Assembly: GCA_963514005.1 (NCBI GenBank)
Contig: OY740811.1
Span: 32,178,001-32,242,000, forward strand
DNA: 64,000 nt
Direction of reading: 5' to 3'
Origin: Raja brachyura
Lineage: Eukaryota
The notes below the pieces were generated by a model. The model was not told where the DNA came from, made no database searches, and saw only the letters and a list, made by a program, of their open reading frames with translations. Positions 1 through 64,000 of the stretch are shown one piece after another; within the stretch, counting starts at the first letter, position 1; every line of letters starts with the position of its first letter. Both the position numbers and the translations under genes were made by a program.

Positions 1-11543: not shown

Positions 11544-12317
11544 AGACACAAAAAGCTGGAGTAACTCAGCGGGACATGCAGCATCTTTGGAGAGATGTAT
11601 CTGGAGAGAGTAGTATACCACTACTGGTCACATCTCCACCCCTTTCTGCTTTCTGCAGGGATCATTCCCTCCGCAACTCCCTGGGCAACTTGTCCCCTCC
11701 ACGGATACTTTCCCCTGTAACCGCAGGAGATGCAACACCTGTCCCTTTACCTCCCCACTCTACTCCATCCAAGGACCCCAACAGTCTTTTTAGGTGAGGC
11801 AGAGGTTCTCTTGCACCTCATCCAACCTCGTCTACTGTATCCGCTGTTCCAGCTGTCAACTTCTCTACATCGGCAAGACCAAGCGCAGGCTCGGTGATCG
11901 TTTCACTGAACACCTCTGCTCTGTCCGCCTCAACCTACCTGATCTCCCGGTTGCTCAGCACTTTAACTCCCCCTCCCATTCCCAATCTGACCTTTCTGTC
12001 TTGGGCCTCCTCCATTGTCAGCGTGAGGCCCAGCGCAAATTGGAGGAACAGGACCTCATATTTAGCTTGGGCAGCTTACACCCCGGCAGTATGAACATTG
12101 ACTTCTCTAACTTCAAATAACTTAACTTTCCCTCTCTCTCCAACCCCTCCCCCTTCCCAATTCTCCAGTCTTACTGTCTCTGACTACATTCTATCTCTGC
12201 CCCGCCCTCTCCCCTAACATCAGTCTGAAGAAGGGTCTCGACCCGAAACATCACCCATTCCTTCTCTCCAGAAATGTTGCCTGTCCCGCTGAGTTACTCC
12301 AGCATTTTGTGTCTACC
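11544..12317 (+). mobile_element. 5'-truncated Penelope-like retroelement with GIY-YIG endonuclease remnant
   Basis: ORF 11794-12120 CTSSNLVYCIRCSSCQLLYIGKTKRRLGDRFTEHL; inverted terminal copy at the 5' end; hammerhead-like core at 12225-12252. Confidence 0.9.
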
Positions 12318-15005
12318 TAGCATTATGTGAAGATGGGATCGGTAATGGTGCATTTCATTGTTGAATAAGTGTGCACTCTTCTTACCTAAATTTGTTTAGA
12401 GATCGGCTTCCTGAATGGATGAACTGTACACGAGTAGCTGTTGATACTTTCAGGAGCAGGTTAAAACTAACATAACTGGAGTATTGTCCCAAAATATTCA
12501 CACACTGACTTGATTAATGAATCCGCAAATTGCACATTGTGGACCATATTCTATGTTGCTATGCAGATTAACTCTAACTCTTAATTTGACTGGCAAAACT
12601 GCTCTTATCCTTCAAAACATTATGTTGTGATGCCAAAAATTCCAATTAAATTTACATCGCAGTGACTCAGCATCTCAAATTTTAAATTTAAGAAACATAA
12701 ACAAAATGCCCAATGATAATCTAATTTTGGTGATTGAAACCCTTGAGTACCTGAACCTAATCGCCATTCTTAATGTGTGAGTTCAGGCAGTGAATCTCTG
12801 CAGCCCGCTTCAAAATAGAAAGGGCACCTGTCTGAAGGGTATCGACAAGTATGGAGTTGCAGTTAAAAAGTTGGTGGATTTGTTGGTTTTACTTATGCAG
12901 TGAGTAGGGGAAAACTGAGTCCAAAGTTAATAACCTGTGACGATCAGCTAAAGTACCAGCTTCTTAACTAAAAATGTGTGGTTTGGCACTACTGAGTCTT
13001 TTGCAAATTAGCTTGTTGGAAATAAGAAGAATTTGTCTAGTATTAGTACCAAACGCAAGGCTTGTTATTGTGTGAAAGACTGAGAGAAGACTGACATGAC
13101 CTATTCATCGCAAAGACGTTAAATGTAAACAACCCTTACTGAGTTTTTAAACAATCCTGCCACTCCTTTCACAGGGAACGTGCCAATACGAGTGCGTTCA
13201 ATTAATTGAAGTCAGAAATTCCTAATCTAGGAAACCCTCCAATAAAATAATTTATGGACCGTGAGATTACTGGTATATTCCTACAATGGCACCTCGGCTC
13301 TTGGGATAAATGTGTGTAAGAGAGAGAGCACTTTGAATAGCTTGAGTGGGTGACAATTGCTGATTAGAGACACAGGTTTATTCTTGAATGTGCACATTTA
13401 TCAAGAGAATTAACACTTAGACAGTAATGTGCAATGTTGTGACCTTGCTCTTGGGTATTACTCTAGTGCAGAAACTAGATGTTATTGATATTCATTCACA
13501 TGTATAGATTTCCTAGTAAGCAACTGGTGGTTTGTTTTGATGACACCACCAAAGCTGTTTAGGTTTAGAATCTTGACACTTAATATTTTTTCAATCTTGT
13601 GGGTTTAAACCCACCACTTCCAGATTTGCATAAGAGTCTCTTGTTATTTTGATTAGTTCCTGCCATGTATATTTAAGCTTGGTTTATTAGTCATCTTTAG
13701 AGATCTTGTAGAGAAATGTGTTTGCATTAAGGTAGAACTTTATATTCAGTTTCTGAAGGATGCAGTTGTGTCTCAAATATTTGCATTATGTGGCCATTTA
13801 AAAAATACATTTGATAAGGTGCCCGGGCTGTTTGATTGGGAACAACTGCACGGATAGATAAATGGTTTATGAATTTACATCAACAGGAATTTTTAGATCT
13901 TCTCTTATTGATGGGGGTGCAATAACAATTCACGCAGGGCCTTGAGCTTTGGCAGCTGGTTCATGATTTGGCATAAAAAGATAGTGTAATGCATACAAAA
14001 CTTGGTGGGAACACCAGATAAGAAGGGCACATGTCTGCCTAAGACATAGCGACAGATTAAGTTTACTCTTCTATCTGTTTGTCTGGAAAAAGGAAATTAT
14101 GTATTAGTATTATTGCAGAAGAAACGTCTATTGACAGATTTAAAAAATGTTTATATATCAATGGCCGCACTGTTCAACTAAAATATCTCTCGTATTAGTA
14201 CTGCAATTGGTTGCTAGCTAAATTGGACCAACACTTTCTGCTACATATATTAGTCATTTTCCTGGATCTGGAGAAGGTTTTCAGAATTTTAGAATACACC
14301 CAGGCTGTTAGTATTGTGTTTGTTTGTTTAATTTAGTAGATTGACTATTACTGGGGAGATATTTGGCCCATGAGACATTATTTCATTCCAAGCTACTTCC
14401 AACAGAACATGTTGCTTGTGCAATTTGATGATCAAAATTTGCCCGAACATGCAAGTTGATGCTTATTCTTTTACTGTTTGCATGTCCTTTTCATATAGTG
14501 TCCTGAAATGGGGGGACTATGTATAAACACTGCTGTAATTTCTACATGGTGAAACCAAAATGTTTAAAAATAGCCTTTATTAAAATCTGACTGTATTTTA
14601 ACCGCGTGATTTTTTTTCTATTACAAATCTCAAATTGTGGATTACAGAGGCAAGTAAATAAATGATGGGTCTTTGTCCCAAACATTCTGGAGGACACTGT
14701 ATCTGCAAAGATGCATTGTGATAATTTATTTTTTTAGTTTTTCAAAACCCTGGATAAAGAAAAGCTGCTTTCATGTGAAACGGCTGATTATATGAGTGTT
14801 ATGGCGGCTTTCTAGTGTTGTATTTTCTCATGCTCTTCTCCAAGTGGAGGGCAGAATTACAACCAACAAATCTTGCTTCAGTTTGAGACTTGTAGAGGTT
14901 GGCTGGCAGGTTTTAATTGTAACTGTGTGATTTTGCTACAGCTGACAGAAAGTAGCAGAAGCTCTGGTTAGTATCTCAAAATGATGAGCTGTTTGGTTTA
15001 TGCAG

Positions 15006-15134
15006 GTAACACTATATAATACGGATCAAGAAGGAAGTGATAGCCCTCGCAGCAGCCTTAACAACAGCCTGTCTGACACAAGTTTAGCGTCCGTCAACCT
15101 GAATAATGTCGGCTCTGTCCACAATTATGCACAG
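15006..15134 (+). CDS. FOXJ3: FOXJ3 coding exon ([43 protein letters not shown])
   Basis: atgcag acceptor, CAG|gtagat donor; 129 nt, phase 0/0. Confidence 0.95.
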
Positions 15135-16019
15135 GTAGATTTTGTTTCCTTGAATAAACTTATGTTTAAAATATAGCTGTTACAATTTATTTTGTATTAT
15201 AGTTATGAACTAGAGTACTCCGAACCTGTCGGGCCCATACTGTGGAAAATAAATTAGAATAATATAACTTTGTTTTTATTCCAATCATGAAATAAATAAA
15301 TGCAATCTGACACCTCGAACACTAATGTATGTCTGAAACTTGCTACCACATGCAGTGCTTGAAGCAAATAGATTTGATGTATTTTAGGAAAAGTTGGCTC
15401 AGTAAAATGAAGGAAAGAAATAGTGTGATGATACAATAAGGCGAAGTATGGTATGATTGGATGGGACATTAATACCAACACGGGTTAGTTGGACAGAATG
15501 TCATTTTCAGAATGTCCTAAAAATGTCAGAGAATTTAAAGTTTTTTCAGCCCCTTGAAATTCCATTTCAAATGAAAGTACTATTTTCATTTATAAAAGGA
15601 ACTATATAAATAAACCGTTTATTTAAAATCGTATTTTTTTTAAATGTGGTGTAAATGAACTCATCATGAATAGGATGCTAGAAATTCTGAAGTATAGCAG
15701 ACCAGGCTACTGACCTGGATGAGAACAATAAATTAACATAATTTATGAGACCCGTATCAAGTTAATTAAAAAAACTTCACAAACACTAACGCCAATACTG
15801 ACATAACCAGTTGCGTGGTTTTATTTGACATGATTTGCAGCATGGTTAAATACTCCTGGAGTATATCCTGCTGTTTAAAGTCTTGTGATTGCAAGATACA
15901 TTTTTTTTTACCGACCAACCACTTCACTCCTATTTGTAGTTGTGCATAATGAGAGTTTTTGATTGGTATATTACTTTGTGGTTTCGGCATTCAAGAACTG
16001 CTTTTATCCATTTGTACAG

Positions 16020-16061
16020 GTGACAAATCGAGCAGATTCAGTCTCACAGAATCTAACGTCA

Positions 16062-16108
<47 letters not shown>

Positions 16109-16230
16109 ACAATACAGCATGCCCGAGAGGGACTCTAAACCACCCTTCTCAGAATACAACTTTGAAGATCTGAGTGCCTCCTTCCGTAGCCTTTACAAAT
16201 CCGTCTTTGAGCAGTCTCTCAGCCAGCAGG
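16020..16230 (+). CDS. FOXJ3: FOXJ3 coding exon with polyQ and [23 protein letters not shown] motif
   Basis: gtacag acceptor, G|gtgagt donor; 211 nt, phase 0/1; FOXJ2/3 conserved motif. Confidence 0.96.
16062..16112 (+). repeat. Coding CAG/CAA repeat, 17 Gln
   Basis: CAA(CAG)9CAA(CAG)4CAACAA. Confidence 0.97.
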
Positions 16231-17339
16231 GTGAGTATGGATTCTGTCACACACGGTTCACGCCTTCCCTATTAAACCTTAAAATATTCTTGTTACTTTA
16301 AAGGTTTTGTCTGTTAAGTTGTGGTAACGTTAACAGTTGAAAATCTTTTACAACTAGTATTAAAATGTTATCTTTTGTACATTTGCTATTATTTGGAAGA
16401 GAGAGGTGAATGATATGCAATGTGGTCAGGCTTTGGAAGGGCACATTTTGGGTTTGTTTAAATCTATATCATGGTTTAGAGCCAATTATTCTTGCCAGGG
16501 CAGTATTATCTACCCGTGTATATTTTTGGGTCTTCCTTCAGCTGTGAAAACCTGATTCAATTCTTCCTTTTACTCTCCCACAAAGGGAGAAGAAGAATGG
16601 CATGGAGGAACAGTCAGCTGTTAATGTGACATATACAAGACGGGATACTATTAAATTAAGTATACAGCAAATAAGGTGAAAACTGGGTCTTTAGTACTTT
16701 TTTTCCTTCTGGGGAAGAGTACTTGCTCTTGGCAACCACCATGGTGATGTGATTGCAATCAGGAGTTTGTTGTGTTGCAAATTGCAGCTGTTTACAATTC
16801 ATTCGAACTAGTATGAAGTTTCCTATAAAGAACTTGGACTTCATGTAAATTACAATTCTGTGACATTGCTATTCGTTGACACTATATTTCCATTTGAGGT
16901 CAAAGTTTTACTTTAAACAAAATGTACTATCACTTTAGCTTAATTATACAACTATCTGTTTTTTCCTATTGAAATCAGTTGGTTGCAAGAATACCACATT
17001 CATGCAAATTGTCCTTTCTTGTTTGATCTAAACTTCACGTACATCATTGTATATGTTTCCCAAATCTAACTCATTGACTCCCAGAACCTTAGTCCTGTGA
17101 ACATTGTAAATACATTGCCTTCCATCTGACGGAGGCACATTTAAAATACAAACCTAGAATTTAGCTAATCATTTTACATCTTGAAATATCATATGTGATG
17201 GACAGTGGTAGATTGTTTGAATTTTTCAGATTTGTGATTAATTGTTATTGCCTATGAATGTTACGAAACAGGGAAGATTCTTTTATTGTTAATACGTAAA
17301 GATTATTATTTCACTAATATAATATCGAACCTCTTTTAG

Positions 17340-17639
17340 GGATGATCAACCTGCCTTCTGAGACTTCACAGCCAACCCACACATCTTGTTCCTACCAGCA
17401 TTCTCCCAACAGTACTGTCAGCACCCATCCGCACAGTGGACAGAACAGCCTGTCCAACAGCCATGCAAGTAGCCTTGGAGGCGGTGGGGGAGGGCCACAG
17501 GTGCAACTGCCGCAACATCAGATCCACCCGCAGCACGCACATCACCAACACCATCAACATCCACAGCATCAGCCGACTCAGCAACACCATCAGCACCACC
17601 ACCACCACCAACAGCAACAACACATGGCCTGTAATATCG
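17340..17639 (+). CDS. FOXJ3: FOXJ3 coding exon, Ser/His/Gln-rich
   Basis: ttttag acceptor, G|gtgagt donor; 300 nt, phase 1/1; [20 protein letters not shown] matches FOXJ3. Confidence 0.95.
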
Positions 17640-17692
17640 GTGAGTCCATTTTTCTTAACTTTGCACTGAAATTTCAGGATAATCTTAATTAT

Positions 17693-17992
17693 AGGGCAGC
17701 ACGAAGGCGCAGCGGTAGATTTGCTGCCTTGACGCACAAGGGAACAGGGTTTGAGCCTGACGACGGGTGTTTGTACGGAGTTTGTACGTTCTCCCTATGA
17801 CCTGCGTGGGTTTTCTCCTGTTTCCTCCCACATTCCAGAGGCATACAGGTTTGTATATTGGCTTGATATAATTGTAAATTGTCCCTGCTGTGTGTGTGTG
17901 TGTGGGATAGTGTAAGTGTGCAGGGATCGTTGGTTGGTGCGGACAAGATGGTCCAATAGGCCTGTTTCCGCCCTGTATCTCTAAACTAAACA
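17693..17992 (+). mobile_element. HE1/V-SINE-like SINE ~55 nt after a FOXJ3 donor
   Basis: tRNA-like head, core, CR1-like tail, ctaaa repeats. Confidence 0.8.
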
Positions 17993-19514
17993 AAACCATT
18001 GTCTTTTGGAAGAGTAAAGAATGGGAACATGTTTGGAGTCTTCCCAGCCCTTTGCCTCCTCCTAGGGGGAAGAAAATGCATTAAAATGCAGTTTCTCAGG
18101 AAGACTATCTAGAGAAGAATGAATTATGCCTGAATATCCTCGTGCCAAACAATCACATGCAACCTCTGTGAGATCCAAAGTAATTTTGTTCCTCTCCATT
18201 TTTCCCTTAATCGTTTGTCCCTTCCTTTACCCAGCAACCCAAAATCTAGCTAGAATGTATCTGATTTGACAGCTGTCCTGCCATCATCAAACTGTTTAGA
18301 CCCACTTTCTAGAGACTTTGGGAAAATAGGCTGGTGCTCCAGTTCCGTACAGTTGGTCATGCCATCCTTCAGAAAATGTACTCTGGCTCTATCGGCCCCC
18401 TCAAATGGATGTTAACAAAATATCGTAGTGCCTCATTATGAAAACGTATGTTAGTATCCCTGTTGTTCTGATTAATTAATATTTTTCTAGCGTTGCTTTA
18501 AATAAAGCTTACCTGATTATTGGTGTTGAAGAAAGTTTTCTGCATGTTAATTGGCTGCTGTGTTTCCAACAACAGTGATGAGACTTCCAAATTACTACTT
18601 TGATTGTAAACTGTTTTGGGACATCCTGAAAGGGCATGAAAGATTATTTGTAAAATTTGTCATCGTACTTGCTCACACCTTTGACCACAAGGTCAGTCAA
18701 TATTTTATTGAATTTGTGCAAAAACTGGGATTTAGTCCCATTGTTAATCAAACCATTACATTTAATGATGTACAATTGACTGGATTGTGATTAGTAAGAA
18801 GACAATTGACATTCGTAACAGTTGCACTTTTGTACCCTTAACTGCTGATAAATTGGCTGTTCAAGCAACTTGAAAAAATTAACTCTCTAAGTTATATTAT
18901 AAGACACATCATTTCAGTTTCTGTGACCCTGGGCCTATTGATTTAATTCTGCTCACTGAACTCTGTCAGTCACTGATAGTGGTGGGGACAAGTTAGTGAA
19001 TATTGTTTTACATCTTGCTGCAATTGGATACACCACGCTGAAAATGGTGGTTAAAGACCCCCCCCCCTTTAAAATATCAAGGATTTTAATTAATTTGTAC
19101 ATTTGTTTTGTTGGAAGCATTAAGCAAACAAGTCATTGTGTTTGATAATATTCAAAATGAGAACAGAAGTAGGTCAATAAGCATATTGTATTCATTAAAA
19201 TCATTACTGGTGCTCTGCCTTGAGATCGCTTTCCATTCCAAGTGTAACATTCCTGATTCCCTTGTTAAAAATCTATAGCCTTGAATAAATGCAGCTGTTG
19301 AATATTTACATCACTCTAAGAAGTGAATTCCTGACATTTACAATCCTTGTAAAACAATCAAATTATGTTTGTGCTCAAATCTACACGAACAGTGAACTAA
19401 TTAAGTTGATAAAATGTTGATAGAGAGAATGGCTTTGATTTTTCAATGTTACTAATCATATTTAGCATGAACCCTTGTTGTTCTAATGCTCTGATGGATT
19501 TATGACTGTTGTAG

Positions 19515-19616
19515 GCATCCCTTCTGATTGGTGCATGAATCTGGATACTCTGAAGGAGAGTTTCCGTATTGCTAGCAGTTTCAATTGGTCTGACGTGGAT
19601 CTCTCCCAGTTCCAAG
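19515..19616 (+). CDS. FOXJ3: FOXJ3 coding exon ([34 protein letters not shown])
   Basis: ttgtag acceptor, AAG|gtaagt donor; 102 nt, phase 1/1. Confidence 0.96.
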
Positions 19617-19952
19617 GTAAGTCATTGGTAATGGGGACCATGGGCCAAATGGAGCTGTCCAAGGTGCAGCTGCTTCCTGTAAGCGGATAGATCGAAATGA
19701 AGACCTGCCAATTAAAAAATATAACAAAACCCAGAAGTTCTGTAGAACTCCTTAGACCAACACAGTGTTATAGTTGGGCACATTGTACATTAGGGCACAT
19801 TCTTTTAGCTGTGGGCGGTTAAGGCATAGTTGTTTTGGCTATAATGTTATACAATTTGAGTATTGCAATAAGTTGTAGGGAAGAAATATTTGATGGTAAA
19901 GTCTCACTCATGAATGTAATATCTTGCAAGTAAACATTTAGTTCTGGTCTCT

Positions 19953-20302
19953 AGGGTAAGCTGGAGTAACTCAGTGGGACAGGCAGCATCTCTGGAGCGA
20001 AGGAATGGGTGACATTTTGGGTCGAGACCCATCTTCAATCTGATGGATTTATGACTGTTGTAGTCTTTCCTTCTGATTAGTGCATGATTGTGGACACAAT
20101 GAAGGAGAGTTTCCGTATTGCTAGCAGTTCAACCGGTCTGATGTGTTTCTCCCCCAGTTCCAAGGTAAGTCATTCAGTCTGAAGAAGGGTCTGGACCTGA
20201 AAAGTCCTTCTCTCCAGAGATGCCTCCTGTCCCGCTGAGTTACTCCAGCATTTTGTGTCTACCTTCGATTTAAACCAGCATCTGCAGTTCTTTCCTACAC
20301 AC
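19953..20302. mobile_element. Penelope-derived fold-back element enclosing a host exon copy
   Basis: Inverted arms ~19959-20037 / 20175-20250; 14-bp TSD tagttctggtctct (19939-19952 / 20303-20316). Confidence 0.9.
20039..20174 (+). pseudogene. Degenerate duplicate of FOXJ3 exon 19515-19616 with intron flanks
   Basis: Aligns to 19490-19626; TGG>TAG at 20078-20080 and a 1-nt deletion; AG and GTAAGT retained. Confidence 0.93.
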
Positions 20303-20607
20303 TAGTTCTGGTCTCTCTCAGGCTCTGAAATTATTGGGTTAATCTGTTTGTCAAAATGACCACACATTCAAAAACCAACCTGATCCTGTGCACACAAATT
20401 TGGCTGATAGCCTTCTTCCTCAATGTGTGTAACTGAATTAGGGATGAGCAATTTAATTTTAATTTTGTTTTGTTAAACCTTTTGTTTATGTTGCTATAAT
20501 TTTCTTTGGATACCTGCTTTGCCTCTCAGGCTGTGGACCCATTGGTTCTTTAGCCTCGTGTTTCCCTGGTTTTCTCCTTAACGCTCTGTCGTGCCTTTTA
20601 TCCGCAG

Positions 20608-20799
20608 GTCTGATGGAGAGTATGAAACAGGCGGATCTCAATAACTGGTCACTCGATCCCGTTCAGTTTGCGGACTTGTGTTCTTCCCTAAACCAGTTCT
20701 TCACACAAACTGGGCTGATCCAGTCACAAGGGAACATGCAGCCCACTGTTTGTCACAACACAATGCATACGCAGAAACCAAACCAGCACATCAGTACAG
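20608..20799 (+). CDS. FOXJ3: FOXJ3 coding exon ([36 protein letters not shown]...HIST)
   Basis: ccgcag acceptor, CAG|gtatag donor; 192 nt, phase 1/1. Confidence 0.96.
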
Positions 20800-23433
20800 G
20801 TATAGACTCCAAACAAGTAGAGCTAGTTACAACTTTTTAATTTAGCGATAAGGTATTCACACGGTGAAGCTTTAAAGATGGTTAACCTTTTGTTTGTTAG
20901 GCCATGGCAATTCAGTAAATTGTTGTACAGAGTTCGCCCACAGCAGAAAAATTGCGAAGCAGGCCACCTTTGCTTTAAATTTCTGTTCACTTTTTATACG
21001 TTTTGATTATTTTGGAAGGACAGGGAAAGCAGCCATCGTTGTTGTGCAAAGGATACGAGTTTGGTTTTATCAGCCTCTGAATATCACTCATTGCAAACCT
21101 GATTGCAAAATATATTGCATCCTTGAAAACAAATTAGCAGGACTATCAATATGCCCTAGGTGAACTTTAACACGGTGCTTCTGTTTGGTTCTCGAAATGA
21201 ATGAAAAGAGGGTGTGGTGAAAATGAACTCAACTTGCAAAAAAAAACAACCAGATTTTCAACCTGGTTTCTAATGATTTGGGTCAACAGTTTTAGTGAAG
21301 CAACAAAATAGAAATCTGAAATGTGCCACACATTACATTACTTGTTAACAACATGCTTGCAATTCAGCTGAACCTGCTGACGCTCTCCCCTATTCTCTAA
21401 CTTCTAACCTACAATTTATGTTTACAGCTTTCTGCTATCCAAGTTTAGCACCTACTGATTGTAACAGTCTTTTGAAATTAACTGCTTTTATTTTAATTGT
21501 TAACAGCTTCTCTGCTCTGTTTCCATTGACCAACATTCTTTTAATTCTTGCAGGTTCCTCCAAGCTTAACGTCCCGCAGTTTTGCTTCCTATTTTTGGCC
21601 ATTTTGTTGTCCCTTTCACAGCTCATCTGCCCTTCAGTAGCTCACACTATCTATTTGCAGCTGTTTTGTGGCTTTTTCATTCCACTGTCCATTGCTTTCT
21701 AATTACTTCTGACAGCTTTTCTGCTTTCAGTTTGTGGGTTTTGCTTTGTGGGCAACTGCTTTCTCCTTTCTCAATTAACTATTTGCCAACAGGTTTCGTG
21801 GGTATTATTTCCTATGCTGTTCTAAACTCTCAAAATTAATGATGTAGTGCAACACGGCATGGATAATCTGTCCACTAAGAGGCCAAAAAGAGAATCTACA
21901 AAAAATGCAGTTCAATCTCAGTATTTAAAGCTGGTACATTTTGATGCCTCACTTTAAGTACCCGTGTCATGTACACCCCCTTCAATTCCCTGTATGGTCT
22001 TAGCCGAAGAGAGAAGGCAATAATTGGCTTCAATATACTACAGTTCTAGAAATAAAATTAATTTAGGAATTCTAAAAGAAACTCCACTTCTCTACTGACC
22101 ACAGGATTGCTGAGTTATTGAGGGGAGAGGGAGAGAGAGAGGGGGAGAGGGAGGGGGAGAAAAGGATGTGGTACAGTTGAATTGCTGACTGCTCCTCACA
22201 CATGAGCAATGAATGAGCACACTGGTACATTTCTATTGGGCTAATTGCTTTGTCTGCACGCAAGTGGTATTTGGCTTGACTTGTGATTCAATCATCCACA
22301 AGATGTGAGTATAGATCTGTGTCCTGAATTGTTATCCCTCCCTGTAGGTAATCGTCTCACAACTTCCCTACACCTACCTGCAGCACCGCTGCACACTTGC
22401 CCTCACTCATCCCCTTGTCTACATTTCTGAAACAAAACGTGTATGTTATTTCAGAATCCAAAAGTGCACCCGCTCTGCGGTTGACGGTTTCGTAATTGGG
22501 TTCCGTGAAACAAGATTGCCATGAGCTTAACACCTAGTGAAAGTGACTGTCGAGTATTTTTTTTAAATATATAGAAATACAGTAGTTTAAGTAGAAATGT
22601 TGAAGGACATTTATTCCTTTGATCTTTTCTAAAGAAACCTTTTGCTTTAAATTGAGCAAGTTTGGTGTTGGGATATGGAATGCTTGTCTTGTTTTGGTTT
22701 TACTCTTGGGTATACCAACAAACCAAGAGCAGAGTAGAGCAATATCCGGAGGAGCTTGCATTCATCATCTCTGTTGCATTCTCCCATGGGTCATGTGTGT
22801 AATCTTTGCAATTTGAGAGGCACACTTCAAAGTGTTTGAGTATAATTTTGACATTTGGAGCAGAATTGAATCGGACTAAACTCATTTCACAAGGACCTCT
22901 TAAATCTCAGAGGAGACTCTGACCTGCTGGTAAGATCGCATTGAGGCGCAGGCTCAAAGATGAAAGTGCAGCACATTTCTTGTGTATTTTTGGTTTGCAT
23001 CTTATTCCAAATTTAAAACCAACTCGTATGTGATAGAAATAAGCAAAAGGTATTAGCATTAATCTGGTTCTTCAGCGGGACATTAAACTAATATTTTCCA
23101 TCATCAAATTTTGTGTAACATTGGAAAAAACGAATGAATGACTATTTTAGAGTTACATTAATTAGTCTTCACAAACAAAGTGACCAGAAAGAAAACCTTT
23201 AGTTGCTCTCCAGCTTGTCTTCCAGAAAGAAATGTAATTGTTATAGGTGATTAGAAATAACACGCAAGTCTTCAGTTCTTTGTTTCCTTAAACTGCTCTT
23301 CTTTTAAGGATCAGGTCTTGTATATATTCATTTGGATCTGACCATGATGCTGGCTCTGGTTGTTTCAGACTGTTGGTGTGTTTACTTGCACTGAAGTGGT
23401 GATTTCTCACTGCTGCACCACTTTCTCACACAG

Positions 23434-23538
23434 GAAGCTTGTACATTGACTCCAGACAAAACCTTCCTGCTTCAATGATGGGGCCCCCTGGGTACCCCCA
23501 TCTCCCACCTCTCAGTACCCCAGGACCAGCCATGACAG
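23434..23538 (+). CDS. FOXJ3: FOXJ3 coding exon ([35 protein letters not shown])
   Basis: acacag acceptor, CAG|gtaatt donor; 105 nt, phase 1/1. Confidence 0.95.
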
Positions 23539-24029
23539 GTAATTGCCCCGTATTAACCGCTTATCCCTGGGACAACTACCCTATTCTTTTCCTCCCTTCT
23601 TACCCTATTGACCTGCATGTTGTATGCATGTCTGGGATCCTGGGTGCATTTTACTTGCATGTGTCTATTGAAGACAAATGGTTAGAAACGGGAATGGATT
23701 TGCAGTTGAATTAATTTTACACCCTTAAACATGGGAGGCACTTCTGACAATATAAGTTAATTTTGCTCATTGATTAATTTGTTAATGCCATGTTGATGCG
23801 ACTCTTTTGTAGCCTCTGCTTCAAGGATGGAAGATTGTTATTCACATCCCACTGTACCTCCCAATTTATTGTTTTCTAGACCATCATGAAGAACCACCTA
23901 AAAGACAAATCTACCATTTCCCCCCTCCACAGTAAAATCACTTATGAATCTTAATAACAGATCCCAAGCTTTCCCACTTTGACATCTCTCATCTCCTCAA
24001 GTATACAGTATACAGTTGGATCATAGACT

Positions 24030-25110
24030 CTCAGAAAATATACAATGCAGGATGAGGCATGTTACTTTAGGTCGAAAGAAAGCTAATGCTGCTTTGCAGC
24101 TCCAGGTCTGTAATCCAAGCAGGTTGCAGTTCTCAAGTGCACATCCAAGGACTTATTAAATATTAAGGATTGAATCTCCTGTAACTTTTCAGAACCTGAG
24201 GCTGGATGGAAATATTTTTGTTTCCACGAACAAATTATGTTGAGTTTTGATCACTCATTAAGGGAAATGTCCTCCCTGTTTATTTCATCTAGGCGCCTTT
24301 TATTTTACACATCTCGTTTAAATCATAGAATCTCCCCTCGGCCTCTTCAGTTCCATGTAAAACATCCTTAACTCATCCAATCTTTTATCTCCAACTTAAT
24401 GTTCCAGTCCTGGCAACATTCTCTTAAATCTCTTCTGCCCACTCACATCTATCCTGTAAAATGGTGAATGACTAGAAGTGCACACTTACATGAGCTGTGG
24501 CCTAACTAAACACAAGTACACATTTAGCATAACTTCCTTGTCCCTGTCATCTGCTAGGAAAGGAAAATGTCCCATATGTTCTTAAAACAACTTTTGATTT
24601 GTCTTGTTTGAGGATCCATAAAATACACTCCCATTGCTGCACATCTGTCAATATCTTCTCATCTATTTCAGATTCCCTGTCATTTGAACCATCCAAAACT
24701 AAGTACCGGTACTTTACATGCTCTGGAAGAAATTATCTTTGTCACTTTTCATCCCTACTGACCAGACCATCTATCATCCTGCAGTCTAAAGCTTTCTCTT
24801 TCTCGTCAACTACTTGTGAAATGATTCAGTTTTTCTATAATTTACAAATTCTTTACAATGCTCCCATTTACATCCAAATCATTAATATCTACATAAATAT
24901 AATGGACCCAGAACTGAGCTCTGGACTACCCCGATTAAAACAGCCCTGCGGATGCAAAACCTCTTGACCATTAATGACCCCTTTCCTTTCAACCTCTGAC
25001 GTAACTTTGAATCCAATTTGCACCCTCTTATTAATTCCATAAATTTTTACTGATGAGCCAGTTGTGTGGAACTTGTCCACACTCTGCAAAACGCATTGTA
25101 GACCATATCA
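24030..25110 (-). mobile_element. Old decayed CR1 LINE (RT region to 3' end)
   Basis: Patchy similarity to younger CR1 copies; boundaries approximate. Confidence 0.55.
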
Positions 25111-26199
25111 AATGAAAATTAAAATAAAAACTGCAGGTGGAAATCTGGAACAAAAAGAGAAAATGCTGGAAACACTCAGCAGATTAGGCAGCATCTGTAG
25201 AAAGAGACACCGTTAACCTTTCAGAGGGTCGGTCTGAAATGTTAACTCTGTTTCTCTTTCCACAGATGCTGCTTGACCTGCTAGATCACATGAAATAGGC
25301 CTTTTTACCTCCACAAAAAAATGTTGTTCAGGTTAGTCCCTTGACAAATTCATGCCGATTATCCATAATTAATCTGTGTCTTCCTAAAAGAAGTTTTAAA
25401 AATATCCCTTCAAATTGATTTAATTAATCTTTTCACCAAATGAATTCACATTTGATATCACCCTCAACAATAATATTTTCCCAGAGGTGTAATTGAACAA
25501 TTCATTTACATATTAACCAGTTTCTTTCTCAACTTTTCCTTTGTCTCATTTGAGCAAAACGTTCTCAACTGAGCTAAGAATCGGCTCGGAGCTTGGCTTT
25601 GTACATGGAAATCCATTTTACCATAAGAATCTTTTTTAACTGAGGATTTTCATCCAAGAACTTAAAGCATTTGCTGCCAATGTGTTCATAAACAAAAGAT
25701 ATATTCCTTCTATGATTGGATAGTTGGAGTAAAATGCTTTACCTCGTGCAGTTTACATGTTTTGCAGCCTGAGGAAATGTAGAGCAACAGTTCTGTTGTT
25801 TGCAATGCTTTGGATGTACCATCCTGTCTGGGATCGATATTTCAGGAGCAAAGAGTGTAAATCAGTTTTGTTGTGAATAAATGCATTCCCTTATATTTCT
25901 TGGTCTAAACATTAGCAAATCAAATGAGCAAGATCAAAAAGCCATCCATGGAACCCAAGCTGCTTCAACTACATGGGGTTAGTTTCTTCGGAACAGTATT
26001 TTGTAGGAAACTCACAGAGCCAGGCAGTATCTGGAGAGGCAACGTTTTGGGTCATAAGTCTTCTTCAGGTGGATTGGGTTGTGTGTTCAGTGGGTGGTTA
26101 TCTTGCAATTCAAGTGAATGCAGGTAGAAGGAAAATAGATCACTGGAAGATAAGCATTAAAAGCAGACAAGTTGTACAGACGATCACCAGGAGAAAGTT

Positions 26200-27800
26200 C
26201 AAGAGAGCATCTTAGAGGTTCTGGAATTGTTTTGTGGTTGCAGACATTGTCTTCCTCATGCCAGTTTCAAGGACATCACTGAGAGACTGCAGAAAATTCG
26301 GGAGAGGAACAAAGGTTGTCGGTGCCAAAAGTAAAATATTTAATGAGATCTTGCCAGCAGGATTTAAGGAGTTGGGAAAGAGATTAAGAAGCAGAACGAG
26401 TTGTAATTTAGACACAAAATGCTGGAGTAACTCAGCGGGACAGGCAGCATCTTTGCAAAGAAGGAATTGGTGATGTCATCCATTTCTTCTCTCCAGCGAT
26501 GCTGCCTGTCCCGCTGAGTTACTCCAGCATTTTGTGTCTATTTTCAATTTAAACCATCATCTGCAGTTCTTTCCTAAAAGAAGAGTTGTAATTTTGTCTT
26601 TTGGTCCTTCTCAACACTGGAGGGTAGTGCCGATGACAGGATGGCCAGGGTGAATGAGCAAGAGGAAAGATTTTTGATGTTTAGGACTTTGTGGCAAATT
26701 CTGGGAATGTGGAAACCAGGTAGATCAAAGTGGTTGCACCTCAGCACGACATGTCTGCGAGTGCTGTTCAGGCAGATTTTATGCATTTGACATGGTTCAG
26801 TAGGTAGAAGAATGGATCTGAAAATATAACTAAGGAATTAGATGAGTGAGTTTGGAAGGCAGAGCAAATAAAGCATGTAAAATCAAAAAGGGAGAGTCTG
26901 GCTACACTTTGCAGTATCTGTAAAAGTGAGGAGTTTGGTGCGAGCAGAATAGTTGAGTGCTCTTGATTCAAATGTGGAAATATAACATTGCAAGTGTGGA
27001 TTAAACTTGATTTAAAGAAGGGCGGAAATAACAAGCTACTCTGGTTAGGGAGTTTTCAAATGCAAAGGAAGGGAAAGGCAGTCTATCTAAGGGAAAGGCA
27101 ATATGTGTTCAAGAAACTATCACAGAGAAGGTATAGTATGTTAGAAAGATCATCAAATGAGACTTTATGAATCAAACTAAATTAAAAATAAAACAGCAAA
27201 CGGGCAGTTGCACTGTTTGGATTGTATTTTAGACCTCCAAATGATCGAGGGAAATTGGTCGGCAATATTGCAGGCAAATGTATAAAGTCTGAAGAAGTGT
27301 CCCGACCCATACGTCACCTGTGCACATCTTCCAGAGATGCTGCCTGACCTGCTGTGTTGCTCCAGCACTCTGTCAGTTTTTGCATATGTGTAGAAGTGTG
27401 CAATTAGCATACTATGCTAATAATTGAGACAGAGGAGTGAGGTGTAGAATTTAATTCCACAAGTAGTAATTACGATACAGTCATTATAGAAAGCGCATCA
27501 GGCAAAGTATTTAAATCAATACATTCTTTCATTGCCTATATCTATAAAGCCCAGAAGATGAAGTGGTAAAATTCTGCTTTAGGATTTATGGAATGAGGTT
27601 GGACAGATGGGAGAGCATTTCAGTGTTACTGATAATAATTCAGTTAGATTTAGCATAGTTATTTGAAAGGACAAAGATAAAATAGGTGCACAGAATTTAA
27701 ATTGGAGCATTGCCAATTTTGCTAGGCTGATTTAATAAAAGTGGAGTAAAGTCAGTTACTTGCTTCTAAAGAAGCCTGGAGCAAAATGTTTGTGTAAAGG
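26200..27800 (+). mobile_element. Old CR1 5' region (ORF1 esterase-like and APE endonuclease remnants)
   Basis: FKELGKRLRSRT and GLYFRPPN-like remnants; interrupted by Penelope insertions. Confidence 0.55.
26410..26582. mobile_element. Penelope-derived fold-back element nested in an old CR1
   Basis: Inverted arms; TSD gagttgtaattt (26398-26409 / 26583-26594). Confidence 0.85.
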
Positions 27801-27904
27801 AGAAGGCCAGTACCACTGAATCAAAGGTTCCTTGGAATACAAGATCAATGGGGTAGTGGGGTTGGATAAGGAACAAAGGGGAAGGTCGTGACACCAGCTT
27901 AGAG

Positions 27905-28185
27905 AACTTGCTGCTACAGAAAACTTGTACAGAGGGATCTTGGGGTACATCCAGCGATACACCGTTGTAGTGGACTTGATAAAATATTTCTACATCGCAT
28001 CTATAGATGTTGGTGAGGTTTGTTGGGGACATACGGGACTCTTGGCCATTGCTTTGATATGGCTAGCCCGGAACAAGTTGCAGGTGATATTTACTCCTAG
28101 GAACTTGAAGCTTTCAACCATCTTCACTTCAGTGCCAAAGTATATCAGGATATGTGTAACACTTTGCTTCCTGAAGTCCACTGTG
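27905..28185 (-). mobile_element. Rex1/Babar-like LINE fragment
   Basis: VESFKFLGVNITCNL motif in ORF 27990-28205. Confidence 0.6.
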
Positions 28186-29947
28186 GTGCTGATCTGGGAC
28201 TCCATTGACCTTGGAAGGGGGTAACAGTGCAGGATATGACATCAATGAAAATGATCCACGCTAACTTTTAATGACATTCTAAATTTGTTGCCTTTGAAGT
28301 CAAAAATCTGCCATTCTGCTCACCCACGCTGTGAAACTTTAAGATCAAGGTCTTATTTTTCCCTGCTTCTGCCAGTGCTGTTCAGTTAGCAGAATAGGGA
28401 GTAGACTTACCTCGAACTGTTTAACATCTGTTTGATGTTTCTTCCAGTTGGCAGCTTACTTAAGAAATCGTGTAACTCCATCTAACTCATACGGACTAAA
28501 GGGTCACATTGTGAATTGATGATTGCCCAAATCCTTTCATGATCTTTCATCAAGGCAAAAGAAAAGAATTTGATGGAATAATTTCTATCTGCCTGGATAT
28601 GTGTAGCTCCATCACTTAAAGCTCGACTCAATCCAAGATCTCCCGTTCCACCATCTAAAGTTCCTAAGTCCACCGCCAACCTGACTTTAAAATGTATTGC
28701 TGTTCCTACATTGCTTCTGGGTCCAAATCTGAACCTCCCAACCTGACGACTGAGGGGATTTATTACAAATTCAAAGGAGTGACTCACCGCCAGTTTCTCA
28801 AATGCAGATGGGGGACAAGAAGTAATCTGTCGTATCTAGGGATTCCTACATTCGATGAACAAATACAATAAATACCCTGGATTTCTGCAGGATTATTATG
28901 ATTTGATCTTTGCAGCTGCGATGCAGGATGAAACTTTAAAAAATTCCATTGCATGCTTTAACATTTTCTCTTTCTAGCCTTACAGGAGCCTCTTGTGTAA
29001 TGTGATATGTTCCTTTGACTTGCAGTGGAGAATGCGTTCCATGCAAGTTCAAGGTGATTATTTAAGAGACTGTCTTGATATCTGTAGTAATGAAACTTTA
29101 GCTTTTAGCAGGGTATTTTTGAGAAGTTTCAAAGGTGCGTGGAAATTAGGAATGTAGCTGCTCTGATTGCAGGAGCTTTCAAATTAATTGTGAAAGCAGA
29201 ATCTGTAGTCGCTTTATAAATGGATGCATTTTGGGGGTGGTGGAGCGAGATCTTGGCATGGGAACAAAGTGGATAGCTCAGAGCTATCATGGTCACAATG
29301 GTCACATGGCGTTCTCCACTATAAAATTCTGCGTAAAGAATTGTCCAATTTTTCCCTGTTATACACTTTGGTGAAATATTGAAAGAGCAAGGGGTATACA
29401 TTTTAAATTTTATTGAGTTAAGATTAAGATAACTTGTGCATGATTTTCATGCACAAAGAAACATTTAGTAGCTGTGGACGGAATTTTCCAGAAATACATT
29501 ACAGTGGATAGTAGAAAAGGATTCAAAAGACAATTTGCATTTAATTCAAGAGATCGGGAGATATGAGGAGACAAATAGAATTGATTCTTTAGGTACAATT
29601 ATATTTTCCAGCACCTCGATTTACTTCCATAATCACACTTTGTGATCACTACACCAGTTGCTCCTCAGGTTATCAGGTGGAGCATATCCAGCGACAATGA
29701 ATTTTCCAAGTCGCATAGTCATTCTGTATGCAATCTCAAAAACAGATGCAGTACTATTTCCATATAGTTTCTGGCCTAGAATACAAAGTCAGAATCCCAC
29801 TGTGTTGCTGGTTCCAATGAGTTGTGCTGGAGCCCGGTGTGTCATTTGATAGTTAGTTTGAATGTAAGCCAGTGCACGAGTTACTGAATAGCGATCAAGG
29901 CCGAGATTCCTGGAGGAGAAGGATTCCATATGAAGTTACCATTCTGT

Positions 29948-32900
29948 AGAGTCATAAAGTGTGTAAATGGGTCCTTCGGCCCAACTTTCCCACACCGACT
30001 AACAAGTCTCATCTGCACTAGTCCCACTGGCCTGCTTTTGGTCCAAATCCCTCTAAAGGTGTCTTTTCTATGTACCTGTGTAACTGCTCCTTAAACGTTG
30101 CGATAATCCCCGTTTCAACTACCTCCTCCGGCAGCTTGTTCCATACACTCACCACCCATTGTGTGCAAAAGTTGCCCCTTGGGTTCCATTTAAAATTTTC
30201 CCTTCACCTTAAACCTATATTCTCTGGTTCTCGATTCCCCTAGTCTGAGCAATAGACTTTGTGCATCTACCAGATCTATTCCTCTCATAATTTTATGCAC
30301 CGCTATAAGATCACCCCTCATCCTCCTGCACTCCGAGGAATAAGAGTCCCAGCCTGCTCAACCTCTCACTAGAGCTCAGACCCTCGGGTCCTGGTAACAT
30401 CCTTGTAAATCTTCCCTGCACCCGTTCCAACTTGACAACATCCTTCCTATAAATTGAGATGAATATTCTAAGGTGGGATAAATGGGACCCTGGGCAGGGA
30501 AGATTAAAAGAAACGAGAGCTGATGTTCCAACTTGGTCAGCTGCTGTAATGCAGCTAGAAACTCCTCGTAGTAAGTCATTGCAGTAAGATAGCTTGTCAC
30601 TACATTGATCAATAGACAATAGGTGCAGGAGTAGGCCATTCGGCCCTTCAAGCCAGCACCACCATTCAGTGTGATCATGGCTGATCATCCCCAATCAGTA
30701 CCCCGTTCCTGCCTTCTCCCCATCTCCCCTGACTCCGCTATTTTTGAGAGCCCTATCCAGCTCTCTTGAAAGCATCCAGAGAACCCGCCTCCACCGCCCT
30801 CTGAGGCAGAGAATTCCACAGATCATGTCAGCATTGATTTGGACAGCCTTATCTTACAGAATGCATCTCAGGGGGGAGAAGAAATTAATAAGAGAGATAA
30901 ATAAAAACAAAATGCTGGAACTACTTTGCAGGTCATACAGCATCTCTAAAAAGTGAAACTGAATTTAACTTTCAGATCTATGCAAGGCCATTAACCTGAA
31001 GCATTAACTGTTTATCTCTACAAATACTACCTAGTCTGCTGATTATTTCCAGCATTTTGTTTTTATTTCCGACTTCCTGCATCTGCACTTCTTTTGCTGC
31101 AATTAGAATATAGACCAAAGAAAAGCACAGGACCAGGTCTGGTCCACCATGCCTGCACTGACCATGATGTCAGTATAACTGATCTCAACCATCTGCACAT
31201 GGTCCGTGACCCTCTAATTCCCTGCCTGTTCATGTGCCAATCTAAATGTCTCTTACCCACAGCTATTGTATCTGTCTACCACCTGCACTAGCAGTTCCAG
31301 GCACATACCACTGAGTATTAAATACAACCTGTCTAGCACATTTCCTTTAAACTTTCCCCCTCTCACTTTAAACCTATTTCCTTTAGTATTTGCCATTTCC
31401 ACTCTGAGGAGAAAGATTCCGACTATCTACGCTGTCTATGTGTGTCATTTTATATACTTCTGACAGCCCTCAGCCACTGACGCTTCAGAGAAAATACTCC
31501 AAGCTTGTACTAACTCTCCATATAGCTAATACACTCCAATCCAGGCAACATCTTGGTGAATATCTTTTCCACCCTTTCCAAAGAATCCACATCCTCCCTC
31601 TAGTGTGAAGTGCACAAAATACTCAGTGGCCCGACCAAAAGTTTTATACAGCTGCCTGTCACCTTTCATACTCAATGTCTTGTCCGATGAAGGCAAGCAT
31701 GCCATATGCCTTCTTTACCAGCCTGTGTACCTGCGTTCCACTTTCCGGGAACTATTGACCGCATCAATGCATGCGAGGATCCTGCCATTTACTGTGTACT
31801 TTCCTCCTGCATTTGACTCCTGTTTTTGCACTTATATTACCTGCTCATTACCTGGTATTACTGATTATTATTAATTTACTGTATTATTGATTATTGTATG
31901 TATTTGTGTGTTTTGCATTAATGGGCCTGGAAAGCTGCAGCAAAGAAGAATGTAATTTTACTGCTGCTGATACATATGACAATAAAGGCTCTTGACTTGA
32001 GCTAAAATGCATAACCTCACACCTGCCATTTATCTGCCGATATTTCCAACTTATCTGTCCTGTTGTATCCTTTGACACCCTTCCCTATGATCCACCAATC
32101 TTCCAATTTTTGTGTGGTCTGTGAATTTACTAAATGGACTACCTATGTTTTGACCGAAGATAGACACAAAATACTGGAGTAACTGCGGGACAGGCAACAT
32201 CTCTGGAGATGAGGAATTGGTGACGTTTTGGGTTGAGACCCTTCTTCAGACAGGTCACCTATTCCTTCTCACGAGAGATGCGGGCTGTCCCACTGAGTTA
32301 CTCCCAGCATTTTGTCTCTATCTTCGGAGTAAACCAGCATCTGCAGTTCATTCCCACACACAGTTATGTTTTGATCCAATTTATTTATTATAAACAGTAG
32401 AAGTCCCAATTCTGATCTTTGCAAACACCACTAGTCAGAGACTTCCAGTCAGAAAAACACCCTTCCATCACTACCTTCTATCGTTTATGCCTAAGCTAAT
32501 TTTATTTGTCTTGTCATCCATGTCCTTATGAAAGCCGATGTGAAACACTCATTAAGAGCCTTGCCCACTGCCTTGGCTCCACGCAAACATTCCCTCCTTT
32601 GCCCTTGAGTGGACCTGTCCTTTTCCTGCCTGCCCTCTTGCAGGAAACATGCAGGTCTTGTCCAGGTTACAACAGAGTTCTAGCCCTGAGATCCATTTGT
32701 AACTAGAACAGTCCACGAGTCTGAATTGCAGCCTGTGGCAGCGTATTTGAGTCAACACATAGGCCAATCATCGACAACCAACCATTCAAATATTGCCGCT
32801 AACTGAGGTCCCACACGACAGGAGATGCCTGCAGCCCCACAGCAACCAGCAAATCCATCCCACCAGTCTCCCAAATAATGATTCATTTGTACAATCTGTG

Positions 32901-33100
32901 CACGTCAGGCGCTCATTACCTGGGGAGGACAGGTACGTGTAAAGTGGCTTGGGATTCTCATTAATCCTACTCGACAAGGTCATTTTATAGCCCATTATAA
33001 CCTTCCGCCTTCCTTGTTTAAGCTCTTTCCTGCTTCATTTATATTCTGAGGGGGCCTTGTTCAATTTCCGCTTCTTAAACCTTGCATTTGGAAAAAGGAT
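29948..33100 (-). mobile_element. Cluster of CR1 fragments (~29948-30450, 30611-30822, 31110-31820, 32385-33100)
   Basis: KDVVKLERVQGRFTRMLPG, INENPKPLYTY and CR1 3' UTRs. Confidence 0.75.
32156..32362. mobile_element. Penelope-derived fold-back element
   Basis: Inverted arms flanked by direct repeat tatgttttga. Confidence 0.8.
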
Positions 33101-34041
33101 TCTGTTTTTCTATATAAAAAAGGAAACAAATCTTGGAGTAAGTCACCTGCTCTGACAGTTTCTTTTAATGGGCTGAGTATAATCACAGTGTAGCATCCTC
33201 GAGTGCCGTGAACTGCTAATAATAGTCTGCTATGAACAAGCATGTAAGAACTTGCCTGACACATCCTTCCCATAAACTGGAGCTGCAAGGTCAAATACAA
33301 CGTGATGAAAACACAATGTAGTTAAAGCTGACTTGGATGTCATGCCTGATGCCATGGCTGGTATAGCCACGATTCTCAGGAACTGAGTCTTGTTATTCAT
33401 TTTCAACCGGAGACACGAGAATCTGGAGCAAATGGCAAACTGCTGGAGAAACGCGGTGGGTTGAGCAGCAAATGTGGAGGCAACAGTATGGTTGACGTTT
33501 CAGGTTGAGCCCCTACATCAGGACTGAGAGTATAGATGGGAGATAACCAACTTAAGAGGTCTAAGAGATCCAGATGCAGGGCCTCCATCCAAAATGTCTA
33601 TAGTTGCTGCTTGATGTACTGAATACCAACAGCTGTTCATCATTTTTGGCTAGGTTGACCTTGCTGTGGTCAACCATAGATGTCCAAGATGGTTTGTGTA
33701 AAATATCTCACGGAAATATGGTTTCACGACTTATGTTGGTTAATTGATTAAATTAGCGTTTGCTGTGAGCAGTCTGCTTGAAGTGTTTCTTAACCTGCTG
33801 CACGCAGTTGTTTGTCATCACTCCAACTGTGTAAAAAAACATTTAACTTTACTGTTTCCTCAGTAAAATTAAATATGATAAATAGCTTGGTTACACAAAC
33901 ACAACATTTGGTCAGACACAGAGTGCTGGAGCAACTCAGTGGGTCAGGCAGCATCCCTGAAGAACATGGAGAGGTGATATCTCACCTTTCTTTTCGTTGT
34001 AAACTAATAATACTATGGATACAATAAACTAAACTAAACAG

Positions 34042-34340
34042 AGGCAGCACGGTGGTGCAGCGGTGGATTTGCAGCGCCAGAGACCCGGGTTCCATCCTGA
34101 CTTTGGGTGCTGTCTGTAAGGAGTTTCTACGTTTTCCCTGTGACCCGTGTGGGTTTTCTTCTGGTGCTCCTGTTTCCTCCCACTCTCCAAAGACGTACAG
34201 GTTTGTAGGTTAATTGGATTGAGCAAAATTGTTAATTGACCTTGGTGAATAGGAAAGTGCTAGTGTACGGGGTGATCGCTGGTCGGCACGGACTCGGTAG
34301 ATCGAAGGGCCTGTTTCCTGGTTATACTCAAGTCTAAAAT
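34042..34340 (+). mobile_element. HE1/V-SINE-like SINE, followed by a Penelope tail (34343-34450)
   Basis: A-box ggtggtgcagcgg, B-box ggttccatcc, core and tail. Confidence 0.82.
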
Positions 34341-34491
34341 TCTTGACCCGAATCGTCACCTATCCATCTTCTCCAGAAATACTGCCTGACATTCTGAGTT
34401 GCTCCAGCACTGTGTGTCCCTTTGTGTAAACCAGCATCTGCAGTTCCTAGTTTCTCCAAAGCTCAACCATTCCTGTGTTTTTGCCCAGCAG

Positions 34492-34622
34492 GCCACCATG
34501 CAGCAATGAACCAGCAACATATGATGTCGCCTTCCAGCTTTCCAATGCACAGATCGATGTCCCAACACCCCAATCTTACAGACGATATCCAGGATGACTT
34601 CGACTGGGATTCCATTGTCTAA
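34492..34622 (+). CDS. FOXJ3: FOXJ3 last coding exon ([12 protein letters not shown]...[13 protein letters not shown])
   Basis: C-terminal DDFDWDSIV; TAA at 34620-34622; tandem cag-cag acceptor, so the start may be 34489. Confidence 0.95.
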
Positions 34623-37600
34623 TTTGTCTTCATAAGGACAAGCCTGTCAATGTGACTCGGATGTTCTTTTAGCTTCTTGCTTATTTGTGTCGGCCATTGC
34701 TGGCCACAATCGCTGGACTGCTGCCCGGACACGCCCCCACCACCACTCTGCAAGAGAGCTGAACTTTTTTTTGAGAGGGGGTGGGGGGTGGGGGATGGGT
34801 GGGAAACATGCCCTCTGCTTGCAGTCACTATCGAAACGTGGAGATAGCTGCTGGCCCCCCGCAGTGGCGGAGCAGCAGCATCAAGCAATGAAGCTTTTTC
34901 TAACTCTGAACAGTTTTTTTTTAATCAAAGGGATGTGTTAAAGGTTAATGTCTGAGCATTGTTCACCTGAATGATGTGGCTCAGATGTGATCTAAGGTTG
35001 TGTAAGGATGGTACATTCAGTGCAGTTTCTCTCCTGTGTGGGGATTTTATTGGGGGGGAAACACTCCTATAGGAGGAAACACACATGGATAGGGGATCAG
35101 AAAGCTGGCTTCTAGATGGTCTCTTCGAGGGGAAGTCAGGGTTATTGTCAGTAGCTGGGAGGGGAATATTTTACAAAATGAGTTTCTTTTCAGAGAATTT
35201 TGTCTAAATACGGTGCTGCAGAGAAACCTCTCGATTTCTGTTGAAAATCCAGTTGCTGTAAACCAGGATTAGTATTGAAGACAATACTAGGGTAACTGGG
35301 GAAAGTGTTCTAACACTTCAAAGATTGCATTGCTGTGGCTTGCATTGTCTTTGAGTCCCCAGCTTTTGTGCACACAACACCAGCTTCCAAGTCTGAACTA
35401 TTGGGATTCTCCCCACAGATCCCACCCGGCCGCTCGTCACCACATCTCAAAAGGGTAGCACTAAATTCGGGTTTGCAGGTACCACGTACCGAGTGTCGAT
35501 GTGCTTTAAATCAGTATCCCAGTGATTAAATGTAGTAGTGTGATGGCAAAGGAGTCTGTCTCTCTCGTTGGTGGTGACTTTATCCAGCAGAATATCCTGA
35601 GATGAATGTTTAGCCTCTTCTGGTGAGTTCGTAATCTTCAAGTCGCAGTCATACAAACATGCAACAGAGTGCAGCACAGACTACAGGGTGCATGCATGGC
35701 GACAACTTCTGAACTGCTAACCATCCCTTTTCCTTTACCAAAAGTTCCATGATCATAGTAGGAGCGAAACTGGTTACTGCCTTCCTCCTTCCTCTGCTGG
35801 CCAAGGGGGAAAGGGCTACAGTCCACCGTATCCCTTGGAGAGGTGATGCAGGGGAAGTATGTTAACCAATATTGCATTTGTCAGTTTTGCATGTTTAGTG
35901 GTGGATAGATGAAAATTTCAATATTGGAATCCCATTCTGCTTTTAATACTTGCGTTACACTTTGTTTTAAATGAATTGGAGCTTTTTATATATGCACTTT
36001 CTGGAACTGTGCCTACTTGATTATTTCCACCTCCCTTTTATAAAGAAGAATCATCACACCAAGTAGTGCGTTCAGACTGCAATACCGATATGTGGATGCA
36101 CAATCTTTCTTGGTTCACATTTTAAATTGAGATTCAAGTCAAATCCATGCAAGTATCAACATTGGGGCAGTAGGAACTTTGTCGTAATTTAGTGAATGGG
36201 TGCTCCCCGGCACACTTGTTTTTGCTAGTGCATGGTTTTCTTTTGCCCTCCAGCTTCTCTTTCTTTCCCATTGTCTCATTTGCAGTTGAGGGATACTGTT
36301 CCCATTATTAAGACAGTGATGAAGTGTGTTTTTATCATGTTATATTTTGTCAGCTTGTTGATCCAGGAGTAAACAATGTCAAAATAGACAGGGCTCACTG
36401 TTGCCCCAAACATGTCACCAGATACTGCTGGGAAATTATGACTATCTAATGGCCGAAGTTTACCTACAGCTAAAGGTTGGTTTAATAAATCTTTGTGGAT
36501 GTGTTAGATGCAAGACGGAGACTGTATAGTTTGTGAATACCTATAAGGTGTCTTCACTGACTAGAACATTGAACTGAATGAGGAACAACGTGAATCTTGT
36601 TGTGTACCACAGAGCAGGGATTTAACTTGGCTCATTAATTCTACCTTCCATATTCTTTTTTTTTCCTCTTTAGAAGTGTTGTGATTTCTTGGAAGTCATA
36701 TTGCAAAAAAACTGGTTTAAAGCATTTTGCGTTTAAAATAATTCTGAATTTTGAATGAGGACATTTTTGCAGCCATAATGTAAGACGGAAGATTGTGATT
36801 GTTGAAAGCCGGTTTTTAAAATGAATTTTCCCCACAGTAAGTTAGTACTTCTGATTTGTGCTTAGTTGAAATATCTGCAATCCTAAACTCTTAATTTAAA
36901 ATAATTTGGATTTTCTGTCTTGCTTTTGGTTTCCATGAAAAAGTTGTTGGTAGTGCAAGACAATTCCGTTAAAGACAAAGTCTTTTAGCTCTTGCTTGAA
37001 TTTCAACTTCACCATTGCTTGCCTGCTGATTTTTAATCTTCACTCTTTTAATCCCCTCCCAGTCACAAAATAGTAGAAGTTGGGGTTAACAATTTTATAG
37101 ACTCGTAGGTTGTTCAGGTCAAGATTGGTGTCAGTACTATATAATCAGGATTCAGCAGTTTTTTTGCTAAAATGTTTTGCCTTTTCTCACATGACTACTG
37201 AAAAAGCTGAAGAAAAAGGGGAAATTAAAATGCTAGAACTATGCAGCATTTCTGTCGGCCTCTGAATGGAAAAGTAGGTTAATGTTCCATTTACCATCCC
37301 TCACTAATTTCTTGTTCAATGGCAGATCCCACTTAAGCACTCTTTTAGTTTCACATGGGCCTTCACATTTTCTGGTTTTTTTTCAAATTGGTACTTAATG
37401 AGGTAAACCCACGTAGTTTAAGTATTAACTGGAGATGTGAAATAAAATGTGAAAAAAATAAGGAACATTTCCTTAAGCTCAACCAACTGTGCTTGCTTGT
37501 TTCTCTTGTGTTGTGTGTCTGACCACTTCAGCTCAAATTGTTATTTATGAATGCACAGTTTCACTGCCACAAGAAACTCTAAGCATTTCAAATTGGACTC

Positions 37601-40600
37601 TGCAGTCAAGATACTGATGATCGCACAATTACAGTTCTTCCCTCAACAACGCTAATGCTAGACCTAAAGCGCCATACTTTAAAAAAATAATGGATACACT
37701 ACTGGATAGTGATAGAAGCATAAATCCTTTTTTTCCCCCCTATTCTGACCCATTTCTTTCTCCCCTCCCCACCCCAACTGCTGCCCTCACAGAAACTGGA
37801 GGTGGAGTGGTTTGGAAGCATGGTAGTGGTAGAAATATGCAGTATTAAAACTGGCAATTTATTAAGCACAACTGCAACAAAATAGGCATTAAAATGTGTA
37901 TTTCAGACCCAGATAGCATTTAGCACTTTAGCTTCAGGGTAAAGTTACTGAGTTTCCAGTAAAAGATTAAAACAAAAATTGTCGGAATAACTAAATTGTA
38001 TAAAGCTTGCTGTGATGTGGCAAGATGTACTGAAGTGGAGAAATCAGCTGGTGCACTTTTTATATTTAAAATTAATGAAGGTTTTGGGAGGAGGGGAAAG
38101 ATTGATATGAATGTTTGCTTTGCAAAGATCCATTAAACAAATCTCCCATTTTTGCGAATAAATAAGCTAAATTTATATGATATAAAATATAAAATATATT
38201 ACATGTATTACATGAATCCTGCATCCAACCCTTTCTCTGCTTGGTTTGGTGCCAGTATTGTCAAGTTTTAGCTACTTTCTTAATTTTCTCTTAAAGATAA
38301 TATTATTACAGCACAGAGTTTAGCAGCAGCGTTATCGGTGTACTTCGACAGATTAATTGAGTCGGACTAGAGCTTGATTCGTATCTTCGAGGGCGTAGAG
38401 TTTTTATAACAGCTGTCAAACTAAATCTTTTTGCCAAAGATTCTGAGCTATGTCCTGATTTGTAAATAAACCAGATTGGAGCATTTGTGTAACGTTCCAC
38501 CGACTTTATTAATTGCTGTTCTGTTTGACAAGCCAAAATTTTGATAAGACAGATTTGTTAATAATAGTGCTATCAATCAGCCCAAATTACAATGCATGAT
38601 AAATGCAATGACACCACTGGCGACAAGATGTATGTCGCAGCCCATGTTGCAGGAAAATAGGACATCAAATTCAGCCCTTGGAGAGGACGTGTTAGTATGT
38701 TATTGAATAACTGAGGCACTTTTAATTATCCAGATCATAATCCTTACACAAGATATCTGACTTTTATATGTAATGTAAATCAGAAAATTGACTCTTTACG
38801 ATTTTGCATTTGATTTTGGTTGATAATGTTTGCATGATGTGGCAGGCACGAGCCAGAATTTTAACTTATTTTATTTTGTGTTCAACTTTTTAAGACATTT
38901 CAACCCATTAAATAAGGCCCAAGTTTACAATGTATGTGCTTAAAGTTAGTTGTTCATTCAGAGTACATAGTTTTTGAAAAACATTGCTAATGCTTATGTC
39001 TGTGATTTTGAAGGCATTTTAGAAAATAATGTTGTCCACATTCATCTTGCCTGCACGTGTGAATTAAGGTTCTGGATTGTGGTAGGTCGATTGGGGGTCT
39101 TGGCTGACACTGCTGATTTATATTTGGATGGGTAGGGTTGCAACATAGAACAGTACAACACAGGATCAGGCCTTCAGCCTACGATGTCTGTGCAAGATAC
39201 TTTTTAACAACTATTTCTCTCATGGCTGAAGCCAAGGTCAGGGAAATTTCCAGGACAGATTAAAGTCCACTTGGAGTAAAAAAATGTCTCAGCGATACAC
39301 CTGTGCTATTTTGAGGGAATCTGTCTGGAACTAAAATTAATTAATGATTTATTTCCTGGCAGATTTTAAACTATTGGTTCCTCCTTACTGTTACTGTTAT
39401 TGCATTTTACAAATTTAAATCTCAACTCTAAAATGTTCTCTTCTCTTGTGTACGACTTGAAACAATATGTAGCGTATTCCCATTTCACCAGGCAGCTTCA
39501 TCTCTGCACTGCCTTCTACACTCTTGCTCAACTCGTCTCTTCTCTTGCCCCGCTGGTTACCATTAGTAATTCACCAGTTTTGTAGTTTCTGGAAAAAGTC
39601 GCTTTCATGAAAGAAATTGCAACTCTCTTAAGTAAAATCGTGCAACAGTGGAGTTAATATAGTCTTCATAACTCCACTAAAGTACACATTTAACATGGAA
39701 AATATATACAACTGCGCCGTGCACCTCAGTTCCTTGAATTCTGCAAAATGGAACTTTTTTTAAAAATGCCTTTTTATGCTCTCTGGGCAAGTTGTTATCT
39801 CAACTAATCCTGTTTGGATTTTAGATGAAATTAGCGAATCAGCCTGCAACAGCCCGTCAGAGAGGAATTGATGTGTTCAATGGCTTTTGTATGTTCTTCC
39901 CCAGTCTCCATTTACCTCCACATCTCACTCAGGACCAGCAGAGTAAAGCCACCGGGTACCTTGACCCACTGGATATGCTTTGCCCGACTTATGGGAGGCA
40001 AGAGAAAATACCCAAGAGACCTTGGGTAGTGCCTGATTTCTAACTGAAAGAGTCACATCATTGGCTGGATCCCATTGTTTACAAATGTTGGCATACTTTA
40101 AAACCCCAGTTAGTTTATCTTTTTTAAAGGAAATTACATTAAAATGACCAATGTTGTGAATGTTTTTTTAAATATATATATATTTTTTGAAATTTAGCTT
40201 TTATGAGAAAGATGCCAGTTTAACCTGAATACTGCTGGATTGTTTAGTACATCCACTATTTTTAAAAAATAATTTGAAAGTTGTAGAAGTATTCAAGATC
40301 TAGTAGTTTAAAAGTCTGTGCAAGAAAGAATTGATCAGTCCCTCGATCAGTGTGCTTGAGTTGCGAAGTTAAGGGCTAAGTAACCCCTCTCCACATACAG
40401 TATAGATCTCCTTGGAAAATAATCAATTTATTTTGATGTCTGCACTGTTAAGAATTTTATTTCATGCATGTAGTGTTGCATTCTTGATGTTTTTAAAGAG
40501 AAACAAAAAGGAAATAATTTCAGACAAAAATATATTTACGGAATCTTCTAAGTAGCAGGAGGCAGCAGCTCGTCAGAGAAATGTTAATGCTGCACTATTC

Positions 40601-42565
40601 GACAGGCCTGCCATAAAGGGCAGCCTACGATGTAATACAGTGTGTAGGATTATAAATATTACTGACTACCTTTAAAAGGTGCATTCTATTTTTAATAAAA
40701 CATTAATCACTGAAATTGAAACAAAAATATACTATGTAAGTTAGCTTATACCCTTTTAAAGAAGTTTAATTGACTGTTGACGAAGATTGCCTTCCCTTGA
40801 TAAAAGAATGGGTGGGAAATGCTCCACTTTGGTTCAGAGGACAGCAAAGGTGTCAATGGCAGGAATGTGGGCGTGATATTCTAGAACCAAGATTCTGGGT
40901 CCTGAAGGTCAGACTCGCTTGTCGTGGAGGCCTGAGTGCAGCCATTCCTCGGGCAACGGGTAGTGAGGTCAGAAGGGAGTGAAATCTAAATCATTTTGGG
41001 TTTGATGTTGGGACGCAACAGAGCAATTGACGTGGCCAACGGGATCTTCAGGAAAACAAAAGGGATAATAAAATAATAAACTTAAATGCAGTAACTTTTC
41101 TGAGACTGAGTGTTGCTCTACATCTGTGACTCGGGAGAGCCAATCTGTGTGAAAGCCATTAAAAAGCAAAAGTCTTGAACGTAGGAATAGAGAGAGACTC
41201 CAAGTGTTCATGTTCACAGAAGAATGAAGTAAATTTTAGAAGAAAGTGTTTGTTGCAATTTGCATTAACAGCTGGCAGAATCACTACATTAGTGGATTTC
41301 TGCAGTCGAGGGGCACAGCTTTGACTTGTAGTGAGTGGGTGGGAGCACTATTGTGCAAGGAAGGTAATAGTTGCTGGTAAAGGAATGTTTCCTGTGTGAA
41401 TTCAAAAATAGATTATTCATTTACAGTACTATGGATAAAAGCAGGGATCCTACTTTTCAGATAGGGCAAACCTTATTCTTCTCCTCCCCTACTTTGCACT
41501 TGAGTTGAAACGTTCAGAAGGTGTTGGTAAGGTTGGATTTCTCTGTTCCAAAAATCCTGATGAATGCATTTTTTTTTAATGACCTGTTGTATATTTAAAT
41601 AGGTAAAACAAATTGTCCTCTGGCACCTCTACAGTTGAGACGCATCATTCAGAGTTTGGAATGAACTTTGTTCACAGTGTGTGGAACCCAGCAGTGATTG
41701 CTGTTGTAACGACAGAGGCGTGTAATCCCTCTGAGGATTTTCTTTTTCATTTTTGACTGTTGTAAATGTATTTTTAAACTTTGTAGCTGTCTCGTGCAAC
41801 ATGGACAGATTTCTTGCAGTAACCAAATGATTTTTTTCCCCTCAAAAATCAATTACAATTTGAATTTCCTAATAATTGCACATTAAAGACTTGGACAGAA
41901 ACCGTTTTCTTCATGAGGTTTTCTTGGAACAGGAGTCTGAACCTCTTTGGAGTTGGCTTATCTCCCCTTGAATGCACTGCCATTGTCTTACGTGAAAGCT
42001 CCCTCTGTGTTTGCAGTAAAGAGGACATGTTGGCAGTTTTGGAATATGGCTACAATACAAGCAGGAGGAATGTCGACCTCCAGCGTAACAAAAGCAATGT
42101 TGGCTTTTGTGGCACATTAAACAAAATGGAAAAAAAATGTGTTGTGGTGTTCATGTGCTTAATTGTAAATATATTTGTCTTTGAAATTGTCCTTTTATTT
42201 TTTTGGGGTGGGAAGGGGGACAAGATAGAGACCAGGGTTTTATTCTATGAAAGGAATACAGAGTATTTTGATATTGTGCATTCCAAGGGTGATGTGTACA
42301 TATCTATGATGTATATAATGATGGCATCACTATCAATTTGTGCAGCACCAGCTCCTCTCTGTACTGCTGTTCCACAGTCAGTGTTTCAGTGTTTGTATTT
42401 TTTGTTACTGCACGTTTTATTAATCCTAGCTGAAAGAAAAATGCACAACTATCCTTTGTATCAGTTTACTGCTGTAAAATACTACCAAATGTCATTAGTT
42501 GTTGCTGCCAGTCGTGATATGCATGGATGGCACTTATAATAAACGCTGTAGCTTCAGTTGTGTGT
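34623..42565 (+). other. FOXJ3: Probable long FOXJ3 3' UTR
   Basis: TE-poor AU-rich tract after the stop, ending in AATAAA at 42538-42543 with GT-rich sequence downstream; TEs resume at ~42750. Extent inferred. Confidence 0.6.
42538..42543 (+). terminator. Candidate FOXJ3 polyadenylation signal AATAAA
   Basis: Canonical hexamer followed by GT/T-rich elements; proximal AATAAA also at 36484, 37441, 38157 and 40694. Confidence 0.6.
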
Positions 42566-42754
42566 TAAGGGCTTCTCTTTTAATGAGACGTTGTAATCAA
42601 ACTTGCAATAGCAGAGACTGTGTGTGTGTGCGCGCAGAGCTAACTGTGTGTGTGTATTTAATACTTTGTGTGTAGCCTTGCTTGTTTTTTTTAAACAAGA
42701 ATTCCAGTTTGACAACTGTACAGACCAACTTGGAGTTAAGGAAATGACTGGGGG

Positions 42755-42955
42755 GATTAACTCAGCAAGTCAGGCAGCATTTCTGGAGAACATGGTTAAG
42801 TGACGTTTTGGGTTGGGATCCATCAGAAGGAGGGTGAGAGGAAGAGGCACAGCCCAAAACGTCGCCTATCCATTTTCTCCAGAGATGCCTGACCTGCTGA
42901 GTAACTCCAGCAATTTGTGTATTTTGAAAACCAACATCTGCAGTTCCTTGGGTCT
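42755..42955. mobile_element. Degenerate Penelope-derived fold-back element
   Basis: Inverted arms homologous to the other copies. Confidence 0.7.
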
Positions 42956-44044
42956 AGTTTGTATTTAAATGTGGCTTTCACCATAAAAGAATATCTAGGG
43001 ACCCTACTAATAAAAAGGTCAATGTTGTACAGAAAACTTAATGCAAGGGAAATAGTTGATCTAATTTCTGGAAGGTTTTGAAGAAGGGTAGAGGGATGAA
43101 GTGTTATTAAGAGGGTAGGAAAGCTACAAGGCTGTGAACCACTGGTCTATTAATGGTAGGAGAATGCAGAGGACGAAGTTGAACAAAGTACACACAAGAG
43201 TACGTAGCTGGTGGTTTCCAATAGCAAGGGCAAGTATAAGAAAGTACATGAAAAATAACGATGATGGCATCAAAGAAAAGACATAGCCAGCCAAAGGAAG
43301 CATTGGTGAGTCGGACCATAGTGAGTATGTACCTTTTCATTACTCTAGTTTCCTTCTCTCCTGACTCCTTTTCTTCAGAGATGCTGCCTGACCTGCTGAG
43401 TTACTGCAGCATTTTGTGTCTATCCCAGGAAGCATTAGTGAGATGGATGAAGTTGGGGTCTGCAGGGATTCCTTGTATGCAAAAATAACTTATATTTTGC
43501 TATGGTTTTAAGTAGGACAGAGTACCGTGTTGTCTGTAATAAACTAGACCAAATGAATGTTTGTGGGGCTTCAGAACTATCCAGCTAGAATAAGTTGCCA
43601 TTAGGGCCGTGTGTGTATAACATACTGCAGCAAAGGATGTGTGTGCATGTGTGCAGGAGTAACTAACACCAAGGTTTTACACTGGCGTTTGTGCACATTG
43701 GCTACACAAACTCCAGACAACCCACTAATGCATGTTCCTGTTATGTGCATTTGCATGTGGGTTCTCATGAGTGAAGTTAAATTGAACAGAGTGGCTGATG
43801 ATCAAAGGAAACAAAAGTGCTAGCTCGGGCTTCGGACAAAATGAAGTCATAAAGACAATAATAAAGACAAAGTCAAGGATTGAAACGGGGATATGGATCG
43901 TAATAAGTGCTTATTTCGGTTTCTGGACATTTTACATGAAAAACTCCAAGGGACAATATTGAATTGTGGTCCCTTGCATTTCACAGCTGTCTAGCTTCTC
44001 ACCCAAATATCTGACCCACTCAAGACTTCAAAGCACTGAACATC

Positions 44045-44472
44045 GGAGACAGGTACATGGATAGGACAGGTTTAGAGGGATATGGACCAAACGCAGGCAG
44101 GTGGGACTAGTGTAGCTGGGGCATGTTGGTCGGTGTGGGCAAAAAGGGCCGAAGGGCCTGTTTCCACACTTTCACTATGAGAAACGCAGAGTGGTGGAGC
44201 TTGATGTGGAATGCCCATCCATGTGCCTCATCTTAAAAACTGGCACTCCGTCATGGGTGGTGAATCTGGAATTCTTTGCCACAGAAGGCTGTGGAGGCCA
44301 AGTCTGGATGTATTTAAGGCAGAGATGGATAGATTCTTGATTAGTACAGGTGTCAGAGGTTTTGGGGAGAAGGCAGGAGAATGGGGTTAGGAGGGAGAGG
44401 TAGGTCAGCCACGATTGAATGGCAGAGTAGACTTGATGGGCCTAATTCTATCCTATCACTTATGATCTTATG
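44045..44472 (+). mobile_element. Two CR1 3' end fragments
   Basis: 3' UTRs matching other CR1 copies (gggccgaagggcctgtttcc; gtagacttgatgggcc). Confidence 0.7.
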
Positions 44473-46129
44473 AAGCTCTTGCTATCAGAAGTACAGGAGA
44501 TACAAGATGTATAAGCACTGATCAACATCCCAAGGAACAAGCATGTGGCTTGCCAGGTCTTTGTAATTTGGTATTATACAGGTAAAGTTATATTGGGAGA
44601 TGTTCTCAGCAATTACATTTAATGCATACCCTCCTGTGTGTTAAAACCTGTTGATGGAAAAGTGTGGCAATGTATATCCGTGCTCTTCATCCAAAAATAT
44701 GACTTAAATTATGTAAGATGATAAACATGTGGCACTTATCTATCTAGCAAAATGATGATGATAATGATAAAGTTTAAAGGTAAGATGGATAACATTTTGA
44801 GGCTGATGGGTTGAAGCTGTTCTTTCTCTGCATTATTTTTTTAGGAACTGCAGGTTCCTGTTTCATGTAATACCTGATGTCAGTTTAACTAAAAAAACGG
44901 AGCAGGATATGCAAGAATGTGTTCTATATAAGATTGCAGTCCACATCAAATTATTTTTGTTTAATCAGTTATTTCATGGGTGCTTTCACTGTAGTTCTAT
45001 TACCTCAAAAACCAAATCTTGTTATGGAAGGTGGAGCCATTGGATGTATAGTTCAATGGATTGAGGAGGAGTAGGAAGTCAGGTACACTAGTCACTCCAA
45101 TAGAGTGGCCTACTGAAGAAAGTACTGTTCATTAACTGTACTCATTAATGTAACAATAGTGACAGATTCCTTGTGATACGAGCCGGATATCATGGCTTTT
45201 CGCAAACACATCCATCTCTGTTAAAAGCTGATTGAAACTAAGTTGGTTCTCGCTTCATCTCCTTAACAGGAAGAAAGCATATAATATAGCAGTCAAAGCA
45301 GATATCATTTAGCATAAACTCAATGGTCTCGTGATGAAAGCAGCCTGTGCCTTTTCTAGTTTGGCATTCATACATGAGCTACCTTTCAGGCTACGTCCGA
45401 GAATTCACCCTTTATTTTAATCTTGTCATTCCAAACGCCCATTTGATCTTGGGCCAAGAGGAGAGCTGACAAACACCGATCTTCAATGAGTAATCTGATT
45501 CTCCATGCTTTAGGATGTGACTTTTGAAGAAAGCGCAGGTTTTAAGATGGGAACATATTAGCCTTTATTTCTGTGCAAATTTGATTTGGGATTGTGCAAC
45601 ATGGCATATATATTTCTGTTTATCTGCTTTATTTGTATATCTGTGGGCCAGGTAGTGGATGTGACAAAATCAGGTGGACAAACATGCAGACTGTTAAATA
45701 AACTAAACTACAACAGATGGGCAAATAACAGAATGGTGAGTGCCTGGAATGTTCTGCTGGGATTGGTGGAGGCGGATACGAAAGTAGTGTTTGAGGGTCT
45801 TAGATAGGCGCATGATTATAGAGGGATACTGATCGTGTGCAGGCAGAGGAGATTAGCTTAACTAAATTATCTTCCATGTACAGAACGGTCAGAATCGCCT
45901 AACCTGAGAACTGGTAACAGTCCAAGCCGCAGTGTTCATGGATTGAAGAAGGCAGAGCAAAATGACTGTGTCTGACCAATCTATTCGAACACTCTGATCT
46001 CCTTTTATCGTGTGGGCCAAACAACGTCCAAACTCAGCAAACCAACTTTGATGTTTACGCATGCAAGGGAGCATCCAGCCGACCACGTCAGTCCTCCCAC
46101 ATCTGGCCATGAATGATGGCCAGTCCAAT

Positions 46130-46654
46130 AGCTAATGGGAGGAGATGTCTCCAAGACTATTGGACTGATGAGGCTGAAGCATTTACAATTATGCTCAGCC
46201 AAAAGTGCAGCGTTGATCCATTTCTGGTTTCCTATGGAACTCCTACCATCCATCCCGCCATCTGAGGCAAAAGCACACTGGGTAACCACCAAGTGGTCAC
46301 AGGAGTGGAAGGCAACGTTACCTCCATTACAAAGCTACATCTCTTCACCAGATAAAAGCTGTCCAGGGTCTGAGCTCCCAAGAGGCGCATGGGGAAGCTC
46401 AACAGACTTGGTACTGGAGTTGAGCGTTTCAATGCCAGCGTATGGAGATGGGGGCTCCCTCCCTCCGCCAGAGCCCAGCCTGTGAATGCGGAGCAGAACA
46501 ACAGACAGCCAACCATGTCATCTCTGGGTGCCCGCTCTACCACCCACCAAATGAAGCTCTGTCAGGGCCTGGCAGACATTGACGCTGCTCAACGCCCGGC
46601 TTGAGATCTAACTATTCCTTTGGTTTATGTTTCATTCGCAAGAAGAAGAAGAAG
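46130..46654 (+). mobile_element. Ingi/Vingi-like non-LTR retrotransposon 3' fragment
   Basis: Frameshifted WGKLNRLGTGVERFNASVWRWGL..SPACECGAEQQTANHVISGCP (CCHC knuckle) and a (GAA)n tail. Confidence 0.7.
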
Positions 46655-47164
46655 ATGGAGGTCCCCGCCATCGCAGAAGCCTGCCCTCGTCAATTTGATT
46701 CATTCCAAATGGTAAAATTGATGAGACCATTGGATAAAGCAAAAGGTGTGGTACCAGGCAACATTCTAATTGTGGCAGAAACAAGGAACCGCACACTGCA
46801 GAACTGGCTGGGCACGGAGCCAAGCTGCTCCAGAACCATTATAACACTGACATATGCACAGCAAATATGGGAAATTGCCCAGGTAGGACCTATTCACAAA
46901 CAGCAGGACAAATCTAATCTGATAAATTACATTTTTATTCCTTGATCTGTACACTGGGCGGCCTGAATGTATAGTTGCTTCTGAGTGGATAGCACGCAAC
47001 GAATAGCTTTTCACTGAACCCCCGTGCTCGTGACAACAATAAACGACTCAATTAGTCTATCTTCAATTATCAGTAAAGCGATGGAAGCGATCAGCGATGG
47101 CACGCGCTCACCAATAACTCATTCACTAGTTTGGGTTTTGCCAGGAACATTTGACTTGAGCCCA

Positions 47165-47442
47165 AGTGAGAGAGTCTAGGACCAGAGGGCACAGGCTCAG
47201 AGTAAAGGACGTACCTTTAGAAAGGAGATGAGGAATTTCTTTATTCAGAATCTGGATTTCATTGCCACAGAATGCTGTGGAGGCCAAGTCAGTGGACATT
47301 TTTAAGGTGGAGAATGACAGGTTAGTATGGGTGTTAAAGCTTGTGGGGAGAAGGCAGGAGAATGGGGTTCAGAGGGAGAGATAGATCAACCATGATTGAA
47401 TGGCGGAGTAGACTTGATGGGCCGAAGGGCCTAATTCTGCAC
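47165..47442 (+). mobile_element. CR1 3' fragment
   Basis: Homologous to 51130-51437. Confidence 0.75.
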
Positions 47443-48021
47443 AGCCTTGGACCAACCATGAGCTGGATTCCAGAGATCAGATGAGAGGGTCTCAATCAAG
47501 TCAATGGTCTTCCAACTGAAAACATTTGCGGTTGTATTTATACCCCGCACTAACTTAGCACAACAGTTACGATGCGAAATAACTTTATTTATCCCAGGAG
47601 GGTAACTGATCGGCCAACCGACATAAAAAACACAAAATAAATGAAACATGAAGTTTAAGTCAGAGGTCAATTGCGCCGGCCCCAGGATCCAAGTGCTGGA
47701 ATTCTTCACGGTCCAAGTCCAACCATCTGCAGCTGCTTCATCACTGACCCTCCTCCCTTCACAAGATCTCAAGCGGACAGTCATCAGCAAACATCTGTCT
47801 GTGCTCCAAGTCAGGAGAACTTTACCCCAAGTAAGACAGGACTTTCTCAACAATTCCTTGTTCGGTGGCAAACCCGTTTTTTGTGCATTAACGTTGGTCA
47901 AATGCAGTCACTGATTTTCAAGAAATCGCACCAACTTCTCAAATATCCTCAGCGTGCAACGTAAGTATCTGAAGTTTTCTTTCCCCCAGTATTTGCGAAG
48001 TTGCTCACTGTCGGTCACTGT

Positions 48022-48302
48022 TTAGTTTTATTTGTGTTTAGTTTAGTTTAGAGATACAGTGCGGAAACAGGCCCTTCGGCCCATCTCGTCCAGCGATCCC
48101 CGCACACGAGCGACAATGTAATGGTTTTAATACAAATCTGCACGTTTTTGGAGTGAGGGAGGAATCCGAAGAATTCCTCGGATTCCACGCAGGTCACAAG
48201 GAGAACTTGCAAACTCCGTACAGACAGCGCCCGTAGTCAGGATCGAACCCGGGTCTCTGGCGCTGTGAGGCAGCAACTCTACCGCTGCGCCACCGTGCCG
48301 CC
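48022..48302 (-). mobile_element. HE1/V-SINE-like SINE
   Basis: Minus-strand head ggcacggtggcgcagcggtagag...ggttcgatcc; tttag tail on +. Confidence 0.85.
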
Positions 48303-48609
48303 TATCACAGTTTTATTTGCTGTACAATTACTGTTCATTTCCGAACTGCAGTTGTAGAAATCAAAATCAGAAAACTTTGTTGTCTGTGGTAACAGAAAAT
48401 CTTCTTTGACGTGGCTCAACACAACAAGACAATATACAACAGTCTTGTATATTTTGCTACATTTAGTTTTCATTCCATTGAAAATGTTCCCATGATTTTC
48501 ACATGGAAATGTAACGCCTAATTTTCTAAGCAAATTGCCTTTAAAAAATCCGGGGAATCTCGGGGATAAAAACCGGAATGAAGATGTGGCTGTGAGGTAT
48601 TTTAATTGC

Positions 48610-48985
48610 AGGAAGGAACTGCAGATGCTGGTTTATACTGAAGATAGGCACAAAATGCTGGAGTAACTCAGCGGGACAGGCAGCGTCTGTGGAGAGAAGG
48701 AACGGGTGACGTTTCTGGTCGAGACCCTTCTTCAGACCGGTTAGGGGATCAGGGAAACGAGAGATATAGACGGTGATGTGGAGAGATAAAGAACAATGAA
48801 TGAGAGATATGCAAAAAAGTAACGATGATAAAGGAAACAGGCCTTTGTAAGCTGTTTGTTGGGTGAAAACGAGAAGCTGGTGCGACTTGGGTGGGGGAGA
48901 GATAGAGAGAGAGAGGGAATGTCGGGGCTACCTGAAGTGAGAGAAGTCAATATTCATACCACTGGGCTGTGAGCTGCCCAAGCGA
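48610..48985 (-). mobile_element. Penelope-like 3' fragment
   Basis: Reverse complement of ~50025-50421; hammerhead core at 48708-48735. Confidence 0.85.
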
Positions 48986-49477
48986 AATATGAGATGCTGT
49001 TCCTCATATTGTGAGTGTCTATTCTTTGCCACCTTGTGGTGCGGGTCATATTGCAAGCAAGGAATTACCTGCCCTGGTACATCTGAACCAAAGATCATAG
49101 AGCTTTATGATCTTTGTTCTGAACTGGGCTGGCACAATTACAATGAGCATCTGCAGGCAATTCTAATGAGTGTCGATCTTCACAGCTCGATGAAGGCAGT
49201 GCAGATCACAAGATGTAGTTGGGCCATTATTTCCACCCTATTATGTTGTATTAAATAACTTGGGACAAGGGAATGTTAAAGGAATGCAGGGGTCTTCTGC
49301 CTTGATGGGAGATAAATAAGGCAACATGGAGAGATGTAAAGGATGCATATATATCTTGTGGACGGGGGTGATAAGGTGGTAATGTTGGACAAGGTAAATA
49401 ACAAGTATTCAGAATGGGGGCAGGCTAACTGTGGCAAAGAGAAGAGGCAACACAGCAGTCAGGAGATTGACAGTAGA

Positions 49478-50642
49478 CCTATGAGACCATAAGTGATAGG
49501 AGCAGAATTAGGCCATTCAGCCCATCAAGTCTACTTCACCATTCAATCATGGCTGATCAATGTCTTCCTCCTAACCCCATTCTCCTGCCTTCTCCCCATA
49601 ACCTGACGCCCGTACTAATCAAGAATCTGTCTATTTCCCTGGTCAACTCATCCCTTCCCACCGAAACCACCCCACCAACCGCAGAAGATGCAAACCCTGT
49701 CACTATACCTCCTCCCTCGATTCTGTTCAGGGACCCCGACAGTCCTTTCAGGTTAGGCAGAAGTTCACTTGCACCTCCTCCAACCTCATCTACTGTATCC
49801 GTTGTTCAAGATGTGGACTGGGAGATCATTTCGCGGAACACCTTCGCTCAGTCCGCGTGAACCAACCTGATCTCCCGGTTGCTGGACACTTTAATTCTCC
49901 TTCCCATTCCTACACATCCTTTCTGTCCTCTGTCTCCTCCATTGTCATAGTGAAGTTAAACAAAAATTGGAGTAAATTAGATTGTCCTATCCGGGACACG
50001 TGACAATAAACTCTCTTGTATCTTGGAACAGCATCTCATATTTCACTTGGGCAGCTTACAGCCCAGTGGTATGAATATTGATTTATCTGGCTTCAGGTAG
50101 CCCTGGCATTCCCTCTCTCTCTCTCTCTATCCCTCCCCCACCCAAGTCGCACCAGCTTCTCATTTTCACCCGACAAACATCTTGCAATGACCTATTTCCC
50201 TTATCATCATTACTTTTTTGCATTTCTTTAATTCATTGTTCTTTATCTTTCTACATCACCGTCTAGATCTCTCGTTTCCCTTATCCCTAACCAATCTGAA
50301 GAAAGGTCTCGACCCGAAACGTCACCCATTCCTTCTCTCCAGAGATGCTGCCTGTCCCGCTGAGTTACTCCAGCTTTTTGTGTCTTCGGTTTAAACCAGC
50401 ATCTGCAGTTCCTTCTTACACAAGAATCTATCTATCTCTGCCTGAAATATATCCATTGACTTGGCCTCCACGGCCTTCTGTGGCAAAGAATTCCATAGAT
50501 TCACTGCCCTCTGACTAAAGAAATTCCTCCTTATCTCCTTCCTAAAAGAATCTCCTTTAATTCTGAGGCTATCTCTAGTCCTAGACTCTCCCACTAGTGG
50601 AAACATACTCTCAACATACACTCTATCCAAGCCTTTCACAGA
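49478..50642 (-). mobile_element. CR1 3' fragment split by a Penelope insertion
   Basis: 49478-49637 continues at 50422-50642; ORF 50391-50639 GLDRVYVESMFPLVGESRTR. Confidence 0.8.
49638..50421 (+). mobile_element. Penelope-like element (decayed GIY-YIG plus 3' terminus) inserted in a CR1
   Basis: Homologous to 11680-12317; hammerhead core at 50296-50323; flanked by aagaatct(g/a)tctat. Confidence 0.85.
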
Positions 50643-51437
50643 CTATTTTTCTAAAGGGGGAGAGAATCCAGAAATTGCAAGTGGAATGGGACTTGGGAGT
50701 GCTGGTGCAGGATTCCCAAGAAGTTAATCTGCAAGTCGAATTGGTAGTAAAGAACAAAGACCCTATAGCTGTAGGACCTTTGGTAAAGAAGTCAAACACA
50801 ATGCTAGCATTTATTTCAACAGGGCTTGTATACAAAAACAGGGATGTAATGCTGAGGCTCTATAAGCCACTGATCAGGCCGCATTTGGAGTATTGTGAGC
50901 AATGTTGGGCACCGTACCAGAGGAAGGATATGCTGGCTCTGGAGAAGGGCTCAGGGGAGGTTGATGCCAGGAATCAGTGGGTTAACGTATGATGTGCTTT
51001 TGATGCCACTGGGCCTGTAGTTACTAGAGTTTAGAAGAATGAGGGAGGGAGGGGGGGGGGGGCTTATTGAAACATACCGAATAGTGAAAGGCCTGGATGG
51101 AGTGGATGTGGAGAGGATGTTTCCACTAGTGGGAGAGTCTAGGACCAGAGGTCACAGCCTCAGAATTAAAGTATGTTCCTTTAGAAAGGAGATAAGGAAT
51201 TTATTTAGTCCAAGGGTGGTGAATCTGTGGAATTATTTGCCACAGAAGGCTGTGGCGGTCAAGTCAATGGATATTTTTAAAGCAGAGATGGATTCTTGAT
51301 TAGTACGGGTATCAGTGGTTATGGGGAGAAGGCAGAAGAATGGGGTTAGGAGGGAGAGATAGATCAGCCATAATTTAATGACGGAGTAGATTTGATGGGC
51401 CAAATGGCCTACTTCTTTCTGCTCCTACTGCTTATGA
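50643..51437 (+). mobile_element. CR1 3' fragment
   Basis: DLGVLVQDS, RPHLEYCEQCWAP and LIETYRIVKGLD motifs. Confidence 0.9.
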
Positions 51438-52289
51438 TCCAGTACATTGGGGGCCAAGGGCAGGCAGAGTGATGTTGGCTTGTTGTCGGGCAATGCCAGT
51501 GGCATACTGATCAGAAGTTCGATCTTTCAGATGCAATATTAAACAGTTCTGTCAGCATGGTAGACCCTAAATATTTCATAGCACTTTGAAGATGTTTGGG
51601 GAAGTGTCTTGCCGTCCAAGTCAATATCCATCGGCCATATTTTATTCTCATTGCTAACTGTGGAGTATTGCACGTATAAAAATACACTCGTTCTTCCAAT
51701 GTAATTGATTTTAAAAATTAAATGCTTTAGAACATAGCAAGACAGAATAAAATCACAGTAGGATTGTTGGAAATGGGTGCTTGGTGATCAGTGCAGATCT
51801 GAACGGCTTGAAGGGACTGTTTCTGCACCGAATTATTTTGTGACTCCAGAGGAACAGAAATCTGCTCTTTGTCAATTTGGGTAGTAAAATTCCTTTTCAT
51901 GTAATACCTTGTTAGGATTTACCATTTTCGGTCCCAGGATCTAATGTGTAGGTGGATAAGGATGAAGGATTTTGCTCAGTGTGTTTTCATCGAGGAGTTG
52001 CAGTGAGCGATGTTATAATGTTATAAAATAGAAACGGTAGGGAATCAGCAAGTTTATAATCCAACAGAAACATATAAAGTCGTTAATTCCTTATTTATGT
52101 CCCTCACTTTAAAATAAAGGCGTGTAATGAGAAACAGATGCCCTGATCACCTCATCACTGCTTATCTACAATGCACTTGTTCCCGTCACTGCTCACTGAT
52201 GGAAGATGAAATGTGGGAAGTACAAGGGTAGTTTTAGTTTCGAAAACCCCTGTTGAACCCAAAATTACTTTGTCTGAAACCGTGACTTT

Positions 52290-53241
52290 GCAGTTGTTGT
52301 CATTTCATTTCTTTGATGTGTGTATTTGAGATTCAGTAAAACATTACACGGCGGATAGGTGTGGCAAATATTTGTTAGTTCGCAGCTCCACCATTGAACT
52401 CAAAGGGAGTTGCATGGATATGCAATTTATCTTTGTTTAATGAACGCGGAGAGAAAGGTTGGTCCTAACATATAACCGGTGCTTCATTTCGCTTGAAGCT
52501 GCCCAACTCCCGATATTTATCTTCAGGTAACAATGGAAGGTAAAGTAGAAATCATATTAATTTCCTCTCCTCCAGTTTCTCTCTTCTCCCCCCCCCCCCC
52601 AGGTCCTCACTGGAGAACAGCTTCCATTTAGCTTTCGGACTACAAATTCATGTATTTGTTCAACATTGATGATTCAGCGAGTTACTCCAGCACTGTGTCT
52701 TTCAGAAAGATTAATGGTTGTGCCTGCATGTGTGGCAGGTACTAAGGAAACATATTTGGCTCTGAACCAGAATGTTGTGACAGATAACTAGCAACATCAA
52801 AGTTGTCAATTTTGCAGGCACGCACGGTGTGAATCTGCTCACTCTTCTCCCTCCAGGCAGTAGCTCATTTGACACCAATTAGTCAATGCAAATGTACACT
52901 CGTGTTTAACATACACCCCTTTGCTGTCATTTCATTTATTTGATGCGTGTATTTTTGTAAGCTCGCATCTCCACCAAGGAACTAAAAGGGAGTTGCATGG
53001 ATGTGGACATTTTTGTTTAATGGCCGTGGAGAGGAAGGTTGGTCCTGACACAAGGCTGTCCCAACTACCCCGTCAACCTCCCTGTATTCACCAGGAGTTG
53101 ACAATGGAAGGTAAAGTGGCAATAGTATTACTTTTCTCTCCCCCTCAGCTCCTCACTGGGGAACAGCTTCCAGAAGGTTGTGACAGATAACTAATTAACA
53201 TCAATGTGAATGCACACTGATTTTTAACATACTCCCTTTGC
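52290..53241. repeat. Diverged two-unit tandem duplication
   Basis: Colinear blocks such as aaagggagttgcatggat, aaggttggtcct, acaatggaaggtaaagt and ttgtgacagataacta each occur twice. Confidence 0.85.
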
Positions 53242-53340
53242 CATCAGTGGAAAAATGGCACCTTATCATTGTTCCTTTCACAACCTGCACCTCAAAAGCA
53301 GTGGCAAATAAAATGGTAATGCATAAAAAGTTAAGATGCA

Positions 53341-56300
53341 TTTATTAGAACATATGGATAATTAAATTTATTTGTAAGAAAATCAAAAATAGTTTTTTTT
53401 CACACAACTTATTTCCTCGATTTTTAGACAGCAACATTACAGTTATAGAAAATAGGGATTTTTTCAGTATACATAATGTACCAACAAAGTTCATGCAGAT
53501 TCATTGATGCCGGAATAATTTAGTCAGCAAGTTCTATCCTTTTACTGAACAGGTATAATGCTGCTCAGTCCAGACGTAATTCCTGTTTACCTCTGGGAGA
53601 ACCGGTTCTAAGGTAGAACGCAGGCACAATGAGATTAATGGATTCTTGAAGAACACAGATACAGCAGAGTCAGACACGACACACACACACATCCCACTCC
53701 CCATCCTGTTCCAGGGACAGCAAATTGTACAAAGCCAAACAAATATTCTCGATGCAAAGCTACAGTCCCTCAACCTGTGCCTTCAGCTGGAAACTAAAAC
53801 AGAATAATGCCCTGAAGTGGACACACAGCTAATTCACTGCTTTTGAAAGTAGAACAGACATCACTGGCACAAACATCTGGCACAAGTGTTTGACACAACA
53901 GTTTTTAAACACAACAGACAGACAAGAAAAAGACACATTGAGCCCAAGATTACCCATGCAATGGAATGTCGACTGTTGAAATAAAAGACCGTGGGTGTAA
54001 ATAAACCAAAGCAAATTGTTTAAGCCCCTATTGAGATGGGAGTTAGAAGCATTAGTTCATGCTGTTGAACCAACAGTCCTAATCACCCAGAGGTTGTTAC
54101 ACCAACCACCTCTTCCACCACATGGAGAGACCAATGTCAAGCCCACCAGATGCTCACTCACACAGGTGCAGCAAGGGTTATTGACCATTGTTGAGGAGCA
54201 AGAACGGGCTGATATTCTGCTTTCAGTCAGTTGTACTGTAAGCAAGACAGCATCAAGCCAGTTGTGGACCAGGGAATGAGCAGACTTCCCTGGCCAGAGA
54301 CCAGAAAGAGGTAGAACCAGTTGGCCAGGGAGCACTTTTATCTCAAAAAGGTTTCTGGTGTAAACCTTGTTCTGGCTAAGGGTTATTACCAATCACTTTA
54401 TTGCAGAAGTTCTCAAATCTATTACAGAGATCCAGAAGTTTTACATCAGATTGCCAGCATCTGTAAGGTGTCACCATTTGTCTCCCTGCTGTGTCTGACA
54501 GCTTCCTAAGCCTGTTCACTCGACACCTCAACCCCACCTGTTCACTCCACACCTCAACGCCACCTGTTCACTCCACACCTCAACCCCACCTGTTCACTCC
54601 ACACCTCAACGCCACCTGTTTACTCGACACCTCAACCCCACCTGTTCATTTGACGCCACAACGCTACCTCTCTACACCTTTACAGCACAAAAACTATTTC
54701 ACAAGGTGCACCCAGCGCAAATAGATGCTTGTAAAGAAAGAGACAAAGTGCTGGAATAACTCTTCAGTCTGAAGGGCCCCGACTCGAAATGTCACCTATC
54801 CTTGTTCTCCCGAGATATTGCCTGACCGGCTGAGTTACTCCAGTACTTTGTGTCTTTTTTTGTAAGCCATCACCTACAGTTCCTCATTTCTATGGCAATG
54901 TTTGCAAAGAGTTGTTTCAATGATATTCCATTCACAGAGTGATCCACTTCTAACCGAGGATGTTGAACATTTAAATATTTTTCCCTCAGTCTCAATCATT
55001 TGAATATTTCTTGCCTTGATATTTAAGACGTTCTTTATGACCTCTGATCCAACAAAATAAACATATATTTTAATCTTAAAAGGCACTTCTCTTGTGTTTT
55101 CTTAAAATATTTGCAGGTTTTTAAACAAACAGATTGGAACACCTTGGTGACTCAACACTAACTGGGTTGTTCTGTACAGGAACTGGTTCTGGGATCAACA
55201 GGCCTTGTGTCTCTTTCTGATTCCACAAACAACAAAGTTCTACCGGCCCCACCTGATGTGTGACAGAGCTCCTGCCCACAGGTTGAAGGCAGGGGGTTGG
55301 GAAGCCAACACTGTTCCCTCCTCTTGCTCCCACTCCAGGAGGGGCATCGCATACAAAGGGCAACAGGTAGACACTTTGTTCTGTACAGGGAGGTCACGAT
55401 GGAAGAGAAACCACAAAGGGTGTTTGGTCGGTATTTTCTAAAGGCGTTTCCCATGCTGCTGGGATGAGGATTTGGAAGAGCTGAGATGGCGCCCCTGTTG
55501 CCAGAGCTTGGAGGACCCGATATATATTACACACAGTGCTGACTAACGGTGTTTCTGTATGGCACACCTCATTGGCACACAAAACGCAGAGCCACTTTAG
55601 GGGGTCAGACATAACATAGAGCAGTGTGGGAACTTCTTCCACTGCCTCCCAAGGACATGCCCAGCTGCTCAGAACATTCATACACTATAGATGGAAGATG
55701 CATAGTTAATCTTTACTGATGCCCACTCCAGGAACTTGTATCTGCAGGGTGTAACTCAAGTGTAAATGCAGTCAGACACTGGGTTTGATAGGTAGCTGCT
55801 CTCCCACAGCAGGGAGTATGAAGGAAGCTGACGCTGATTAGTACACTTGGACCATCCAAAGTGGCAATGAAAGCATCTTGTGCAGGTCAGCACCTTCATA
55901 ATGAAGCACCCACATTATGACAAATCACACAAGCTCCCAGGAACCCAAGAAAGAAATGCTTAATCTATCCCATATCAACTAACTCCACTGTGTTACATTG
56001 ATCATTTGACAGGTAATATGCTACTGATTTCTGATGATTAGATGCCAGAGGTAAAAGCAGATTTTGGTATGAACAATTTAAAGCACTAAAGCTATTTGAT
56101 CTGACTTAAGATACCACAAATTATTGGTGTTTTCCCCTCGTGTATTACCAACCCATTTATTTTGCACATGGTGTCAAATAAAACTTATCGTATCCATGAC
56201 GGCAATGAGCAGCCACGTGTTAATGGGGGGAAACTGAGAAGAGGTGAATTCAGACTGAGGTAATTCCTTTACGAGGCAGGGAGAGACAGCAGGAACCTCC

Positions 56301-56882
56301 CTCCCACAAAGCTTCAGCTTCAGGGGGTGTCTGGGGGCCGTCTTGGTTCAGATTTGTCAGAAGGAAGAGAGGCTTTGTTGGGCTAATTAACACAGTCCAT
56401 TAAGGCCAAAGTCCCTTTCAAAATGTCACCAAGGCCCTGGGAGCTTCACCCGCAGCTTCAGTTCCCGTATTAGACGGAGAACATGACTTTACTTTCAGAA
56501 TCACGTACCAGGAATAAAGCAACAGGTCAAGATCAGCAAATAATAACATTGGAAACAATGCATTTGGTTAGGCTTGGCGAACATCAACCATTGCTTCTCA
56601 TTCCAGCCCTGCTCACATCCCCAAGCCGTCACAAGTGGCTGGTGGTAGAACGACAGGCTGAGGATCTGCTTGGAAGTGAAAGAGGCAGCACTGTCCATCC
56701 ACACTGGACATTGTGGTCAGTGGTGTATCTGGTACATCCCATCCCCATCTCCCACCCTTCCCCTTACCCAACCTACTCTTGAAAACAAAAGGCAGTCTGT
56801 CACCTTGGCTTTTGCCAAAGTTAGAAGCCAGATCCTCAGACCTCCTGAACCCTGCAAGCGGCTCAGGCAGAGAAGGCTGGCT
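53341..56882 (-). other. EFHD2: Probable EFHD2 3' UTR (~3.5 kb)
   Basis: Follows the stop; minus-strand AATAAA at 53367-53372 and 53341-53346. Confidence 0.6.
54511..54669. repeat. 26-bp minisatellite, 6 copies
   Basis: Unit cctgttcactc(c/g)acacctcaac(c/g)cca. Confidence 0.93.
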
Positions 56883-57014
56883 CTACTTGAAGGCTGACTG
56901 CAGATCCTTGAAGGCAGCTCTCTTCTGTTTCTTTTCCTCCGCCTGTTTCTTCTTTTCCTCCTGCTCCTCCTTGATTTCCTGCTCGAATCGGTTGGAGTCA
57001 TTGATTGCCTGAAG
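56883..57014 (-). CDS. EFHD2: EFHD2 last coding exon, coiled coil (LQAINDSNRFEQEIKEEQEEKKKQAEEKKQKRAAFKDLQSAFK*)
   Basis: Manual translation; ctgcag acceptor, TAG stop; C-terminus resembles recalled EFHD2 more than EFHD1. Confidence 0.92.
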   Translation of the reverse strand, partial: LQAINDSNRFEQEIKEEQEEKKKQAEEKKQKRAAFKDLQSAFK

Positions 57015-57234
57015 CTGCAGACGTAACACATTGTTATCGAGTTCAAAGCTGACGTCAACTCACGATGAACAAAGACAATAGACAATAGGTGCAAGAGTAG
57101 GCCATTCGCCCCTTTTCGAGCCAGCACCGCCATGCAATGTGATCATGGCTGATCATCCCCAAAGACCACTGTTTGTAAAATCGGATGGGTCTCAAACTAA
57201 TTGGAGAGAAATAAACTGCACATTGACAGAGTTT

Positions 57235-57722
57235 AAATTATCCAAGATACAGCAAGGAAACAGGCCTTTCAGCATACCGACCATCGATGACCCATTCACA
57301 CAAGTTCTATGTTATCCCACTTCTCATCCCTCCGCACTAGTGTCAATTTACAGTGCCAATTAATCTACAAACTTGAAGACAGACACAAAATGCTGCAGTA
57401 ACTCAGCGGGACAGGCAGCATCTCTGCATTGAAGGAATGGGTGACGTTTTGGGTCGAGACCCTTCTTTAAACTGAGAGTCAGAGAAGAGGGAAACAAGAT
57501 ATCTGGAAGAGTCAGGTGTGAAAACTAGAGATCAAAGGGGACAAAGTTCGGTTCCTTCAAACACATTTAATCTACAAACCTGCATGCCTTTGGTATGCAG
57601 AAGGGAAAGTAAACCCACGCGGTGACAGGGAGAACTTGCAAACTCCAAACAGACAGCACCCAAAGTCACAATCAAAACCGGGTCTCTGGCACTGTGAGGC
57701 AGCAGCCCTACCAGCTGCGCTA
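57235..57722 (-). mobile_element. HE1/V-SINE-like SINE interrupted by a Penelope fragment (~57375-57565)
   Basis: SINE halves joined across duplicated ttaatctacaaac. Confidence 0.75.
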
Positions 57723-58044
57723 CCCTTTAATTTAATTTACACAGATAGCAATGAAACAGGCTGTTTGCTTCATACACAACTCCTCATTAACCTCAGTGAC
57801 TGGGATTACAAATTTACATCGAAAGAAGATTTCTTTATTCCAGCCTCCAGAAAAATTGCAACATGTTCTGTGAGAAAAGTTAGATTCTGGGCTAACTCAG
57901 GCACTAGACTGGCAGAAAAGTGCTACTGAGGCCTGGACAGATGCAAACAGCCTGGATAGAATGGATCCAATGAGCACAATGGTCTTTCGTTATCCCAGAC
58001 TTTCAGGCGCTGCGATCTATGCAGACTAGAACAGCACAAAGAAG

Positions 58045-58230
58045 CTGTGTTTTCTCCTGGTGCTCTAGTTTCCTGCCACACGTCCAAAGACATGCGGGTT
58101 TGTAGGTTAATTGGCTTTGATAAAGATTGTAAATTGTCCCTTGTGTGTTGGATAGTGCTAGTGTACGGGGTAATCACTGATCTGCACGGACACGGTGGGC
58201 TGAAGGGCCTGTTTCCACGCTGTATCCCTC
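58045..58230 (+). mobile_element. 3' half of an HE1/V-SINE-like SINE
   Basis: Homologous to 34150-34320. Confidence 0.7.
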
Positions 58231-58454
58231 AATAGGGAATTCAGGAGAAGCCTGCTAACGGTGCAGAGTGGTTAGAATGTGGAGCATGTTGCCATGTAAA
58301 GCGTTTGAGACACAAAGTATTGATATTTTTTAAAGAGGTTGGTGAAACAGGAAGGATTAGAAGAGGATGTTGAAGGGATGAAAATACAAGCCCCAACACT
58401 TACACATGACAGTCAATAATCAAAACAGTAACTCAAGTTTCAAGTGACACTTAC

Positions 58455-58589
58455 CTTGGCTTCAAAGAAGGTTTTGGCACCTTTCACTCCCTCTGTTGAG
58501 ACATCGATTTCAGACAACTGGGCGAGAACATGCAATCCACTGTCTTCAGACAACTCTCCGGCTGCTGCCTTACGGAAAATTAGCAGGAA
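58455..58589 (-). CDS. EFHD2: EFHD2 exon 3 (FLLIFRKAAAGELSEDSGLHVLAQLSEIDVSTEGVKGAKTFFEAK)
   Basis: ttcag acceptor, AAG|gtaagt donor; 135 nt, phase 0/0. Confidence 0.94.
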
Positions 58590-60381
58590 CTGAACGGAAA
58601 GAGAGGAGAAGTGGTATGAAGGAGAAGTCTGCTCGTCGATAGGAATGGACACAAAGCAAGACCAGGAGACTGGGGCCAATGGTTTAACGTATACTTCTGG
58701 AGATCTCAGACAGGGGAAAGCAGCAGCAGCTAACTGGCCATCACTATCAGCTTCACTCACTCGTTTAGCAACACCTGCAAGCTAGGACCGTGATGAGAAC
58801 ATCTCCTGAACTAATACCAGATGAGTCGCTGCCCTCAATTTAGTGATTCAACGTCAAACTTGTTAAGTGATGTTAAAGTAACTTAACATCAAAGTTATTA
58901 AATTTATACATATACACATACACACACGCACATTATGTATTGAAATTCATGAATCACATAACTTTATGTATGTAATACATATTTAAATACAAATTCATTA
59001 TTAATTAATTATTGTTTTTATACAAAATTGACCAATTGATCCATTTTCAAAAAAATATCGACAACCATATAAGTTCCAGAATAAAAGGACACAAAGTGCT
59101 GAAGTAACTCGGCAGGTCAGGCAGCATCTCTGGAGAACATGGATAGGCAATGCTTCGGGTTGGGATCCTTCTTCAGACAGAAGTGGGCAAGAACATGCCA
59201 ACAAACCACTCATAGGATTGATTACTCAGTAACTGTGGAATCATTGGGATGCAGCACTCCGAGCGACCAGCAGAGGGGGATAGCAGCACAGTCTAGACCT
59301 TTTCATCGGACACTAAGCTATTTCCCCCATTATTCCCCCACCTGCTCCAGTCCCCATTAGGTTCCTGTGCTAGTACTTCAGCCCTTTCTTGCCTCATTCC
59401 TCAGACACAGGGCTGGAATGTGCATTTGTTTTCCCTAATCTGCAGAATCGGCAGACACAGACCTCACCTAAGAGCCCAGGTGGGGCAAGTCCCTGAGAGG
59501 TTCAACAAAGTCAGTGAGGCCACGCTGCCAACGACCCACGTATGGGGAAATGCCGATAGGGTCTGGGGAGGCGGAGGTCACTATAGAACACAGATCTGTA
59601 TACGCCTCGTTGTCACCTTCCCCTAGTTAACAATGATCTATTGTACATTTTCCTTGAACTTCATCCCCTTCAGTGTCATAACCATTCCCTCCATAAATGC
59701 CGCCCGACTAAATTTCTCCAGCAGATTGGGCTTTGTATATCAATCAATGTAAGAATTAAAGCAATAACCTTCCAAACGTTGTACCAACTATTTCTGTAAC
59801 CAACACCGAGACACTACAACATCTAGCCCAGTGACCAGGTTTAGGCTTATTATTGTCACATGTACCGAGATACGGTGAAAAGCTTTACATGCTATCCAAT
59901 CAAATGCAATAATGCTGCACATACAGGGTTTGACTAAAGTGGATGTGGGAACCAGGAGGAGGAGGGGGTCAGTGACACTGGTCACTGGAGGTGGTCTAAC
60001 CTTCTGCTGCGGGTGGCCCGTACCCATGCCGAAGGTGCGGAGAAAAGGACGTCTCACTGGCGATTCGAATGAGGTGACGACTGCAACGGGCCTTTATGGC
60101 CAGCTGCAGCATGGACTGTGTAAAAATGGTGCCAAAATGTGGGCACTATTGCATATGTTTCCACGCACGGTGTAGTTAATCGAGGTTAATATGGCAATAA
60201 TCTCTCATCTATATGCAAAACCTGAATTTCACTGCACCTTGGTAGGCATGACAATAAAAGAACATTGAACCAATTATTCCGTGGGATACCACAAGTCTCC
60301 TGTGTGTAACCCAGTCATTTGCCTTTGACACACACTTGGTGCAGGTCAGCCCTCCAGACCCCAGCCAGCAGAGCACGGTAC

Positions 60382-60529
60382 CTCTCGGAAGCTGAGCTTT
60401 CCGTCAAAGTCCTCATCGACCTCCTTGATCATGTTCTTCAGCCCCAGGTGGGTCTGAGGAGCTTCCAGCTTCTCCATCATCAGCTTCAACTCCATCAGGT
60501 CGATGAAACCGTCCTTCCCAGCATCATAT
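60382..60529 (-). CDS. EFHD2: EFHD2 exon 2, two EF-hands (YDAGKDGFIDLMELKLMMEKL...EVDEDFDGKLSFRE)
   Basis: EF-hand loops DAGKDGFIDLME and DEDFDGKLSFRE; cag acceptor, GAG|gtacc donor; 148 nt. Exon 1 not found in window. Confidence 0.93.
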
Positions 60530-62964
60530 CTGTGGTGGTCAGAGACAAACCAGATCACATACAGTCGACAGTTTGTCATGAGGTGTGGGGCTAGAGGCGT
60601 CAGCACAGGTTTATGAGGGTGGGGCCATGGGACCAGAGGGCGAAGAGCAGTAAGTACCATGTGGGGGAATTGGTGAACAGAGGAGGGGGAGGGGGAATGG
60701 TCTTGCAACAACAGCAGAGGCACGAGTAAGTTTCCTTGGTTTAAGTGATAGAACACAGATTTAGAACATAGAACACTGCCAGTCCCAGAGGTAATCCAGA
60801 CAGACTCCCTCCATAAACCCTGAGCACACAAAACCGACAGCCCTCTAATTTTGTTTTGAAAAGGTTGGCACCGCATTTTGCAGAGAATGTTCGGGTAAAA
60901 ATGTGCGCACACGCCGAGCCCTTGGATATAGTATCAGGCATTACGATTTATAACCAATAATTCCTGGAGGTGTAAAGAACAAAGCAATACTCATACTCGC
61001 ACGTTGAACCTTTCCCCATTGCTCCTCTGGGACTCACACCCCACCTCTTCCGTCAACACACGCTTCACTCCACATTCCTCCGTGACTCTGGACACATCAC
61101 AGCTAATTCCAAAAAATAAGTAACCATTGCACAAGACGCAGCTCTTAAAGAGTTGTGATTGTGAACTGTGATTGTACATGGTGCAGTTCTGAGCAACTGT
61201 GTTCGCAACAGGCAGCTATGTGTTTCAAACCACCATGGGGTAGGGGATTTGATGAGGCAGAGAAAGGGCGAGGCAGTCAGAGCACATTCTGACAGTTTAG
61301 ACTTTTACAGAAACCAGGGGAAAGAGAAGCTGCAAGACCCAGACCCCTGTCTCGGGAAGGCGGGGTGAGAGGGACCTCTGTCTTTGAAGAGGTCCCTCTC
61401 GTCTCATCCCTCACTGGGGAAAGGATCAGTCAGCGTCTACCCTATCTAAGCCTCATCATTGTACATACTCTGATCAAGTCTCCCCTCAGCCACCACACAA
61501 ACTAACCAGTGACATTGCCAGATCGATCTACGTTGCACGGCAGAGGAACAGTTGAACACGTGAGTTACGCCAAGTTCCCCTTTTCTTTTTGTGTCAAATT
61601 TCTCCAATTTTTCCAACATCAAAATTAAATAGAATTAACTCAGTCTGAAGAAGGTTCCTGACCCAAAATGGCACCTGTCAATTAGCCTGCACAGATGCTG
61701 CATGGCCCAGTGAGTTGCTCCATTCCACTAGAATGTTAACTCTTCCCTGCCTCTCCCAGGCCTGTCCCAGTGGGCCCTGTGTCTCCATGGCAACAGCCAC
61801 CACACCTACCATTCCTGGGAACCCTGACCCAGGTCCAATAGGAGTGGGTCACAACTGCCCCCTCTCCACCTTGTGTGGGCAAGGGATCAGTCTTCCAGGC
61901 CATGAGCTCTGTTCACTCAAAGCTTCAAAAAAACTCTCTCTTGTTGGTGATAGGTTGGTCCAGTTGTTTGATAACAGCTGGGAAGAAACTGTCCCTGAAT
62001 CAGGTGGTGTGCGTTGTCATACTTTCATACCTCTTGCCTGATGGGAGAAGGGAGAACCATACTCCTAAGAATGGCGGTGAAGTGTTTTCAAGAAAATCTG
62101 AAGGGAATCGTTAATTGACTTCAAGCAGATGGTTTTGCAAAATATTTCTACGTCCTGTTTAGACACGTCAAGGTTTATGGAGAAGAGAATTCTCACATGC
62201 CAGAAATTCTAAATCTCACACCATGGTGCAGGGGCTTGAAGGAATCTGCACTAAGGTACAGAATGTTCATGAGTTCTGGGAGCAGAGTCAGGCCATTCAG
62301 CCCATCAAGTCTACACCACCATTCAATCATGGTTGATCTACCTTTCTCTCGCATCCCCATTCTCCTGCCCCATGTTAGCTGACAGAGGACGAGACTGGAG
62401 ATGACTACACGTTGCCAGCAAGAACTGCTCATTGCCCTGGTGAATCTGGGCTCAGTTTGGTGCTTGAAGTCAAGCTTGTGCCTTTATCTGTCATGGCTTT
62501 AGAGGGATACGAGGCAAGTGTAGAAACAAGGAACTGCAGATGCTGGTTTACAAAAGAATAAACTGGGAGCTGGAGTAACTCAGCAGGTGAGACGCGTGGC
62601 CAGGAACCAGTGCAGCCCTTTGGATTACTGAGGCAGGTTTAGGAGAATTGTGCTTAGTCAAAGTCCTCCACTGGGTGCCTCATTCACTGATTAAAGGGGA
62701 AAGTTGTTTGGTTTATGACGTTGATTGTAATGAAGTTGTTACGCAAGTAGGACAGGAAAGTGTGCAGGAAAGCAGCCTACACACTTTGTTTTGCTCCCAG
62801 CCTTCCAATCTTAAATCTACACAAATAAAAATGTGAATGAGTATATCTGTGACTCAGTGTTCCTACGTCATTGGTGTTGAAGACTTCAATAAGTATTAAG
62901 ATTGTTACTATCTGAATAATTCAGGAATTTAATGTGATAACAGGTATTTCTCTTTTCAACATGT

Positions 62965-63130
62965 TTACGAAGGAACTGCAGATGCTGGATAAATCGAAGG
63001 TAGACAAAAATGCTGGAGAAACTCAGCGGGTGAGGCAACATCCATCGATCTCGACCCAAAACGTCACCTATTCCTTCGCTCCTTGGATGCTGCCTCACCC
63101 GCTGAGTTTCTCCAGTATTTTTGTCTACCT
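62965..63130. mobile_element. Penelope-derived fold-back element
   Basis: Inverted arms flanked by direct repeat tcttttcaacat. Confidence 0.8.
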
Positions 63131-63584
63131 TTTATCTTTTCAACATACACTCTATTTCCTGTCCATTAAATAAGTTCTCCATATTTTTTATCCCAAGGTA
63201 TTAGTACTGAAACTACTGTACTCTGCGGCGTTCCGCCCACTACCTGCTGCAGGTCAGTATACAGTACACCTCTCATCACCATCTCTACTATTTCAAAGAT
63301 TTCAAGTCTGTCAAACATGATTTCGTTTCTGTAACCCAGATTTTTACTAATTCCCATGAAGCCTGCCCTGGATAGTTGTCCCAGTTTCCCCCGGCATCAA
63401 CATCAGGTGATAGGGCTGTGGTGCTGGTGATGTACACATTCCTTGTAAACCAAACTACTGAATGTGCTCTGCCCCAGTCTCACACTGCTAACAACAGAAG
63501 ACTGGAAAAGCACAGCTACAATTTCCTTATCTTCCTTGTGGTCCATTGGGACCCATTGACTTTTCTACTTTGAAGACTGATTGA

Positions 63585-63870
63585 AAGTTACAGCGCATTA
63601 ACAGACCCTTCAGCCCTCCCATCAATCACCCATTCACACTAGTTCCATTCTATCCCACTGCCTGTCCACAATCTACACCTTGGGGACAGTTTACAGAGGC
63701 CAATTTACCTACAAATTGGCATGTCTTTGGGACGTGGGAAGAAACCGATGCACAAAGAAACTTAAGCGGTCACGGGGAGAATGTGCAAACTCCACACAGA
63801 CAGCACCCGAGGTTAGGATCCAACCTGGAGCACTGGTGTTGTGAGACAGCACATCTACCGCTGCGCCACT
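63585..63870 (-). mobile_element. HE1/V-SINE-like SINE
   Basis: Reverse complement of SINE head, core and tail. Confidence 0.75.
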
Positions 63871-64000
63871 TTATCAGCCTGTAAGAGTTCCAAATGTTTC
63901 CAAATATATAATGAGAAGATGTTCTCTTCAAAACGATGCTTCATCACCAGTGCATTGTACTGCATTCTTTATTACACTTCATCCGAACGTCTACTTGTGA

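Follow-up and report, generated by a model that had tools for sequence, protein, structure and literature searches.

Results

The FOXJ3 locus and the captured exon

The window, by which we mean the whole 64,000-nucleotide stretch of Raja brachyura DNA that was analyzed, contains exons of FOXJ3, and an insertion lies in the intron between one short coding exon of the gene and the next (Table 1). Forkhead exons were located upstream of this coding exon by PDB and Atlas matches, which concern the upstream forkhead domain only; Pfam and PDB searches with the exons themselves gave nothing useful. Two open frames of the window, at 15963-16301 and 17318-17640, are probably FOXJ3 exons too; they encode a long run of glutamines and a run rich in histidine and glutamine.

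Table 1. Features of the FOXJ3 intron and its insertion (window positions).
Feature	Position	Strand	Remarks
Source of the captured copy	19490..19626	+	FOXJ3 exon and its intron borders (25 nt on the acceptor side, 10 nt on the donor side)
FOXJ3 coding exon	19515..19616	+	102 nt; encodes 34 aa, all identical in shark FOXJ3 P0001
Left TSD copy	19939..19952	+	14 bp
Remnant between TSD and left arm	19953..19959	-	7 nt; probably the outer end of the left arm after a small deletion
Left arm, inverted pLTR piece	19960..20038	-	tail-less
Relic minimal hammerhead, left arm	20011..20038	-	two core bases changed
Captured host copy (loop)	20039..20174	+	136 nt; same orientation as the source
Pseudo-exon	20064..20164	+	101 nt; AG and GT retained; codon 6 is an in-frame stop; one base lost in R. 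brachyura
Right arm, pLTR piece	20175..20302	+	one-sided 3' tail
Relic minimal hammerhead, right arm	20179..20202	+	8-nt deletion after GAAA
Right TSD copy	20303..20316	+	14 bp
Next FOXJ3 exon	20608..20800	+	95% identity to shark FOXJ3 proteins; 3' end estimated from RNA-type contigs

As the original prediction had it, the insertion occupies 350 bp between two copies of a target-site duplication (TSD), which agree at 14/14 positions, and carries two inverted Penelope terminal arms, which are pieces of a pseudo-LTR (pLTR). The arms stand head-to-head; 9 of their 70 aligned bases are mismatched, with a gap of 8 nt in addition, and this divergence is typical of the 32 TSD-bounded pairs collected from contiguous sequence (280/2303); the left arm departs from the commonest letter of its close copies in 5 of 78 columns. 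The TSD encloses both arms and no inner TSD is present, a tail is found on one arm only, both arms come from one subfamily, and the TSD score was reached by 4 of 1000 shuffled flank pairs. A single Penelope-like insertion event in the FOXJ3 intron is supported. A longer TSD of 22 bp including TACACA was set aside, because TACACA is the usual tail end of the element and 22 bp falls outside the 10-17 bp range. The whole 350-bp insertion is predicted to fold as a single hairpin (z -8.5).

The loop between the arms proved to be a copy of the FOXJ3 exon, as claimed, with 88.3% identity to the source (15 substitutions and a 1-nt deletion), and in the 2.7-Gb genome the loop matches two places only, itself and that source. 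The exon is indeed accompanied by the 25 nt and 10 nt of intron ascribed to it, and the copied segment extends from a branch-like CTGAT to four bases beyond GTAAGT. The distance of about 550 bp given for the source holds from start to start (549 bp), but the end of the source lies 313 bp from the insertion site. With intron bases retained in the loop and a single nearby source in the genome, the unspliced, local template that had been proposed is upheld. That the captured segment comprises a whole exon is likely due to chance. An inverted hexamer flanks the FOXJ3 exon (19501-19506 and 19620-19625); in the copy, these flanks pair and lengthen the stem of the predicted fold, and the right limit of the copy coincides with the hexamer end. 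Elsewhere in the window, an arm pair at 33963-34370 encloses ~400 nt of another repeat, which we take to resemble a tRNA-derived SINE.

The parent element and its hammerhead motifs

The arm is a very common repeat, with 751 profile matches in 864 kb of contiguous sequence. Another FOXJ3 intron harbors a 5'-truncated element (11794-12318) that comprises an open GIY-YIG frame, a 3' UTR and the terminal repeat; its frame (11794-12221) precedes the arm repeat on the same strand and matches Pfam GIY-YIG above the Pfam cut-off at 11794-12117. The protein of this element gave 123,101 first-look candidates genome-wide, a figure that is not a copy number. The arm follows a same-strand GIY-YIG frame by ~100-160 nt in 8 of 10 loci selected with this protein, and after an interruption in a ninth. 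At one locus, L224, an upstream frame resembles reverse transcriptase (RT), with an Atlas score of 0.96 and RVT_1 on 11-42% of the members of the nearest clusters; a Pfam search of this decayed frame found no RT. Because GIY-YIG precedes the arm in most loci and an RT-like frame is present at L224, the arms are identified as pLTR pieces of an RT-GIY-YIG Penelope-like element (PLE) of the EN+ kind. The insertion at the FOXJ3 locus contains no ORF.

A minimal hammerhead motif belongs to the element family and agrees with the PLE core definition given in an earlier paper (PMC4209133): the family has CUGANGA, an extra base, a helix II closed by G-C, GAAA, a palindromic pair and a cleavage triplet. 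The motif was matched 107 times in the 864 kb, and the commonest helix II was present in 26 matches. Hammerheads were judged by motif; Rfam, which has no models for such minimal motifs, had no match in the window that reached its gathering score, and neither the locus nor a near-intact copy matched a hammerhead model even when E values up to 10 were allowed. Both hammerheads of the FOXJ3-locus insertion are damaged relics. CUGA has changed to UUGA and GAAA to AAAA in the left arm, and the 8-nt deletion in the right arm takes out the cleavage site. The designation of the insertion as "ribozyme-bearing" thus suits the element family, but not this copy, in which both cores are damaged.

Junctions of the captured segment

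At the right junction, a single base in register is common to element and host. Element and host share six bases (CATCAG) at the left junction, one base away from the visible junction, and the intervening base follows the host. The ctga microhomology originally noted there is in register, but it is imperfect: the shared stretch consists of six bases, not only CTGA, and is separated by that one base. CATCAG lies just 5' of the ribozyme core in four aligned copies that retain upstream sequence, and the hexamer was present in 3 of 43 other element copies, many of which are truncated at that point. Many arms in the genome end immediately 5' of the ribozyme core, as the closely spaced pairs counted below show; the search pattern selects for such ends, and their distribution is biased accordingly.

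Recurrence of local copies across the genome

Five anchored patterns, from which upstream sequence of the element itself was excluded, yielded 20, 22, 16, 23 and 9 head-to-head pairs with loops of ~30-180 nt. All 90 pairs, whose junctions by selection fall at one fixed position of the element, were analyzed for a source within 1.5 kb. A local copy was found in 8 of the 17 TSD-bounded pairs versus 2 of the 73 others (Fisher p = 1e-5) at a TSD threshold of 10, which had been lowered from 11 after the 14-bp TSD of L157, with its one mismatch, was seen; at the first-set threshold of 11, the counts were 7/14 versus 3/76 (p = 4e-5). Two of the 17 TSD-bounded pairs (L154 and L155) are copies of one duplicated segment: they lie 4.2 Mb apart on G000:C25 and show the same insertion in the same flanks, a segmental duplication.

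The eight further local-copy loci (L110, L152, L143, L149, L157, L098, L111 and L171) have loops of 45-154 nt that are 92-100% identical over the aligned bases to sources located 24-806 bp from the TSD. Six sources are direct and two inverted, four lie upstream and four downstream, and several are inside old repeats. When five unique loops were compared with 445 foreign flanks, there were 0 matches. For L157, the local copy was the best genome-wide match (3 of 3 candidates scored), and for L111, whose loop is repeat-derived, it was the best among 40 scored of 1,271 genome-wide candidates. Homology of 1-4 nt is found at one junction side in 5 of the eight cases, and 2-16 extra bases occupy one or both junction sides in 7. 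Divergence between loop and source (20/707) equals that between the arms (21/753). Template switching onto nearby host sequence, proposed for the FOXJ3 insertion, is supported as a recurrent process by these eight further insertions. The remaining nine TSD-bounded pairs comprise L166, which is ambiguous since distant repeats match its loop at least as well as a local one does, L128, for which no source was found within 5 kb, and others with mainly element sequence in the loop. One of the two local-copy cases without an outer TSD, L136, is a lone right arm (G000:C40, near 15,083,700) in which ~47 nt from 173 bp downstream are placed between the arm's own 14-bp TSD and its 5' end, and local capture therefore does not need a palindrome.

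The frequency of capture was estimated in the 864 kb of contiguous sequence, which contains 190 head-to-head pairs within 800 bp. An outer TSD scoring at least 10 was found in 32 of them, with a length of 10-17 bp and a mode of 14 (9/32), and a tail was present on exactly one arm in 30 of the 32. No further clear case was found among the 31 other TSD-bounded pairs of this unbiased sample, and the process is therefore uncommon, probably affecting under about 10% of TSD-bounded head-to-head insertions. Among 445 pairs with loops of 90-120 nt, the first 15 were inspected and included no local copy, most loops being element sequence; twenty hand-picked regions yielded one clear case, L098; and 614 arm matches, 54 of which had an exact 13-nt repeat on both sides, yielded no new local copy. 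Plain palindromes are abundant, with 2,280 anchored pairs genome-wide that have both hammerhead stems intact and 0-29 nt between the arms. Perfect 18-nt matches between loop and flank, below the length cut-off, were seen at L019 and L164 (at +442 and +762) and are possibly short templated patches. By eye, 1-5 bases at the outer end of the arm without a tail are often common to it and the TSD end (L110, L111, L143, L149, L152, L171, L019, L029 and L145), as would be expected for microhomology priming or joining.

Fate of the copy in Raja brachyura and its relatives

The copy is a pseudo-exon, with no open frame in the R. brachyura genome owing to the stop and a frameshift; it is likely inert, with rare inclusion possible. 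Four runs were compared from 23 listed; none is recorded as RNA, and two are RNA-type by our guess. In DNA of organism E, a contig over 20015-20197 contains the loop. It has the parental base at 20064 and 20088, keeps the base that R. brachyura lost near 20128, and shows further differences at 20051, 20057, 20095, 20114 and 20135; no difference at the codon-6 stop is among those listed. The contig enters the arms by 24 and 23 bases only, under the 31-base bridging rule. Because it holds the loop with parental states and with changes of its own, the exon copy is real DNA and older than the split from organism E. Contigs of organism D enter the left arm by 33 bases and start again in the tail, with the loop uncovered; absent cover over the loop was not counted as evidence. 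No single contig spans the whole insertion in the relatives compared. An empty orthologous site, with one TSD and no arms, had been looked for in relatives, but none was seen in organisms D and E, whose contigs run from the host flank into the left arm, so that both carry at least the left junction.

Two RNA-type contigs, one from organism E and one from organism F, run from 19614 directly into 20606 and thus skip the copy; contigs drop rare forms, and organism F was represented by its RNA-type run only. The suggestion of an exon-duplication mechanism is overstated: an exon was copied with both splice sites, but the product is a pseudo-exon with a stop at codon 6 that is skipped in RNA-type contigs.

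Relative to the source, the exon part of the loop has 15 substitutions in 101 positions and the intron flanks have 0 in 35 (p = 0.012); the exon part also exceeds the 6.3% predicted from the arms (p = 0.002), and the loop differs from organism E more than the flanking intron does (7/136 vs 17/1014, p = 0.017), all three tests having been chosen after the data were seen. The excess might be due to chance or to selection against exon recognition, and is not explained by the model that we favor. General hypermutability of such loops was rejected as an explanation, because loops and arms diverge alike in the eight further cases.

Discussion

The findings described above suggest, with a probability that we put at roughly 0.7, that the inverted ends of the insertion enclose FOXJ3 DNA copied during integration, when a nascent end switched template to a site 313 bp upstream. 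The putative sequence of events is as follows. The GIY-YIG endonuclease would cut both strands 14 bp apart, and element RNA would serve to extend both 3' ends, with synthesis beginning at the tail for one and at an inner start site for the other, until each extension stopped just 5' of the hammerhead core. The cDNA end of the tailed arm might then prime, through 1 nt of homology, on the exposed upstream top strand at 19626, so that 137 nt would be copied leftwards, and it could land on the other arm through the 6-nt match of CATCAG with CTGATG before ligation. We thus read the right junction as one of weak priming and the left junction as one of landing, but a mirror order, in which the left arm invades the upstream duplex, fits equally well. 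An Anolis PLE protein was reported to cut and extend both strands and to start at two sites that bound the tail (PMC11167929), from which two arms with one tail would result. The data do not single out the "fold-back" origin that had been assigned to the second arm: two arms primed separately at the two target ends would look the same, and cDNA folding back on itself after the jump would yield the same product as well.

The position of the source beside the landing site means that the inverted junction was closed there, or else patched there later. It is likely that a template switch onto local DNA sealed the junction where the element landed, and closure at the time of insertion is favored because loops and arms have aged equally and because a lone arm also holds a local copy. 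As for the polymerase, which like the order of the steps we infer from the sequences, we lean slightly toward the RT of the element and away from polymerase theta, given the length of the copies (45-154 nt) and their distance from the sources. We also favor DNA over pre-mRNA as the template, because sources lie on both sides and on both strands. A much broader proposal, which we advance only tentatively and regard as somewhat less probable than not, is that Penelope RT jumps from RNA to chromosomal DNA up to ~1 kb from the cut and then to the second arm, that the palindromes are built at the target from two primed ends instead of being pre-formed by self-priming, and that these elements are a standing source of local 50-150-bp duplications, some with whole exons in a hairpin, across cartilaginous-fish genomes.

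The alternative that survives best, though we consider it unlikely, is capture after insertion: a plain palindrome would have broken at its center through a hairpin or cruciform, and host repair would have patched it with nearby DNA. The end structure would be identical, and the 2,280 palindromes with 0-29 nt between their arms offer ample starting material; moreover, polymerase theta is known to leave templated patches marked by short homology and extra bases (PMC12426944). Later patching should, however, leave loops younger than their arms, and they have aged alike in the eight younger cases, nor is the loop at the FOXJ3 locus younger than its arms. The lone arm L136 acquired its local copy at the 5' end with no palindrome to break, and theta patches are, in the same source, generally under 25 bp.

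Another possibility, less probable than later patching, is that the template was nascent FOXJ3 pre-mRNA, with the RT jumping to the tethered transcript; the limits at -25 and +10 would mirror the stretch covered by splicing factors. The copy has the orientation that sense pre-mRNA would give when read from the tailed arm, intron bases are kept between the branch-like CTGAT and the position four bases past GTAAGT, and PLEs are known from previous reports to keep introns (PMC3846280, PMC8557442). But the eight other sources, all within 806 bp, lie on either side and in either orientation, several of them in old repeats, and the left limit at the FOXJ3 locus is explained by the 6-nt match to the element.

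We find it a little less probable again that the copy has been kept as a regulatory poison or circularizing exon whose splicing-in is controlled by the arm stem. The intact AG and GTAAGT, the unchanged flanks beside a changed exon (0/35 vs 15/101), the early stop that inclusion would bring and the stable stem predicted around the copy are what such a role would call for. However, two changes of organism E fall in the 25-nt flank, which weakens the case for selection on the splice flanks, and the two RNA-type contigs join the parent exon directly to the next. The copy also lacks the CTAAT upstream of the parent exon, which we take to be a branch-like site, and the loop has diverged faster, not slower, than the flanking intron in comparison with organism E. 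An older tandem exon duplicate later flanked by two opposite, independent Penelope insertions, of a kind common enough to give an inner TSD in 20 of the 90 anchored pairs (e.g. L018, L020 and L024), or else an error of assembly, is scarcely credible, because the TSD lies outside both arms with none inside, the arms are of one subfamily with a tail on only one, and organism E holds the loop with different substitutions, which a faulty assembly of the R. brachyura genome could not produce.

In its architecture, the FOXJ3 insertion agrees with the inverted insertions of EN+ PLEs as they appear in earlier papers (PMC8557442, PMC3846280, PMC11167929): the arms are head-to-head, the tail is one-sided, there is one TSD, a minimal hammerhead resides in the pLTR, and the parents encode RT followed by GIY-YIG. 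Its inverted, 5'-truncated arm, its tail on one side only and the TSD around the whole unit conform to the described type, in which the tail measures 30-40 bp. The junctions described in those texts are direct or palindromic, whereas the FOXJ3 insertion has target-site DNA at its junction; it also differs from the descriptions in having no ORF and in the damage to both ribozyme cores. A few unrelated sequences captured between solo pLTRs have been reported in the rotifer Adineta vaga (PMC3846280), where, as here, intron-containing host sequence lies between pLTRs within one TSD. According to the part of that paper available, the Adineta gene was moved in trans to a new chromosomal location between direct pLTRs, a local origin is not stated for the captures, and self-priming on an antisense template was proposed for the palindromes. 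The source of the FOXJ3 copy, in contrast, lies within 1 kb of the landing site, and the copy lies between inverted arms.

Copying of near-target genomic DNA is also known for L1, for which one study gives 22 templated insertions in 3,598 insertions, under 250 bp and with templates typically within 15 bp of the site (10.1101/2024.08.27.596794); three more are described in another (PMC11702581). The segments described here are likewise non-element DNA under 250 bp inside a TSD (137 nt at the FOXJ3 locus and 45-154 nt in the eight others), and L1 twin priming, as presented there, also keeps a discrete TSD. The templates are more distant, however (313 bp here and 24-806 bp in the others), L1 is of a different enzyme class, and its twin priming results in a 5' inversion, not in two copies of the same end. 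End joining by polymerase theta, as far as the consulted part of the source describes it (PMC12426944), shares the local template, the minimal priming homology, the extra unmappable bases and the patchwork cases, and short homology and extra bases were found at our junctions too; theta insertions are generally under 25 bp, in contrast to the copies found here. In the literature within reach, which left out most subscription papers, we found no report of locally templated DNA between inverted Penelope ends, and the accessible part of a retrozyme preprint (10.64898/2026.07.22.740005) has nothing on such templating. Judged against these partly accessible sources, L1 templated insertions and pLTR capture of host DNA were known, and local templating between inverted Penelope ends is new.

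The origin of the tandem and inverted ends of PLEs is stated as unresolved in three papers (PMC8557442, PMC11167929, PMC3846280). Target-site DNA at the meeting point of the arms shows, for these copies at least, that the arms were joined at the landing site, because a palindrome finished in RNA or as free cDNA could not contain such DNA unless it was patched later. The arm-host-arm structure is therefore a concrete product for the existing in vitro PLE system to be examined against, and Penelope elements can be counted among the origins of short local duplications. As the FOXJ3 case demonstrates, an entire exon and its two splice sites can be included in such a copy; its direct biological effect is probably small because the copy became a pseudo-exon.

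A more complex candidate was encountered in the 864 kb at L049:4083-4476, together with L049:2731-3006. It is a head-to-head pair that falls below the threshold, has a 12-bp TSD with one mismatch and contains two inverted local pieces from ~220 and ~1,150 bp away. Each piece begins inside an older arm copy, as does the copy at L098, and old arm copies may act as landing pads.
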